A DNA stretch of 51,713 nucleotides, from positions 1 through 51,713 of IMG/VR virus record IMGVR_UViG_3300034980_000806; one strand, given 5' to 3'. The translations under genes and the position numbers were made by a program. The notes under the pieces are model-generated. The model saw only the letters and a program-made list of their open reading frames with translations, had not been told where the DNA came from and made no database searches. Of the stretch, positions 1-51,713 are shown one piece after another. How positions within the stretch are numbered: position 1 is the stretch's first letter; every line of letters starts with the position of its first letter. The stretch is from a virus. Taxonomy: Duplodnaviria; Caudoviricetes.

Positions 1-291
1 TCAGCGGCACGACTTCACCGCCGCTTCCAGCTGCCGCTCGTATCCAATTCGCTGACGCCGCTCTGCCAGCAGCGCCCTTACCTTCACCTCCAGGCTGTCT
101 GACTTCCGCAGATCGGCGGCGGCCCATGGCGGCACGGCAACATCCGGCGTGCGTCGAGGAACCTGTACTGGCACCTCGACGCGCACGGTGCGCACCTCTG
201 GTTCGACGCGGGCTGCGCAGCCGGCCAGCAGCAGGACTACGACTGCCAAGGCAGAGCCAGTTTGCAATTTTGCGCAAGTTGGCAAGTTCAT
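1..291 (-). CDS. o-spanin (Rz1-like lipoprotein)
   Basis: Start MNLPTC at 291 overlaps i-spanin stop (ATGA); hydrophobic signal with lipobox LAGC; Pro-rich mature part. Confidence 0.8.
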   Translation of the reverse strand: MNLPTCAKLQTGSALAVVVLLLAGCAARVEPEVRTVRVEVPVQVPRRTPDVAVPPWAAADLRKSDSLEVKVRALLAERRQRIGYERQLEAAVKSCR

Positions 292-671
292 AGACCAAGC
301 TCCTTGTCGATGATCGAGGTGGCAGCTACGCATTGGTCGCCACCGGCGCGCTCCTGCTGTAGGCGATTCGCTGCCGCATAGTCGTTTTGGGCGCTGGCTT
401 GGGCAGCCTTCACCGCCTGCTCCGCCCTGGCTTGACGCTCGTTTGCGGCCAGGGTCAGGTCGCCCAAAGCCTTGCCCTGTTCCTGCGTCAAGCCTGCAAG
501 ATTGTCGCGAGCAGCTTTGCAGGTGGCAGCTTCCCCGGCCGAGGCGTCCAGCAGCGGGCGGTAATGCCGGGCCGCCTGCCACACGCCGGCGGCAGCGCCC
601 AGGCCGATTAGCAGTGCGCAGCCGGCCAGCACCGGCAACAACCGGCCGACACCGGCCGACACCGCAATCAT
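288..671 (-). CDS. i-spanin (Rz-like)
   Basis: N-terminal TM helix then Ala/Gln coiled coil with two Cys; lies between endolysin and lipoprotein. Confidence 0.8.
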   Translation of the reverse strand: MIAVSAGVGRLLPVLAGCALLIGLGAAAGVWQAARHYRPLLDASAGEAATCKAARDNLAGLTQEQGKALGDLTLAANERQARAEQAVKAAQASAQNDYAAANRLQQERAGGDQCVAATSIIDKELGL

Positions 672-1120
672 GCCAGCGCCCTCCGCACACCCTCGTCGAT
701 TATCGCCGCCGGGTAAGGGTTTCCGCCGTTCTCATGGATGATGATGCTGACCACCATCCCGCGCAGCGTGGCCGGGTCTTTGATGTTGATCGGGTCCGTT
801 GCGCGCACGCCAAGGCGCTTGGCCACGGCAGCGGCGTAGGCCTGGGTGTCGTTCTCGTTGCTGGGGGCCCAGCGGTTGATGGTCTCCAGCACCGTGTCGA
901 TACCCTTCCCGCCCACGCCGGGCATGCCGTCCTTGCCGCGGTAGTTGATCAGCAGCTTGCCGAGGGCACGAATGCCGTTTTCGGGATGGTCGAAGCGGGC
1001 GAAGCGCGGGCTGGTCACGCCAACCTCCAGGCCGAGCTGGCCCTGCCAGGCGTTGCGGGGATTGAAATCGATGTTTCCGGGGTTGCGGTTGCGAACGCCT
1101 CGGGGCGCGGATTCAGTCAT
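668..1120 (-). CDS. Putative endolysin (RNxNPGN lysozyme-like family)
   Basis: RGVRNRNPGNI, RWAPSNENDT and HENG motifs; directly upstream of spanins; GGAG RBS. Confidence 0.7.
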   Translation of the reverse strand: MTESAPRGVRNRNPGNIDFNPRNAWQGQLGLEVGVTSPRFARFDHPENGIRALGKLLINYRGKDGMPGVGGKGIDTVLETINRWAPSNENDTQAYAAAVAKRLGVRATDPINIKDPATLRGMVVSIIIHENGGNPYPAAIIDEGVRRALA

Positions 1121-1137
1121 GGGTTTTCTCCAGGCAT

Positions 1138-1166
1138 AAAAAAACCCGCAAGAAGCGGGTTTTTTT
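1138..1166. terminator. Bidirectional intrinsic terminator
   Basis: A7-CCCGC-aagaa-GCGGG-T7. Confidence 0.85.
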
Positions 1167-1193
1167 GATTTTTCAGTGAAGTATTGAAAACTT

Positions 1194-1976
1194 TTATTGA
1201 GGCGTTGCTGATTTTAGCTCAATCCTTTTCTGCCGGGCCACCTGCAAAATTTCTTTCTGGGTGATAATTCCTGGCGAATATTTCTCAAGCCCAACATCAA
1301 CAATCTCCTCGAGCCGACTCACAAAGGACTCCGGATTACTTGCATCTAGGCCTTTGAACTTATGAAAATGATAATCCCACCATGAGAGAGCTTGTATCCT
1401 AGACACCAACTCATCGGGAAACCTCATTTTTATAACTTTGGCAGGAACTCCTCCAACGATCTGGAATGGAAGAACGTCTTTGGTCACGACTGACCCGGTT
1501 GCAATTATGGCACCATCACCGATTTTCAAATTCCTTTTGAGAGTGACACCTGACCCTATCCAAACGTCATTGCCAATTTCAATGTTCCTAGAGCTTCTTA
1601 ACAGATCTGTGTGCTCAAAGTCATCCGAATGATATTCAGGCGTGTAAAACTTAGGCGAGGTTGAAATCCAATCTGGATAATGATCTGCGCCCATAATAGT
1701 CAGGCCAGAACCAATACTACAATAACGCCCGACTTTGACGCCATGCCCCAATTCACTGTGTGCGTAACTGAACGCCCCCATAGAGCATACCCTGTTTGTC
1801 TTGGAGAACCTGACATCAGTTTCAAGCGCGGTATTTAGATTGAAATGTATATTTCTATACTTCCCACCCTCAGCCTCCTTGATATGAATTTTTTTCTTTA
1901 AAAAAAAATCCCTGACAAGGGCATAGTCCAAGGTAAATACATCATCCGGATAAAAACTATCGTCCTTTCGTGCCAT
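1194..1976 (-). CDS. Hexapeptide-repeat O-acetyltransferase (CatB/Vat-related), AT-rich moron
   Basis: VGRYCSIG, IGNDVWIG, IGDGAIIATGSVVTKDV, GGVPAKVIK and WWD motifs; visibly low GC. Confidence 0.85.
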   Translation of the reverse strand: MARKDDSFYPDDVFTLDYALVRDFFLKKKIHIKEAEGGKYRNIHFNLNTALETDVRFSKTNRVCSMGAFSYAHSELGHGVKVGRYCSIGSGLTIMGADHYPDWISTSPKFYTPEYHSDDFEHTDLLRSSRNIEIGNDVWIGSGVTLKRNLKIGDGAIIATGSVVTKDVLPFQIVGGVPAKVIKMRFPDELVSRIQALSWWDYHFHKFKGLDASNPESFVSRLEEIVDVGLEKYSPGIITQKEILQVARQKRIELKSATPQ

Positions 1977-2027
1977 TGCTTACTCAACCTCTATCTTTGT
2001 TATTTTGCCAAAAAACAAAATTAACAA

Positions 2028-2056
2028 ATAATACCACACCCATCCGATCTTGTCAG
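2028..2056 (-). promoter_or_regulatory. Sigma70-type promoter of the acetyltransferase moron
   Basis: CTGACA-17 nt-TATTAT with TG extension. Confidence 0.55.
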
Positions 2057-2090
2057 CAATGCCAATCGCGCATCACAAACATTGTTGCTG

Positions 2091-5042
2091 TTACTCCCCA
2101 GAAATAGAATCAACCTTCTTACAAAGGTCTGCAATCATAGCAATGATATTAGCCCGATCAGCTACAAGGGCAGCAATGATGAACGCTTTTAGTTCGTTCA
2201 TCCTAAAGCTGTACAAGTCCCCGGCTTTCTTGATCAAAACTTTTTGAGCTGGGCTAACCTCGACCTGCTCGCCGTGAGCATCATCGATAACGACTGCAGG
2301 CCTATCTTCCCATTCATCACCCCATGAATCGTAACAAATAAAGCTGTATTTCATAGGATCAAGATCATAATAGCGCATGATCTCGATCGCACGCTGCACA
2401 GTCATGCCGCTGTGTAATCTTGCATTGTCGCCTTCGGATTCAACACGCTCTAACCATTGCCATATTCCAAACTCATTAGCCAAGTCAATTCCTGCAGAGA
2501 CTTCGGCGCGAGATAGTTTTCTGACCGGCGTTTTAAGGCGTCCATCCGAGCTAGAAATAGCTGTATTAGCAGCATAAAATGTTGTAAACCTACGATCCGG
2601 TTTGCCTACCGATCGAATATTGTCTTCATCAGGCCTTATATTTCCGGCAAAGTCAATTAGCGACGTTTCGCTATCAAATCTCCCCATTACAACTGTTGAG
2701 TCATCGTTATACAGTCTTACTACTTGACCGCTAACTGACGCATCATTTGAACCGGACCTGAATCGAGACTTACCTGACCTTGCAGAAACAACATAGTTAT
2801 CTGACTGATGCGTCCATGTGTCAGTTGATGGGTTGAACCTTGAAACGGTAGCGCCCGAGGTATCAAGAAGCCGATATTCACCTGAAGGTGTCCGATAGAG
2901 CACAGGAACTCCTGCTGCATCGGTGAATCCAACCCTTTGTCCGGCTCCAGGGCGAATGTCTACGTGACCGCTAACGCCATACGACCAGCCGTCCCATATG
3001 ACTTGATTTGGGCTGAACATGCCAGGGTCCCCTGGCGTAGTGAATCGGCCGTCTGTAGTAGGGTACGCTGGACGGTTGTCGAGCCCTGAAGTGCCACGAA
3101 CTTTCTGTCCAAGTCTAAGCTGGTAGGTGTTAGTGCCGGCAACGTTGCGTATGCCAGTACCGCGACCTTCGACGTCTTTGCTCTCGAATGAACCGTTGTA
3201 CTCCAATTGCAGGACGTTACCCAAATATAGGGCGATGTCATCACAGCTCATGATCTTGCAAGAATCGTTAAACTTCAGGCCACGGATATTTGCCCCGCTG
3301 ATCTCAATGCAGCGCGACGGCGTGGAATAGCGATGCGCACCGAATGCAGCCGAGGTCGCACGGTACTTCCGGTGGTTCATGCCATAGAAGTAGCAGTTAT
3401 CCCAGTTTGCATCCGCCACGCCATTTGTGCGTTCACCCAAGATTACCTTGTTGGCGGTATTGGTTGGATCGATCGAGGCAGGTGATGGGGTGACACCGGT
3501 GATGCGCAGATTAGCGCCAACTTTCTGCGTGCCCGTGTAAGTACAGAACAGACCACCGTACTCTTGAGTGCGGAAAGTGTTGTCAAATGACGGGTCGAAC
3601 GGGTGTGAGTCGAACCATTCAATTTCGATCCAGTCTGCGCCGACCGCCTTAATGTCGTAGAGGTCCGAGCCGCGCACCAAGAACGATGCGAACCCTTGGA
3701 AGTTACAGTGCGAGAACTTGTTGCGCTCCCAGTCCGGTGACCGCATGTCCCCACCTGTTAGAGCAGTGCGACCGAAACACCCAGCCATGCGCCAGAAGCC
3801 AACCACGGAAACGTTGACTGCCGTGAAATCGTGGTGGTTGTCGACCCACAGACCGATATCCCAGTCATCAGCCCAAGTCGCCGCATCTGTGTTGTAACCG
3901 TCAATACCGTCGTAGTAGGGCAACAAGCCGACATCGCGCAGCTGAGCGAAACCGCCTTGCTCTACTTTCCAGCCGCACGAGAATAGCTTCTGCGTGGCAG
4001 GTGCACCGGTCACAGGGTTCGCATCGTTGTTCCAGAACGAAGTTTTGCGGTACGTGCTGTCATACCCTGGCTCAAACGTCGACACGTTGGTGCGTTGGTC
4101 ACCATCGGTCGCACCCGCGCAGGCGGCTAGATTGGCAACATGAACGCGAGGCCCAGTGCCCTTGAATAGATAGTTGGTGCCTATAAGGCGGAACTCGCGA
4201 ATGGGGTCCTGCGGAGTTGAAGGGTTCTTCAGCGGCCCCTCGCCCACGTACTTCACGCCCTGCGGCTGCACTACGGTAGTGGTCGAGATATAGGTACCTG
4301 CAGGCCCAAACACATACCGGCCTCCCGCCCTAGCATGCTCGAAAGCGCATTGCGTGGCTGCCCAGTCCACCTCCTCGGTTAGCGACGTGATGGTGATATT
4401 TGAGTAGTGCAACTGTGCTGCGGCGAGCGTTGAGTAATAATCACCGAGCTGGTGGCTGTTACCATCCCCGATAGCACCATAGTTTTTGATGTTGAGCACT
4501 TCAAGCGACATTACTGCAACATTACGGGCGACGGCACCCGCCAGCGCGGACTTGGCGAAGACCAGTGAAGCCCCCAAAGCGGGGTCAATCGTGCTACCAA
4601 GGTCAGAGCGCAGAATGTCGTCACCCAACGGAGTGAACTTCGCAGAATCTGTCGCCCACACGCCGGTAGTCGTGAATGGCCTAGCAACGCCAGGAGCCGG
4701 GCGCCAGTACACCCCGGACTCAAGAGTGAACTGGTTCGGCTCGGTGAAGGTCAGTCCGGCCGCGAATGGCCCCATATACTGGTAGCCGGTGGATAGCATG
4801 AGCGCATTGAAGCGTTCAGTGCGGTCGCCCTGAGCAGCAAGAAAGCGAATATTGCGCTCAATCTGAGCGGCATCAAATGCCTGCTCCATGCCTGCGATCG
4901 ACTTACGGGTTCGACCTTTCCGGTCAATCCAAATCGGGGCGTCACCGTTTGCAGCCAAGTCGATGTTGCCGGAGTTATCGAACAGGTCGAAAGGACTGCT
5001 GGAGCCATCGGGCTCAACTGGGTTTCCGGTGTTGTAGCGCAT
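2091..5042 (-). CDS. Tailspike/tail fibre with pectate-lyase-like beta-helix and C-terminal S74-type autocleaving chaperone
   Basis: Likely start MRYNTGNP (GGAG RBS); NIKNYGAIGDG beta-helix entry motif; SSDGRLK cleavage motif then coiled-coil end. Confidence 0.85.
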   Translation of the reverse strand: MRYNTGNPVEPDGSSSPFDLFDNSGNIDLAANGDAPIWIDRKGRTRKSIAGMEQAFDAAQIERNIRFLAAQGDRTERFNALMLSTGYQYMGPFAAGLTFTEPNQFTLESGVYWRPAPGVARPFTTTGVWATDSAKFTPLGDDILRSDLGSTIDPALGASLVFAKSALAGAVARNVAVMSLEVLNIKNYGAIGDGNSHQLGDYYSTLAAAQLHYSNITITSLTEEVDWAATQCAFEHARAGGRYVFGPAGTYISTTTVVQPQGVKYVGEGPLKNPSTPQDPIREFRLIGTNYLFKGTGPRVHVANLAACAGATDGDQRTNVSTFEPGYDSTYRKTSFWNNDANPVTGAPATQKLFSCGWKVEQGGFAQLRDVGLLPYYDGIDGYNTDAATWADDWDIGLWVDNHHDFTAVNVSVVGFWRMAGCFGRTALTGGDMRSPDWERNKFSHCNFQGFASFLVRGSDLYDIKAVGADWIEIEWFDSHPFDPSFDNTFRTQEYGGLFCTYTGTQKVGANLRITGVTPSPASIDPTNTANKVILGERTNGVADANWDNCYFYGMNHRKYRATSAAFGAHRYSTPSRCIEISGANIRGLKFNDSCKIMSCDDIALYLGNVLQLEYNGSFESKDVEGRGTGIRNVAGTNTYQLRLGQKVRGTSGLDNRPAYPTTDGRFTTPGDPGMFSPNQVIWDGWSYGVSGHVDIRPGAGQRVGFTDAAGVPVLYRTPSGEYRLLDTSGATVSRFNPSTDTWTHQSDNYVVSARSGKSRFRSGSNDASVSGQVVRLYNDDSTVVMGRFDSETSLIDFAGNIRPDEDNIRSVGKPDRRFTTFYAANTAISSSDGRLKTPVRKLSRAEVSAGIDLANEFGIWQWLERVESEGDNARLHSGMTVQRAIEIMRYYDLDPMKYSFICYDSWGDEWEDRPAVVIDDAHGEQVEVSPAQKVLIKKAGDLYSFRMNELKAFIIAALVADRANIIAMIADLCKKVDSISGE

Positions 5043-5047
5043 AATTT

Positions 5048-5080
5048 CTCCGGGCACAAAAAAGCCCGCACTAGGCGGGC
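5048..5080 (-). terminator. Intrinsic terminator fused to tailspike RBS
   Basis: GCCCGC-ctagt-GCGGGC-T6-GTGCCCGGAG. Confidence 0.75.
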
Positions 5081-5098
5081 ATGCTCGATAAGGTCCGG

Positions 5099-8000
5099 TC
5101 AGGCCGGTGGAAATTGGTCGTCGTAGGTGTAAACGCGGGCGTCGTAGGGCATGCCCTTCATTGCCGTGTTGCCGTTGACTGGGTCGGAACTGGTGATCAG
5201 AACCGGATAGGCCCAGCGCGAGGCCGGGCCGAACAGGATGTGCGGCGGCTCCAGCGGGCCGTCCACTTCTGGCGTGAAGTCGAGCACGTCGACCTGCACC
5301 GTGTACTGATCCACCTGCGTTGCCGTCCAAGGCCCAGACAGCGTGCCGTCCAGCTTGCGAACGCCGATCAGGTGCTCGCCGCCGGCGCTGAAGTCCAGCG
5401 GCTCCGATGAGCTCAGCAACGTGCCCGAACCGGTCACCTCGAAGTCCAGCAGGATCGCGCTCTGGCAACGCTTTGGCGCGTCATCCGCAACGGCTGCGAA
5501 GCTCAAGTAGCCGCTGTTGCTGCCGTCCATTTCGGTTTCCCAGGTGTAGATGTCGGTCCTGAACTTCTGGTGGCCACGCCGGCGCATGCCGATACGGTAG
5601 GCCCTGGTCCTGTCGCTGATGCCAGGCATCTTGATCTTCTCGACCTTGGTGCCGAGGTCACCCGGCCACCGGCACTCGACCGTCTCCCACGCCCAGGTGG
5701 TGCGCGAGAAGAACTCCACATCCACGCCGTCGAAGTCGTTGATCGACGGCATGGCGCCGCTGATCTTCAGCATCTTGGTCATGTTCTGCGGCGAGTAGGT
5801 CTGGGTCTTCGGGCCGTAGGTCACATCGAACGCGGCCCGGGCGCTATCCCGAACCGGGCGCAGCAGGCCCCGGAAGGTCACCAGTTCGCCGAAGCTGCAC
5901 GCCAAGGCATTGTTGATCATGTCCTTGACCGTTATCGTCGATTCCAGCGTTTCGTCGTAGGTGTCTCCGCGGGCAACGCAGATGTTGTGGAAGGCCTGCC
6001 ACTCGGGCAGATCCAGGTCATCATCAGCGTACCCGCGCTGCTTCAGCTGGTAGATGCACCAAGGAACGATGTCGCGGCTTGGCCCGGTACCACCCTCCAT
6101 CAGCGGGAGAATGCGAGTCGCCTCAACGCTGACCTGGCTCTCAGACTGCGCAGACAGACGGTCACCGCCGCGGATGTTGCAGGTGATGACCGTCAAGCCT
6201 GGATAGCTGGTGGGCGAGTTCTGCATCCGCCCGCGCAGGTCCGTCCATGTTGCGTCATCACGCGCTTCATCGTTGATACGGCCGGGACGATCCACGTACT
6301 GCTTGCGGATACGGGCCTCGGCGCGCATTGCGTATGGCAGCGATACGCGCTCAGTGAAGCCCTGGGCATCAAGCGACCCACCCACGTTCATGTACTGGAG
6401 CTGGGTCCAGGCTCCGGACACGTCCATGTCGCGATACTCGAACACGTAGTAGGTCGGAATCTCGTAGATCTGCCCCTCGCGTCCTATGCCGCACAGGCCA
6501 TTGGCGTAGGTTACGGTCCACTCCAGTTCGATGACCTTCTCGTTGTCCGGGCAGCAGGAGAACGGCCCTCGGTAACCGCCTTGCAGATTCGAGGCGTCCA
6601 GCGTTATGAGGCCGTTCACCGTCTGCATGGAATTGAAGCCAGGCCAGTCCTCATCGGCCGATCCAGACGAGGTCAGTCGCTCCACCTCAATCAGGCTCGT
6701 GCTGAAGGCCGTGATCCGGTAGCGGAGGCCGCGCGGGCCGATAGTTGCCAGACCTTGGCCCAACGCAAGGCCGACCACCGGCTCGCCACCGTCGTAGTTC
6801 AGCGTCATCTCAGCCGGATGCGCAGGCGTGCCGCCGGTAGTGGCTGTGCCTGTGACACCTACTGGCGCAGAGCCCAACACTACCGAAGCGCCGGACGCCG
6901 TGATGGGCATGCCGAAGAACGGAGTCAGTTCTACGAAGCGAATCACGCCTGAGGACTGCTCGGCCTTGATCGGCACGCCAGTCAGTTGCACATTCAGAGC
7001 CGAGACCAGACCGGCAATGTCTGTTGTCGCGGAGTTCAGGGCTACTGGGTATGCCGTTCCTGCGTGCGAAATTGTGAAGCCGAGCGGCGTCACGTCAAAA
7101 TCGTACCGGCTTGGCGCTGCGGACCCTGTCAGCGTAGAAGCTGACCCTGGATCAGCCGGAACTGCTGGCACTGCTGGCGTGAAGCTGTGCACCACGTACA
7201 TCCCGGCATTTGCTCCAGCCACTTCGATCAGCATACCCGAGCTTGGATTCAGCATTTCCAGCGGACCGCGGATGATGTCACGGTCAGCGCCTCCGTCGAC
7301 TACCTCATAGCTGTACGGAGCCAAAGCCCGAATAATGATCCCGCTGGACCAGTCCTCCGGGAATTGGCCGGCACCGGCAGGAGCGCTGATCGTATCGCCG
7401 ACGAACTGATACGCGGAAGCCGTGGCCGACCTGGTGAGGTCGGTGGCCATGGTCAGTTCCAGGCCGGCCGAGCCGCTGGAGCTTGCCCCTACCTCAGGAA
7501 CGTTGAACCAGTTGATGTGGGCCGGGTCGCCCGACAGATCAGCGCCTGGCGGGTAAATCGTGAACGTTGCATCGGATCCGAGGGAGATCAGCGGGGTTTC
7601 GCCAACCTTGACCTTGGCCAGCGGTACGTCGTACTCGCCTTCGCCGATGTACAGCAGCATTTCCACGCGCTGGTCACGCGGGGCGACATGCGCCCGGCGG
7701 GGCTGGGTCAGATACGACGGATAAACCCGCTGATGGCCGGCGATCTGGCGCACTGGCTCTCCCAGCTTGACCTTGTTGCCCTTGGCGCTGGCCTCGGTCA
7801 GAGGGTCACCCTGCTGGGTGCCGGCGCTGGATGGCATGCCGGGCATCTTGGGCATAATCGACTTCAGCACCGCCTTGGCGCCTTTGAACAGCGCGAAGGT
7901 GATGGAAAATGGGTCGGTGCCTTTCGGCTCGCGGTAGATCTGCAGAAGGTCGGCAGGCTTGAACTTCACCTTGTGCCACAGGTGCTGCTCGATCAGCTCA

Positions 8001-8155
8001 TCATTGAGGGCAATGCTGATTGGCGGACTTTCCCGGCGCTCATAGGACGGGGCCAGGGACTTCAGCCACTCCTCGATCGACATGCGGCGGTCGGTCTTCC
8101 AGGTGCCGAGAGGCGCCGTATCAGACAGCTTGTTCGGATAGAACTCGACGGTCAC
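5099..8155 (-). CDS. Tail tip / host-specificity protein (lambda J-like)
   Basis: 1018 aa, follows NlpC/P60 gene; position and Gly/Thr-rich beta character. Confidence 0.8.
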   Translation of the reverse strand: MTVEFYPNKLSDTAPLGTWKTDRRMSIEEWLKSLAPSYERRESPPISIALNDELIEQHLWHKVKFKPADLLQIYREPKGTDPFSITFALFKGAKAVLKSIMPKMPGMPSSAGTQQGDPLTEASAKGNKVKLGEPVRQIAGHQRVYPSYLTQPRRAHVAPRDQRVEMLLYIGEGEYDVPLAKVKVGETPLISLGSDATFTIYPPGADLSGDPAHINWFNVPEVGASSSGSAGLELTMATDLTRSATASAYQFVGDTISAPAGAGQFPEDWSSGIIIRALAPYSYEVVDGGADRDIIRGPLEMLNPSSGMLIEVAGANAGMYVVHSFTPAVPAVPADPGSASTLTGSAAPSRYDFDVTPLGFTISHAGTAYPVALNSATTDIAGLVSALNVQLTGVPIKAEQSSGVIRFVELTPFFGMPITASGASVVLGSAPVGVTGTATTGGTPAHPAEMTLNYDGGEPVVGLALGQGLATIGPRGLRYRITAFSTSLIEVERLTSSGSADEDWPGFNSMQTVNGLITLDASNLQGGYRGPFSCCPDNEKVIELEWTVTYANGLCGIGREGQIYEIPTYYVFEYRDMDVSGAWTQLQYMNVGGSLDAQGFTERVSLPYAMRAEARIRKQYVDRPGRINDEARDDATWTDLRGRMQNSPTSYPGLTVITCNIRGGDRLSAQSESQVSVEATRILPLMEGGTGPSRDIVPWCIYQLKQRGYADDDLDLPEWQAFHNICVARGDTYDETLESTITVKDMINNALACSFGELVTFRGLLRPVRDSARAAFDVTYGPKTQTYSPQNMTKMLKISGAMPSINDFDGVDVEFFSRTTWAWETVECRWPGDLGTKVEKIKMPGISDRTRAYRIGMRRRGHQKFRTDIYTWETEMDGSNSGYLSFAAVADDAPKRCQSAILLDFEVTGSGTLLSSSEPLDFSAGGEHLIGVRKLDGTLSGPWTATQVDQYTVQVDVLDFTPEVDGPLEPPHILFGPASRWAYPVLITSSDPVNGNTAMKGMPYDARVYTYDDQFPPA

Positions 8156-8528
8156 GGTAGTACACCACCTTAGGATGAGCGGCTTCGAATTCGCCAGTTG
8201 TCCGGAGGCAGGCGCCGCCGGGGTTTGTGTCCAGCACCTTCAGCCGACCCTCGCTCAGGAGGACCGTGCCGACGTGAAGTAGCGCTTCTCCGCGCAGAAC
8301 CGCCGCAATTGCGCCTGGCTCTGGTCTGCACTCTTCCATGGCCTTGCGCAGCGCTCGGTAGGCCTTCGTGTTCGCGCGGATCTTGTCCTTGCCCACGCCC
8401 CCAAGGGATGGCAGCAGATCCAGCCCGAAGAACTCGTGACGGATCGCCCGACACAAACCCCAGCAATCGAAGGCAATAGGCCCCCGTGCACCCTCGCGAT
8501 ACGGGGCGCGCATGAATTTCTCGATCAT
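8121..8528 (-). CDS. NlpC/P60 tail assembly protein (lambda K-like)
   Basis: FDCWGL and HVG catalytic motifs. Confidence 0.8.
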   Translation of the reverse strand: MIEKFMRAPYREGARGPIAFDCWGLCRAIRHEFFGLDLLPSLGGVGKDKIRANTKAYRALRKAMEECRPEPGAIAAVLRGEALLHVGTVLLSEGRLKVLDTNPGGACLRTTGEFEAAHPKVVYYRDRRVLSEQAV

Positions 8529-8530
8529 GG

Positions 8531-9010
8531 TCAGATGTACTTCAGGCCAGGTGCCAAGGTGGTGGTCAGCACGGTGCGCAGACCGTTGGTGTTGAGCAGG
8601 TCGAAGAAGCCGGCGGTGAGTTTGGCCACGTCGTCTTCATATTCACGACTGAGCAGCGTCATGCGGTACCGCTCCTGCGGGAACGACAGGTCTTCGGCCA
8701 GGTAGCGGCGGAAAGTGATGATGAAGCGCTTGTCGGCAGCCTTCGCTGTCTCAACCACCTCCTGCACCTCACCCGTGACGTTGTCCAGGCCAAGCACCAA
8801 GTTCTGGAACGCGCTGTTGTCGTTCTTCGGCAGGGCCAGGTCCATGGCCATCGCGATGAAGGTGAGCGTGCGGCCGTCCTCGGTGGTGCACACCCGGTCT
8901 TCCCAGCCAGAGCAGTAGAGATAAGAGACGGAGCCGCCCTCCTCCCGCGCCTCAATGGTGTCGACCAACTCGCCTCTGCCCGAGGCGTAACACTCCTCGA
9001 TCAGGCTCAT
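8531..9010 (-). CDS. Minor tail protein (DUF1833/L-like)
   Basis: Position; LPK..NS..QNL.L.LDNV motif. Confidence 0.65.
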   Translation of the reverse strand: MSLIEECYASGRGELVDTIEAREEGGSVSYLYCSGWEDRVCTTEDGRTLTFIAMAMDLALPKNDNSAFQNLVLGLDNVTGEVQEVVETAKAADKRFIITFRRYLAEDLSFPQERYRMTLLSREYEDDVAKLTAGFFDLLNTNGLRTVLTTTLAPGLKYI

Positions 9011-9459
9011 GCTTCAGGCCACTCCCTGTTCATAGCGAGGTCGATCACGTTCTTGTTCAGCCAGTACTGAGGGAACTGCTCCCATCCTTCGGGAATGAGC
9101 TGCCGCTGCTTGAGCTCCGCACTGATGGAGTATCTCCAGCGCGAGACCTGAGTGAGCTCTGTTCGCCCATACATCCCTACGAAATGAACCTGGTACTTGG
9201 CGAATCCAGCAGGAAGCTGGAGAGGCATTTCGAACCACTCCAGACCGTCATTCAGCGTCCTTGCATACCAGGCTTCAAAGAAGCCCGCCTCATCCTCATC
9301 GAAGACAAAGTTGAATGTCAGGGTCGAAGGAACGTAACTGTGCACCTTTCGGTATCGGCGCCGCCCGGTGACCATTCGCGTTGAGCGCATTGGGTCAACC
9401 GTGTCGTAGCCATACCCATCCTGCAGCGGAAGTGGCAATTCTGCCGGGTATTGAATCAT
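9007..9459 (-). CDS. Distal/minor tail protein (M-like)
   Basis: Position after tape measure; FEAWY...L.DG..WFEMPL pattern. Confidence 0.65.
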   Translation of the reverse strand: MIQYPAELPLPLQDGYGYDTVDPMRSTRMVTGRRRYRKVHSYVPSTLTFNFVFDEDEAGFFEAWYARTLNDGLEWFEMPLQLPAGFAKYQVHFVGMYGRTELTQVSRWRYSISAELKQRQLIPEGWEQFPQYWLNKNVIDLAMNREWPEA

Positions 9460-9486
9460 TGCCGTTCCTCAGCTGAGGTTTGCGTT

Positions 9487-9630
9487 TTAGGTGAGAGGGC
9501 TGAGGCCCAGCGCGTCCTCTAGACGGGCTAGCCGCCGCTGCAGCAGAAGCTCTTTCTCGTCCGGCGGGACAACAGGATCGGGCACAGGCGCGCCCGGCCC
9601 GTCATCAGCCTCTTCGGTTTCGGTGGTCAT
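9487..9630 (-). CDS. Small hypothetical protein (47 aa, MTTETEEADD...)
   Basis: Open frame with AAGGGA RBS just after tape measure stop; below ORF-track cutoff. Confidence 0.5.
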   Translation of the reverse strand: MTTETEEADDGPGAPVPDPVVPPDEKELLLQRRLARLEDALGLSPLT

Positions 9631-9641
9631 GAGATTTCCCT

Positions 9642-12374
9642 TTAGGATCCCTGTCGGCGCAGGCCGTAGGCATCTTCCAGCGCTTGAGACATAGGGCCGT
9701 TACCCCAGATATCGGCCACATACACGGTTGCCATCTGATCGCCGTTGTCGTCGCGACTTTGCTCGACCTCTCCAGCGCGAGATCTGTCCTGCACCAGATT
9801 TACCACCAGGTTGGTCTGAGCTGCTGCCGGAGCCTGGGCGCTGCCAGACGACTGAGTCGAAACAACAGAGCTTCCCCCTCCAGCCACCGATACCCGCTCG
9901 TTCGAGTTGATCGCCTCCAGCAGAGCTCGGTTGCGCTTGGTGGCCGCGGCATTCACCACGAACTCGCCGTCACTCAGCCGGGCCATGATGCTGTCGGAGG
10001 TGCCGGTGCCGGCGCCAGACACATAGCCGCCGGTGGCGAAGCCTGGAAGGCTGACCGAACGGATCGATGCAACCTGGGCCATCTGCGCAGTGAGCGCAGC
10101 GCCTGCGGCCGCAATGCCGAGCGCAGGACCGACAATTGGGATGCCGGCCATTGCTGAGTAGGCATCACTCGCTGTTTTCGGGGCATTGATCAAGGCCTGA
10201 GCGATTGCCACGGCCTTCGAGACAGCAAACATCGCCTTGTAGGCAGAAGACTGCTCGCCTGCAAACGTTCCAACAACACTGGTCAGGTCGCTGAACATGT
10301 CCTGAGCGATGGCGATTCTAGCCATGCTCATTGCCTGCTCGTTCCTCATGGTATCGGCGGCACGCTGTTGCTCGAGCTGACGAATTGTCTCGTCATATTG
10401 AGCAGCATTCTCCACCTCAAGCTCGCGGTACTGCTGGTACATCGCTATCCGCTGGTCGTACCACGCCTGAAGCTGAGCATTCTCCTCGGCCATGCGTGTC
10501 AGTTCTGAGCTAGGCCCGCCGACCTCTGCCGAAATCACAGAGGTATTCGGCTTGCCGCTAAAGATCTGACCCTTGATCGATGAGTCGATACCTGCCCTGG
10601 CGATGTTGCCAGCCGGCCCCTGGATTCCTGTTGCTGCCGCTTTTTGCGCGTAGAGCTCTGCCAGGCTTTGACCTTTGACGTACTCTTCGTTGATCTGCTT
10701 CAGCCTGGCCAGGTGCTGATCCTGCCCCTGAACAATGGACGCATAGTTAATGGATGCCTGCGCCAATGCTTTGCTGTACTCACTCTGGCTGATTGCGCCA
10801 CGGTCCAGTGCAAATTGGAGCTGTTGCTGCTCTCTGGTGAGGGAGCGCACCGCTTGAGCGGCAGGGTCGTATTGCCCATACAGTTTGGCGAACAACCCCA
10901 GCGCCTCGGAGAGTCCTTTCTTTGCCTCGGCGGTAGCTTTTGCGTTTGCCGAACCGAGATCCTTAGCCGCCTTTTCTGCAGCAGCTTTCCGGTCTTTTTC
11001 CTCGGCGTACTGCAGCAGCAGCTTTTCCTGCTCTGGCAGAAGCTTGCCAAGCTCTCCAGTTTCAATGGCATACCTGACCTTGGCTGCCTCTGAGTTTTCC
11101 CCTTGTAGGGCGGCCTGCTTTTTCAGGCTGGCCAGCATTTTTTCGTATTCAGCGTTAACGACCGCGGCAGGCTCTTCGCCTTTTGGCTTCTGCGCACCAG
11201 TCCCGGCTGCTGCTGACTCCATCTTGCTTACGATCGCTCTGATCGCAGTGGACTTCCCCTCAAGCTCTTTGATCTCGGCATCAATCTCTGCGCGGTCGTA
11301 GAACTTGAACTTGAAAAAGACCGTATCAGCCGGGTTATCCTTTGCCAGCTTTGACCTTGCGTTCTGCAGGTCACGAATATCGGCCATGGTGACGCTGAGC
11401 TCGTTGTTCAGCCCGGCTACGGTTTGCTTGTCCTTGCGGAAAAAGTCCAGAAACTCGCCGGAGTTGAACCCATCCATGGCGCGTGCCAGCGCTGCAATCC
11501 CGCCAGCTAGCCTACTGCTTGCCCCGGTAGCCTCGTCCAGCCTGCCAACAGTGGTGATCAAGGCGTTATTGAAAGAGGTGATCGCTTGGCTGACGGTAAG
11601 GGTCATGGCCGAACTTAGTTCGTCGACCTTGTCTTTCTGATTTTGGAGGGCCTTAACCACTGCTTCGGATGTCAGCTTACCTTCTGCGCCCATTGCCCTT
11701 AGTTGGCCGATCGTTACTCCAAGGCCGCGAGCGATTGCCTGGGCCAGGGCCGGCGTCTGCTCCATGATCGAGTTCAATTCGTCGCCGCGTAGCGTTCCGG
11801 ATGCCAGCGCCTGGCCAAATTGAACCATAGCCGCATCGGCGGCCTGAGCACTGGCGCCGCTGAGTGCGACCGTTTTCGCCACCGTCTCGGTGACGCTGGC
11901 CACATCAGAGAAGTCGAGCCCGAGCTGTCGTGCGTTTTGTGCAACCCGCTGATAGACCTGGGCAGTAACCTCGAGCGACTGCCGTGAGTTCTGGGCGACC
12001 AGGTAAACCGATTCCTGGGCGAACGCCAGCTGCTCTGCGCTTTCAGTTACCAATCGCAGCCGGTTTGTCAGGTTTACGTACTGCTCAGCGGCTGCTGCAA
12101 TTTTCGCAACACTGAACGCCGCCGCAATTGGTCCGGCCAGTCCAGTGACTGCCGAAGCAAGTCGGTCTGTCTGGCCTTCCAGAGTTCTGACTTTAGAGGC
12201 GCTTGTTGACGCCTGATTGCCCATCTCACGGATACCGGCCTCGACCCTATCCATCGCCGGGTCAACACGGTTGCCGGCTGACTCCAAGGCACTCAAGTCC
12301 TTGGTCATCGCTCGGGTGTCACGCTGAGCACCTCTGGAGTCGATCGTAACCGCCAGGCGAGACTCTTGGTTCAT
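9642..12374 (-). CDS. Tape measure protein
   Basis: Start MNQESRL after GGAG; QFGQALASGTLRGDELNSIMEQ motif; Ala-rich helical; GFATGGYVSG..SDSI.ARLSDGEFV C-terminus. Confidence 0.95.
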   Translation of the reverse strand: MNQESRLAVTIDSRGAQRDTRAMTKDLSALESAGNRVDPAMDRVEAGIREMGNQASTSASKVRTLEGQTDRLASAVTGLAGPIAAAFSVAKIAAAAEQYVNLTNRLRLVTESAEQLAFAQESVYLVAQNSRQSLEVTAQVYQRVAQNARQLGLDFSDVASVTETVAKTVALSGASAQAADAAMVQFGQALASGTLRGDELNSIMEQTPALAQAIARGLGVTIGQLRAMGAEGKLTSEAVVKALQNQKDKVDELSSAMTLTVSQAITSFNNALITTVGRLDEATGASSRLAGGIAALARAMDGFNSGEFLDFFRKDKQTVAGLNNELSVTMADIRDLQNARSKLAKDNPADTVFFKFKFYDRAEIDAEIKELEGKSTAIRAIVSKMESAAAGTGAQKPKGEEPAAVVNAEYEKMLASLKKQAALQGENSEAAKVRYAIETGELGKLLPEQEKLLLQYAEEKDRKAAAEKAAKDLGSANAKATAEAKKGLSEALGLFAKLYGQYDPAAQAVRSLTREQQQLQFALDRGAISQSEYSKALAQASINYASIVQGQDQHLARLKQINEEYVKGQSLAELYAQKAAATGIQGPAGNIARAGIDSSIKGQIFSGKPNTSVISAEVGGPSSELTRMAEENAQLQAWYDQRIAMYQQYRELEVENAAQYDETIRQLEQQRAADTMRNEQAMSMARIAIAQDMFSDLTSVVGTFAGEQSSAYKAMFAVSKAVAIAQALINAPKTASDAYSAMAGIPIVGPALGIAAAGAALTAQMAQVASIRSVSLPGFATGGYVSGAGTGTSDSIMARLSDGEFVVNAAATKRNRALLEAINSNERVSVAGGGSSVVSTQSSGSAQAPAAAQTNLVVNLVQDRSRAGEVEQSRDDNGDQMATVYVADIWGNGPMSQALEDAYGLRRQGS

Positions 12375-12379
12375 ACAAA

Positions 12380-12412
12380 CTCCGGGCACAAAAAAGCCCG
12401 CACTTGGCGGGC
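12380..12412 (-). terminator. Intrinsic terminator fused to tape-measure RBS
   Basis: GCCCGC-caagt-GCGGGC-T6-GTGCCCGGAG; 32/33 identical to 5048-5080. Confidence 0.75.
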
Positions 12413-12429
12413 TTCGGTTGAATGTCTGC

Positions 12430-12726
12430 TCAGTCTGCGACCGGCTCTAGGTCTGAGGAACAGTGCTTGCACTTGATGGCTTCTCGCTGAACCACCTCGG
12501 CGCAGTAAGGGCACTTCCTATAGCTGGCGGATGACCCAAACTTTTTGGCAATTTCTATGCTTTTTGCGTCATCAACGCCGACTGGATTTACCAGCCAGAT
12601 GGCAATCAGGGCAAAGATTGAGAACAGGAATCCAAGCACGAACCATGCGCCGGTGCTGCGTCCTTTCTGCTTGGCGAAGTACGCTGTCACAGCGGCGACC
12701 GCCAGCCAAACAATCAAAATCTCCAT
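12430..12726 (-). CDS. Membrane protein with C-terminal zinc ribbon (moron)
   Basis: Two TM segments; CPYCAE...CKHC; AGGAGG RBS; extended -10 TGGTAAATT at 12751-12759. Confidence 0.8.
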   Translation of the reverse strand: MEILIVWLAVAAVTAYFAKQKGRSTGAWFVLGFLFSIFALIAIWLVNPVGVDDAKSIEIAKKFGSSASYRKCPYCAEVVQREAIKCKHCSSDLEPVAD

Positions 12727-12780
12727 GAGCCCCTCCTGAGTCGATGGCTAAATTTACCACCCACTCGTGACCTGGCGCTA

Positions 12781-13146
12781 TCAGCGCGGCTTTTGAGTTC
12801 TTGATTTTTCAGTCTGGCTTTCCTGCTCCTGGCTCCAACGCCTCCTGAACTCCTCGTCGAGAGCAAATATTGCGCCGTCAAACTCTTCGCGGCATATCAC
12901 CGATGGGTAGCGGTCGAGGTATTCAGCAATCGCGGCTGGCGCAATTGGGGCTGGAGCACCGACCATGCCGACGTACTGGCGTGATTTTCCAATGTGCCCA
13001 TAGGCCTCAAGTATCTCAGCAACCACGCCGTCGATCAGCGGTGCCTCCTGGGCACTCAGCCCGAGGCGCTCATGCTTCCAGCGCTTCTTCTCGTTCTCCG
13101 GCCCGGCCCAGTCCCTACCCCAGCGATATGCCGCTACTGCTTTACC
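12781..13146 (-). CDS. Tail assembly chaperone, frameshifted C-terminal part (T-like)
   Basis: The -1 frame from 13140 is open (AVAAYRWGRDWAG...) and continues into ORF 12781-13026. Confidence 0.75.
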   Translation of the reverse strand, partial: GKAVAAYRWGRDWAGPENEKKRWKHERLGLSAQEAPLIDGVVAEILEAYGHIGKSRQYVGMVGAPAPIAPAAIAEYLDRYPSVICREEFDGAIFALDEEFRRRWSQEQESQTEKSRTQKPR

Positions 13147-13574
13147 GCTGTTTCTGCTGCCCGCTCCTTGGCCCTGGTCATGATGTCCAGTGCAGCCCGG
13201 ACAACAATCCAGTAAACGTCAGGCATCATCTTGAGCAGTTCGACGCCGAGCTTTGGACAGTACTGGGCCGGGACGCCAGGGTTATCAGCAACGTCCACAC
13301 CCTGCCAATCCTTGATCAAGTGGCGCGCTGCCAATTCAAAGTACAGGTCATCGCCCGATTCGATCTCGACCTCCGCCACCGCATCCAGGCTGAAGTCTTT
13401 GGTTCCCGCTTTGGTCTGAAGGTCGATGGAATCCAGATGACGCTGAATGATGGCCTTGTGCGACTTGAACATCGGATTACCGAAGGATGCTACAAGCAGT
13501 TTTGCACCTGGCGCAAAGTCGACCCAGCGCTGACCCTCGATATCCAGTTCAGGCTTCTTGATGGTGATACCCAT
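13134..13574 (-). CDS. Tail assembly chaperone (G-like)
   Basis: Between tail tube and tape measure; ends GCG GTA AAG CAG TAG. Confidence 0.8.
   Translation of the reverse strand: MGITIKKPELDIEGQRWVDFAPGAKLLVASFGNPMFKSHKAIIQRHLDSIDLQTKAGTKDFSLDAVAEVEIESGDDLYFELAARHLIKDWQGVDVADNPGVPAQYCPKLGVELLKMMPDVYWIVVRAALDIMTRAKERAAETAVKQ
13140..13146 (-). promoter_or_regulatory. Programmed -1 frameshift site G GTA AAG
   Basis: Resembles lambda GGGAAAG; -1 shift joins the G and T frames. Confidence 0.7.
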
Positions 13575-13631
13575 GGTATTCCTCTGCGGTAAAAGGCCCG
13601 ACGCACACCGCAGGGCGCGCCGGGCAAAGGC

Positions 13632-14801
13632 TTAAGCGGTGACGGTGACAGCGCAGGTGTCGGTCTTGGTGCCGTCTGCAGCGCTGGTTGCCGTGATGGT
13701 AGCGGTGCCGACGGTCAGCCCCTTGACCAGACCGGTCTCGCTCACGCTCGCGATGGCCGGGGCGGAACTGGTCCAGGTGACTTGCTGGCTGGCACCGGCA
13801 GGGGTGACCACGACCTCCAGGTCGCGAGTTGCGCCAACGGCCAGGCTCACGGTGGCCGGGGTGACATCCACGGCGGCCACAACGATCGGCGCCGGCAGGC
13901 GGGTGATGGTCGGGGCCACGCGGCGGGCGGTGTAGTTCAGCTCCACCTGGATGATGTCGGTCGAGCCGCCATCAGGCCAGTCAGCGGTCACTTCCATCTC
14001 GGGGATCAGGAAGTTGTACCCGCCGTCGGCGTTGCCGATGGTGAATTCCAGGCTGATCGCGTCGTTACCCTTCTGGGCCTTCCACAGTTCGTAGGCCATC
14101 TTCGACCAGCTGATGGTGATCGAGCCGGACGGGGTGAACGTGGTGGCGATGATGTTGCCCGGGTACGGGTTGCCGTTGCCGATACAGCGCTGGGTCTGCA
14201 CGTTGTTGTCGAACTGCAGGTTGAAGCTGTCGACGCAGGCGTTGTCCTCGCCCACCTGGACGCCGTTGATCTTCAGGCCGCTGATGTCCTTGAAGCTGAA
14301 GCGGCGCTGGCTAGCCTCGGGTTGGGCGTTGATGATGAACGACGTGTTGTCGCCCTTGTCGTCCCAGGAGCGCGCCGCCATGGTCATGGTGACCGTGACC
14401 TCGTTGTCGCCCGGGAAATCGAAGTTCATGTTGGCGACTTGAACGCCGCGGGCGATGGCCGACACGCCGATGTCGGTAGCGTAGGAGGCAATCGAGAAGG
14501 TGATACGGTCGTCACCCATGGTCAGGGTATTGCCCGCCCAGGCCTTGCCGAAGCAGGAGGCCATGAACTCGTCCAGCGCGCCGAAGCGCCACTTGGTCTC
14601 GATGTCGCCGCCCACGTCCACGGTGGTCTGGGCAGTGCCCTGCGACATGCGGGTGAAGCCGATTTCGTTGTTCTCTTCCGAGTTGAAGGTCGGCATCAGG
14701 CCGTTGCTGATTCGCGTCAGTACGTTCCAGTCGCCGGCCGGGGTCACGCCCGGGGTTACTTCTTTGATCCAGGCCAGCTGGACCTTGGCTCCGCTCGACA
14801 T
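13632..14801 (-). CDS. Major tail tube protein with C-terminal Ig-like (Big_2) domain
   Basis: MSSGAKV..E.TPG start; C-terminal VTWTSSAPAIASVSETGLVKG Ig motif. Confidence 0.9.
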   Translation of the reverse strand: MSSGAKVQLAWIKEVTPGVTPAGDWNVLTRISNGLMPTFNSEENNEIGFTRMSQGTAQTTVDVGGDIETKWRFGALDEFMASCFGKAWAGNTLTMGDDRITFSIASYATDIGVSAIARGVQVANMNFDFPGDNEVTVTMTMAARSWDDKGDNTSFIINAQPEASQRRFSFKDISGLKINGVQVGEDNACVDSFNLQFDNNVQTQRCIGNGNPYPGNIIATTFTPSGSITISWSKMAYELWKAQKGNDAISLEFTIGNADGGYNFLIPEMEVTADWPDGGSTDIIQVELNYTARRVAPTITRLPAPIVVAAVDVTPATVSLAVGATRDLEVVVTPAGASQQVTWTSSAPAIASVSETGLVKGLTVGTATITATSAADGTKTDTCAVTVTA

Positions 14802-14825
14802 GCGGTTTCTCCTATCGATAGGCGT

Positions 14826-14847
14826 AAAAAAACCGCCATGTGGCGGT
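14826..14847 (-). terminator. Intrinsic terminator
   Basis: ACCGCC-acat-GGCGG-T7. Confidence 0.7.
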
Positions 14848-14860
14848 GCAAGTGGCGGGC

Positions 14861-15268
14861 TCAGTAGGCCCGGTATGGGATCGACACGTTCACCTGATAC
14901 CAGCCATGGCCGTCATCACCGATCGTGCTGGCCGAAGCCGCGTAGCACTCAAACGGCCCGGTCGGGTCGCTGTAGAACTCGAAATGCTGCACCAGCGTGT
15001 CGGCGGCCTTGGTAATAGCCAGGGTGCCCTTATAGCTGGGCACGAACAGCTGGATCATGATGATGCCGGTGCGGCGCACGCACGGGCCGATGCCGACCTC
15101 GGGCGCACTGGACAGCCCTGGCACATCCGCCAGCCTGGCCCAGATCGGCTTGCCGGCCGGGTTGAAAGGCCCTTGCGGTGGGTTTGGGTAGTCCACAGCA
15201 TCAGCGGGAATGCCCGCCCACTGCGCCATGCGGCCGGTGACGATGGCCCGGATTTGTTCGAAGGTCAT
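14861..15268 (-). CDS. Tail terminator protein
   Basis: Directly before tail tube; G...IQLFVP..G and WYQVNVSIPY motifs. Confidence 0.7.
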   Translation of the reverse strand: MTFEQIRAIVTGRMAQWAGIPADAVDYPNPPQGPFNPAGKPIWARLADVPGLSSAPEVGIGPCVRRTGIIMIQLFVPSYKGTLAITKAADTLVQHFEFYSDPTGPFECYAASASTIGDDGHGWYQVNVSIPYRAY

Positions 15269-15651
15269 GAGTAGGCCTGCGATACGCTGTTGAACGACAC
15301 CGCGTAGATGCCGGCGGGGGCCTGCTGGGAGTGCCCATCCTCAAGCGGTACCGCATATGGGAGGTTGTTCTGGATGAACACCTGCGTGTAAGGCTCAAGC
15401 CCGGTCATCACCCTGACGCCCTGCTGGATGGTATCCGAGCCGGTCGGGTCGACATTCACGCTGCTGGTGTACACGGGCGCGCCCACGCTGACGATGTTGT
15501 TACCCAGGAACCGCCCAGTGTCGACTGGCGACCGCAGGACGATCTCGTTGAGCATCGCCAGGGCAATGACGCGCACGCGCTGCGTCAGGGCCTCTTCGAC
15601 CAGGCCGGCGAACAGGCTTGGTGGTGTGCTCCATCCCCTGCTCTTGGCCAT
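15265..15651 (-). CDS. Neck/tail completion protein (HK97 gp10-like)
   Basis: SPVDTGR and NNLPYA..LE.GHS.QAP.G motifs. Confidence 0.75.
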   Translation of the reverse strand: MAKSRGWSTPPSLFAGLVEEALTQRVRVIALAMLNEIVLRSPVDTGRFLGNNIVSVGAPVYTSSVNVDPTGSDTIQQGVRVMTGLEPYTQVFIQNNLPYAVPLEDGHSQQAPAGIYAVSFNSVSQAYS

Positions 15652-15653
15652 GG

Positions 15654-16037
15654 CTACTTCCTCAGCTGCAATCTGTAGGTGGCCGAAGCCGGGTCTGCGC
15701 GCACTGACTTGACCAGGTAGACCACCTGCTTGGACCGTTCCATCAGATCGGGAGCGGTGATCTTGTGCCCAACATCCGGGGTATCGGTGACCTCGTTGGC
15801 AAGCGCGGTGAGGCGCAGGTCACCGACCAGGATGTTGATGTTGTCGATCCGGCTGTCTTCGTACCGCGAAAGCACGCCCCGCCCCGAATACGTCACGGGC
15901 TGGGCCGTGGTTTCCTCGGTGACAGGATCAACCACGCCGGGACCCATGTACTCGCCCGTGAAGGCCAGCACCGCGTCGGCCAGGTCCGTATTGAAAGCAT
16001 CGGCCAGGTCGGCCTGCAGTTCATCGCGAAGTCCCAT
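15654..16037 (-). CDS. Head closure/head-tail adaptor
   Basis: Position; DPA.ATY.LQLR C-terminus. Confidence 0.6.
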   Translation of the reverse strand: MGLRDELQADLADAFNTDLADAVLAFTGEYMGPGVVDPVTEETTAQPVTYSGRGVLSRYEDSRIDNINILVGDLRLTALANEVTDTPDVGHKITAPDLMERSKQVVYLVKSVRADPASATYRLQLRK

Positions 16038-16038
16038 A

Positions 16039-16410
16039 TCAGCACCTTACGATCTTGGTCTGGCCGCTGCTGTTCAGGTAATGCGCCAGCAGCGCCAGGG
16101 CGAACGACTCGCCAGCGCTGATGGTGCGGGAGGATTCGGAGTAGGTTTTGCTGCTCGAAACCCCGTCAGCGTTGACCGACTTGCTCAGCACGCCGGTCTC
16201 CTTGCTGCCGTAGATGTTCCCTGCCGCAGCCTCCCGGGCAATCTCAGCGCCGGCCTGGATGACGTCGTCCGGTACCGGATCGAACTCAGGCAGGCCGAGA
16301 TTGGTGAGCCAGGTGTTGGCCATCAGCACCGCCCGGGCCTTCTGGTCGGCGGGCGCCCAGCCTGGCCCAAGCAGGGCGTCTACCTGCTCGACGGTGATGT
16401 AGATGGTCAT
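16039..16410 (-). CDS. Head-tail connector protein
   Basis: Position; MTIYITVEQVD start typical of gp15/gp6-like adaptors. Confidence 0.6.
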   Translation of the reverse strand: MTIYITVEQVDALLGPGWAPADQKARAVLMANTWLTNLGLPEFDPVPDDVIQAGAEIAREAAAGNIYGSKETGVLSKSVNADGVSSSKTYSESSRTISAGESFALALLAHYLNSSGQTKIVRC

Positions 16411-16706
16411 TACGCGGCCTCGTCCAGCAGCTTCTGGAGGTCTTCAAGGCTGGCGTCAGGGCTGAACTGCACGCCCTTTTCGTTCAAGTCGGCCTGCAGC
16501 TTTGCCTTCAGCTCGGCTTCTTCAGCGGCCTTCTTCTCGGCAGCGGACTTTCCAGCCTTCGAGCCTTTGGCCTCCTTCAGCGGATCTGGGTGCTCGTAGC
16601 CATCCGGCGCAAAGCGCGCATCGATGATCTTGTAGCCCTTCTGACGCAGTTCAGCCTTTCGCTCAGGGCTGACCGGGTGTTTCTCGTAAATCACTTTCTC
16701 GCTCAT
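16410..16706 (-). CDS. Hypothetical virion-associated protein
   Basis: AGGAG RBS; C-terminal LNEKGVQFSPDASLEDLQKLL (HeH/LEM-like). Confidence 0.6.
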   Translation of the reverse strand: MSEKVIYEKHPVSPERKAELRQKGYKIIDARFAPDGYEHPDPLKEAKGSKAGKSAAEKKAAEEAELKAKLQADLNEKGVQFSPDASLEDLQKLLDEAA

Positions 16707-16747
16707 GGCGATCTCCTGGGAAGGCGCCCCGGAGGGCGCGGTACCGG

Positions 16748-17716
16748 TTACTTGGTGGCGTCACCGATGGTCAGCACGCCGGCCGAGGCCTTGATGCTGT
16801 TCGCCACCAGGTCCCAGTTGGAGCCGGTCGCCAGTTCAGCGTCGGTCGGAGACTTGCCACCATTGGCGGTATCCCAGGTGTAGCCCTTGAGACCCATGCC
16901 GAAGGTATAGTCGGCCTGCATGGTGGTCTCGATGCGCTGGTTGCCGTTGGTGGTCTCGATGTTGGTGATCAGGTCGGAGCCATCCATCACCATCGCCGCA
17001 CCATCGGCCAGGCTCAGCACCTTCTGCTTGTCCGGGGTGCCGGACTCGAACAGCGCGGCGGCGTCGGTGATGATCACCGCCTTGCCCAGGATGTCGACCA
17101 CCTGCACGCCGCTGAACTGGAACAGGCGCTCGGCGTTGGCGAGGTTCTGGCCCATCAGCTTGTGGTACATGGCACCGGTCATGACCTGGGCAACCAGGCG
17201 CTGGGAGGCGTCACCGAACAGCGCGTGAGCGTTGTTGATGGCGACGTAGGTGATGCCGGCGGTGGCCGAGACATCGTTCACAGCGGTCGGCTGGTTGCCG
17301 ATGGCGGCCACCAGGGCGGCGATCGCAGTGTTCAGCTGGTCAGCCATGATCGATTCGGACAGGTTGCGGCTGATGACCTCCAGCGCTTCCTCCGGGTTCT
17401 TCTGCACCCAGGACAGCTGGGAAGGTTCCCAGATGATCGGGCCGAAGCCGCCGGCGATCTTCACCGAGTCGTACTGCTTCTGCGACAGCGGGGTAGAAGC
17501 CTGCGAGCTGTTGGCGGCATAGCGGTCGACGCGGCGTTGAGCGCCGTGCAGGCCAGCCCAGAAGGATTCCTGCAGGAAGTCTCCGTCGATGCCCTGGGTG
17601 GTGAGGCGGATGGCCCCGGCCGAGGCAGCGTTGAACTTCTCGACGTCCTGCTGCAGGGTCTCGATGGTGGTTTGCTTGAGGTATTCGTTGAACACCTTCA
17701 TGTTCGAGAGAGACAT
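16748..17716 (-). CDS. Major capsid protein
   Basis: 322 aa after scaffold; strong codon bias; GYTWD..NGGKSPTDAELATGSNW end. Confidence 0.9.
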   Translation of the reverse strand: MSLSNMKVFNEYLKQTTIETLQQDVEKFNAASAGAIRLTTQGIDGDFLQESFWAGLHGAQRRVDRYAANSSQASTPLSQKQYDSVKIAGGFGPIIWEPSQLSWVQKNPEEALEVISRNLSESIMADQLNTAIAALVAAIGNQPTAVNDVSATAGITYVAINNAHALFGDASQRLVAQVMTGAMYHKLMGQNLANAERLFQFSGVQVVDILGKAVIITDAAALFESGTPDKQKVLSLADGAAMVMDGSDLITNIETTNGNQRIETTMQADYTFGMGLKGYTWDTANGGKSPTDAELATGSNWDLVANSIKASAGVLTIGDATK

Positions 17717-17725
17717 ATCGTTTCC

Positions 17726-18472
17726 TTATGCGTCTGCGGTCATGGCCTTGATGGCTTCCAGGCGCGCAGCCTTGTCGCCGCCAAGGTTTCCCTTGGTCTG
17801 GGGCTTTTGACCATTGGTCGTGTGGGCGCCAGTGCCTTGAGCGCCGGAGCCCTTGAGGATGTGATCGCGGTGCGGGTACTGCGAGACGAGGGTTTCGAGC
17901 GCTTCGTTGAAGTCGGCCAGTTCACCCGGGCGGGAGCGGCTGAAGATCTTCTGGCCCTGGGCGTCGTAGGCGACGACCTTGCCTTCCTCGATCTTGAAGT
18001 TGCTGCCGAAGGTGGCCTGGACCATGTCAGCAGGAACAGCCATCTTCTCGGCGATGTACTGCGAGCGGGCGAAGCTGCCGCCGATCTTCTCGGCATACAG
18101 CTGCTGCTCGAGGCCCTGCGCCTTGTTGTTGGCTTCATCCAGCTGGGTTTGGAAGGCTTTGCTGATTTCGCCCTTCACCTTCTCGATCTCGCCGGCATCC
18201 ACCAGCTTCTTGGCGTCGAGGTTGGCGACGATCTCCAGGGCTTTCTTGGCGGCCGCAGCATCTTCGATGCCTTCGAACGCCTTCGCAGTCTTCTCGAAGC
18301 CGTCCGCGCGCTCACGGTGCGACTTCGCCTCGGCATTCAGCCGGGTGATGGTGTTGCGGGTGCCGACCGCATCGAATGCGACGTCCTTGCCGTCGTCATC
18401 GGTGTAGACGGGCTTGCCATCTTCGATCACTGCGTACTGCTTGCCATCCACTTCAACGGTCTTGAGTTTCAT
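17726..18472 (-). CDS. Capsid scaffolding protein
   Basis: Likely start MKLKTVEV; coiled coil; directly upstream of capsid. Confidence 0.8.
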   Translation of the reverse strand: MKLKTVEVDGKQYAVIEDGKPVYTDDDGKDVAFDAVGTRNTITRLNAEAKSHRERADGFEKTAKAFEGIEDAAAAKKALEIVANLDAKKLVDAGEIEKVKGEISKAFQTQLDEANNKAQGLEQQLYAEKIGGSFARSQYIAEKMAVPADMVQATFGSNFKIEEGKVVAYDAQGQKIFSRSRPGELADFNEALETLVSQYPHRDHILKGSGAQGTGAHTTNGQKPQTKGNLGGDKAARLEAIKAMTADA

Positions 18473-18549
18473 CTCGTCTCTCTGGGCCATCCGGCCTGTT
18501 GTTGAGCCATCCGGCCCCATTGCGCCCCGTCCATCCGAACCGCAGGCAG

Positions 18550-18575
18550 AAAAAAGCCCCGCGCTTGGCGAGGCC
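18550..18575 (-). terminator. Intrinsic terminator-like hairpin
   Basis: GCCTCGC-caagc-GCGGGGC followed by T-run. Confidence 0.6.
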
Positions 18576-18582
18576 TGCATTG

Positions 18583-18619
18583 CGCGCCACAAAATGCTGG
18601 TGTTGCGTTTCGTGGCGCG
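18583..18619. repeat. 37-bp inverted repeat, copy 1
   Basis: CGCGCCACAAAA-N13-TTTCGTGGCGCG. Confidence 0.85.
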
Positions 18620-18622
18620 GAA

Positions 18623-19699
18623 TTACTGGAGCCGCTCACGCAGCTCGTCGAGGGTGAGGAATTTCCCACGCTCGTTGTAGAAGTCTTCGAGCTTCAGCTT
18701 GTCCTGCCGCAGCAGCTTCCCGCGCTCCGGGCCGAGGATCTCGTCCTGGCGGGCGGCTGACTGCCTACCAAGCCATTGCGCGTAGGTTGTCTGCTGCGGC
18801 ACCTGGCCATCCATGCTTGCCCGTGTTGCCGTATCGCTGATTCCCAGTGCCAAGGCACTCTTGAGGATTGGGATCTTGGTCGATCGGCAGCAAAAGTGGA
18901 TGCGGCCTGGCCCGGCAAGCCACGGGATCTTGTGCCCGATGGGCTGATACGTGCCCAGCGTGTACGGCAGCCTGTCCCTGATACGGCAAGTGGTTGAGGT
19001 CCGGCTGTCCAGGGTGCTCAACCACTCAACGTGGCTGATGATGTCGCTGTTGGCTTCGAAAGCCCGGTCACTGGCTGTCTCGGCGGTGTGCGACACGGCA
19101 GAACGGACAACCGACTCGACCTCGCGCCGTGAACGCTGTATCAGCCCATCGGCGTACTTCTCGGCCCGGGTACCCATGATCGTTCGCACGATCTCGGGAG
19201 TTGTCTGGCCATTCACCACGCCAGCGCGCACAGCGTTGCGAATCAGCGCCTTTCGGTCTGCCTCGATGCCATCCATCCATTCGGAGAGCAGTCGCCCCTG
19301 GAATGGCCTGGCTGCGGCCTGTGCCCTCACCTGGCTGAACTGCGCCACCTGAATCGGGAACTTGGCCTGCACCAGGGCGGGCACGATCGATTCGAACAGA
19401 CTCTGCTGGAACGCGATCTCGTAGGTGGCCACGCCATCGGCCAGCGCGGTCATGGCCTGGCGAACCTGGGCGAAGGTTTCGCTGTTCAGCTGGTTGACCC
19501 GGAACAGCGCGGCATCCACGGCCGAAGCGCTAAGGTCTGTACCCAGCGCCTCGACGGCAGACACCAAAGCCGCACGCAGCTCAGCGTCGTTACCGTTCAG
19601 GATCTTGATGATCGCGACTACTTGGGCATTGCTCAACCTGGACAGGTCGACCTCATGCCCAATCAGCTCGTCAATCAGCTTCTCGTTTGCCGTCTTCAT
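18623..19699 (-). CDS. Minor head protein (SPP1 gp7/Mu F-like)
   Basis: WLSTLDSRTSTTCR and HFCCRS motifs. Confidence 0.85.
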   Translation of the reverse strand: MKTANEKLIDELIGHEVDLSRLSNAQVVAIIKILNGNDAELRAALVSAVEALGTDLSASAVDAALFRVNQLNSETFAQVRQAMTALADGVATYEIAFQQSLFESIVPALVQAKFPIQVAQFSQVRAQAAARPFQGRLLSEWMDGIEADRKALIRNAVRAGVVNGQTTPEIVRTIMGTRAEKYADGLIQRSRREVESVVRSAVSHTAETASDRAFEANSDIISHVEWLSTLDSRTSTTCRIRDRLPYTLGTYQPIGHKIPWLAGPGRIHFCCRSTKIPILKSALALGISDTATRASMDGQVPQQTTYAQWLGRQSAARQDEILGPERGKLLRQDKLKLEDFYNERGKFLTLDELRERLQ

Positions 19700-21078
19700 C
19701 AGATCGCCCCAAGCGCTGGGCCTTGGGAGTCAATCTTGGCCAGCTCTTCCGCCCAGTCGTATTCGTCGCTGATCACTCCGCGGCGCTGCATCTCGGCGAA
19801 CAGGGTCTCTTTCGAGATCATCCCGGCGTTGGCCATGGACACCAGGGTCGGCAGCGATAATTCTGGCATGTAGTCGACGTCGAAGTTGCCGCGCATCTCG
19901 ACGCTGCCGCCATCACTCAGGCCGCGATACTCGGCCATGTACTGGAGCAGTTGACCAAGGCAGTCGGCGAACTGGTGCGCCATGCGCGCCAGCGGGGAAA
20001 GCTCCTGAGCGGCCTCTTCTTCGGCCTGGGTGGCGGTCTTCGTCGTGGACTTGTCCGGGGTGAGCAGCTTGGCGCCGGCCATGCGCATCTCATCCAGCAA
20101 GTCCTGAAGCGCAGTGCGCCCGGACTCGACGGCCTTGCCGGTGTGCTCGACGTACTTGAGGTCGCCGTCCTTGGGCAGGTCGGTCAGCGAGCCGGTGCCC
20201 ACCTTGAACTCAGGCGGTACCGGCTTTCCTTGGTTGTCGTACAGCGGCTGCACGCCGATGCGCGCCAGGATCGGAACCCGAATGACGTGCAGGATGTTGT
20301 CCTGGTCGCTCTGGCTCTGCCAGTGCTTGACGTTCAAGTGGGCCAGCTCGAGCAGTGGCGGCTTGGCCGTCATAAAGCCTGTGCGGCCGGTGTAGAAGGT
20401 GACCAGGGGAATGTGGTCCAGGCTGGTGACGCCTTCCTCATGGATTGCCCAGGCGCCACCCTTTTTAGGTGCGCGATACGTCCACCAAAGCCCAGGCTCA
20501 AGAACCCGAATCTGTAGCACGCTCTTAACCCCGAACTCTCCGTGCTCCTCTTCGATCATTTCGAGGTAGCGGAAGTGGGTTAGGACTCCCCCGCTGGACT
20601 TCCAGCCAATGACTTGCTCAGGCTTCACCAACACGACATAGGGGCGAACGCCAGAGGCCTTCTCTTCTGCCCGCGTGCGCCCAGCCTGCACAGCCGGGTG
20701 ATCAACCAGCGCATGGCACAGACCATGGCTCAGGCCGCTGCGGAAGAACTCTACGGCCCAGTTGTTCAGGTCATTGCCAGCCAGGTCGATGTCGACGGCC
20801 ATTTCGGCAATCTCTGGCGGCACGTCATCGCCAACCTGCAGCGGCTCGGCGAATACGCGAGAGGTCATGTTGCCGACCGTCTCGGAATAGGCCGGGAGCA
20901 GCGTGGACTGGGCCAGTCGGTCCTTGTAGACGTCTTCGTCCTCAGCTGGATACCGGGGCAGCAGCTTTTGTCCAGCAGCCCGCATCGCCAGCGTTCCGCC
21001 CATGAGCGGCGAAATCACCGCCCAGTATCGGCGCATCTCGTCGACAGCTGGCAGGGTGAAGCTCGGGTTATCGCTCAT
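19699..21078 (-). CDS. Portal protein (DUF4055-type)
   Basis: GGT.AMRAAG..LP, PPLLELAHLN..HWQ motifs; follows terminase. Confidence 0.85.
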   Translation of the reverse strand: MSDNPSFTLPAVDEMRRYWAVISPLMGGTLAMRAAGQKLLPRYPAEDEDVYKDRLAQSTLLPAYSETVGNMTSRVFAEPLQVGDDVPPEIAEMAVDIDLAGNDLNNWAVEFFRSGLSHGLCHALVDHPAVQAGRTRAEEKASGVRPYVVLVKPEQVIGWKSSGGVLTHFRYLEMIEEEHGEFGVKSVLQIRVLEPGLWWTYRAPKKGGAWAIHEEGVTSLDHIPLVTFYTGRTGFMTAKPPLLELAHLNVKHWQSQSDQDNILHVIRVPILARIGVQPLYDNQGKPVPPEFKVGTGSLTDLPKDGDLKYVEHTGKAVESGRTALQDLLDEMRMAGAKLLTPDKSTTKTATQAEEEAAQELSPLARMAHQFADCLGQLLQYMAEYRGLSDGGSVEMRGNFDVDYMPELSLPTLVSMANAGMISKETLFAEMQRRGVISDEYDWAEELAKIDSQGPALGAI

Positions 21079-21080
21079 GC

Positions 21081-22400
21081 TTACATTCTCAGGGATTGGG
21101 TCGTGGTCATGTCCACGTTGATCGGGTAGCGCTTGGCAATGAAGTAGCCGGCGGCGTCGTTCATGTGGTCATGACCCTTCTTCGGGTCTTTGTCCGGATC
21201 GCCGTGCTTGTCGTAGGTCTGACGCTCAAGGCACAGCGTCAGCTGTGGGCACTGGTCCATGTTGACCTTAAGTCGGCGCTCTCCGTAGCTGTTCAGCAGC
21301 ATGGCGTTGACCGAGTTCACCCGGTCTTTGACGCTCGGGTTCTGCGTGTCCACGATCACCGTGAATCCAGCTTTGCGCAGCAGGGACAGGTCAGACTCGC
21401 TGGCGTTCTTGCTGCTGGTGTTCTGGCCGCTGGCATCGGGGTAGACCGCGATACCGTGCCCAGGGAAGCGCGCCTTGATCTTCTCGATCATCTCCGGCGT
21501 GTCGCGCACCGAGTGGAACTCATCCAGGGCCAGGGGCAGGCCATCGCGAACGACATAGACCACTGCGGCCATCTTCATGACGTTGAAGTCCATGCCGATG
21601 TGCAGGGCCTCGCCAGGCTTGATGCGCTCGCTGGTGCGGCTCTCGCTGCGGCTGAAGGTGTAGTAGACGACACCGGCATAGTTCTCGAAGCTGGCCTCGT
21701 ACTCCTGCCGGAAGGTGCGCGGGTCCATCTTGCGGCGCGCCGCATCCAGCTCCTCAGCCGGGACGTTGCCGCCCTGCAGCGAGGTGTAGAGCCAGCTCTT
21801 GTGGTCAGGCTCGCCGTCTGGCTGACCATCACGGTAGGTGTCGAAGCAGTGGTTGAAGCCCTTGGGGGTGCCGATACGTAACGCATGGCCGCCCTTGCAC
21901 TTGCCGACACCAGGTATCACGTACTCGCAGGTCGACAGCATCGGACGCAGGACTTCTTCCCAGGCCGCCCACTTGCAGTCCGCCCATTCGTCCACCAGAA
22001 CGAAGAAGAGGCCGGAGCCGCGCAGGTCGTCGTAGTTCTCCAGGCCCACGCAGCGGATCAGGTGTCCGCTCTTAAGCGTGATCAGCATGTCTGACTCGTT
22101 CGGCTTGCAGTCCCGCCACTCTCGGGGGATAGCCTGCTTCAGTCGGCGCCAGAACACCCGGCGGGCCTGCTTTTGCGTCGGGGCCGCGTACCAGATCTCA
22201 TCCTCTACGCTCACGCCCCACTCTGCAGCCAGGCGGGCCGCACGGCGCATCTCAGCCTTGCCGAGGAAGGTCTTGCCGAACCGGCGACCGCACACCGCGT
22301 CACGGAAGCGCGCGTTACGCTGGAAGCCCCACACGTAGATGTTCGCCTGCTTTGGCGTCAGCTTGACCGGCGCCTCATAGGTACGGGGTAGCGGGGACAT
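21081..22400 (-). CDS. Terminase large subunit
   Basis: CGRRFGKT Walker A, VLVDE Walker B, GTPKG, GMDFN, DHMNDA nuclease motifs; start taken at MSPLP. Confidence 0.95.
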   Translation of the reverse strand: MSPLPRTYEAPVKLTPKQANIYVWGFQRNARFRDAVCGRRFGKTFLGKAEMRRAARLAAEWGVSVEDEIWYAAPTQKQARRVFWRRLKQAIPREWRDCKPNESDMLITLKSGHLIRCVGLENYDDLRGSGLFFVLVDEWADCKWAAWEEVLRPMLSTCEYVIPGVGKCKGGHALRIGTPKGFNHCFDTYRDGQPDGEPDHKSWLYTSLQGGNVPAEELDAARRKMDPRTFRQEYEASFENYAGVVYYTFSRSESRTSERIKPGEALHIGMDFNVMKMAAVVYVVRDGLPLALDEFHSVRDTPEMIEKIKARFPGHGIAVYPDASGQNTSSKNASESDLSLLRKAGFTVIVDTQNPSVKDRVNSVNAMLLNSYGERRLKVNMDQCPQLTLCLERQTYDKHGDPDKDPKKGHDHMNDAAGYFIAKRYPINVDMTTTQSLRM

Positions 22401-22851
22401 TCTCATCAGGCTCCAGCTTGTACTCAGCAACGGCGTGCTGCTGGTCCGCCTGGGAGCCCAGGGGTTTTTCGGGTTCGAGTTTGCGGTTCACATATACATC
22501 ACCGACCTCTTTGGCCGCCTGCTCCAGCAACTGGGCGGTCAGGGCCATGTTCTTCATGTTCTCGGCCCTCTCGGCCATTCGCCCCAGCACACGAAGCCGA
22601 AACGCTCGGTTGGCGATCGGTATCTCAGCCGTCTCCTCGCGGAAGCGCTTGCGGGTGTCTTCGAACAGGGTTACCCAGCGCTTGGCCAGGTCACGCCCAG
22701 CACGCTTGGTCGGGTCGTGCGCCTCACACTTCTGCCGGGTAACCTCAAGGCCGAATTCTTCTCGGACGGCTGCCGCGACTTGCGAGGGGGTATCGAAACA
22801 GGCCAGGGCCTGAACGATGAAGGCTTTCACCTCGTTGCTCAGGGCCGCCAT
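22375..22851 (-). CDS. Terminase small subunit (DUF2280-type)
   Basis: FIVQALACFDTPSQV HTH; IPIANRAFRL; overlaps TerL. Confidence 0.8.
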   Translation of the reverse strand: MAALSNEVKAFIVQALACFDTPSQVAAAVREEFGLEVTRQKCEAHDPTKRAGRDLAKRWVTLFEDTRKRFREETAEIPIANRAFRLRVLGRMAERAENMKNMALTAQLLEQAAKEVGDVYVNRKLEPEKPLGSQADQQHAVAEYKLEPDENVPATPYL

Positions 22852-22882
22852 AGGTTTTCATCCGTCGTGGGTCTGTCAGGGG

Positions 22883-23506
22883 TCAGGCAGACTTGAGCAG
22901 ACAGGTTCCGCAGGCCCTCGAAATGTTGATCTTGGCCACCTCAGGCGGCCGGCTTGCAGCGTCGATCAGCTGCTGTACGTCGTGGCTGGCACCGTAGCGG
23001 CGAACCACACCGACGAACTCCTCCACATCGTGGCCACGCAGCGTCAGGCTGGGCAGCCCGTCCTGGGTGAACTTCGGCGCGCCGTACTGATCGAGCTTCT
23101 GGGCAATGTGGTACAGCTCATGTTCGATGAGGGCGCAGAACTCGGTGTCGGAGCACTGGGAGCAGTAATCCGCAGCGAGGGTGATGACGAAGCCCGGCAC
23201 CTCGCCGAACCAGTCGATCATCTGCTGCTCTTGCCTGGCCTTCTGCCACCCGCCAGTTCGAAACATCACAGCCTCGGCCTGGCCTACCACGGTTCGACCT
23301 TGCTTCTCGAAGCAGGCAGACGCCCACAGGAAGCGTAGCGGCGCGTCGATCAGGTGCGCGTGGTCAGGGTTGTGCAGCTCGCCACTCTCGCTGAGGATCG
23401 CTGCCTGTACCCATTCGCCCACCTCGGGCGCTGGCTGAAGCCTGGTTCCGAGCATCGATAGCTCGGTCAGCTCAAGGAGATCAGCCGGAGGAACTGGCCT
23501 TTCCAT
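22883..23506 (-). CDS. Phage putative metallopeptidase
   Basis: LIEHELYHI and HDVEEF motifs; start may be 23506 or 23515. Confidence 0.8.
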   Translation of the reverse strand: MERPVPPADLLELTELSMLGTRLQPAPEVGEWVQAAILSESGELHNPDHAHLIDAPLRFLWASACFEKQGRTVVGQAEAVMFRTGGWQKARQEQQMIDWFGEVPGFVITLAADYCSQCSDTEFCALIEHELYHIAQKLDQYGAPKFTQDGLPSLTLRGHDVEEFVGVVRRYGASHDVQQLIDAASRPPEVAKINISRACGTCLLKSA

Positions 23507-23933
23507 GCTGGTCAATCCTCATAGTCCGAACCTTGCCGCCGGTGTAAATATCCCGCTTCATCGCGGCGCGCACAGCCTCTTCGGCACTTGCGCCCATGTC
23601 CATTGCTGCCAGGGCATAGGCCGAGCCGCTGCCGATCGCGTCAGGGTTGGCCGGGTCGAGGTCCTGCCGCCATACGCCGGTCTTGTCGTCATGGCCTACC
23701 ATCTGCAGCCTGCCGCCATCCACCACGTAGCCCGAGCACTCGACAGGCACCGGCGATGGCGTGCCGAAGTAGGCCGCAATCAGGGCCTTCTCGTCACACA
23801 CGGCACCGGATAGGAAGAAGCTGACGCCATCCACGACGGTGAGCTTTTGGCAATCATCGGAAACGATGGAGCCACTGCGGGTCTGGCGGGAGTCGTAGGC
23901 AATCACGCCATCCTTGTAGGCGATGGTGGTCAT
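23481..23933 (-). CDS. Proteasome-beta/HslV-like Ntn hydrolase
   Basis: N-terminal M-T-T, DSR, K near position 30, AIGSGS and DIYTGG motifs. Confidence 0.75.
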   Translation of the reverse strand: MTTIAYKDGVIAYDSRQTRSGSIVSDDCQKLTVVDGVSFFLSGAVCDEKALIAAYFGTPSPVPVECSGYVVDGGRLQMVGHDDKTGVWRQDLDPANPDAIGSGSAYALAAMDMGASAEEAVRAAMKRDIYTGGKVRTMRIDQHGKASSSG

Positions 23934-24094
23934 TCAGGATGAACCTCGATCTTGATGCCGCGCCCTACCCAGTAGCTGATACGCTCCGGGCATGGTTCGC
24001 GACCGGTAATCTGTGCAACGGCGAGGATGCCGGCCAGGTAGCATTTGAGCCACCAGCGATGGCGGAAAACGATGCGTGCGGATACCGATGCCAT
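23930..24094 (-). CDS. Small hypothetical protein (54 aa, MASVSARIVF...)
   Basis: Open frame whose stop overlaps next start (ATGA). Confidence 0.55.
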   Translation of the reverse strand: MASVSARIVFRHRWWLKCYLAGILAVAQITGREPCPERISYWVGRGIKIEVHPE

Positions 24095-24143
24095 ATCACT
24101 GCCCTGGCGCCTCTGAACGGCGCATAACGACCTTTGAGATTGG

Positions 24144-24434
24144 CTAGACGCCCTTACGACTCATCCCATAGCCATCGACCATGGGGGTGCTGAGGCGCTG
24201 ACCAGAGATAACCTCGCCCAGGCTCAGCCCATGGCGCGAACGGCTGGACTCGATTCCATCGGCCTGATCCTTGGCGACCAGAGCATCAGCCACCAGATCT
24301 GCCTGTTGGCCGTTATCGAACTCCCCCACCGCTACGGATGAGGCACCTTGGGCGCCGCCCTCGCTTGCGCCGTCAAGGGCATAGCGGGTAACGATGTAGC
24401 GGGTAACCGGGCGAACTTGGCATTCGGTCTTCAT
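24144..24434 (-). CDS. Hypothetical protein
   Basis: Start MKTECQVRPVTRY after GGAG RBS. Confidence 0.6.
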   Translation of the reverse strand: MKTECQVRPVTRYIVTRYALDGASEGGAQGASSVAVGEFDNGQQADLVADALVAKDQADGIESSRSRHGLSLGEVISGQRLSTPMVDGYGMSRKGV

Positions 24435-24471
24435 GGGGATTCTCCGGCCTGCGCACAGGCTGAGTTGATGG

Positions 24472-24508
24472 CGCGCCACGAAACGGCGCATCTCGATTTT
24501 GTGGCGCT
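24472..24508. repeat. 37-bp inverted repeat, copy 2
   Basis: CGCGCCACGAAA-N13-TTTTGTGGCGCT. Confidence 0.85.
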
Positions 24509-24510
24509 GG

Positions 24511-24843
24511 CTATTCAGCCTTGCGGCTGGGCAACTTGAAATCGGTAACGCGGTCGGCAATGTTGCGCACCTTCTCGACACCGAGGAAGCCGACCCATCC
24601 ACCTACGAACGTGGACATGCTCTGCGGCAGGCCGAAGAACTCCAGGCCGCTGATGATCGTCAGGGTCAGGCCGCCGCAGATCGCACCCTCGACCAGCATC
24701 TGGCGACGGGTGCCACCTCCGTAGGTGATTCGCAGAACAGCCATGGCGCAGGAAAGGCCTGCCGCGTACAGGAGGGGCGAATGCTGGCTCAACCACGCAA
24801 GAGCAATCGCCCAGGTGTCTGGTTTGTCTGGCATGTTGGACAT
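24511..24843 (-). CDS. Holin (lambda S-like)
   Basis: Three hydrophobic segments, GGWVGFLGVEK motif, basic C-terminus. Confidence 0.85.
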   Translation of the reverse strand: MSNMPDKPDTWAIALAWLSQHSPLLYAAGLSCAMAVLRITYGGGTRRQMLVEGAICGGLTLTIISGLEFFGLPQSMSTFVGGWVGFLGVEKVRNIADRVTDFKLPSRKAE

Positions 24844-24935
24844 ACTCGATATCCCCTGAGGGGCGGCAATAAGAAAAGGCCCGGTAAGACCCTATTGAGG
24901 GCCGGGCAAACGTGCGGAGCAGCACATAACGAAAT

Positions 24936-25009
24936 TGGAGCGGGCAGAGGGAATCGAACCCTTCTCTGCTCAGCTTGGAAGGCTGGCGGCAAACCTTCTG
25001 CTTGCCCGC
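24936..25009 (-). tRNA. Degenerate tRNA-Gly (TCC), possibly pseudo-tRNA
   Basis: Acceptor GCGGGCA/TGCCCGC + TCCA; anticodon loop CT-TCC-AA; GGTTCGATTCC T-loop; aberrant D-arm. Confidence 0.7.
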
Positions 25010-25065
25010 TTTGTGTGGGTCTTTCCCCACCTGTCAGCCGAAGACCATCCCAGCGCTGGCACCCA

Positions 25066-25212
25066 AACTGCACCAGTCTCGCCGATCAAGTCTCGCGCCA
25101 CCCACCAGCACAGTGAGGGAATGGATGCGCGGGCTGCCGGTGTTTTTCCGTACACCACACTACCGGCTAGCAGTGTCCAGGCGTTCCCGTTAGGGCTGCC
25201 CTGGCTGCAGTT
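25066..25212 (-). ncRNA. Putative structured RNA in late leader
   Basis: Closing helix AACTGCA(g)CCAG/CTGGTGCAGTT with nested helices. Confidence 0.4.
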
Positions 25213-25215
25213 GCG

Positions 25216-25455
25216 TCAGGAAGCTGGGGAGATGTCCACGTAGTAGGCCTTGCCAACCTCAAGCTTCTCGGCTACCTCGGTGACGATCCCGGCGCGGAAG
25301 TGGCCATATGGCGTGTACTTCCCGTAGATCGAATCCTCGGTGGCGGGGTCGCTGGAGTAGACGGCGCCGAACTGGACAGTGCAGAGCTGGCCCTGGCTGT
25401 GTTCGTTCGGGGTCACTTCGTGGCAGATCATTTTGCAGCGCATGCGATTGAGCAT
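25216..25455 (-). CDS. Hypothetical protein
   Basis: GGAG RBS; first gene after late promoter. Confidence 0.7.
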   Translation of the reverse strand: MLNRMRCKMICHEVTPNEHSQGQLCTVQFGAVYSSDPATEDSIYGKYTPYGHFRAGIVTEVAEKLEVGKAYYVDISPAS

Positions 25456-25559
25456 AATTGGCTCTCCAGGTGAAGCAGGTTGGCCTATCAGTCTTTCGCC
25501 TGCTGGAAACGAAAATCCCGGCGCTCGGCCGGGACTCTTGAGGCCCTCATGGGGCCAAT

Positions 25560-25586
25560 AAAAAACCCGGCACTTGGCCGGGCTTT
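25560..25586 (-). terminator. tR'-like terminator
   Basis: CCCGGC-caagt-GCCGGG-T6, about 45 nt after the late promoter. Confidence 0.75.
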
Positions 25587-25629
25587 AGTGGTCACTCCTC
25601 AACTAGCGCAGGAATGACAGGATGGGTGA

Positions 25630-25658
25630 ATATTCGGCGAAGCGGCATGTCATGTCAA
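25630..25658 (-). promoter_or_regulatory. Late promoter (pR'-like)
   Basis: Perfect TTGACA right after Q-like stop, 17 nt, GAATAT. Confidence 0.6.
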
Positions 25659-25663
25659 GCGAT

Positions 25664-26335
25664 CTATGCGGCGTCCTGGTCATCGAACAAAACACCCTCC
25701 TTGCTCAGGATCTCGCCTGCCTCCACCAGCGCTTCATCCACCATCTTGTCCAGCCCCTTGAAGATTTTGCGGCGCCAGTCTCGGCGGGTGCGCTCTGGAT
25801 TCCCATCGAGATCCCAGGTGTTCATGTCGTAGTTGTGCGCGGGCAGAATGATCACCCCTTCGCACGGCGCTTCCTGGCGCTGCTTCAGCTTTGTGTTGAT
25901 GACCTGCTGGGCTTTCGCAACGGCGGCCTTTCGCCAAGCAGGGGCATCGTCGTCAACCTCGAGCATCACCTTTTGCGAGGCCGGTCGCTCAGCGCCCCCG
26001 AGCTGCGGGTAGGCCCACGCGGTCACCGCCTTGGTTAGGAACAGCCTCGGCGCCGGCGAGGTCACATGCGCGACGATTCGGCCTATGGCCCCAACCTTGG
26101 AAGCCATGTGCGTCGAGTAGCGCGCATTCAGGGCCAGCCAATGCTTTTGGTCCAGACAGGAATGCAGCCTCCCGAACACCCAGCAGTCGGTGAGGAATGC
26201 CGCATCCTTGCCGACGATCTCGCCCTTCAGCTTGCTGGACTGCACCTTTGGGGTGTAGTCACAGCCGCCAGCGCTGTTGATCGTCTCGGATGCCAGCGCT
26301 CGAATTACTGCGGAAATCACGTCCCGATAGATCAT
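25664..26335 (-). CDS. Late antiterminator/regulator (Q-like)
   Basis: Start MIYRDVIS; after ninG and before pR'/tR'; C-terminal ERTRRDWR HTH-like. Confidence 0.65.
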   Translation of the reverse strand: MIYRDVISAVIRALASETINSAGGCDYTPKVQSSKLKGEIVGKDAAFLTDCWVFGRLHSCLDQKHWLALNARYSTHMASKVGAIGRIVAHVTSPAPRLFLTKAVTAWAYPQLGGAERPASQKVMLEVDDDAPAWRKAAVAKAQQVINTKLKQRQEAPCEGVIILPAHNYDMNTWDLDGNPERTRRDWRRKIFKGLDKMVDEALVEAGEILSKEGVLFDDQDAA

Positions 26336-26478
26336 TGCCCACCCCCTGCCCGCTTGGCCTTGCTCAAAATGAATTCTTCGTAGTTGCGCTTGCGGCGCAC
26401 TGCCCCAGCCCAGGACAGCGACACACCACCCACCACCATGAGGGTGGCCAAAATCAGGAATCCCCATGCTGGTGTCAT
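26332..26478 (-). CDS. Small membrane protein (48 aa, MTPAWGFLIL...)
   Basis: ATGA overlaps at both ends; one TM helix then RRKR. Confidence 0.6.
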   Translation of the reverse strand: MTPAWGFLILATLMVVGGVSLSWAGAVRRKRNYEEFILSKAKRAGGGQ

Positions 26479-27080
26479 GCTGCTGCCCTCCGTAGGTCTT
26501 TGAGTTTTTGCCTGTACAGGGCCTTGATGGCCTGCAGGTCTTCGATGGTCAGGCGCTGGGGCTTATGAGGCCCTTCGAGCCAATCAACCTGGTCGGCTCC
26601 GATGCGCTTCACCAACCGGATGCGGTACTCGACCGCGTTCCCCGACAGGTTCCGGTTGCACTTCACGCACTGGCGGTGGACGTTGAGCGGCTCGAAGCGC
26701 AGCTCCGGGCAGGCGCCCACCGACCGGTAATGGCCGGCATCCCAGCGACTGCCGGTGATGAGGTCGTGGTCGCTCGGCAGTGAGTCGCAGCTGATGCACG
26801 GCAGGCCGGCGTCACGCTCGCGGATGTAGGCATTGAACGCCGTCTGCGCTTCGGCCATGTGCTCGCGGCGGGTCTTCAGCTTCTCTCGGCGCTCCTGCAG
26901 TTCTTGGCGGGCCTGCTTGGTGATCGCCTTGGCCGCAATCTTCTGCACCTTTGAATCCTTCGACATGGCCAGCGCACAGGCAATGCTGCACACCTTCTGC
27001 GTCGTCATAGATGGCTTGAAGCGCTGGCCGCAACCGGGCGCCTTGCACTTCTTCGGCTTGATCTCCTTGGCGAGCATCAC
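26475..27080 (-). CDS. ninG: NinG/Rap recombination endonuclease
   Basis: FNAYIRERD, CISC, DAGHYRSVG, NVHRQCVKCN motifs. Confidence 0.9.
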   Translation of the reverse strand: MMLAKEIKPKKCKAPGCGQRFKPSMTTQKVCSIACALAMSKDSKVQKIAAKAITKQARQELQERREKLKTRREHMAEAQTAFNAYIRERDAGLPCISCDSLPSDHDLITGSRWDAGHYRSVGACPELRFEPLNVHRQCVKCNRNLSGNAVEYRIRLVKRIGADQVDWLEGPHKPQRLTIEDLQAIKALYRQKLKDLRRAAA

Positions 27081-27172
27081 TTTCCCCCCATTAGCAGGCC
27101 GATCATGCAGGCGATGACGGCAGCGAAAGGCTCACCGGTGAGCGCCAATATCAGAGCGATGATCCAGATCAT
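27077..27172 (-). CDS. Small hydrophobic protein (31 aa, MIWIIALILA...)
   Basis: Coupled by overlaps to ninB and ninG. Confidence 0.5.
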   Translation of the reverse strand: MIWIIALILALTGEPFAAVIACMIGLLMGGK

Positions 27173-27636
27173 GCCGCTGCCTCCCACTGCTCAAGCATCT
27201 GCCCTTTGGGCTCGCTCCAGCGCACGCCGCGCTCGGCGCCGAACACGTACATGCACTCGATCACATCGCCCAGCTCAGCTACGGACATGCGCCGGGTACT
27301 GACGCCCAGCATGACGACGCCTCCGTTGATGCCAGAGGCCATGCGCACCTCCTGGCGGGCTGCCGCGGTCATCAGCGCCTTCCAGTCCTCGCTGTCGAGC
27401 TTCTGCATGACGCCGTTCACCGGCCATTCAACCTGGCGGGCGATGTCGGCCAACATGGCCCAGAGCTTCGCGTTCTGCTCCAGGGTTCGGCGGGACTTCA
27501 CCGGGCGGACGATGATTTCAATAGCCCCAGACACGGCAAGCTCGGTGGCGAACAGGTAGGCCAGCCGGAACACGTCACGGACGCGGCTCGGGCCGGACGA
27601 CCAGAAGTGCCGAGGTTTTGCGATGACGTCAGTCAT
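27169..27636 (-). CDS. ninB: NinB/Orf recombination protein
   Basis: RTLEQNAKLWAML.DIA.Q and FGAERGVRW motifs; start MTDVIAK. Confidence 0.9.
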   Translation of the reverse strand: MTDVIAKPRHFWSSGPSRVRDVFRLAYLFATELAVSGAIEIIVRPVKSRRTLEQNAKLWAMLADIARQVEWPVNGVMQKLDSEDWKALMTAAARQEVRMASGINGGVVMLGVSTRRMSVAELGDVIECMYVFGAERGVRWSEPKGQMLEQWEAAA

Positions 27637-28192
27637 GGTCCGCCTCCTTGGCCATGGCCGCCTCAATGATCTCGTCAATGTTGTCGCAGTAGCCGTAGAT
27701 GTCCTGCACATCTGGCAGGCCATTGACTACGTCACGGACAGCGCACCTGATGTTTCCATCAACTTGCACGCTGATTTTGCCTAGGGCTTTGCGCAGCGCC
27801 TCGTTCTCGGCCTTCAGGTCATCGATGATCTGCTCGTAACGGACCTGGCCAGACCTGTAGTCTTCATTCTCAGCCCTGAGCTGGTCACGCTGCCGCATCT
27901 GCGCATCGCGCTCGGCAAGGAATGCGGTGCGCCAGGCTTCATGCCGCTCGATCTCCGCGAGCAGGGCCAGGACAACTGAGGGGTTGGCGGAGGCCATGAA
28001 TTCAGCATTCGCGATCTGTTCGCCCTGGACCATCCAGTCTGCGCCGGTTGCCATTGCTATCTGCTGGCGACCCGCGCCGTTTGCGAACTGAATCACCGGA
28101 CCCGCCTGAATCATGCCGAAACGCTCGTGACTCCATTCGCCCTGCGTGGCAGCCTCGGCCAGCGACTTGAGTTTCGCTTTGTCGATGGTCAT
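27629..28192 (-). CDS. Ead/Ea22-like protein
   Basis: MTIDKAKLKSLAEAATQGEW, NAEFMASANPSVVLALL; coiled coil. Confidence 0.75.
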   Translation of the reverse strand: MTIDKAKLKSLAEAATQGEWSHERFGMIQAGPVIQFANGAGRQQIAMATGADWMVQGEQIANAEFMASANPSVVLALLAEIERHEAWRTAFLAERDAQMRQRDQLRAENEDYRSGQVRYEQIIDDLKAENEALRKALGKISVQVDGNIRCAVRDVVNGLPDVQDIYGYCDNIDEIIEAAMAKEADHD

Positions 28193-28471
28193 GACGCCAC
28201 CTTCAGGCCCTGCCTCGATGGCATCCACTGCTTCGCCACGCATATCGTTCCAGCCACTCTGGAAGCAGGCGTAAGGTGGCGCTCCGATTTCTGACGGAAG
28301 CTCCACCACCACGGCCTCGCGGGAGGCCTGCCAGATCATGAAATAGATCGGGTAAGGGTGGATAAGCTGGATTTCGCACCACGCTGCGAACTCTGGATAG
28401 CCCGGATGGCCAGTGACTTCCCGCTGAACCAGCGAAGCCAGGTCATTTCCCGTCTTGTTGGTATCGGTCAT
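28193..28471 (-). CDS. Hypothetical nin-region protein, reading in frame into the Ea22-like gene
   Basis: MTDTNK start, WQASREAVVVELP motif; apparent frameshift near 28210 removes its stop. Confidence 0.55.
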
Positions 28472-28773
28472 GGCGCCACCTCATCCCAGCGAACCTCAAG
28501 CCACATATCCACGAACTGACGCTCTACGGCCTGCACGGTGCAGCCATAGCCCAAGGCGCGCAGCTCCTTGAGGATGGCCTTGCACAGCTCCGGGTAATCC
28601 TTCTCGCTGCAATAGCAGCTGGTGCCGAATCCGTAATCGCGGATCGTGTACTCGTACTTGCCAGCCTCGGCAGCCTTGGCAATTCCGGCCAGGATGGTAT
28701 CCACGGCGAACGCTGGGTCTTTGGCGCGGGCGATGTCGCGCGCTTTGGATGCGGTCATCTTGTTGGTGTCCAT
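28468..28773 (-). CDS. Hypothetical protein
   Basis: GGAG RBS; coupled overlaps. Confidence 0.7.
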   Translation of the reverse strand: MDTNKMTASKARDIARAKDPAFAVDTILAGIAKAAEAGKYEYTIRDYGFGTSCYCSEKDYPELCKAILKELRALGYGCTVQAVERQFVDMWLEVRWDEVAP

Positions 28774-28985
28774 CAGTGCTTCTCCTCGCCGCCCAAGTCG
28801 ACTTCCTGAACTTCGAACTTCAAGCGCGGCTCATCATCCGCGTAGAGCTCCCGCCATTGCTCGGCAAGGCTTGCGCAAGGGTTTCCAAGTCGCTTCTTTC
28901 CAGCGGCCTGATAGGCATCGTCCTTGTCGGTGAACCCCACGCATTCGGTGCGGCCCTTGTTCCAGACCAGATAAACTTTGCTCAC
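28773..28985 (-). CDS. Hypothetical protein
   Basis: GTG start, GGAGG RBS, coupled. Confidence 0.65.
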   Translation of the reverse strand: MSKVYLVWNKGRTECVGFTDKDDAYQAAGKKRLGNPCASLAEQWRELYADDEPRLKFEVQEVDLGGEEKH

Positions 28986-29040
28986 ACCCCCTCCCCGGCC
29001 GGCTGCCCGGCGCGCTTGATGTTCAACTTGGCCAGCAGGC

Positions 29041-29823
29041 TCATTGGCTCTTCCTCATGAGTTCGGCAATGGCCTCGCGGGCCTTACGCTTGCGCAGGTA
29101 GGTATCGACGCGGATCACTTTCGATTCCTTGAGGCGCTCTTTCTCTTTGCGCTCCTTGGCGGCGTCGATGATTTCGCGGACCTCGGCAAGCTTTTCGCGG
29201 ACCTTGGGACTGACCTTGGCCCGCACTTCACCGGTGAGTAGGCCGGCAATGGCCTGACCGTCGTCGGTGATCGGCGCGATGCGCAGGTCGGCCAAGTACT
29301 TGGCCCCTGTCTCGCGGGTGATGAGCTGGGCGCGGACGGCGGATTCGATTGCCGTTACCCGGCGCCCGGCGTCGTAGCCCAGCGAAACCTCCCACTTGGC
29401 CGGCTGGTCCTCGGCACGGGCAAAGCTCACCAGGCGCTCGTAGGCGCTCATGAACGCCATCCGGGCGCCGACCTTGTCGCCGGCCTCGAGGATGGGCTCG
29501 GAGGCGATCATGGCCTGGCGGATTTCTGTGGTGAGCACCACGGTCTCGTGCTCATCACTGGCCGCCAGGGCGATCGACCACGCTTCATCCTTGCCGGGGC
29601 GGGTGTCGGCAGCGTGGATGTGCTTGAGGACCATGCCGAGCGAAAGGCGCCCGGCAGGCTCCCTGCGGCACGAACGCAGTGCACCGATGATGGCGGCAGG
29701 GTCATACGCCGAAAGATCCTCAGCGATGAGCTGAGCGCCTCCAGCGCTGATGGTCTGACCCATCGCCTCGGCAGTCGCGCAGATTGCGCCGGCCAGTTCG
29801 GCTTGTTGCTCAGAGGAAAGCAT
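29041..29823 (-). CDS. Replication accessory protein (P-position, putative helicase loader)
   Basis: Start MLSSEQQ after GGAGG; follows initiator. Confidence 0.6.
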   Translation of the reverse strand: MLSSEQQAELAGAICATAEAMGQTISAGGAQLIAEDLSAYDPAAIIGALRSCRREPAGRLSLGMVLKHIHAADTRPGKDEAWSIALAASDEHETVVLTTEIRQAMIASEPILEAGDKVGARMAFMSAYERLVSFARAEDQPAKWEVSLGYDAGRRVTAIESAVRAQLITRETGAKYLADLRIAPITDDGQAIAGLLTGEVRAKVSPKVREKLAEVREIIDAAKERKEKERLKESKVIRVDTYLRKRKAREAIAELMRKSQ

Positions 29824-30754
29824 TGCGCTGTCCTCCTTTGCCGTTGAGGATCGCGTCAGCTGCTTCCTGTGCCGCGTTGATGTTCGCCTGGGTCTGCTCC
29901 TGCTGGCGGGCAGTGGTGGCATTCATCTGGCGGTTGGTGACCCATTGGGTATGGTAGGCCTCGGCCTTGGCCAGCAGGTCGCCCAGGTTGTGGCAGCCGT
30001 TGATCAACCGGGCGTCGTTGATCGTCAGGAAGTACGCGGCCACATGGTGAGCCACGTCGATCCCGAGGCGGCTGATCAGCTGCCCAACCTGCCCGCCTGC
30101 CTTGGCGTTCCATACCGGCCACGCGTGGTAGCGCTTGCGATAGGCCATCGCATAGTTGGCCCAAGCCTTGAAGGTTTTGCAGGACTGGTCTTTCGGGCCA
30201 GGCATATCCTCAGGGATTGCGCAGCGTGGTTGCGGTACCAGTGCGATGACCTTGCCGGCGCTCTCTCCCGCTTCAGCGGGTGGGGCGCAATGCTCAAGAT
30301 CAGTACTTGCTTCTTCTTCAGTGGGTTGCTGAAGATCATTCTTTATTAGTGGGGGATTTTCCGGCGCCGGTTTTGCCGGGGCCGGTTTAGCCGTCGCCGG
30401 GTTTTCCGGCTGTGGTGAACCCATAGACGGATTATCCGTCTGTGGTCGCTCGCACACGGTGTAGGCCATGCCGTTGAACGAACCGCCGTCATTGCGCGCA
30501 CGGTCAACAGCCATGTAACCAGCTGCCTCAAGCTCCTTGATGATCACGCGCACAGCATCACGGCCGCTGGACTTGCCAATAGCCTTGCTGGTCTGCTTGA
30601 TCAGGTGGGCGACGGAAACCTCCCAGTTGTCCGGCTTGCCCAGCAGGAAGATCAGCAGGCCACGAGCACCCCACGAAAGGCGTTCGTCTTCGCTGATGGA
30701 CTTGTCCAGGGTGTAGAACTTCGTTTCAGGCCGAGGGGCACGGATGATGCTCAT
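29810..30754 (-). CDS. Replication initiator (O-like, N-terminal winged HTH)
   Basis: D.RLSWGARGLL..LL.KPDNW motif; internal iterons. Confidence 0.8.
   Translation of the reverse strand: MSIIRAPRPETKFYTLDKSISEDERLSWGARGLLIFLLGKPDNWEVSVAHLIKQTSKAIGKSSGRDAVRVIIKELEAAGYMAVDRARNDGGSFNGMAYTVCERPQTDNPSMGSPQPENPATAKPAPAKPAPENPPLIKNDLQQPTEEEASTDLEHCAPPAEAGESAGKVIALVPQPRCAIPEDMPGPKDQSCKTFKAWANYAMAYRKRYHAWPVWNAKAGGQVGQLISRLGIDVAHHVAAYFLTINDARLINGCHNLGDLLAKAEAYHTQWVTNRQMNATTARQQEQTQANINAAQEAADAILNGKGGQRNAFL
30354..30441. repeat. Putative replication origin iterons
   Basis: Four tandem 15-mers GGATTTTCCGGCGCC / GGTTTTGCCGGGGCC / GGTTTAGCCGTCGCC / GGGTTTTCCGGCTGT plus palindrome AGACGGattatCCGTCT; short AT-rich tract adjacent. 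Confidence 0.7.
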
Positions 30755-31119
30755 TCCATCACCTCGAAATAGAATTTGTGCTCCTTGTCGAAGCCGAGGA
30801 CAGGGAATGCGCCCGCAGCCTTCAGGTAGAGCAGTTGGGAATGGCCGAAGACAGGCTCGCCAGTAACCGATTTCGCAATCAGGTACATGCGGTAGTCCTC
30901 AACCGTTTTCGCCCCTTTTGCGCCGTTGCAGGGGTTGCAGGCTGGCATCAGGTTCTCGATCCGATTCGAGCCGCCGTGCTTGCGCGCGGTTACGTGGTCG
31001 ACAGCGAATGTCAGCAGTTCGACAGGCGTTCCGCAGTACGAGCAGCGCCCGCCAGTTTTGGCGTACACGCGCTCGCGCTTGGTGTTCTTCATGGCCTTTA
31101 CCATCAATTCCATGCTCAT
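30751..31119 (-). CDS. HNH endonuclease
   Basis: CSYCG, DHV..R.HGGSN...NL..AC..CN..K. Confidence 0.9.
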   Translation of the reverse strand: MSMELMVKAMKNTKRERVYAKTGGRCSYCGTPVELLTFAVDHVTARKHGGSNRIENLMPACNPCNGAKGAKTVEDYRMYLIAKSVTGEPVFGHSQLLYLKAAGAFPVLGFDKEHKFYFEVME

Positions 31120-31367
31120 GACGGCTCATTCCCTTCACGCATGGCGCGCAGCTTGTCGCGCTGGATGATTTCGGTGCAATTGGCGTTTCCGTAGAAGCAG
31201 GCGTCTGGCATGCCTTTCGGATCGGAAAGGCAGCAGTCGGAGCAGATCCAGCCACATTCGCCACGGGCGGCTTGGTCGGTCCAGTCACGCATCTGCTTGT
31301 TCATTCCATCCAGGTAGGCGGGGAACTCGCTGGCTGGCATCTCGGTTACTTTCACGAAGTCGCTCAT
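31116..31367 (-). CDS. Hypothetical Cys-rich protein
   Basis: Start MSDFVK, coupled overlaps. Confidence 0.6.
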   Translation of the reverse strand: MSDFVKVTEMPASEFPAYLDGMNKQMRDWTDQAARGECGWICSDCCLSDPKGMPDACFYGNANCTEIIQRDKLRAMREGNEPS

Positions 31368-31714
31368 GCTGCACCCCGCACGGCCTTGTCGTGGGTGTGC
31401 AGGCCATCCCCGGCGCATTCACATGCAGCGGCGAGGGACGCTACAGCCCGCTCATGGCGGCGCCTTGCGTTGTACTCGGCCTTCTTCGCCGCCTGGACAC
31501 GTTCGTATTGGGAGTTGGTGAACATCATCACCGGCAGGAAGGCGTCGTTATCTGGATCGAATTTCCCCTCTGGCCGGCCATGGGCCTGGAAGTAGGTGTC
31601 GTACATCGAGCGCAGCTCAGCCTTGAGGGCCTTGGTTGCAGTCGAAGCCTTATGCAGATCAAGGGCCGTCATGGCCGCCCGCTCTACCAGTTGCTGATAG
31701 GTAATGGTGGGCAT
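31364..31714 (-). CDS. Hypothetical protein
   Basis: ORF in operon with RBS. Confidence 0.7.
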   Translation of the reverse strand: MPTITYQQLVERAAMTALDLHKASTATKALKAELRSMYDTYFQAHGRPEGKFDPDNDAFLPVMMFTNSQYERVQAAKKAEYNARRRHERAVASLAAACECAGDGLHTHDKAVRGAA

Positions 31715-31716
31715 GG

Positions 31717-32502
31717 TCAGAACTCCAGGCGCTTGATTTCAGAAAGCAGCGCACGGCTGTGACGCTGGATGTAGATCTGGCTCAGCTTCTTCTTGCGCGA
31801 CTCGAAGTCCATGCCCACGTCAATCAGGGAGGCATTCACGCGCTGAAGGTGCTCGATGCAGCGGATTTCGCACGGAGTCAGGTGGTCGCGGATCGAGTCA
31901 GTCGGGCTGATGCAGTGCGCCGCCCGGTATGCCTTTGACGGCATGCCCAGCGCGATGCGGTTGATCAGGTCGAACTCGTTGCTGAAGTGGTAGTGTTTAA
32001 CGTCCTTTCCGACAGACAGGCGACCATGCTTGATAGCCTCGGTCAGGGCCGGAGCCTCAAGGCGCGCTCGCTCACGGGCCTGGCGCCCCTCCACCAACTG
32101 GATGTGCCCGACAACTACGGCATCGAAGGTACGGATTACGTGCAGGTGGAACTTGGCATTCACCCACATTGCGTAGGCGTAGATAAGCTCCTTGACGACA
32201 TAGGTGCCGCCATTGCGACCCTCAATAGTCACCACCGGCAAACTACCCGGATTTTGGGTAGTTAACTCAGCCACCATTTCGGCGAAGGATTCCGTAGCCA
32301 TGAACTTGCCTGGCTCTTTGGTGCGCTTGTTCGCTCCATCGGCCACGGCCGCCTTGTGAAGGTCATTGAGGCAGTAACGGCCCTCAATATCCTGCTTGAT
32401 CTTCACCCCTCCAAGGGTGAGTGACATGCTGCGCGCCACGAAATCGTGGTTCGCATTTTGTGGCGCGAGGGCCACGGTATTGCTTTGGATGGTCTGATGC
32501 AT
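31717..32502 (-). CDS. KilA-N domain DNA-binding protein (antirepressor-like)
   Basis: GRYCLNDLHKA, GRNGGTY, YAMWVNAKFHLHVIRTFD. Confidence 0.9.
   Translation of the reverse strand: MHQTIQSNTVALAPQNANHDFVARSMSLTLGGVKIKQDIEGRYCLNDLHKAAVADGANKRTKEPGKFMATESFAEMVAELTTQNPGSLPVVTIEGRNGGTYVVKELIYAYAMWVNAKFHLHVIRTFDAVVVGHIQLVEGRQARERARLEAPALTEAIKHGRLSVGKDVKHYHFSNEFDLINRIALGMPSKAYRAAHCISPTDSIRDHLTPCEIRCIEHLQRVNASLIDVGMDFESRKKKLSQIYIQRHSRALLSEIKRLEF
32432..32467. repeat. 36-bp inverted repeat, copy 3
   Basis: CGCGCCACGAAA-N12-TTTTGTGGCGCG. Confidence 0.85.
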
Positions 32503-32543
32503 ATATGATGACCTCACACAAGCGTTACGAATGCAGTTGAATC

Positions 32544-32568
32544 AGCCGACCTAGCCCGTCGGCTTTTT
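32544..32568 (+). terminator. Plus-strand terminator antisense to the early right operon
   Basis: AGCCGAC-ctagccc-GTCGGCT-TTTT. Confidence 0.6.
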
Positions 32569-32629
32569 CGTATCTGCGGTTTTGGTTTTGCTGCGTTCAA
32601 CGGCAGTTCCTCATGAGTCCCTCAGGGGC

Positions 32630-32818
32630 TTATAAGCCCTTGCGAAACGACCGAACGTTGCTTCGGCCAGGCTCTGTTCTCGTCATCCGGTCGAGAGCCT
32701 CATTGATGATTCGTGCCGCCAGTTGCTCAGGGGTTAAGCCCTTCTGCCTGGCAAGAAACTCCAGATCTGAATTGCCCTTCCCGTCGAGCTGGATTCCCAG
32801 CTCTTTGCTTTCTGGCAC
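32630..32818 (-). CDS. Small ribbon-helix-helix-like protein
   Basis: GGAGG RBS; LARQKGLTPEQLAARII. Confidence 0.6.
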   Translation of the reverse strand: MPESKELGIQLDGKGNSDLEFLARQKGLTPEQLAARIINEALDRMTRTEPGRSNVRSFRKGL

Positions 32819-32836
32819 AGGGCCTCCTCGGCCACT

Positions 32837-33028
32837 TCAGGCCGCGTCAGTGTTCGCGTTAAGCTCTTGCATCATCTGGTCGAGACCGCGCTCCAAAATT
32901 TCCCTGGCGAGCACAGCCTTTTGCGTGCGCTTGAAACGAGCCATCGCCGAAAGCAAGTCGTCGGCAGCCTCATCCAAGCGAACCTTGGTGGGCTTGTTGT
33001 GCAGGTGGTCGGGGTCGAAGTACGACAC
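32837..33028 (-). CDS. Small RHH-type regulator in cII position
   Basis: TKVRLDE...QKAVLAREIL; directly after cro. Confidence 0.65.
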   Translation of the reverse strand: MSYFDPDHLHNKPTKVRLDEAADDLLSAMARFKRTQKAVLAREILERGLDQMMQELNANTDAA

Positions 33029-33055
33029 GGTGGGTTCCTTTGTGGTTGAAAGTGG

Positions 33056-33304
33056 TTAAGCGGCGGAAAGCGCGTGGGTCGGATTGCTGTCGATCTGGTT
33101 CCATGGGAACGAAGGACACAGGTCGGCACGATTCACGGCGCCATTCGTAAGCGCCTCAATCTGTAATGCGCGCTTGGCTGGGACCGTGCGCTCTCCTGAA
33201 CACCATTGGTTGACGGTTGGTGCCGCAACACTCAGCCGGCGCGCCAATTCCGCCTGGCTGCCCAGCACGCGGGATGCTTCTTTGGCTGCTTCTGCTGATT
33301 TCAT
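33056..33304 (-). CDS. cro: Cro-like repressor (YdaS family)
   Basis: GSQAELARRL.V....VNQW HTH; divergent from cI. Confidence 0.9.
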   Translation of the reverse strand: MKSAEAAKEASRVLGSQAELARRLSVAAPTVNQWCSGERTVPAKRALQIEALTNGAVNRADLCPSFPWNQIDSNPTHALSAA

Positions 33305-33331
33305 GAGTTCTCTCCTGGAGATTTACCGATG

Positions 33332-33360
33332 AATATAAGGCATTACCTTATCTCGCACAA
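33332..33360 (-). promoter_or_regulatory. pR promoter
   Basis: TTGTGC-17 nt-TATATT. Confidence 0.65.
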
Positions 33361-33408
33361 GCCATTGCCTAATCGCTCTAGCGATAGGCCTAATTAGGCA
33401 ATGCTTAC
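33336..33408. promoter_or_regulatory. oR operators (three 15-bp sites)
   Basis: TAAGGCATTACCTTA 33336, CAAGCCATTGCCTAA 33358, TTAGGCAATGCTTAC 33394. Confidence 0.8.
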
Positions 33409-34243
33409 CGGACCAGAATTAGGCGCAGCCATTGATGCCGCGCGGATCGCCAAGGGCGTATCGAAGAAACAACTCGCAGACGACTTCCAGGTGAAGCCTC
33501 CGTCAGTGCAGGGCTGGGTGAAAAACGGCCGGATTGACAAGTCCAAGCTGATGGATGTGATCGTTTACTTTTCTGACGTGGTGGGCCCCGAGCACTGGGG
33601 GCTTCGGCCTGGCTTCTCTTACGAGAGCCTTCCGGAGGTGACTTCGGAGCCTGTCGCCGAGCCGGCGCCGGCCTCAGCTGCCGAAATGGTTCGAGCAATG
33701 CTCGCCAAGCAAGGCAAGAACTTGTCGGATACAGCGCGCGCGCAGTTGATTGCAGCCGCCGAAGCGACTGATGAGGGAAATGTGATTACCGCAGACTTCT
33801 CTCGGCCTGGCCTGGTCGGTGATGAGGTTAGGATCGCTCACTACGACATCCGCGCAGCAATGGGCGGAGGCCAGATTCCGCACGATTACCCGGAGATGCT
33901 CAAAGACATTCGCGTCAGTCCGAGCCATCTACGCGAGCTGGGGGTCGAGTTTGAGGAGCACTACCACCTGAAGGTGGTCACCGGCTGGGGCCAGTCGATG
34001 GAGCCCACCATCAAGCACCGTGACCCGTTGATCGTGAACATCAACGTGCGCGACTTCGTGGGCGATGGGGTGTACCTATTCGTCTGGGATGACCTGCTCT
34101 ACATCAAGCGGCTGCAGGTGGCTGATGAGGAGCACTACGAGATGATTTCGGACAACCCGCGGCACAAGGATCGACTGATCCGGCGGGACATGACCTACAT
34201 CCAGGCGCGGGTGCTACTGGTCTGGAACACACATCTTGTTTAA
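33401..34243 (+). CDS. cI: CI repressor (HTH + S24 autopeptidase)
   Basis: N-terminal HTH; GQSMEP catalytic Ser and IKRL Lys. Confidence 0.93.
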   Translation: MLTGPELGAAIDAARIAKGVSKKQLADDFQVKPPSVQGWVKNGRIDKSKLMDVIVYFSDVVGPEHWGLRPGFSYESLPEVTSEPVAEPAPASAAEMVRAMLAKQGKNLSDTARAQLIAAAEATDEGNVITADFSRPGLVGDEVRIAHYDIRAAMGGGQIPHDYPEMLKDIRVSPSHLRELGVEFEEHYHLKVVTGWGQSMEPTIKHRDPLIVNINVRDFVGDGVYLFVWDDLLYIKRLQVADEEHYEMISDNPRHKDRLIRRDMTYIQARVLLVWNTHLV

Positions 34244-34279
34244 ACCTTACTGACATTTTTTCATTTATAAAAACCACAC

Positions 34280-36097
34280 ATGAACATAATCGGGCGTGAC
34301 GCTTTAGACCAAAAATTTAGACATAAAACTAAAGATTTTGAACCTTTCATTAGCCACATAAGATTTCCGAAATACCGAAATCTTGAACCTGGCCTAAAGC
34401 TAGACTTTTTATACCCGATAACAGCTCTCGTTGGTGAGAACGGAACCAACAAAAGCTCAATCATCAGAGCACTTTTCGGCGCCCCTGCGGACAACTCTCC
34501 AGGCACATTTTGGTTCTCGACATCGTTAGACCCTATAGAGGAAGAAGGCGGGACCCCCAACTGCCTAATTTACGGCTACCTCAACGAGCATGAGAACCGG
34601 ATTGTTGAAGTTCTTAAAACACGTTCCAGATACGATAAAACAGTGGCGGGTCAAAACCCTGACTACTGGGAACCTTCGCGCCCGATAGTAAAATATGGCA
34701 TGGAAAGAATGCCTCCAATTAAGACTGGCGCCCCCTTACCTAAAGGGCGATCAAAAACCAGATATAACGCAATAGCCAAAAAAGTCACTTTACTAGATTT
34801 CAGAACAGAGCTAAGCGCCTATGATAAATTTTTTTACCACGGCGATTTTCTCAAAACTGAAAAAATAAAAACCAAGCAGGACTTCATTCGACACAAGTCA
34901 ATTCATCTTCATGCCGCAATTGAAGCAAAATCGGCAAGTTACTTATATTATGGTAGAGATAAAATAGAAGACAAGCTCAATCGCGAACTTAGCAAGGATG
35001 AAACCGAACTTGTTTCATACGTTTTGGGGCGATCGTATAAAAAAATTGAAATAGTTGCGCACACGTTTTTTAAGAACCCTGGAAAAACTGTTCGTTTGTC
35101 ACATTCAGACATTCGGTATTCAGAGGCATTCGCAGGAAGCGGAGAGTTCGCGGTCGTCATGTTAGTGCTTGGCGTACTACAAGCCCCTCCAAACTCTCTA
35201 ATCCTACTAGACGAACCTGAAGTTTCGCTACATCCTGGCGCGCAGGAACGACTAATGAAGCTGCTTATTAGCGAGGTCACAAAAAATAATCACCAGGTTA
35301 TTTTATCTACTCACTCACCAGCGATTATTAGGCACCTCCCGCCATCCGCAATCAAAACCCTCAGATTGAACGAAAACACTGGAAAGGTCGCTTTGGTTTC
35401 GCAGAGCCTGTCTCCAGACGATGCATTTTACTACATCGGTGAACCTTCAGCGACTAAGCTTACAATTATTGTGGAGGATAAGCTCGCCAAATCGATAGTG
35501 GAAAGAGCCCTAAAAAGCTTGGGGCCTCACGTTGAAAAATATGAAGTAATGTATATACCAGGTGGTGCGGAAGCCTTGTGGGCGACCTATGTTCCAATAT
35601 TTTGCATTGCCGATCGAAAAGATATTCTTTTTCTTCTCGATGGAGACAAACGAAAACCTCCATTACGTAAATCCTCCTCAATACCAGAAGCGGAAAATGA
35701 AAGTCTCGGAGAAGAGATTAAAAAGCTAACCGGTTGTAAAATCGACTTCAAGATCGATGGGAGCGGAAAAAGCGGCGGAAACAAATCTCAACTTTACTCT
35801 ATGCAACGCCAATTTATAGATTGGACATCGCAGTATGTTGATTTTTTACCAATGAATACTGCAGAGGAATTCATAGTGGCAAATAGCCCTTCTTTTTCAA
35901 CGACGCATAAAAACCGTGACGCGAAAGAGATCATACTGGATTACGCAAAAACCCAACTTGACAGAGGCAGCGCAGACCAAATAAAATCTGAGGAGATTTT
36001 TACAATTCAATGTATTGAGCTAGCATTAATTCCTTTTAGCAATGCCGATTTCGAAAAAATACGCTCTCGAATCGAGAAATTCAATGATGGCAGATAG
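34280..36097 (+). CDS. OLD-type ATP-dependent nuclease (ABC ATPase + TOPRIM)
   Basis: Walker A variant GENGTNKS, signature-like AGSGE, Walker B LILLDEPE, STHSP; TOPRIM IIVED and LDGD; AT-rich. Confidence 0.8.
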   Translation: MNIIGRDALDQKFRHKTKDFEPFISHIRFPKYRNLEPGLKLDFLYPITALVGENGTNKSSIIRALFGAPADNSPGTFWFSTSLDPIEEEGGTPNCLIYGYLNEHENRIVEVLKTRSRYDKTVAGQNPDYWEPSRPIVKYGMERMPPIKTGAPLPKGRSKTRYNAIAKKVTLLDFRTELSAYDKFFYHGDFLKTEKIKTKQDFIRHKSIHLHAAIEAKSASYLYYGRDKIEDKLNRELSKDETELVSYVLGRSYKKIEIVAHTFFKNPGKTVRLSHSDIRYSEAFAGSGEFAVVMLVLGVLQAPPNSLILLDEPEVSLHPGAQERLMKLLISEVTKNNHQVILSTHSPAIIRHLPPSAIKTLRLNENTGKVALVSQSLSPDDAFYYIGEPSATKLTIIVEDKLAKSIVERALKSLGPHVEKYEVMYIPGGAEALWATYVPIFCIADRKDILFLLDGDKRKPPLRKSSSIPEAENESLGEEIKKLTGCKIDFKIDGSGKSGGNKSQLYSMQRQFIDWTSQYVDFLPMNTAEEFIVANSPSFSTTHKNRDAKEIILDYAKTQLDRGSADQIKSEEIFTIQCIELALIPFSNADFEKIRSRIEKFNDGR

Positions 36098-37114
36098 ATG
36101 ACCATAAATGTCTTCGATTTTTTTTCGGGCTGCGGAGGCACGAGCTGCGGTTTCCGAAATGCCGGAATGAATGTACGGCTGGGTCTTGATATTGACCCAG
36201 ACGCCGCGAAAACATATAGGTTCAATTTTCCTGAAGCCGAATTTATTGAAGCAGACATCCGAGCGCTTACTCCAGATGTGCTTTCAAAAATAATGCTTGG
36301 CATTGAGGGCAAAGTGCTATTTAGCGGTTGCGCCCCTTGCCAACCGTTCTCCAAACAGAATCGCTTCCAATCGAGCGATGATCCTCGACGCAATCTTCTT
36401 TCCGAATTTGGTAGATTTGTAGAGTTCTGGCTCCCTGACTATGTTTTCGTCGAAAACGTTCCCGGAATGCAGAAAGACTGCCTGAAAAGCGAAACTTTTG
36501 TTAGCTTCACCAAGCTACTGGACAAGCTTGGATACTCATATGATGCAGCAGTCGTGCAGGCCGCATCCTTTGGCGTACCGCAGACTCGGTCTAGACTAGT
36601 ATTAGTAGCAGCCAAGCATGAGACTGTAAGTATACCGAGAGCGACTCATGGCGCGGGACTAGCTCCCTTCTCAACTGTGCGCGATTGGATTGAAGATCTG
36701 CCGCCTCTCGCAGCTGGAGAGGCTAACCAATCGGACCCTGATCATTGTGCTATGAATCTTTCAGAGATTAATTTGCAGAGGATAGCCCACACCCTGGAGG
36801 GTGGCGGAAGAGAAAACTGGCCAGAAGAATTACTTTTAAACTGCCACAGAAATTATTCAGGTCATAGTGATGTATACGGACGTTTAGCCTGGGATAGGCC
36901 TGCTTCAGGCCTGACAACAAAATGCCTCAGCTACTCGAATGGCAGATTCGGCCACCCTAATCAAATGAGGGGATTAAGCTTACGTGAGGCTGCATCACTA
37001 CAGACCTTTCCTAGAAGTTATCGATTCTTCGGCTCCTTGCAATCTCGTGCAAGGCAAGTAGGAAATGCTGTTCCGCCATTGATGGCCGAGAGCATTTCAA
37101 CCGCTTTTAGCTAA
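36098..37114 (+). CDS. DNA (cytosine-5)-methyltransferase
   Basis: FSGCGG (I), APCQPFS (IV), ENVPG (VI), QTRSR (VIII), REAASLQTFP (IX), GNAVPP (X). Confidence 0.95.
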   Translation: MTINVFDFFSGCGGTSCGFRNAGMNVRLGLDIDPDAAKTYRFNFPEAEFIEADIRALTPDVLSKIMLGIEGKVLFSGCAPCQPFSKQNRFQSSDDPRRNLLSEFGRFVEFWLPDYVFVENVPGMQKDCLKSETFVSFTKLLDKLGYSYDAAVVQAASFGVPQTRSRLVLVAAKHETVSIPRATHGAGLAPFSTVRDWIEDLPPLAAGEANQSDPDHCAMNLSEINLQRIAHTLEGGGRENWPEELLLNCHRNYSGHSDVYGRLAWDRPASGLTTKCLSYSNGRFGHPNQMRGLSLREAASLQTFPRSYRFFGSLQSRARQVGNAVPPLMAESISTAFS

Positions 37115-37156
37115 GATTCAGTTGTTGCCCACAATTGCGTGGGCTTTCAACCTCCC

Positions 37157-37483
37157 TCAGAAAGGCGTCTCTTCCTCCGCTCTCTCCTCCCCCCACCCCC
37201 GCTCCACGACCAGGTCTTCACGATCGTCTGCGCTCACCTCCTCCCACCGCACCGTCACGCTCTCGTCATCATTGAACGTCAGGTCCAATTCCGGCGTTTC
37301 GGCCAGCAGCCCCATCACCTCCTCCCACTCCATGTCTCCATCCGTCTCCAGGCGATGGATTGTCACCCAGCGCTGCGACTGAGCGATCGGGTGATTGATC
37401 ATCGACGATACCCGCAGGCCCAGGCGCTCAAGCGCGGTCATCTCTTGGCGCGCTTGTGGGCTCGACTTCTTCTGCTTGGCCAC
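37157..37483 (-). CDS. DUF1654-like acidic protein
   Basis: GTG start MAKQKK after GGAGGAAGG; ERLGLRVSSMINHP.AQ..RWVTIHRL. Confidence 0.7.
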   Translation of the reverse strand: MAKQKKSSPQARQEMTALERLGLRVSSMINHPIAQSQRWVTIHRLETDGDMEWEEVMGLLAETPELDLTFNDDESVTVRWEEVSADDREDLVVERGWGEERAEEETPF

Positions 37484-37498
37484 ACCTTCCTCCGTTAA

Positions 37499-37514
37499 CT
37501 GTATATACATCCAG
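37499..37514. promoter_or_regulatory. LexA (SOS) box
   Basis: CTGTATATACATCCAG matches CTG-N10-CAG with AT-rich core. Confidence 0.8.
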
Positions 37515-37516
37515 TA

Positions 37517-37625
37517 TTAGGCAGAGCTTACCCGAGCCATCGAACGATGCAAGCCCGGATAGCTGATTAGGCGCACATGAAAAAAGTTAGGCATTACCTA
37601 TTTACAAGAATTAGGCATTGGCTTA
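37517..37625. promoter_or_regulatory. oL operators
   Basis: TTAGGCAGAGCTTAC 37517, TTAGGCATTACCTAT 37587, TTAGGCATTGGCTTA 37611; match oR consensus. Confidence 0.8.
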
Positions 37626-37629
37626 TCGT
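37601..37629 (+). promoter_or_regulatory. pL promoter
   Basis: TTTACA-17 nt-TATCGT overlapping operators. Confidence 0.65.
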
Positions 37630-37678
37630 TCATTCCATCGAGGCGCTACACAGCCCCTCGGGAGGCCCTCAAGCCGAA

Positions 37679-37690
37679 CGCTCTTTAACA
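37679..37690 (+). promoter_or_regulatory. boxA antitermination element (nutL-like)
   Basis: CGCTCTTTAACA about 45 nt downstream of pL. Confidence 0.8.
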
Positions 37691-38225
37691 GCCAGCGCAA
37701 CAACCAACAGACCGCATTGCCTCTACCGGCGACCGGCAATCAGACAGCCCCGAAAGGCTGCCCACGACAGGGAGAACCCTGTACGGCTGATCGAGAGCGA
37801 AACGCTCGAACCGCGCGAATGACCCGGCAAGCAATGCGCCCCGCGAATCCCAGCGGCAGAAGGGAGATTCACCCAGATTCGATAGGTGGCCACTGCCTGC
37901 CCAGTGAGCGAGCAACGGAGGGCATCACCATGTGGAAGTAACTGACCGTCGCCGCGCGACAGCCTACCTGGCCGCTACAGAGCAGGGCGCTTTGACCGAC
38001 GAGAGAATATCGGTCACGGAGTGCGCTGGTGTGCCGCCAGCCCCGTTAGCCAGTAGGCCTTGATGGCAGTCCTGATTCGATCGGCTGTTGGCTTCAGCGC
38101 CGGAAACGTACCCGGCAATCACACCGCTGACGCAATGCCCCGGCCTGTCGCCAGTAGCGAGGCCGGGATTTCACCAGGTGCCATTCAGCGAGTGGCATCC
38201 GGGAAATCAACCGGAGGGATTCACG

Positions 38226-38447
38226 ATGTTCAACATGGCAACCATGGCGGCTGACGAATGCCGCGCTGACGCTGAAGAGCGCACCTACTACCGCTGGATC
38301 GACAAGGCATCCCAACTGCTCGGCCACCAGGTCGCCCTGGGCTCGCAGGAAGAAAGCGACCTGCACGACTTCTACGCTGACGACTGCACTCCAGACGAGG
38401 CTGTGACTGAGCTTCTCGCTCAAATGGAGCTGGGCCGCGCTGCATGA
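38226..38447 (+). CDS. Hypothetical protein
   Basis: GGAGG RBS, start MFNMATM. Confidence 0.65.
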   Translation: MFNMATMAADECRADAEERTYYRWIDKASQLLGHQVALGSQEESDLHDFYADDCTPDEAVTELLAQMELGRAA

Positions 38448-38511
38448 CAGACGATTCCCCGGTGCGCCTCAAGCGGGGCGCATCAGGGGGAATCCACTGG
38501 AGGAACACAGC

Positions 38512-38808
38512 ATGAGCATCACATTCGACGCGGATAGCGTCAGCGTTGAAAGCGTGGGCCGGAACAGCCAGGTGCGCGTTACGGTTGACGGCAAAGGCAG
38601 CGACATCGCTGAGTCGCTGCACATCGACGACCGCCTGTACGACCTGGAACCGCACGAGATCGTGAATCACATCGGCGCCGGCAAGCTACTGGAGACCATG
38701 GACGAGGCCGAGATCTCCGAATGGCTGGCCAGCAGCAGCGCAGACCCGAACGATTTCCTCAGCGCCATCGGCGAGGAAACGGTCTTGAAGTGGCTCAACA
38801 ACGAGTAA
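38512..38808 (+). CDS. Hypothetical acidic protein
   Basis: GGAGG RBS. Confidence 0.75.
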   Translation: MSITFDADSVSVESVGRNSQVRVTVDGKGSDIAESLHIDDRLYDLEPHEIVNHIGAGKLLETMDEAEISEWLASSSADPNDFLSAIGEETVLKWLNNE

Positions 38809-39098
38809 GCGCCACGACAGCCTGTCGTTAACTGCCCGATGCCCTGCTCCCCATCGCAGGCTGCATCGGGATTTGATCTGAACCGCCAGCAAACTTGAAG
38901 GCGCTGGCACCTAGCCGAGACACGAGGGTTTGCGACCTCGGGAAGAAAGCAAGACCGCGACCTGGCAGTGAGAAATCACCGGAGCGCGGCTGTTCGGGGC
39001 GCGGACGTCGGCGCCAAGCGGGGCTTGCCTTCCGCACAGATCAAATCACCGATGCATCCCGCATCCCCTTCCCTTCAATTCGAACTCAGGAGATGCCA

Positions 39099-39587
39099 AT
39101 GCTGACGCATGAACGCCTTCGAGAGCTGCTGGCGTATGACCCGGGAAACGGCGTATTCACTTGGCTAAAACAGAAAGGTACACGAGTTGCTGGAAAGCCT
39201 GCCGGCTATGTGTGCGGCGACAAAGGCATCTACATCATGGTCGACAAGAAGGGGTATCGCGCCCACCGCCTCGCTTGGTTTTACATGACTGGAGCGTGGC
39301 CTGCTGATCAGGTTGATCACATCGACAGAAACCCAAACAACAATGCCTGGGCGAATCTGCGCGAGGCCACTGGATCCCAGAACAGCCACAACACCAAGCG
39401 TGCGCACACCAATACCAGCGGTGTAAAGGGTGTTTCATGGGTGTCGAGTCTTGGAAAGTGGCGAGCACAGGTAAAGCTTCGTGGCGTCCTCTACTCCGCT
39501 GGCGACTTTGACGACCTTCAGAAAGCTGCAGAGGCTGTTCGATCTCTGCGAACCAGGCTACACGGCGAGTTCACTTGCCACGGGTAG
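39099..39587 (+). CDS. HNH homing endonuclease with AP2-like domain
   Basis: [34 protein letters not shown]...KWRA. Confidence 0.9.
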
Positions 39588-39705
39588 CCACCCACCCCCC
39601 CCCTAAATCAAAAGTGACCGCATTGGCAGGCGCCAGGCCACCTTTCACGGTGGGTTTGGTCGCCCGCGCCTGGCTCCTGACCAATGCGGTCCAGAGGACT
39701 TCGCA

Positions 39706-39945
39706 ATGTGCGATTGCAGACAGAAATTCGAGCAAGCCGCAGTAGAGCGGTATCCGGAAATCACCGGTGCCAAGGCGACCCTGCAGGGTTACATGCTTAT
39801 CCCAGCTGGGCGCCAGTATGCGGAATGTGAGGTCGTCGGAACCCGCACTACCGCCAAGGGCAAAGAGATCAAGGCCAAGGCAACCATCAACGTGCTTGGC
39901 AACTACTGCATGTTCTGCGGTGAGAAGCATCCGGAGGCAGCATGA
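39706..39945 (+). CDS. Hypothetical protein (Cys-containing)
   Basis: GAGGA RBS; CDC...CMFCG. Confidence 0.7.
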   Translation: MCDCRQKFEQAAVERYPEITGAKATLQGYMLIPAGRQYAECEVVGTRTTAKGKEIKAKATINVLGNYCMFCGEKHPEAA

Positions 39946-40124
39946 GCGGCTGGATCAAGTGCAGCGACAGGCTGCCGGTCAGCGGTTACGTGCTGACCTA
40001 CCGCCCACAAGCACCAAGTGGCAACAAGGTGGCAACGATCAACTACGACTACCACCAAGAGCGCTTTGGTGGCCAGTACCCGGTCACCCACTGGCAGCCG
40101 CTCCCTTCACCACCCACCGAGTAA
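39942..40124 (+). CDS. DUF551-like protein
   Basis: WIKCSDRLP...VTHWQPLPSPP. Confidence 0.85.
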   Translation: MSGWIKCSDRLPVSGYVLTYRPQAPSGNKVATINYDYHQERFGGQYPVTHWQPLPSPPTE

Positions 40125-40144
40125 CCCACCATCTGGAGGCGACC

Positions 40145-40399
40145 ATGGCTCGCGAGCATGAGCTTTACGCAGACAGTGCCCAGGCCCGCGAGATCGACCG
40201 CCAGTACCAGCTCTTTGGTGACTCGTCGTGGGTTGACCATATGACCTCGGAGCAGGCCCGGGCAAACAACGAGGCCTGGAACACAATGATCCGCGAGCGC
40301 GATGAACGCCAGCGGGCAGAAAGCCGCCGAGTGATCGGCTCGGCTCTCGACAAGATGGAAACCATGTGCGGCACAGGCGCCGCCCGGAGGACAGCATGA
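40145..40399 (+). CDS. Hypothetical protein
   Basis: GGAGG RBS, start MAREHE. Confidence 0.65.
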   Translation: MAREHELYADSAQAREIDRQYQLFGDSSWVDHMTSEQARANNEAWNTMIRERDERQRAESRRVIGSALDKMETMCGTGAARRTA

Positions 40400-40626
40400 A
40401 CAAGAGTACCCGCCAGGCCGTGGTCGATATCATCGACTCTCGATTCACTGCCATCTGCGAGAACTTCAGCGACACGCTTCGCGGCGAACTGGTCATGGCC
40501 ATTGACCTGGCCGGCCTGACTGGCGCCATCGACATTGGCGAGCAGCGCAGCTACACCGAGCGCTTGAATCGCATCATCGAGCGCGACCACGAACAGTGGA
40601 TGGAAACGAACGGGAGGGTGGCATGA
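40396..40626 (+). CDS. Hypothetical protein
   Basis: ATGA coupling, start MNKSTR. Confidence 0.65.
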   Translation: MNKSTRQAVVDIIDSRFTAICENFSDTLRGELVMAIDLAGLTGAIDIGEQRSYTERLNRIIERDHEQWMETNGRVA

Positions 40627-40844
40627 CAACGCCAATCGTGAAGACGCTCATCGACGAGCAGATCGCTGAACTACCAGAGGCCCAGGCCATGCCTGCCGAC
40701 CGGGTGCTGATGCTGTTCAAAGGAGCGACTTTCGCAGCTGCGGTACACCAGGCCGAACTGGCAAGCATCGAGAACCCACACGCTTGGAACTGCCGAGCCT
40801 GCATCTGTGGCGAGTGGACGGTCGGGTATGAAGTACGAGCGTGA
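40623..40844 (+). CDS. Hypothetical protein
   Basis: ATGA coupling, start MTTPIV. Confidence 0.65.
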   Translation: MTTPIVKTLIDEQIAELPEAQAMPADRVLMLFKGATFAAAVHQAELASIENPHAWNCRACICGEWTVGYEVRA

Positions 40845-40870
40845 AGCCCCCTCGCCACTTGATCGCCGGT

Positions 40871-41143
40871 CTATTGATTCAGCTTTCTCACTACAGCTCT
40901 TGATAACTCAAGAATCGTGTTTGATGCACTCTGAAACGAACCAAACCCAGTGTGCTGGACCTCGTAAATATAGCTTTGGCGGGCAGTCAGCGCCTTGTGG
41001 ATCTGCTTAATCCCGAGGACCGTGGCGAGGTTGATCATCGTCTCCTCCAGCGTATCTCGCTGGCTCAGATCCGTATTTTTTGTCGTCGCTATGTAGTAGC
41101 CGCGCTCTGGCGTCGGCGCCTGGACAATTTTTGTCTTTGCCAA
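40871..41143 (-). CDS. Hypothetical protein, counter-oriented insert
   Basis: AGGAGG RBS before TTG (MAKTKIVQ); lower GC than neighbours. Confidence 0.55.
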   Translation of the reverse strand: MAKTKIVQAPTPERGYYIATTKNTDLSQRDTLEETMINLATVLGIKQIHKALTARQSYIYEVQHTGFGSFQSASNTILELSRAVVRKLNQ

Positions 41144-41234
41144 GACTGATCCTCCTGATCGTAAAGACTTGGAATATCCCACATTACCCATTTTTCAAAC
41201 AGCGCCGGCCGCACGGATGGCGCGGGAGATTCGC

Positions 41235-41543
41235 ATGCCCGAAATTCTCGTAGAGCTCGACCAGCAGGTTGTCGGTCTGACGCCGGCAATCCTGGCCAAG
41301 GCCTTCTGGGCCATGGAAGACACCCAGCAGGCCTTGTTTTTCGATGAACTGGCCAAGGTGATCGAAGCCGATCACATAAAGAACCCCAGCTCCTACGGCT
41401 ACGGCGAGCTGCAGTGGTGCTACCTCAAGGAGGTTCTGCGCCGGCCCGGCATGGAGCGCGCCAACAAGATGCACATGGCGCTGTCGGCGTTTGCCTACGA
41501 CTTCTGGCCACGCAAGCCTGACGGCGCACGGGAGGGCGTGTGA
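41235..41543 (+). CDS. Hypothetical protein
   Basis: GGAG RBS, start MPEILVE. Confidence 0.7.
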   Translation: MPEILVELDQQVVGLTPAILAKAFWAMEDTQQALFFDELAKVIEADHIKNPSSYGYGELQWCYLKEVLRRPGMERANKMHMALSAFAYDFWPRKPDGAREGV

Positions 41544-41686
41544 GCACAACACCCCGCCTGGCCGCCCAACTCGACTGGATGACGGTCGGAGAGTTCTCGC
41601 CTGAGCGGTACCAGGGCGAAGAGCGCAAAGAGTACGAAGAAGAGGCCGCTCGCATTCAGCGGCAGTGGGACAACCAACCGAACTGA
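41540..41686 (+). CDS. Small hypothetical protein (48 aa, MSTTPRLAAQLDW...)
   Basis: GTGA coupling, GGAGG RBS. Confidence 0.6.
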   Translation: MSTTPRLAAQLDWMTVGEFSPERYQGEERKEYEEEAARIQRQWDNQPN

Positions 41687-41696
41687 GGGCATCCCC

Positions 41697-42557
41697 ATGT
41701 TCAAGAAAGCCGAACGCAAGCAGGCCAAGCTACGGCTGGCACTTGCTGGGCCATCTGGGTCTGGAAAGACCTTCTCCGCGCTGCTCATGGCCAAGGGTCT
41801 TGGTGGCCGGATCGCGGTGATCGACACAGAGCACGGCAGCGCGTCGCTGTACGCCGATATTGCCGACTTCGATGTGCTGGAGCTGCACGCGCCCTACTCG
41901 CCGGAGCGCTACGCCGAAGCAATCACTGCCGCTGAGCAGGCCGGGTATGGCGTGCTGATCATCGATAGCTACTCGCACGAATGGACCGGCTCCGGCGGTT
42001 GCCTGGAGTCGAACGAGAAGCTCGCGCACCAGAAGTTCAAGGGCAACACCTGGGCTGCTTGGAACGAAACCACGCCGCGCCATCGCAAGCTAACCGACAA
42101 GATCCTGACCAGCCCGCTGCACATCATCTGCACCATGCGGAGCAAAACCGAGACAGTACAGGGTGAAGGCAAGAAGGTGATCAAGCTCGGCATGAAGTCC
42201 GAGCAGCGGGACGGCACCGACTACGAGTTCACCGTGGTGCTCGACATCACCCACGACGGTCATGCCGCCATCGCCAGCAAGGACCGGACAAAGTTGTTCG
42301 ATCAGCCAGAGGTGATCAGCGAAGACACCGGGCGTCGGCTGCTGGCCTGGCTGAACGACGGAAAGTCGCAGGCCGACCCGCAGGCCACGGCGCTGCAGGA
42401 TGCGCTTTCGAAGATCCCGGTTACCGAGACGATGCAGGAGCTGCAGAGCGTTTACTCGGCAGCGTACCGGATCCTTGAGCAATCACCTGACCACCTGGCG
42501 CAACTGAATGCTGCCAAAGACCAACGCAAAGCCGAACTCGCGGAGAAAGCAGCATGA
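41697..42557 (+). CDS. Sak4-like AAA ssDNA-annealing recombinase
   Basis: [22 protein letters not shown]; directly before ssb. Confidence 0.85.
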
Positions 42558-43051
42558 GGGGTATCAACAAAGTAATCCTGGTCGGAACTTGCGGCCAGGA
42601 CCCAGAGGTCCGCTACTTGCCCAATGGCAACGCGGTCACCAACCTGAGCCTTGCCACCAGCGAGGCCTGGACAGACAAGCAGACCGGGCAGAAGGTCGAG
42701 AAGACCGAATGGCACCGGGTAGTGCTGTTCGGCAAGGTCGCCGAGATCGCCGGCGAGTATCTACGCAAAGGCTCTCAGTGCTACATCGAGGGCAAGCTGC
42801 AAACCCGCGAGTGGGATAAGGACGGCATCAAGCGCTACACCACGGAAATCGTGGTCGACATCAACGGCACGATGCAGCTGCTCGGCAGCCGGCCGCAGGG
42901 TCAGCAGCCTGGGCAAGTGCCGGATCGGCAGCCAAGGCAACAGCAGCGCCCGGCGCGCCAGCAGCAGAACCAGCAAGCGGCGCCGCCCGATCACGACAGC
43001 TTCGACGACGACATACCGTTCGCGCCCCTACATCACCTCGCCGGTGCGTAG
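42554..43051 (+). CDS. ssb: Single-stranded DNA-binding protein
   Basis: [21 protein letters not shown]. Confidence 0.97.
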
Positions 43052-43053
43052 CC

Positions 43054-43215
43054 ATGAAGCGCCGGCAGATGGTTCACCCCACCGCGTACTACCTCGGCCG
43101 CGCCTGCCGCGACAACAGCCAGTCACGCGATGCCCAGCCATACGGCTGGATGACAGTGAACTGCGGCTGGTGGCTTGCCGGCTGGCATGACCGAGACATG
43201 GAGCTTTCCGCTTGA
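43054..43215 (+). CDS. Rmf/CrpP-like small protein (53 aa)
   Basis: AYYLG...QPY......WWLAGW pattern; not in ORF track. Confidence 0.55.
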   Translation: MKRRQMVHPTAYYLGRACRDNSQSRDAQPYGWMTVNCGWWLAGWHDRDMELSA

Positions 43216-43308
43216 AACGCATCACCGCGCGCGTTCGGCACGGCCGGCGCCAGCAGCACATCAGCCTGCCACCAAGCGGGCTAACAGAAGATCGAGGAGC
43301 CGCTCAGC

Positions 43309-43497
43309 ATGAGAATCGACCTTCCGGGCCAGTACGATCTGCCGATTCAACTTGCCCACCAGGCGCCGGCAGCGCCAACCGGTAGCAAAGAAGAATTGGC
43401 CGTGCGCATCGCCAAGGCTCTCGTCAAGTATGAAGCGCGGCCATCGTCGGCGCTCTGGATCGAGATCCAGGCCTGCGCAAGGGCCATCCTGAAGTAA
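43309..43497 (+). CDS. Hypothetical protein
   Basis: GAGGAG RBS. Confidence 0.6.
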   Translation: MRIDLPGQYDLPIQLAHQAPAAPTGSKEELAVRIAKALVKYEARPSSALWIEIQACARAILK

Positions 43498-43559
43498 CCC
43501 CCGAATTATCACCTAACCGCCACCAGCCATGGAGGGCGGCCTACATCCTGGAGAAAGTC

Positions 43560-44036
43560 ATGACCCAATCTGTACTGCAATCCATCGCCGCCGCCAACCT
43601 GCCTGAGCGCGGTCAACCCCTCGCTGGCGGCATCTTCGTTACCCGCTACTGGCTGAACGGCCAGGAACGCGCCTTGGTGCTGCTGAATGACGAGTTCGAA
43701 GGGGCCTGGGGCGAATACGGCGCCAAGATCGAAGGTGCTGGCAGCTACAGCGACGGCGAGGCGAACACCCGCGCCATGGCCGAAGCTGGCAGCCAGATCG
43801 CCATCAAGGCCTTGGAGCTGGGCGCCTTCATCCCGTCCTGCCTTGAAGGTCAACTGGTGATGGCAGCCAAGGCCGATGGCCTGGTTACCGTGCGGGAAGA
43901 TGGCTGGCACTGGCTTAGTTCGCAGCGCTCCGCCAACCTCGCCTACTACGTGGACTTTGAGGATGGCTGGCTCATCACCAACCACAAGTACAACGAGTTC
44001 CTCGTCCGCCCCGTCCGCAGCCTCATCCTTCAGTAA
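43560..44036 (+). CDS. DUF1566/Lcl-like (C-type-lectin-fold) protein
   Basis: DGEANTRAMA, WHWLSSQRSA..AY.VDF.DG, VRPVRS. Confidence 0.75.
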   Translation: MTQSVLQSIAAANLPERGQPLAGGIFVTRYWLNGQERALVLLNDEFEGAWGEYGAKIEGAGSYSDGEANTRAMAEAGSQIAIKALELGAFIPSCLEGQLVMAAKADGLVTVREDGWHWLSSQRSANLAYYVDFEDGWLITNHKYNEFLVRPVRSLILQ

Positions 44037-44152
44037 TTCACCTATTCATTCCTTTCTCTGCAGGCGATTCCGGGTTCGTCAGGACGGCGATCAGACCAGA
44101 AGCGCGCCGGGAAGCGCCGGCCGCCTGCACCTAATTCCATCAGGAGCACCCC

Positions 44153-44539
44153 ATGGAGCAAGTCAGCATCAGCATTGACGCCAGCGTGGCGTCCCGAATC
44201 ATCCAGCGTGAGTTCGACCGCCTGCTCAACTATGCAGCCATCGAGCCGGTGAATTCCGGAGCTCCAACCCTTGGCTCGTACTGGCCTGAGCAAGGCGGCC
44301 ACAACGCTGGGCTGGTTCGCGGCGAGGATGGCTCGCCGGACTACTACCTGATCGTGCCGGTGATAACCGAGCAGATGAGCGCGGCATGGGGCGGCTACGG
44401 CGAGGAAGTCGAGGGGGCGAGCAGTGCCAGCGATGGCCTGGCCAACACCAGAGCGCTTCTGGCTGACAGCAACGAACACCCTGCCGCCAAGCGGCCTCAC
44501 GGAGCACCGAAATGCAGAAAGCACCTTCTGGAGTCGTAA
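44153..44539 (+). pseudogene. Truncated DUF1566-like paralogue
   Basis: GASSASDGLANTRALL...HPAAK then unrelated 15-aa tail; the W.SSQ and RPVR C-terminal half is missing. Confidence 0.6.
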
Positions 44540-44877
44540 CCCTGCCGGGCTGGCTGAAGTCACCGGTCAAGAAGCTGTACAACACCCGCAGCGGCGGTCA
44601 GTACCGGCCTGACGATGTTGCCTTGGCCTTCGCGCTCAGCCTGCGTGAGCACGACAGCGCCGACCACCTGCGCAGGCTGGCCCGCCGCCTGGTCGACAAA
44701 GTCTGCCTTGAGCATCAGCCAAACATGAAGCGCCTGGCCCGCGAGCCGGACGACGCAAAAGTGTTCGACGCCGCGCTCAAGATCATCAACCGGGTATGCG
44801 ACCTGCTCGAGTACGCGCCGGGCACCCGCTTTGTGCGCAATGGAGGCGACGATGGCTCTGACGCAGCAGCAGCGTGA
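44512..44877 (+). CDS. Hypothetical protein
   Basis: GGAG RBS. Confidence 0.7.
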   Translation: MQKAPSGVVTLPGWLKSPVKKLYNTRSGGQYRPDDVALAFALSLREHDSADHLRRLARRLVDKVCLEHQPNMKRLAREPDDAKVFDAALKIINRVCDLLEYAPGTRFVRNGGDDGSDAAAA

Positions 44878-45217
44878 CGAGAAGCGCAAGGAGAAAGAGG
44901 CCAAGGCAGGCGTTGAAGAACTGCGCATGAAGACGCGCTCCGGAACCCGCCAGGCCCTTGCCGAGATCATGCAGTGGGCACAAGTCGAGGGAAACGGCGA
45001 AGCCATGACCCTGCTGATCCACCGCATCCATGAATTAGGGCCTGAAGCGGCCCGCCACTTCCTCAGCGCGCCGCGCCACGAAATAGTCATATCCGATTTT
45101 GTGGCGCGGAGGCTTGATCAGTTCCGTATCGGGCGCGAACTACGGGCGCCTGACCTGATGCTGGGCGATGACCCAGACGATGCTGAGCCCGGCCTGCTGC
45201 TGATAGCCAGTAGATAA
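44852..45217 (+). CDS. Hypothetical protein (possible DNA-binding)
   Basis: GGAGG RBS, start MALTQQQRDEKRK. Confidence 0.7.
   Translation: MALTQQQRDEKRKEKEAKAGVEELRMKTRSGTRQALAEIMQWAQVEGNGEAMTLLIHRIHELGPEAARHFLSAPRHEIVISDFVARRLDQFRIGRELRAPDLMLGDDPDDAEPGLLLIASR
45072..45108. repeat. 37-bp inverted repeat, copy 4
   Basis: CGCGCCACGAAA-N13-TTTTGTGGCGCG. Confidence 0.85.
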
Positions 45218-45280
45218 CCCGGGCTGCCCTCCAGCGCCTTCCCCTAGTCAACGATAACGCCTCCCCGGCGAGGATCGCCC

Positions 45281-45526
45281 ATGAACATCTACCGCCACAC
45301 CTTTACCGCCGTTTGCCCGAGCGATGCCGAGGTGATCGTCTATAGCCTGGAGATCCGTAGCAAGACGATGATCCGCGTTGAGCACATCAAGACCGCCACC
45401 GCCCTGATCAAACAGGGCTGGCACGAGAAAATCGCCGACCAGCTGGCCAAGCGCTTAGGCGGCGCCCAGGTGATCAAGGCGGTGCATCAGGGCGTCGGGA
45501 TCGAAACGGTGAGGCTGAGCGGATGA
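45281..45526 (+). CDS. Minimal QueF-like T-fold protein
   Basis: FTAVCP and WHEKIADQL resemble QueF FTSLCP and FHE motifs. Confidence 0.5.
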   Translation: MNIYRHTFTAVCPSDAEVIVYSLEIRSKTMIRVEHIKTATALIKQGWHEKIADQLAKRLGGAQVIKAVHQGVGIETVRLSG

Positions 45527-46248
45527 TCCATTACCACGGCACGCCTATCGGCGGCTCACGGCAAGACGCGGCCCGCCTGCTGGCCGGCCGGCACGCCTTG
45601 GTGCCTTTCCCGCGGCAAGACGACGTGGGCATAGTCGCCGAGGCCTGCCAGTCGTTTGTCTTCGACAACGGCGCGTTCACCGTGTGGAAGAAAGGTGGTC
45701 AAGTCGATGTCGATGGATACACCCGCTGGGTGGATGACTGGCATCGGCACCCCGGCTTCGACTGGGCCCTGATCCCTGACGTGATCGACGGGGACGAAGA
45801 CGCCAACGACCGGCTGCTCGAGCAATGGCCTGGCCACCTCCCCGGCGTGCCGGTCTGGCACATGCACGAGTCGATCGAGCGGCTGCAACGCTTGGCCCAG
45901 TCATGGCGCATGGTCGCCTTGGGCAGCTCAGGCCAGTGGCGTTCGCCGGGCACCGCAGCGTGGTGGAAGCGCATGGGCGCCGCAATGGACGCCATATGCG
46001 ATAACCAGGGCCGGCCAGTCTGCCGCCTGCATGGCCTGCGAATGCTTGACCCGGCCATCTTCCAGAGCCTGCCGCTGGCATCGGCTGACAGCACGAACGC
46101 CGCAATGAACGGCGGTAGCATCAGTCGGTTCGGCATGTACACCCCGCCATCGGCCGGACAACGCGCCAGCGTGATAGCCGATCGAATTGAAGCACACACC
46201 AGCTCACCCATTTGGCAGCGCGAGAGCCAGACAGAACTGGCCTTGTGA
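45523..46248 (+). CDS. TGT/DpdA-like transglycosylase-fold protein
   Basis: FDNGAF, PDVIDG, PVWH, LHGL and SADST align by eye with TGT-family DSG.F, D, PV.H, H..G, S.DS motifs. Confidence 0.6.
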   Translation: MIHYHGTPIGGSRQDAARLLAGRHALVPFPRQDDVGIVAEACQSFVFDNGAFTVWKKGGQVDVDGYTRWVDDWHRHPGFDWALIPDVIDGDEDANDRLLEQWPGHLPGVPVWHMHESIERLQRLAQSWRMVALGSSGQWRSPGTAAWWKRMGAAMDAICDNQGRPVCRLHGLRMLDPAIFQSLPLASADSTNAAMNGGSISRFGMYTPPSAGQRASVIADRIEAHTSSPIWQRESQTELAL

Positions 46249-46265
46249 CAATCAGAGGTATCCCC

Positions 46266-47063
46266 ATGCCCCCAGAAAACAAGATCGATTGCCCGGCCCT
46301 TCACAAGCGCAGCGATAGCTATCCGTTTGGCGATCGAGTGCCGCGCACGGTCCGGATGCTGAAGACCGTGACCGCCGACCCTATGCCTGGCATCGGGCTC
46401 GCCTACATCAAGGGCGATGCGCCGGTTGCTAAGGAGGGTCAAACCTACCGCGTGTGGACGAACAGCCACGGCGCCGTCACAGCGGTAATGGGGAGCGGCG
46501 TCCGCCTGGGCCTGCGACCGGCCGAGTTCGAGGTCGATAGCTGGCACCACCTTGCAGGCGAGCCAACTCCGCAGACCCACCCCGAGCCGATAGCCTGGAT
46601 GGTTGGCACTGCCATCTGGTGGCACAAGGCCGGTGCGGAACGGGATTCCGAGGAGCGGAGCGAGCCCATGGTTCCGCTTGGCCCATGCGACAGCCCGAGC
46701 GAGATAGCGCGCGTCACGGCCCAGTTCAAGGAATGGCAGGCGAGCCATCACCGCAACTACTGCAAGGCAGCCGATGAGCGCGATGAGCTGCGCGGCCAAC
46801 TCGACCAAGCTCGCCAACTTCTGCACACCGCGAGCATTCGGCTCGCAAACTGGCTGGAGCCAGGTGATGACCCGCGCAAGCAGATCATTGCGTTCCTAGA
46901 GGAAGGCGCGGAACCAAGCTCGCCCCCGGCTCCATACCCGAATCGTCTTTGCCATATCGACTACACCGCCCACCCACACCGGTGCGGCTGCCTGAAGGGT
47001 GACGAAGAGTCGCAACGCATATACGACGAGCATTGCCGTGCTGCCTTGGAGCGCCAGCCATGA
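46266..47063 (+). CDS. Hypothetical mosaic protein
   Basis: GAGG RBS, start MPPENK. Confidence 0.65.
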   Translation: MPPENKIDCPALHKRSDSYPFGDRVPRTVRMLKTVTADPMPGIGLAYIKGDAPVAKEGQTYRVWTNSHGAVTAVMGSGVRLGLRPAEFEVDSWHHLAGEPTPQTHPEPIAWMVGTAIWWHKAGAERDSEERSEPMVPLGPCDSPSEIARVTAQFKEWQASHHRNYCKAADERDELRGQLDQARQLLHTASIRLANWLEPGDDPRKQIIAFLEEGAEPSSPPAPYPNRLCHIDYTAHPHRCGCLKGDEESQRIYDEHCRAALERQP

Positions 47064-47258
47064 ATTGGGAACAGTGGTGGGCCGAACTGGTGGCTTTGGC
47101 TGCAAAGCACGGCCACACGCCAGGCATGCCAGAGCTGTGGAAGGAATACAACTGGGCGCGCGGCCAGACCCCGCAAGAAGCCTACCACGCTGAATACTCT
47201 CTCGACTTCTAACCCCCCCCTCTATTCACTGCCGCGATATGGCGGCCAAGGAACGACT

Positions 47259-47579
47259 GTGCCTGTAGAAAAAACTGCTCTCGACTCCATCGATCTGGAT
47301 GCCCTACATGTCGCCGCCAAGGCCGCTGCCGAGGATGTGATCCGCTCCCACGGCTGGAAGGGAATGGTCGAAGACGCCGACCTGCTGGGAACCGATGAGC
47401 GTTACCTGGCCCTGGCCGACCCAGCCGTGGTTGCCGGGCTCATCACGGAAATCAAGGCCCTTCGACGGGCACTGGGCGGAATGCTGTTTGCCTTCGATGA
47501 CGGTGTCGGCAAGGAATGGTCGCAGGATCTGCTCGACTTCGCCCGCCAAGTCACGCCAGCAGTCGAGTTCAAGCTATGA
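47259..47579 (+). CDS. Hypothetical protein (Ead/Ea22-related motif)
   Basis: YLALADPAVV.GLI.EI. Confidence 0.6.
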   Translation: MPVEKTALDSIDLDALHVAAKAAAEDVIRSHGWKGMVEDADLLGTDERYLALADPAVVAGLITEIKALRRALGGMLFAFDDGVGKEWSQDLLDFARQVTPAVEFKL

Positions 47580-47827
47580 CCCGCCTCGCCCTCTGCCTCC
47601 TGCTGCTGGCCACCGGCGCCAGCGCCACCGAGAACGTCATCGACGTGCAGCACGACAGCCAGCGCGGCGTCACCTGCTACCTGCTGAACGGGGTCGGAAT
47701 CAGCTGCATTCCCGACAGCCAGCTCCAGGCCGGCAACCAGCGCCAGCTCTCCCCGCACGAAACCCAACCCGAACCTACACCCGCACTGGCGCCTGGGCGC
47801 TGGATTGATGAGAGGTATCAGCTGTGA
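47576..47827 (+). CDS. Small secreted protein
   Basis: Signal peptide MTRLALCLLLLATGASA; DSQRGVTCY....GISC. Confidence 0.7.
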   Translation: MTRLALCLLLLATGASATENVIDVQHDSQRGVTCYLLNGVGISCIPDSQLQAGNQRQLSPHETQPEPTPALAPGRWIDERYQL

Positions 47828-48207
47828 AGGCACTTTCAATCAGACAGCCATGGGCCTGGCTGATCATCAGCGGTGGCAAGGACATCGAGAATCGAACCTG
47901 GCACACGAAGTTCCGAGGTCGTTTCTTGGTGCACGCCGCCAATGGCATGACCCGTCGAGAGTTTCTTTCGGCGTTTGATTTCATGGCCAGCAGGGGGATC
48001 AAGCCGCCCTTCCCGGTGCCGCCTGACAACCTGTTGCGAGGCGGAATCATTGGCTCAGTCGAGCTTATCGACAGCGTCGATCACAGCGAATCGCCCTGGT
48101 ACATGGGCGAGAAAGGGTTCGTGCTGCGCGATCCAAAGCCGCTCCCGTTTGTTCCGATGAAGGGGCGGCTAGGATTCTTTGATGTGTCCAGCGAGGTGCT
48201 GGCATGA
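47824..48207 (+). CDS. ASCH domain protein
   Basis: ALSIRQPWA.LI..GGKDIENRTW. Confidence 0.9.
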   Translation: MKALSIRQPWAWLIISGGKDIENRTWHTKFRGRFLVHAANGMTRREFLSAFDFMASRGIKPPFPVPPDNLLRGGIIGSVELIDSVDHSESPWYMGEKGFVLRDPKPLPFVPMKGRLGFFDVSSEVLA

Positions 48208-48656
48208 CCGACCTGATCGAAGTGAAGACGGCAGACCTTGCCGGCGAGGCGCTTGGCTGGGCTGTCGGAAAGGCAGAGGGGCTGAAACTGGAATTAGTCC
48301 CGCCGCAGTACGGCAATTCATGGCGGGTATTCGCCCGGTACCAGGGCCAAGCCATCGAGCACACCAAGCGGTTCAATCCGTGGGAAGACTGGGCTCTGGG
48401 CGGGAAGCTTATCGAGAAGTATCAAGTTTCGCTGTCGCCACCGAAAAGCGCCGTGCACCGCAACTTTGGCTACATGGACAAGCGCAACGGCTACTACGAG
48501 GCCGGCGTCTGGAGTAGCACGATTTTTGGCAAGGAGCGCAAGCACCGCCGCACGGCATTCCACCACCCCGATAACCCACTGACCGTGGCCATGCAGGCAA
48601 TCGCCCAGCTTGAGTTCGGCGATTCAGTCCAGGTGCCGAAGGAGCTGATGTCATGA
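48204..48656 (+). CDS. NinX/DUF2591-like protein
   Basis: L.WAV.KAEG, P..DWA.GG.LIEK, PL.VAMQAI. Confidence 0.75.
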   Translation: MTDLIEVKTADLAGEALGWAVGKAEGLKLELVPPQYGNSWRVFARYQGQAIEHTKRFNPWEDWALGGKLIEKYQVSLSPPKSAVHRNFGYMDKRNGYYEAGVWSSTIFGKERKHRRTAFHHPDNPLTVAMQAIAQLEFGDSVQVPKELMS

Positions 48657-48988
48657 CCGAACAAAGTACCAAGGAATTCTACTCTGTCGGTCAAGCCTCT
48701 CAGCATGCTGCTGAATGGTGCAAACGCAATCCCGCATGGCGCCGGATCTGCGATATCCCGGACATCTCCGTGTTCGAAAAAACCTACGATGAGATTCCAA
48801 AGCGCGAGCGTGCCTACTGGGAAAAGAACGGCGGCGAAGAATGCTGGCGTGAATTCGGCGCTGGGGGAACCAAGGTGCCTACCGGATTCATCTCTGGAAA
48901 GGGCGAGTTCTTCGACCACGTCCTCAAAGTTCCGCTCCATCACAACATGATGATGGTGTACCGCGTGGGCAAGAGGTGGAAGCCATGA
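48653..48988 (+). CDS. Hypothetical protein
   Basis: ATGA coupling. Confidence 0.7.
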   Translation: MTEQSTKEFYSVGQASQHAAEWCKRNPAWRRICDIPDISVFEKTYDEIPKRERAYWEKNGGEECWREFGAGGTKVPTGFISGKGEFFDHVLKVPLHHNMMMVYRVGKRWKP

Positions 48989-49031
48989 TCGCCCTCGCCT
49001 ACATGGCCTACCTGATCTACAGGGGGCCGCG

Positions 49032-49262
49032 ATGAGCAAGCCGCACGCACGAACCAGCACCGGCGCAAAAGTCACTATCACCATCGAGATGACGAATCTC
49101 GGCTCATGGGGCCCGGACTGCACCCTGGACCAGGTCTACCGCCAAGCACGCGAAGCGGCAATTGGGCGATTGAATAACGTCTTCAAGGCTCACGTCGCCA
49201 CAACCCGCATCCTGGGCCCGGTGATCGTCGAAGCCGTCACCACCGACCTCGAGAAGCGCTAA
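49032..49262 (+). CDS. Hypothetical protein
   Basis: Coupled via tiny ORF 48985-49035 (MIALAYMAYLIYRGPR). Confidence 0.6.
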   Translation: MSKPHARTSTGAKVTITIEMTNLGSWGPDCTLDQVYRQAREAAIGRLNNVFKAHVATTRILGPVIVEAVTTDLEKR

Positions 49263-49312
49263 CCCTCCCCCTACAACTCAAGCCCGCCGACATGCGCGGG
49301 CGAGGATTCTGC

Positions 49313-50047
49313 ATGCTCGAAAACATCGAGGTGGTGCGCATCAAGCGCTTCGCCGCAAACACGGCTGGCCGCGATTTCGCGGTCGGCGATATCCACGGGC
49401 ACTTCACCAGGCTGCAGGCTGCCCTGGACGCGGCCGGCTTCGATACGGAGGTTGACCGGCTGTTCAGCGTTGGCGATCTGGTCGACCGTGGGCCAGACAG
49501 CCTCGCCGCCCTTGAATGGCTTGAGCGTCCGTGGTTTCACGCTGTACGCGGCAACCACGAGGAAATGACCGTGTCGGCCTTCCGCGAAGCAAGCACCGAC
49601 CTGCACTTCTGCAACGGCGGCGCTTGGTTCTACGCGCTATCGCAGGATGAACGGGCCGATGTCGTTTTGGCGCTTGAAGCCCTTCCGCTGGCCATCGAGG
49701 TTGAAACCGCGCACGGGATTGTCGGAATCGTTCACGCGGACGTGCCATATGGTCGCTGGCCCGATTTCAAGCTGAGCATTGAGACTGGCTCCCCGGCAGA
49801 GGTGGACCATGTTCAGGCAGTCGCCCAGTGGTCCCGCAGCCGGATCAATGACGGCAATACCGAACCAGTAGCTGGCATCAGCGCCGTAGTGGTCGGCCAT
49901 ACCCCTCTGCGGCAGCCGGCCGTCCTGGGCAACGTCTACCACATCGACACTGCCGGCTGGATGGATGGCCACTTCACCCTGCTGGAGCTTAGCTCTCTCC
50001 AGTGCACACCACCAATCAAACCAGGCGTCAGCCACGACTGGGACTGA
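49313..50047 (+). CDS. Ser/Thr protein phosphatase (lambda NinI-like metallophosphoesterase)
   Basis: GDIHG, GDLVDRG, RGNHE, GHTP, IDT. Confidence 0.92.
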   Translation: MLENIEVVRIKRFAANTAGRDFAVGDIHGHFTRLQAALDAAGFDTEVDRLFSVGDLVDRGPDSLAALEWLERPWFHAVRGNHEEMTVSAFREASTDLHFCNGGAWFYALSQDERADVVLALEALPLAIEVETAHGIVGIVHADVPYGRWPDFKLSIETGSPAEVDHVQAVAQWSRSRINDGNTEPVAGISAVVVGHTPLRQPAVLGNVYHIDTAGWMDGHFTLLELSSLQCTPPIKPGVSHDWD

Positions 50048-50060
50048 CCGAGGAGCATCC

Positions 50061-50237
50061 ATGAACCTGATCGACTGCTACGTCACGAAGATCCTTGGCG
50101 AGCCGTACCGCATGTTCGGCCACTGGTGGGTTTCGGTGGAATACACGGCCGAAGGCTGGCCTGGAACCAAAGAACTCATGTTCCGCACCGAGGAAGCCGC
50201 CCGCGCGGCGAAGGTCGGGCACCACTTCACGGCCTGA
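50061..50237 (+). CDS. Hypothetical protein
   Basis: GAGGAG RBS, start MNLIDCYV. Confidence 0.65.
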   Translation: MNLIDCYVTKILGEPYRMFGHWWVSVEYTAEGWPGTKELMFRTEEAARAAKVGHHFTA

Positions 50238-50247
50238 GGAGGCCCAC

Positions 50248-50664
50248 ATGGCAAACGCCACTGCTGCAGTGCAGCCAGGCTTGCTGCAGAGAATCATCCG
50301 GGCCGGTGATGCGCCCGGATATCTCGGCATGTGCAGAGACGAATTCAAGAACACCGTCCGCCCATTCGTGCGCGAATTTCCGATTGGAAAGCAAGGCATT
50401 GGGTTTGATCGACTTGAGCTGGACGCCTGGGTCGACGCGTACATCGAGGCGATGGCCGTTGAAAAGGCCGCCGATCAAGACAACAATCGGCCTCGCAGCG
50501 AGCGTCTGGCCGTGACCTCCAAGGAGAATCCATGGCCAAAAAGGCAATCACAGGCCTCCAGAAAATGCCGAGCGGCATCTGGAAAATCGACAAAATCTAC
50601 AGGGGAGAGCGAATTCAAGAGAGCACTGGCACTTGTGACCGGGAAGAAGCAGAGCAATACCTGA
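50248..50664 (+). CDS. Putative excisionase (winged HTH)
   Basis: RAGDAPGYLGM...FDRLELDAW; GGAGG RBS; upstream of and overlapping int. Confidence 0.7.
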   Translation: MANATAAVQPGLLQRIIRAGDAPGYLGMCRDEFKNTVRPFVREFPIGKQGIGFDRLELDAWVDAYIEAMAVEKAADQDNNRPRSERLAVTSKENPWPKRQSQASRKCRAASGKSTKSTGESEFKRALALVTGKKQSNT

Positions 50665-51713
50665 TCCATTTACTGGAGAAGATGCGCCTGCGCAAAGTCT
50701 ATGGCGTGCGCGAGATCAAGACGTTCAGCGCCGCAGCGGCCAAATACTTGGTCGAGCACAAGGATCAGCCCTCATTCAGGATCACTGCGCTGTACCTGAA
50801 CCAGCTGGACGACTATATCGGCCACCTGCCGCTGACGCATATCGATGATGAGGCCCTGGCCCCGTTCATTCGCGACAGGAAGGCCGATGTAGTGCTACCG
50901 GATGGGAAGGTGAAAAAGGGAGTGAGCAACAGGACAGTCAACATCGCAATCGAACGAGCGATCCGTGTTCTATCGCTGGCGTGCAGGAAATGGCGGGACG
51001 AGGAGCGCCGGCCGTGGCTGGACAGCGTGCCGCTGCTAACCAAGCTGGAAGAGAAGAAGGCGAGCCGAAAGCCCTACCCCATGTCATGGGAGGAGCAATC
51101 GGTTCTCTTCGGTGAATTGCCAGACCATTTGCAGCGGATGGCCCTGTTCAAGGTGAACACGGGCTGCCGCGAGCAGGAGGTCTGCAAACTGAGGTGGGAT
51201 TGGGAGATCTCTGTGCCAGAGCTTGGCACCAGCGTGTTTCTCATACCGGCCGAGTTCGGCGGCAGGCATGAGAACTCTGGGGTCAAGAACCGGGACGAGC
51301 GTCTGGTGGTGCTGAACGATGTGGCCAGATCGATCATAGAGAAGCAGCGCGGGCTTTCACGGGAATGGGTGTTCCCCTACAACGGCACCGCGATGCACCG
51401 GATGAACGATTCGGCCTGGAAGAAAGCGCGGGTGCGCGCGGCAAAGCTCTGGCAGGAGCAGCATCTACGGCCGGCACACCCTGGGTTCGCTTCTATCAGG
51501 ATTCACGACCTTAAGCATACCTTCGGCAGGCGCCTGAAGGCAGCCGGTGTTTCAGAAGAAGATCGCAAGTCGCTTCTGGGTCACAAGAACGGCAGCGTGA
51601 CCAGTCACTACTCCGGCGCGGAGATCGGTCAACTGATCGAGGCAGCAAACAAGGTATCGGCCACAGATTCACGCGGACCTGTGCTGACAATACTGAAGAG
51701 GAGAATTGGGTGA
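50532..51713 (+). CDS. int: Tyrosine integrase
   Basis: TGCR, HDLKHT, LLGH, HY catalytic motifs. Confidence 0.93.
   Translation: MAKKAITGLQKMPSGIWKIDKIYRGERIQESTGTCDREEAEQYLIHLLEKMRLRKVYGVREIKTFSAAAAKYLVEHKDQPSFRITALYLNQLDDYIGHLPLTHIDDEALAPFIRDRKADVVLPDGKVKKGVSNRTVNIAIERAIRVLSLACRKWRDEERRPWLDSVPLLTKLEEKKASRKPYPMSWEEQSVLFGELPDHLQRMALFKVNTGCREQEVCKLRWDWEISVPELGTSVFLIPAEFGGRHENSGVKNRDERLVVLNDVARSIIEKQRGLSREWVFPYNGTAMHRMNDSAWKKARVRAAKLWQEQHLRPAHPGFASIRIHDLKHTFGRRLKAAGVSEEDRKSLLGHKNGSVTSHYSGAEIGQLIEAANKVSATDSRGPVLTILKRRIG

Follow-up and report, generated by a model that had tools for sequence, protein, structure and literature searches.

The window, which is the whole 51.7-kb provirus record (51,713 nucleotides), carries a two-gene cassette next to a repressor gene. 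The cI-like gene (33401–34243, plus strand) was recognized by Peptidase_S24 (7.4e-16) and by its PHROG annotation (transcriptional repressor / CI-like), and a cro-like gene (33056–33304, minus strand; from the ORF list and PHROG) lies divergent from it. The cI-like ORF ends in TAA and is followed, after a gap of 36 nucleotides, by ORF A (34280–36097, plus strand; 605 residues), which is predicted to encode an OLD-family ABC-ATPase/TOPRIM nuclease, and by ORF B (36098–37114, plus strand; 338 residues), predicted to encode a C5 DNA cytosine methyltransferase. A DUF1654 gene (37157–37510, minus strand; Pfam DUF1654, 1.9e-25) forms the right border of the slot. Comparison with sibling prophages placed the cargo cassette at 34245–37156 (2.9 kb, no strand assigned). 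Its G+C content is low, at 0.40–0.50 over 34200–37100 compared with about 0.59–0.61 in the flanks. The initial annotation had described an AT-rich cassette of two genes lying 36 nucleotides after cI, whose stop and start codons abut (TAG–ATG), with no terminator evident before it. Coordinates, composition and sequence bear this out, and a terminator scan gave no call in 34243–34280, i.e., between cI and ORF A.

When the same scan was applied to 33000–38000, five sites were called, against a mean of 5.4 for shuffled sequences. As the counts of this terminator and promoter scan do not exceed those of the shuffles, they give no ground for placing a promoter or terminator within the cassette. A GC-rich hairpin of 6 bp (37127–37144, plus strand; fold −14.8 kcal/mol) lies where the methylase and DUF1654 genes converge; it is weak relative to shuffles (z only −1.2) and is absent from the calls of the scan. 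Contigs from RNA libraries span both gene junctions of the cassette, although DNA may contaminate such libraries. The libraries were available as contigs only, in which strand, ends and level cannot be read and uncovered parts carry no meaning. One such contig carries an extra T in a run of eight T residues (36118–36125, plus strand) located within the codons of methylase motif I (D7, F8, F9, S10). It may also be noted that short pieces with very high word depth occur among the RNA-library sequences at 34775–35189 (X17) and 37044–37330 (X16).

ORF A was matched in Pfam by AAA_21 (3.6e-20) and AAA_15 (1.4e-17), and by no Pfam TOPRIM model. Its best PADLOC match was HEC-04 (5.6e-31), followed by the retron I-B ATPase-Toprim (4.8e-21), AriA (about 1e-20) and Old (2.5e-15). 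The protein has a Walker A motif (GENGTNKS, residues 52–59; 34433–34456, plus strand), a signature motif (FAGSGEF), a Walker B/D-loop (LILLDEPE, residues 307–314; 35198–35221, plus strand) and an H-loop (THS). The TOPRIM residues are the glutamate site E399-D400 (35474–35479, plus strand), the DxD motif D454-G455-D456 (35639–35647, plus strand), and E529 and K549, which delimit a span in the helical part past the TOPRIM core (35864–35926, plus strand). When 64 relatives were aligned, G55, K58, A283–E289, D311, E312, P313, H345 and all of these TOPRIM residues were invariant (64/64), and the DxD motif was invariant also in a separate set of C-terminal domains (66/66). The blocks DPDYWEPSRP and YSEAFAGSGEF are likewise invariant within the family. 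The full complement of ABC and TOPRIM motifs that was noticed at the outset is present. The Walker A motif had been singled out as unusual. Its Asn at position 57, before the lysine, is genuine, as judged from the alignment, but it is a trait of the clade and not peculiar to this protein: the position is Asn in 46 of the 64 relatives, the canonical Gly in 17 and Ser in one. By analogy with class 2 OLD proteins, as described in the available part of PMC6755086, E529 may be a ligand of the second metal and K549 the catalytic lysine.

An AF2 model of ORF A had a pLDDT of 90.3. The best whole-chain match by Foldseek was the OLD protein of Thermus scotoductus (6p74; E 2.2e-13, 16% identity in the fold alignment); by phmmer the same protein was a remote match (2.5e-07), and AriA in the PDB was matched at 6.9e-08. 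Residues 17–390 form the ABC head, which aligned to the heads of SMC, Rad50 and PtuA with Z scores of 17–19. The C-terminal domain was modelled with a pLDDT of 93.1 and compared with 48,161 chains. AriB came at the top (Z 8.1; rmsd 4.4, 150 residues aligned), followed, both at Z 7.8, by the C-terminal region of the Burkholderia pseudomallei OLD protein and by T. scotoductus OLD, all of these Z scores being moderate; the best Foldseek match was the C-terminal region of the Xanthomonas campestris OLD protein (E 3.6e-3). As modelled, this domain most resembles the TOPRIM domains of OLD proteins. With both the ABC ATPase and the C-terminal TOPRIM domain that define the OLD family, ORF A is placed in that family by sequence and model, and its product is predicted to hydrolyse ATP and to be a metal-dependent nuclease.

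ORF B was matched by Pfam DNA_methylase at 2e-57 over profile positions 2–320 of 324, by PADLOC MTase_II at 8.4e-89 and by TIGR00675 (dcm) at 1.3e-42. Motif I (FSGCGG), PCQ, ENV, QTRSR and GNAVPP are all present, as the initial annotation held in calling the methyltransferase intact. These motifs are conserved among 39 methylases that partner relatives of ORF A, and the catalytic P80-C81-Q82 (36335–36343, plus strand) is invariant in 39/39. ORF B is an intact C5 methylase gene next to the nuclease gene, and its product is predicted to be active. A complex prediction for the two proteins scored 0.00, which is below the mark and informs on binding neither way.

The position of the pair was examined in related prophages. 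The sibling prophage L134 has a cI protein 94% identical in amino acid sequence to the one here, and blastn gave about 90% nucleotide identity over 33048–34244 and again from 37157, with no nucleotide match in between. The same slot of L134 holds an ATPase gene and a methylase gene whose products are 35% and 38% identical to those here, so that the pair is present there as a strongly diverged allele. Phage VW-6S has different genes between the same two borders, and homology with L134, L001 and VW-6S resumes at the DUF1654 gene. In a nucleotide search of phages, the match was limited to the cro/cI region and was found in two Pseudomonas phages. As the L134 and VW-6S comparisons show, the module occupies a variable, swappable prophage cargo slot next to cI.

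A co-occurrence survey had been proposed for the pair. Among 80 genome loci that hold an ATPase relative, a C5 methylase was found in 75 (69 by ORF clustering and six more by tblastn). Four of the five loci that lacked it end at a contig or locus edge, so that the count is 75 of the 76 evaluable loci. The remaining one, L037, has an ATPase gene without any methylase, adjoining a serine recombinase gene, an HNH gene and a gene for an 808-residue protein with no Pfam match. Among viral loci, the methylase gene was adjacent to the ATPase gene in 54 of 56. The survey was also carried out from the methylase side, on the best 80 viral loci, many of which are near-copies and not independent. The ATPase gene was immediately upstream in all 32 loci with methylases at least 53% identical to ORF B, and in none of the 48 at 51% identity or below. 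All partner methylases found are of the C5 type, and the stop and start of the two genes abut or overlap at most loci. Across 44 pairs the ATPase and methylase co-diverge (Mantel r 0.81; none of 2000 permutations as high), and in the ATPase tree the host phyla are scrambled. It is clear that the pairing exceeds local chance and that the two genes form a conserved, co-inherited module. In three decayed pairs (L020, L135, L136) the nuclease gene is broken and the methylase gene intact; the sole reverse case is L011, from a metagenome bin. That the nuclease gene broke first in three of four pairs fits a toxic enzyme restrained by methylation.

The genes flanking the pair here are cI and DUF1654; no reverse transcriptase, UvrD-like helicase or classical endonuclease gene flanks it, and no Vsr match was obtained across the whole provirus record. 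The absence of such partners, as originally noted, holds for this locus; for the endonuclease and Vsr it does not extend to relatives elsewhere. In other phyla, the operon of an ATPase relative also encodes an HpaII-like endonuclease (10 of 80 loci) or a SmaI-like one (3 of 80), and a further 11 of 80 are accompanied by GHKL or histidine-kinase-like modules. A vsr gene is in the same-strand operon as the ATPase gene in at least six loci (L051, L055, L062, L064, L069, L074). The OLD-type nuclease is therefore not always the sole candidate for a restriction enzyme. In 52 of the 76 evaluable loci the methylase is a direct neighbor at the same locus with no recognized endonuclease, at least five of these (L040, L047, L052, L054, L068) having extra methylase, GHKL, Z1 or helicase genes adjoining. 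A UvrD-like gene was seen only at L068, 3′ of the methylase gene, among the Pfam-scanned neighbors of the 80 loci. In Bacteroidota operons the ATPase gene comes after the M and R.HpaII-like genes, a position that corresponds to that of vsr in the classical HpaII system. The ATPases are 33–47% identical across partners, and the methylases belong to different clades (25–60%). Related methylases that are 40–51% identical are paired with GHKL ATPases, and such GHKL/MORC-linked C5 methylase pairings are described as restriction-modification systems in the part of PMC2292703 available to us.

A profile search gave 673 representatives (at 50% identity) with E 1e-30 or better. The ATPase family occurs in at least eight phyla and in many proviruses, under the database names 'AAA family ATPase' and 'ATP-dependent nuclease' and in a PHROG of unknown function. 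A protein search of the cultured phages of INPHARED gave no match at E 1e-20, and the plasmids of PLSDB gave one, with 27.7% identity, from Clostridium estertheticum. Among PADLOC, NCBIfam, Pfam and PHROG no model names the ATPase-methylase pair as a system; the PADLOC check that had been called for gave matches to each protein by itself. In the literature searched, we found no paper on an OLD-type nuclease with a C5 methylase. Nor did the search yield an experiment on any member of the family.

The pair was compared with known systems. Like type II restriction-modification systems with a C5 methylase (HpaII type) and the GHKL/MORC-linked C5 methylases, it consists of an adjacent, co-inherited methylase and nuclease with horizontal spread. 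It differs from them in that the predicted nuclease is an ATPase-coupled TOPRIM enzyme; to our knowledge, the folds of restriction endonucleases (PD-(D/E)XK, HNH, GIY-YIG, PLD, half-pipe) do not include TOPRIM. In type III systems, Res contributes an SF2 helicase motor and a PD-(D/E)XK nuclease, and Mod is an N6-adenine or N4-cytosine methylase; the pair here has an ABC ATPase as its motor, a TOPRIM nuclease and a C5 methylase. An OLD-type ABC ATPase with a TOPRIM nuclease is shared with PARIS (AriA/AriB) and Gabija (GajA/GajB), both of which are often found on prophages and satellites. Gabija differs in requiring a UvrD-like helicase and in having no methylase. PARIS, as far as the available part of PMC12839542 describes it, consists of two proteins, is triggered by the anti-restriction protein Ocr and has no methylase.

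OLD classes 1–4 are described in PMC6755086, PMC10568477 and PMC12796447, of which parts were available. Class 1 (P2 Old, T. scotoductus OLD) shares with ORF A an ABC ATPase at the N-terminus that is joined in one chain to a C-terminal TOPRIM nuclease, in about 500–600 residues, and P2 Old is prophage-borne (PMC10568477). Class 1 is defined as stand-alone and its proteins act alone (PMC10568477), whereas the family here is tied to a C5 methylase. The neighbors of ORF A are cI and the methylase gene, with no GajB-like helicase as in class 2 (Gabija). Only these two flank the ATPase gene within the cassette borders, where class 3 has the reverse transcriptase and ncRNA of a retron, and the NCBIfam Eco8 effector model scored 34.5 bits on ORF A against a cut-off of 250. 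Both domains are on one 605-residue ORF, unlike the split class 4 (PARIS). HEC-04/IbfA, the best PADLOC model, also has a fused ABC-ATPase-TOPRIM, with E...DxD spacing of 56 residues (E319 to D375) compared with 55 here, and its defence depends on the lysine of Walker A and on the acidic residues of TOPRIM (10.1101/2024.01.29.577857, PMC12111858, as available in part). The match is partial (residues 230–460 here, profile positions 157–381 of 494), and HEC-04/IbfA is a single gene without a methylase, about 100 residues shorter than ORF A, that functions alone (10.1101/2024.01.29.577857, in its available part). In MADS of Pseudomonas aeruginosa, the OLD-related MAD3-MAD4 ATPase/TOPRIM-type nuclease takes part in methylation-based self/non-self defence (available part of PMC13662399). 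MADS has eight genes (mad1–mad8) with the ATPase and nuclease split, compared with two genes here, and the NCBIfam MAD3 model scored 30.1 bits against a cut-off of 420. Even so, an OLD-related ATPase/TOPRIM effector that works in a methylation-based defence has a published precedent in MADS. The published OLD classes are set by other partners (none, a helicase, a retron, a split protein, an archaeal membrane protein), the archaeal class having a non-defence, cell-cycle role in the accessible portion of PMC12796447. By gene context, and relative to these descriptions, the pair is distinct from OLD classes 1–4, in agreement with its first description as a distinct class.

We favor the reading, to which we give an even chance, that the two genes of the cassette form an ATP-dependent, restriction-modification-like defence, carried as prophage cargo and expressed in the lysogen, with the TOPRIM nuclease as restriction subunit. 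The C5 methylase would mark its target sequence in the DNA of host and prophage, and the OLD-family protein, in which an ABC-ATPase head is joined to a TOPRIM nuclease of the two-metal type, would cut unmarked incoming DNA and spare methylated DNA. Methylation would restrain the nuclease, which would be expressed from the cI transcript, and the cassette would protect against phage. The nuclease may itself read unmethylated target sites through its helical C-terminal region, which is variable, or the methylase may guide it. The two-way co-occurrence, the co-divergence, the replacement of both genes in the L134 slot, the order of decay, the invariant catalytic residues of ATPase, TOPRIM and methylase with their confirmed folds, and the MADS and GHKL parallels argue for such a system. 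Against it, 13 of 80 loci hold a classical endonuclease by the methylase and 11 more a GHKL or histidine-kinase-like module, so that there the OLD protein looks like an add-on rather than the only restriction enzyme. Conservation across methylase clades also sets the ATPase apart from ordinary type II endonucleases, among which we know of no detectable similarity between enzymes of different specificities. L037 has no methylase at all. Among the closest tested relatives, Gabija and retron effectors are sensor or abortive systems and are not known to read methylation. The available parts of 10.1101/2024.01.29.577857, PMC12111858 and PMC12839542 likewise present HEC-04/IbfA and PARIS as infection sensors or abortive effectors, and not as readers of methylation. 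Alternatively, the OLD-type protein may act as a guard or back-up effector, sensing not methylation itself but a disturbance of the methylase or of restriction (by anti-restriction proteins, by depletion of SAM or through a methylase that has stalled), and aborting infection by indiscriminate DNA or RNA degradation, as PARIS does on sensing Ocr. Its nearest tested relatives, HEC-04 and AriA, are of the sensor/abortive kind, AriB is the best structural match of its C-terminal domain, in 24 of 80 loci the ATPase gene joins an operon that already has an endonuclease or GHKL module, and OLD-ABC/TOPRIM modules beside BREX are read as back-up suicidal effectors in the available part of PMC12839542. 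We nevertheless consider such a guard unlikely, given the 52 of 76 evaluable loci with a methylase partner and no recognized endonuclease, the nuclease gene being the first to break in three of four decayed pairs, and the methylase subclade always found with the ATPase among the best 80 viral loci (32/32), where a free-standing sensor like HEC-04/IbfA needs none.

A further thought, also unlikely, is that the methylase is also the sequence reader or bait, and that the nuclease has no specificity of its own and is licensed by the state of the methylase. Licensing would occur when the methylase engages fully unmodified sites or phage DNA with altered cytosines, or stalls on SAM depletion. This would explain how one nuclease family serves methylases of different clades, also beside HpaII- and SmaI-like endonucleases. 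The ATPase/TOPRIM protein might instead repair side effects of the C5 methylase (T:G mismatches from 5mC deamination, covalent methylase-DNA adducts), as a larger analogue of Vsr in dcm-vsr, beside an orphan methylase that shields phage DNA. That every partner methylase is C5, that the ATPase gene lies 3′ of the M and R.HpaII-like genes in Bacteroidota, and that the provirus lacks Vsr are in keeping with repair. We find it improbable all the same: Vsr and the ATPase share an operon in at least six loci and are therefore not substitutes, the defence-tested relatives in the literature consulted are defence proteins, and the cassette is swappable cargo whose alleles have diverged strongly. Phages commonly carry orphan methylases, and a stand-alone, class-1-like OLD defence gene might merely share the slot with one, just as class 1 OLD and HEC-04/IbfA work alone (PMC10568477, 10.1101/2024.01.29.577857, in their available parts). 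The strict two-way co-occurrence, the co-divergence and the abutting or overlapping stop and start contradict such independence, which we regard as very improbable.

Taken as a restriction-modification-like defence, the pair probably forms a kind of such system that is so far undescribed. If the nuclease is the restriction subunit, a TOPRIM fold and an ABC-ATPase motor would be new to restriction-modification enzymes, and a methylase-coupled class would be added to the OLD family; if it is licensed by the methylase, it would be the first restriction enzyme with a TOPRIM fold and would moreover be guided by a methylase. The pair is small and hence easily tested. Current defence finders would call an orphan methylase at this locus and overlook the system.

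The whole window, 51,713 bases, constitutes one complete provirus record. Its cI-like repressor gene (33401-34243, + strand; Peptidase_S24, 7.4e-16, and PHROG repressor families) is opposed by a divergent cro-like gene and an O-like replication gene, both called on the - strand (ORF calls, PHROG). The initial annotation had described an AT-rich two-gene cassette 36 nt after cI, with no terminator before it and with abutting stop and start codons, and all of these features were recovered. ORF A, an ATPase/TOPRIM protein of 605 codons (34280-36097, + strand), starts 36 bases past the cI stop codon, and the ATG of ORF B, a C5 methylase of 338 codons (36098-37114, + strand), directly abuts its TAG at 36097/36098. 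The G+C content falls from about 0.6 to 0.40-0.50, the drop coinciding exactly with the two-gene stretch, and a terminator scan found no terminator-like site in the cI-ORF A interval. Two HNH endonuclease genes flank the immunity module within the early regions, one per side (30751-31119, - strand, PHROG HNH family 9.7e-29; 38895-39587, + strand, PHROG HNH family 1.3e-68).

The cargo borders were fixed by nucleotide comparison with L134, a sibling prophage from IMG/VR whose cI is 94% identical. By blastn, L134 shows about 90% nucleotide identity to the window up to 34244 and again from 37157, the end of the DUF1654 gene, which is convergent with ORF B; no DNA-level match was found between these two positions. 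The same slot of L134 (2975-6719) encodes an ATPase and a methylase that are 35% and 38% identical to those of the window, a replacement of the entire cassette by a distant allele. In Pseudomonas phage VW-6S the same two borders enclose four different small genes, of which the two larger ones, the only ones scanned, gave no Pfam match. From these two comparisons, the slot between cI and DUF1654 is a cargo hotspot, in agreement with the initial annotation. The pair also occupies this slot in two Pseudomonas genomes, L001 and L002, where the ATPases are 70-71% and the methylases 79% identical.

ORF A matched AAA_21 and AAA_15 in Pfam, and HEC-04 (5.6e-31, partial) and the retron I-B ATPase-Toprim effector (4.8e-21) in PADLOC, as well as AriA, PtuA, Old and GajA. 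Every NCBIfam model scored far below its cut-off, and the sole sizeable PHROG match was a family without known function. An AlphaFold model built from 64 relatives was confident (pLDDT 90.3). Its whole-chain matches in Foldseek were headed by the Thermus scotoductus class 1 OLD nuclease (6p74, E 2.2e-13), with PtuA, GajA and retron Eco8 effectors next. In this model residues 17-390 form an ABC head (Z 17-19 against SMC, Rad50 and PtuA). The C-terminal 222 residues were modelled separately (pLDDT 93.1) and searched against 48,161 chains with no prefilter; the nearest were AriB (Z 8.1) and the OLD proteins of B. pseudomallei (C-terminal region, 7.8) and T. scotoductus (7.8), and then retron Eco2, GajA, Eco8 and the T7 primase TOPRIM. 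Although of moderate Z, these matches make a coherent list. The TOPRIM residues E399-D400, D454-G-D456, E529 and K549 were invariant in 64/64 relatives. Full ABC and TOPRIM motifs, as first read, are present. The Asn of the Walker A motif GENGTNKS is present too: it precedes the lysine in 46/64 relatives, with the canonical Gly in 17/64, and so represents a tolerated variant of the clade. The family is large and comprises 2,242 proteins at E <=0.001 among 7,999 candidates scored, and 673 representatives of 50% identity clusters match its profile at E <=1e-30. The 120 best relatives span 552-674 aa in length and 43-100% in identity.

ORF B is a complete C5 methylase, as had been claimed (Pfam 2e-57; PADLOC MTase_II 8.4e-89). 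Motif I, PCQ, ENV, QxRxR and GNAVPP are conserved across 39 partner methylases, which also have the block DVYGRL.W..P....TT......GR..HP in common. Its best solved-structure matches by sequence were eukaryotic DNMT1 catalytic domains (2.5e-34), with M.HaeIII (6.2e-21) and M.HhaI (~1e-13) far behind. A run of eight T (36118-36125) falls within the motif I codons D-F-F-S. One RNA-library contig has a ninth T here, and a frameshift at codon 10 would result. Slippage is one possible explanation, and an error of sequencing or assembly another; a switchable methylase next to an active nuclease would be odd.

The RNA data consist only of contigs from metatranscriptome libraries, in which DNA may also be present. 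The cI-ATPase junction is spanned by one contig (34155-35983) and the ATPase-methylase junction by another (35494-36529); they are compatible with read-through from cI, without demonstrating it. Short contigs at 34775-35189 and 37044-37330, from two metatranscriptome runs of one sample, matched at >=99%. Their word depth was about 3,000-6,800 against 15-55 in neighbouring contigs, a measure that cannot rank expression.

Co-occurrence of the two genes elsewhere, which the initial annotation had proposed as a check, was found to be nearly general. Eighty genome loci were fetched and their ORFs called anew; a C5 methylase was present in 75 of them, 69 by clustering and 6 by tblastn, the latter having been missed by the ORF caller or cut at the locus edge. 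Among those without one, the sequence ends at or just past the ATPase gene in L008, L018 and L026, and L049 belongs to an operon type whose methylase sits outside the fetched stretch. The sole genuine exception is L037, whose ATPase (4530-6299) has a serine recombinase with DUF2924 on one side, and on the other an HNH gene and a protein of 808 aa that matched nothing in Pfam. The methylase directly adjoins the ATPase, with no recognised endonuclease, in 52 genome loci; in at least five of these (L040, L047, L052, L054, L068) the pair is followed by further genes for a methylase, GHKL, Z1 or a helicase. It adjoins the ATPase in 54/56 viral loci as well, the exceptions being one truncated contig and one GHKL-type locus. 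Counted from the methylase side over the best 80 viral loci, an ATPase lay just upstream in 32/32 at >=53% identity, although many viral loci are near-copies and these are not 32 independent events, and in 0/48 at <=51%. Many of these 48 more distant methylases accompany GHKL proteins or Vsr. Pairwise identities of ATPase and methylase were correlated over 44 pairs (Mantel r 0.81; 0/2000 permutations as high). The pair is a genuine module, widespread and unnamed.

The other 24 genome loci are larger operons, in which Vsr is frequently also present. Besides methylase and ATPase they contain an R.HpaII-like protein (10 loci, all Bacteroidota), a SmaI-like endonuclease (3 loci, Actinomycetota), GHKL/Hypoth_Ymh (5 loci), or a 1000-aa HATPase_c_3/HEF_HK protein with a Response_reg_2 protein (6 loci). 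In a FastTree tree of the ATPases, which carries local supports only, operon architectures cluster and host phyla are scrambled; the window ATPase falls in the large half with the order ATPase then methylase. The HpaII-type loci (L034, L057, L058, L061, L063, L065, L070, L072, L073, L080) form a single branch. Their operon has three genes with overlapping stops and starts, for a C5 methylase of 420 aa, an endonuclease of the HpaII family (PF09561, 5.4e-143 in L061) and the OLD-type ATPase. In L049, L051, L053, L055, L062, L075 and the viral locus L090, the ATPase follows the ~1000-aa protein (HATPase_c_3, HEF_HK, HATPase_c) and the Response_reg_2 protein; a C5 methylase upstream and Vsr downstream accompany them in several of these loci. 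This arrangement is a conflict operon of two-component-like type, whose effector may be the OLD nuclease.

By two structural criteria ORF A belongs to the OLD family, and by the context criteria of OLD classes 1-4, as set out in PMC6755086, PMC10568477 and PMC12796447, it falls outside all four. Its match to HEC-04/IbfA (10.1101/2024.01.29.577857, PMC12111858) is not full-length, and the cassette is not MADS, whose NCBIfam MAD3 model scored far below its cut-off. The distinct class originally suggested is supported by gene context. In the literature searched, no account was found that pairs an OLD-type nuclease with a C5 methylase; an OLD phylogeny names eleven uncharacterised clades (PMC12796447).

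Since one particular methylase accompanies this toxic-looking nuclease almost everywhere, restriction-modification is the simplest account, and we give it about an even chance. C5 methylation would protect self DNA, and the OLD-type enzyme would cut unmarked DNA using ATP. The decayed pairs fit this account: L020, L135 and L136 keep an intact methylase beside a broken nuclease, and the reverse was seen once, in a metagenome bin. So does the allelic replacement in L134. The account also fits the precedent of MADS, in which an OLD-related MAD3-MAD4 module serves methylation-based defence (PMC13662399), and the viral loci where related methylases are paired with GHKL ATPases, pairings described as restriction systems in PMC2292703. 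That the two genes are unrelated cargo is contradicted by the co-occurrence counts and is extremely improbable. A Vsr-like repair role for the ATPase is very unlikely, being weakened by Vsr sharing its operon in at least six loci.

The main doubt about restriction-modification comes from the 24 larger operons, which add the ATPase to an endonuclease or another ATPase module already there; a second arises because the ATPase stays conserved from one methylase clade to another. Both fit a nuclease cued by the methylase, or by failing restriction, better than one reading DNA sequence. Such a guard or back-up role, though rather doubtful overall, is in line with the action of PARIS and with the view of OLD modules beside BREX as back-up in PMC12839542. 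The same two doubts underlie a bolder and unlikely reading, in which the methylase guides the nuclease. The first observation is confirmed and its interpretation partly supported: the module is real, and the mechanism is a proposal. The pair would represent either restriction-modification with a new type of nuclease, or OLD nucleases of a new context class.

Follow-up and report, generated by a model that had tools for sequence, protein, structure and literature searches.

The window analysed here, a stretch of DNA of 51,713 nucleotides taken in its entirety, is a complete IMG/VR provirus record (CheckV completeness, 100%). In its early operon, immediately downstream of Sak4-like and SSB recombination genes, lie two listed ORFs on the plus strand. 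The first (45281..45526) encodes an 81-aa protein predicted to be a minimal T-fold domain of a mini QueF/QueF-L-like type (PHROG 37496, without a Pfam family), and the second (45523..46248) encodes a 241-aa DpdA-type guanine transglycosylase, a short TGT-fold TIM barrel that lacks a Zn subdomain and belongs with the 'singleton' phage DpdA of Salmonella phage 7-11. The stop of the first gene and the start of the second overlap in an ATGA (45523..45526, plus strand), which would couple the two translationally. Two Shine-Dalgarno-like motifs on the same strand may serve as ribosome-binding sites: GAGGA (45270..45274), 6 nt 5' of the ATG of the 81-aa gene, and GAGG (45511..45514), inside the 81-aa gene and 8 nt 5' of the DpdA ATG. 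The sequence thus confirms the coupled gene pair that the first-pass annotation of this DNA had described, and its description of the phage as temperate agrees with an integrase gene (50532 to the end of the window), a CI-like repressor gene (33401-34243), and the provirus record itself; its hosts are Pseudomonas. Judged by the breadth of their relatives, both ORFs are genuine genes rather than chance frames, since the 81-aa protein has relatives in 287 clusters at 50% identity and the 241-aa protein has at least 7237 related sequences (E<=1e-5, among 8000 candidates scored). Among sequencing runs with this stretch (Logan contigs), three are probably DNA libraries. A 1888-base contig from an RNA-library run spans 45272-46280 at ~92% identity, which is no proof of transcription.

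The larger protein is the more readily placed of the two. It matches PHROG 887, annotated as 'queuine tRNA-ribosyltransferase' (E 2.5e-71), and a profile of its family matches the DpdA of phage 7-11 (E 1.3e-51), to which it is 37% identical by tblastn; the same tblastn search matched 117 phage records. General resources were silent, with no Pfam match at E<=1, nothing in the window for the TGT model PF01702 at E<=10, no match of the family profile among PDB sequences, and one chance match only by phmmer. The AF2 model (pLDDT 91.1) is a barrel whose three best VIA matches are Cap10 (Z 15.7), archaeosine TGT (Z 15.7), and DpdA 7ui4 (Z 14.4, 212 residues aligned). Unrelated TIM barrels follow close behind at Z 13.8, so the fold alone is weak evidence for this protein, and it is the sequence link that carries weight. 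Among 24 sequences, Asp48 and Asp86 never vary and Asp189 is conserved in at least 90%, and all three sit at strand ends of the model. In S. Montevideo DpdA the three invariant active-site aspartates are Asp95, Asp130, and Asp256, to which Asp48, Asp86, and Asp189 may correspond, judging by their order. The protein has Cys only at residues 42, 159, and 167, and a CxCxxC motif is absent. The motifs that had first suggested a TGT fold (FDNGAF, IPDV, PVWH, LHGL, and SADST) are present in the translation, and the TIM barrel expected from them was recovered by AF2 and VIA. The 241-aa protein is thus a TGT-superfamily TIM barrel that falls in the 'singleton' phage DpdA group with phage 7-11.

A protein of this superfamily could act on tRNA, and the module could target tRNA or host queuosine metabolism as part of host takeover instead of phage DNA. 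The fold family is that of the tRNA-guanine transglycosylases, the PHROG label itself names a tRNA-ribosyltransferase, and the known substrate of QueF-L is tRNA (PMC5485725). We consider this very unlikely. The 241-aa protein groups with the DpdA of 7-11, a phage with dADG in its DNA, the Pfam TGT model fails to match it, it is without the extra domains described for TGTs (PMC10164549), and its gene is surrounded by genes of DNA recombination and replication.

The 81-aa protein has a more obscure pedigree. It matches PHROG 37496, labelled 'unknown function' (E 1.2e-39), and nothing meaningful in Pfam or NCBIfam, and searches of PDB sequences with the protein itself (phmmer) or with the profile of its family gave chance matches only. 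We found no published description of the family, some members of which may be included in the supplementary tables of phage QueF/QueF-L candidates in PMC6884629 and PMC10516641. The AF2 model (pLDDT 97.4) runs strand-strand-helix-helix-strand-strand, with strands at residues 2-11, 18-27, 62-69, and 72-78 and helices at 33-41 and 48-59. Foldseek places it closest to QueF-Like (5jyx, 5k0p; E 2e-4, TM 0.75). An independent VIA all-against-all search also ranks QueF-Like first (Z 12.7, rmsd 1.2 A and 21% identity over 81/81 residues), with a lead of 2.6 Z units over the next T-fold protein; QueF 4f8b scores Z 9.4, and the top 20 matches are T-fold proteins throughout. The T-fold, on which the first-pass annotation had staked its reading beforehand, was therefore what the model returned: by its predicted structure, the 81-aa protein is a minimal tunnelling-fold (T-fold) domain, closest to QueF-Like and QueF.

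At the level of sequence, the relationship is fainter. Aligned by hhalign, a 75-member alignment of the small family matched 26 QueF sequences with a probability of 62% (E 7.5e-5, 80 columns), and 13 of those 26 with a probability of 61% (E 8.2e-5). None of the 75 members matches the Pfam QueF model PF14489, even at E<=10. Because Pfam QueF and PDB sequences give no match and the hhalign probability is about 61%, we regard the sequence evidence for homology to QueF as modest. Among named protein-atlas clusters, the best for the small protein is a viral QueF family of 109 aa, whose score of 0.86 lies below the 0.9 line and makes it a lead only. The full alignment of the family has no conserved stretch of 7-10 columns, and three of its members are fusions with PTPS/QueD-like domains, which precede the small domain in some and follow it in others.

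Several positions that the family conserves align with the QueF active site. Cys12 and Glu49 are kept in all 75 members and Glu34 in 74; His48 is present in 67, with Gln in the remaining 8, and Val33 in 50, with Ala in 20. In both hhalign runs, Cys12 lies opposite the catalytic Cys of QueF (Cys55 in the B. subtilis enzyme, bsQueF), Val33-Glu34 opposite Val77-Glu78, and His48-Glu49 opposite His96-Glu97. In QueF, Glu97, His96, and Glu78 with Val77 bind preQ0 (bsQueF numbering), Glu78 contacts the N9-H of the free base, and the bound base is buried with its N9 engaged (PMC13740343). A QueF profile matches QueF-L chain 5jyx_A (E 5e-7) with the catalytic Cys column opposite chain residue 21, and the thioimide Cys of QueF-L is Cys21 (PMC5485725); equating Cys12 with this residue rests on coordinate ranges, with which the VIA ranges (1..81 and 10..102) agree. 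The motifs noted at first sight, TFTAVCP and WHEK, are indeed in the translation, and the usual GxPD segment is absent, as had been reported. The active-site residues of the family therefore appear, from these alignments, to be those that QueF uses for preQ0 binding and thioimide formation.

Two other parts of the QueF machinery have no such counterpart. The general acid/base Asp (Asp62 in bsQueF, also an Asp in QueF-L) is not matched by any conserved acid between Cys12 and Tyr21 in the 75 members; position 15 is Asp in 36/75 and Asn in 33/75, and hhalign with the 26 QueF sequences sets Ile19 opposite the catalytic Asp. Side chains that might fill its place in the fold are Asp/Asn15, Tyr4, Asn2, His69, and Asp53. 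Since the D197N variant of E. coli QueF is listed as inactive (PMC13740343), turnover by the small protein, unlike binding, is not assured. The NADPH-binding motif of QueF, E(S/L)K(S/A)hK(L/Y)(Y/F/W), survives among the 75 members in its first Glu (Glu34) alone; positions 35, 37, 38, and 41 are variable, and 35-41 hold no conserved Lys. Without an NADPH site, the small protein cannot reduce the nitrile as QueF does. This bears on the possibility that it is simply a very short true QueF, turning preQ0 into preQ1 with NADPH for later insertion of preQ1 into DNA. QueF proteins are indeed known from phages and can complement a queF mutant of E. coli (PMC10516641), and the protein-atlas lead mentioned above points the same way. 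Yet with the NADPH motif reduced to its first Glu, the Asp proton donor absent, and preQ1 already made by the hosts, we find this reading highly implausible.

The conserved residues also speak to the form of the ligand. The equivalence of Glu34 with Glu78, the N9-H contact, is easier to reconcile with a free base as ligand than with a nucleoside in DNA. The net charge of the family, with a median of -2 and a range of -8 to +9 across the 75 members, is not consistently basic and does not suggest a conserved nucleic-acid-binding surface.

The small gene is seldom found far from a DpdA gene. Related viral loci were sought with the single 81-aa protein (close loci) and with a 10-member sub-alignment of the small family (distant loci); single queries with three distant members (P0213, P0246, and P0252) gave no viral locus. 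On the same strand and immediately downstream of the small gene, a DpdA-type gene occurs in 67/69 close loci and in 63/65 distant loci, where the identity of the DpdA is 36-68%. In the remaining 2/65, a divergent 216-aa DpdA-like gene overlaps the stop of the small gene, so that the two genes adjoin in 67/69 close and 65/65 distant viral loci overall. In most related close loci the tblastn matches of the two genes abut, with 0-6 nt between them. Other arrangements occur as well. The gene order is reversed in Microcystis phage Mae-JY30. A gene for a Vut_1/YhhQ-family transporter stands between the two genes in two loci (L084 and L085), and in Rhizobium phage RHph_X2_30 such a gene is found two genes upstream. 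A QueD/PTPS gene (E 5e-22) stands between them in another locus (L121). The small family is thus a widespread, near-obligate DpdA neighbour. Viewed from the DpdA side, the small gene occurs in 4 of the 117 records that match the 241-aa DpdA (3 distinct phages), which indicates that most isolated phages with this DpdA type are without it. Pseudomonas phage Epa33 has the small gene and the DpdA gene, at protein identities of 72% and 79%.

Such linkage raises the possibility that the small protein performs no catalysis and serves the short DpdA as a subunit concerned with specificity or DNA loading, much as DpdB accompanies bacterial DpdA and QTRT2 accompanies QTRT1. Strict adjacency and translational coupling would suit a subunit, as would a 241-aa DpdA that has neither the Zn subdomain nor the large insertions of bacterial DpdA, which itself requires its partner DpdB for preQ0 insertion. 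However, an invariant Cys12 and Glu49 at QueF active-site positions would be needless in a scaffold, the partner is missing from most phages with this DpdA type, other genes may intervene, and the gene order is reversible. We judge a purely structural role to be distinctly unlikely. Structure prediction for a complex between DpdA and the small protein gave a score of 0.00 in two runs, which, run without controls, counts neither for nor against binding.

The phage brings no visible source of preQ0 of its own. Pfam models for QueC, PTPS/QueD, QueF, GTP cyclohydrolase I, and radical SAM proteins each gave 0 matches in the whole record, in keeping with the earlier observation that folE and queC/D/E are missing from the window. 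QueC is absent from 50/50 viral records that carry the pair (this phage and 49 others), among them each of the 24 with a completeness of 90% or more, and QueC and QueF are present in 5/5 host Pseudomonas genomes examined. These gene contents fit a dependence of the phage on host preQ0, the scavenging that the first-pass annotation had proposed. Hutinet 2019 describes 76 phages with DpdA only, relying on host preQ0, as a class. Since DpdA-only, host-preQ0-dependent phages have thus already been described, the new element at this locus is the small partner and not the idea of a minimal system.

Reliance on host preQ0 would bring the phage into competition with host QueF, which turns preQ0 into preQ1. 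The small protein could then be a catcher of preQ0 that performs no chemistry, holding the free base reversibly and covalently via Cys12, away from host QueF, and so raising the preQ0 available to DpdA. This would account for a family that keeps the full preQ0-recognition set and the Cys without the proton-relay Asp, and for Glu34, whose QueF counterpart contacts N9-H of the free base. There is also a biochemical precedent, in that the thioimide formed by QueF-L and free preQ0 is stable and does not react further, with an apparent KD of 8 uM (PMC5485725). QueF is present in the five host genomes, and when a phage DpdA2 was tested in E. coli, the base inserted was chiefly preQ1 in the wild-type strain and preQ0 once queF was mutated (PMC10516641 Table 2), so the competition with host QueF is real. 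On the other hand, a stoichiometric binder can buffer no more bases than there are copies of the protein, and the base is buried in QueF with its N9 engaged, so handing it over to DpdA would need release. The linkage to QueD and transporter genes suits an enzyme equally well. We regard a catcher without chemistry as a minor possibility, to be taken seriously.

Taken together, these observations support the initial interpretation of the pair as a 7-deazaguanine modification system. Our main reading, to which we give a probability of roughly one half, is that the pair constitutes a two-component module for DNA modification, fed by host preQ0, with the mini-QueF converting the nitrile to yield dG+ or dADG. 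Relatives of this phage DpdA have been shown to exchange guanine for preQ0 in DNA, and by homology the 241-aa DpdA would swap guanines in replicated phage DNA for host-made preQ0. Based upon its fold and conserved residues, the 81-aa protein would grip the 7-deazaguanine ring with Val33-Glu34 and His48-Glu49, and Cys12 would attack the nitrile to form a covalent thioimide. Ammonia or water could then resolve the thioimide, taking preQ0 to an amidine (dG+, of the archaeosine type) or an amide (dADG). The substrate may be preQ0 already in DNA, as QueF-L acts on preQ0 in tRNA, or the free base before insertion. The likely benefit would be phage DNA guarded from restriction in the next host. More tentatively, and well short of an even chance, the 81-aa protein may be the first T-fold enzyme to act on DNA: a minimal amidinotransferase or hydratase of the QueF-L type that, with a short DpdA and host preQ0 alone, marks the DNA of many temperate phages, Pseudomonas prophages included, with dG+ or an undescribed 7-deazaguanine derivative.

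Phage 7-11 constrains what may be asked of the small gene. Its DNA carries dADG, and the small-family profile finds no match anywhere in its genome. In 7-11, DpdA activity and dADG thus do not require the small gene, and we reject a small-family protein as the source of the dADG in that phage. The 7-11 gene gp031, whose product has no Pfam family, overlaps the end of the 7-11 DpdA gene.

Modification of DNA with 7-deazaguanines is an active field, encompassing restriction evasion, protection from Cas9, and type IV restriction that targets the modification. The phages with DpdA only are its largest DpdA phage class and also its least understood; the authors of the 2019 survey describe the modification status of this class as hard to predict. 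The small family could show by what step temperate phages complete the modification without synthesis genes, whether T-fold enzymes act on DNA, and what an 81-aa minimal QueF active site does without the catalytic Asp. It could also serve as a marker for predicting modified prophage DNA, with bearing on sequencing, cloning, and studies of phage-host range. If a T-fold enzyme does act on DNA here, phages would have a third way, independent of the others, of turning dPreQ0 into an amidine or amide, and lysogens of common soil and clinical pseudomonads would carry a hidden kit for DNA hypermodification.

How does this module compare with known systems? Its closest relatives in genetic economy are the singleton DpdA phages such as Salmonella phage 7-11, a group in which the literature also places Pantoea phage MED16. 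By the published account, they resemble this phage in having no preQ0 synthesis genes and relying on the host; 7-11 differs in having no small-protein homologue. The bacterial Dpd system (Salmonella Montevideo DpdA/DpdB/DpdC, 7ui4) shares the logic proposed here, with a transglycosylase that inserts preQ0 and a second protein, DpdC, that converts the nitrile and makes dADG. The TIM barrels are akin, and the 241-aa protein has three conserved Asp that may correspond to those of the bacterial enzyme, but bacterial DpdA has a Zn site (CXCX2CX22H) and a large Ins8 insertion, neither of which is found in the 241-aa protein, and the 7ui4 chain has 413 aa. Moreover, the module in this phage has no DpdB ATPase, its second protein is a T-fold, and neither protein matches the PADLOC defence-system models, which are expected to include the bacterial Dpd proteins. 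In phages that make dG+ from dPreQ0, Gat-QueC (phage 9g) and ArcS (Vibrio phage nt-1) are likewise encoded beside DpdA and act on the preQ0 nitrile, as the small protein would here, and ArcS with the nt-1 DpdA2 gave dG+ in E. coli plasmids (PMC10516641). Their folds are unrelated to that of the small protein, and phages 9g and nt-1 also carry preQ0 synthesis genes; the whole nt-1 genome has no match to the 241-aa family profile (E<=0.01) or to the small-family profile.

Among T-fold enzymes, the small protein shares with QueF of the B. subtilis YkvM type (4f8b) the fold and counterparts of Cys55, Val77-Glu78, and His96-Glu97. It is without the N-terminal extension, the 'GQPD' loop with Asp62, and the lysines of the NADPH motif, and all 75 of 75 family members fall below the PF14489 threshold. 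Compared with QueF-L, the archaeosine synthase of Pyrobaculum calidifontis (5jyx/5k0p), it is shorter by ~25 residues and finds no sequence-level match in the PDB, and its family neither conserves the general acid/base Asp nor has a consistently basic net charge. The small protein is also viral or bacterial rather than crenarchaeal, and its presumed partner acts on DNA rather than tRNA; in the NAR 2023 survey, no phage QueF sequence aligned with QueF-L (PMC10516641). Nevertheless, QueF-L, like the small protein, is a single small T-fold domain, with its thioimide Cys at the position equivalent to Cys12 and the NADPH motif absent from both, and each works alongside a TGT-family enzyme that inserts preQ0 first, as we presume for the DpdA of this phage.

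The first-pass annotation had proposed a QueF-like and TGT/DpdA-like gene pair, and both open reading frames are present on the plus strand: a small gene at 45281..45526 (81 aa) and a DpdA-type gene at 45523..46248 (241 aa). The ORF listing and the sequence agree on an ATGA at 45523-45526 (+), in which the stop of the small gene overlaps the start of the DpdA gene, and a GAGG(A) site lies 6-8 nt ahead of the start codon in both genes. All motifs listed for the two products were found in their translations, and the claimed absence of folE, queC, queD and queE from the window held, with no matches to the Pfam models for QueC, PTPS/QueD, GTP cyclohydrolase I or radical SAM. The observation is thus confirmed in full; the QueF Pfam model likewise has no match anywhere in the record.

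The 51,713-bp window corresponds to a whole IMG/VR provirus record, which CheckV rates 100% complete. In PHROG scans the pair falls within an early operon, bounded at one end by genes for a Sak4-like annealing protein (41697-42557) and an SSB (42554-43051) and at the other by those for a NinI-like phosphatase (49292-50047) and the integrase (from 50532 to the record's end). Just upstream of the pair, tandem genes at 43560-44036 and 44153-44539 (+) each show similarity to the C-terminal portion of PHROG 4245 (function not known; E 1.9e-24 and 2.9e-11) and look like a local duplication. Downstream, ORFs at 46212-47063 (283 aa, overlapping the DpdA end, its start uncertain) and 47259-47579 (106 aa), both (+), match no PHROG or PADLOC family. 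Directly 3' of a CI-like repressor (33401-34243, from the PHROG scan), the stretch 34280-37114 (+) holds a gene for a 605-aa OLD/AriA/Gabija-type ABC ATPase (PADLOC HEC-04, E 5.6e-31; further matches to AriA, PtuA and GajA) and, starting 1 nt past it, a C5 cytosine DNA methyltransferase gene (MTase_II, E 8e-89), which together resemble a moron of defence or RM-like type carried by the prophage. At window positions 45223-46280, a contig from the RNA-seq library of another organism matches the two-gene cassette only (45272-46280, about 92% identity), with both flanks divergent; in contigs from three further runs the left flank is retained and the right one is replaced from 46181 onwards. The pair seems to move between prophages as a module.

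The 81-aa protein matches no family other than PHROG 37496 (function not known; E 1.2e-39). Searching 1.84 billion representatives in full with HMMER gave 287 clusters at E<=1e-3, mostly of about 80 aa. From the 150 representatives listed we chose 74, of about 77-89 aa, for alignment with the window protein. Across these 75 members Asn2, Tyr4, Cys12, Glu49 and Ala52 are invariant, and Glu34 (74/75), Pro13 (74/75), His69 (74/75), Arg78 (72/75) and His48 (67/75, otherwise Gln) are nearly so. An AF2 model built on this alignment (pLDDT 97.4) has the order strand-strand-helix-helix-strand-strand, the signature of the tunnelling fold (T-fold). When the model was compared with 48,161 representative chains in VIA, a structural all-against-all search independent of Foldseek, the first-ranked match was 5jyx_A, the QueF-Like archaeosine synthase (QueF-L; Z 12.7, rmsd 1.2 A over 81/81 residues, 21% identity), followed by GTP cyclohydrolase I (Z 10.1), QueF 4f8b (Z 9.4) and then FolX, PTPS and dihydroneopterin aldolases, all T-fold proteins. 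The description that suits the 81-aa protein best is a new, minimal branch within the QueF/QueF-L superfamily. Some family members are longer: a PTPS/QueD-like domain lies at the N-terminus of P0213 and P0195 (E about 2e-4, slightly short of the curated cutoff) and at the C-terminus of P0246 (23.3 bits, the cutoff being 22.4). These natural fusions, in both domain orders, make up a two-module T-fold protein that recalls bimodular QueF; P0260, which has an HSH motif and no Pfam match, is grouped with them.

For the 241-aa protein, no match was found in Pfam or NCBIfam, nor did the Pfam TGT model match across the window; PHROG 887, 'queuine tRNA-ribosyltransferase', matches it at E 2.5e-71. Relatives were found by tblastn in 117 phage records, among them Pseudomonas phage Epa33 (79% identity), Salmonella phage 7-11 (37%), lambdoid and P22-like phages of Salmonella and E. 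coli (about 49%) and many Vibrio phages. In the protein database at least 7237 of 8000 candidates scored are relatives at E<=1e-5, and nearly all of the 120 matches listed are Pseudomonas 'hypothetical proteins'. In an alignment of 24 sequences (the window and 23 fetched loci), the invariant positions include Asp48, Pro85-Asp86, Gly134, His170, Arg173 and Ser190, with Asp189 conserved to at least 90%. The AF2 model is a (beta/alpha) barrel (pLDDT 91.1) whose top three VIA matches all belong to the TGT superfamily: Cap10 and archaeosine TGT, both at Z 15.7, and DpdA 7ui4, which inserts preQ0 into DNA (Z 14.4; 212 residues aligned at rmsd 3.0 A). Unrelated TIM barrels come close behind (Z 13.8 and lower), and the best Foldseek match is, weakly, a bacterial TGT (E 5e-4). 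The family profile matches the DpdA of phage 7-11 (E 1.3e-51) and has no match in Vibrio phage nt-1, which has the DpdA2 type; the protein has no CxCxxC Zn motif and no PADLOC match. It therefore belongs to the short 'singleton' DpdA group that Hutinet et al. 2019 describe in gamma-proteobacterial phages, and is neither a bacterial DpdA nor a DpdA2. With TGTs of tRNA so near in fold, the module might have a tRNA or host-directed role, which we consider quite improbable.

The two genes are consistently linked. A DpdA-type gene lies immediately 3' of the small gene in 67 of 69 viral loci with close relatives (60-93% identity), counts that are not independent as these are related prophages; in the remaining two the small gene is present only as a partial copy. 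A distant-clade sub-alignment yielded 65 further loci, 63 of which have a DpdA-type gene (36-68% identity) 3' on the same strand, at <=30 nt in 31, 31-120 nt in 5 and farther in 27. ORFs in the gaps are of four kinds: HTH_3 regulators (several loci), a Vut_1/YhhQ-family transporter (L084, L085), a QueD/PTPS gene (L121, E 5e-22) and, in five related loci, a nucleoside 2-deoxyribosyltransferase-family gene (PF05014; L070 2846-3214, L076 2812-3282, L077 2679-3047 with E 1.7e-8, L111 1434-1886, L113 1745-2143). Among isolated phages the small gene occurs only in Epa33, Microcystis phage Mae-JY30 (reversed gene order, 4-nt overlap) and Rhizobium phage RHph_X2_30 (Vut_1 gene, E 3e-13, two genes upstream). 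The public annotations seen are 'hypothetical protein' throughout.

In the other two distant loci, L075 and L138, a divergent 216-aa DpdA-like gene (6243-6890; motifs DNGAW, APDIV, SVDGTSA) overlaps the stop of the small gene; its product has only local similarity to the window DpdA (BLASTP E 4e-6) and no Pfam match, and may represent another DpdA subfamily. In a few close relatives (L005 2269-2989, L055, L069) the DpdA gene is seemingly split or truncated, residues 1-114 and 108-241 being in different frames in L005; these copies may reflect decay or assembly errors.

QueF reference sequences came from a Pfam QueF search of 61 genomes of the host's phylum (58 matches), 30 returned loci giving 29 ORFs and, less three on the wrong strand, 26 sequences. 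Against these, hhalign gave the 75-member family a probability of 62% in local mode (E 7.5e-5, 80 columns) and 10% in global mode (E 8e-4); against 13 of them the probability was 61% (E 8.2e-5, 49 columns). The same three correspondences appear in both alignments. 'FTAVCP' falls on QueF 'EFTxLCP', so that Cys12 matches the catalytic Cys; 'VEH' falls on 'VE(L/S)K', matching Val33-Glu34 to Val77-Glu78; and 'WHE' falls on 'FHE', matching His48-Glu49 to His96-Glu97. According to a 2026 QueF review (PMC13740343), Cys55 is the thioimide nucleophile, Glu97 contacts N1 and N2 of preQ0, the His96 backbone O6, Glu78 N9 and Val77 N2, and Asp62 donates the proton; D197N of the E. coli enzyme is listed there as an inactive variant. 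The QueF profile also matches 5jyx_A (E 5e-7), its Cys column opposite chain residue 21, and Cys21 is the thioimide residue of QueF-L (PMC5485725). Of the NADPH motif E(S/L)K(S/A)hK(L/Y)(Y/F/W), the 75 members keep the first Glu and nothing else, and a true NADPH reductase is highly improbable. They have no conserved acid in place of Asp62, position 15 being Asp in 36/75 and Asn in 33/75.

None of the 50 viral records searched (the window and 49 of the 65 distant loci) has QueC, 24 of them at least 90% complete, and QueF and QueC occur in 5/5 Pseudomonas genomes examined of the 12 that hold a gene of the module. The earlier interpretation, a minimal 7-deazaguanine modification system fed by the host, is thus supported at the level of folds, conserved residues and context, namely gene linkage, a phage without synthesis genes and the pathway in its hosts. 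We propose that DpdA would insert host preQ0 into phage DNA and that the 81-aa protein would bind the 7-deazaguanine ring, Cys12 forming a thioimide with the nitrile. With no NADPH site, resolution of the thioimide would fall to ammonia, giving the amidine (dG+) by analogy with QueF-L, or alternatively to water, giving the amide (dADG) that bacterial DpdC yields.

We put the probability that the 81-aa protein converts the preQ0 nitrile at roughly 0.5. Several points weigh against conversion or qualify it: the protein has no acid/base Asp; its family is inconsistently basic, with a median net charge of -2; Glu34 is the counterpart of a residue that touches N9-H of the free base; most phages with the same DpdA type lack the small gene; and phage 7-11 makes dADG without it (50 per million nucleotides; Hutinet et al. 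2019). These points keep two rivals alive: that the protein does no more than sequester free preQ0, competing for it with host QueF, which is possible though doubtful, and, weaker still, that it is a non-catalytic DpdA subunit, which is unlikely.

Hutinet et al. 2019 describe 76 phages with DpdA and no preQ0 genes, which may rely on host preQ0 and some of which encode YhhQ; because this DpdA-only, host-dependent class is already in print, we count that part as known. No description of the small partner was found in the literature on phage DpdA, 7-deazaguanine and QueF-L, although supplementary tables of two surveys could list such proteins, and in a 2023 NAR survey (PMC10516641) no phage QueF sequence aligned with QueF-L. 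We rate the small protein's minimal T-fold family, recruited to partner DpdA, as new. With the QueF/QueF-L superfamily, the 81-aa protein has the ligand pocket and nucleophile in common; like QueF-L it is without the reductase equipment, but it differs from both in missing their common acid/base residue.
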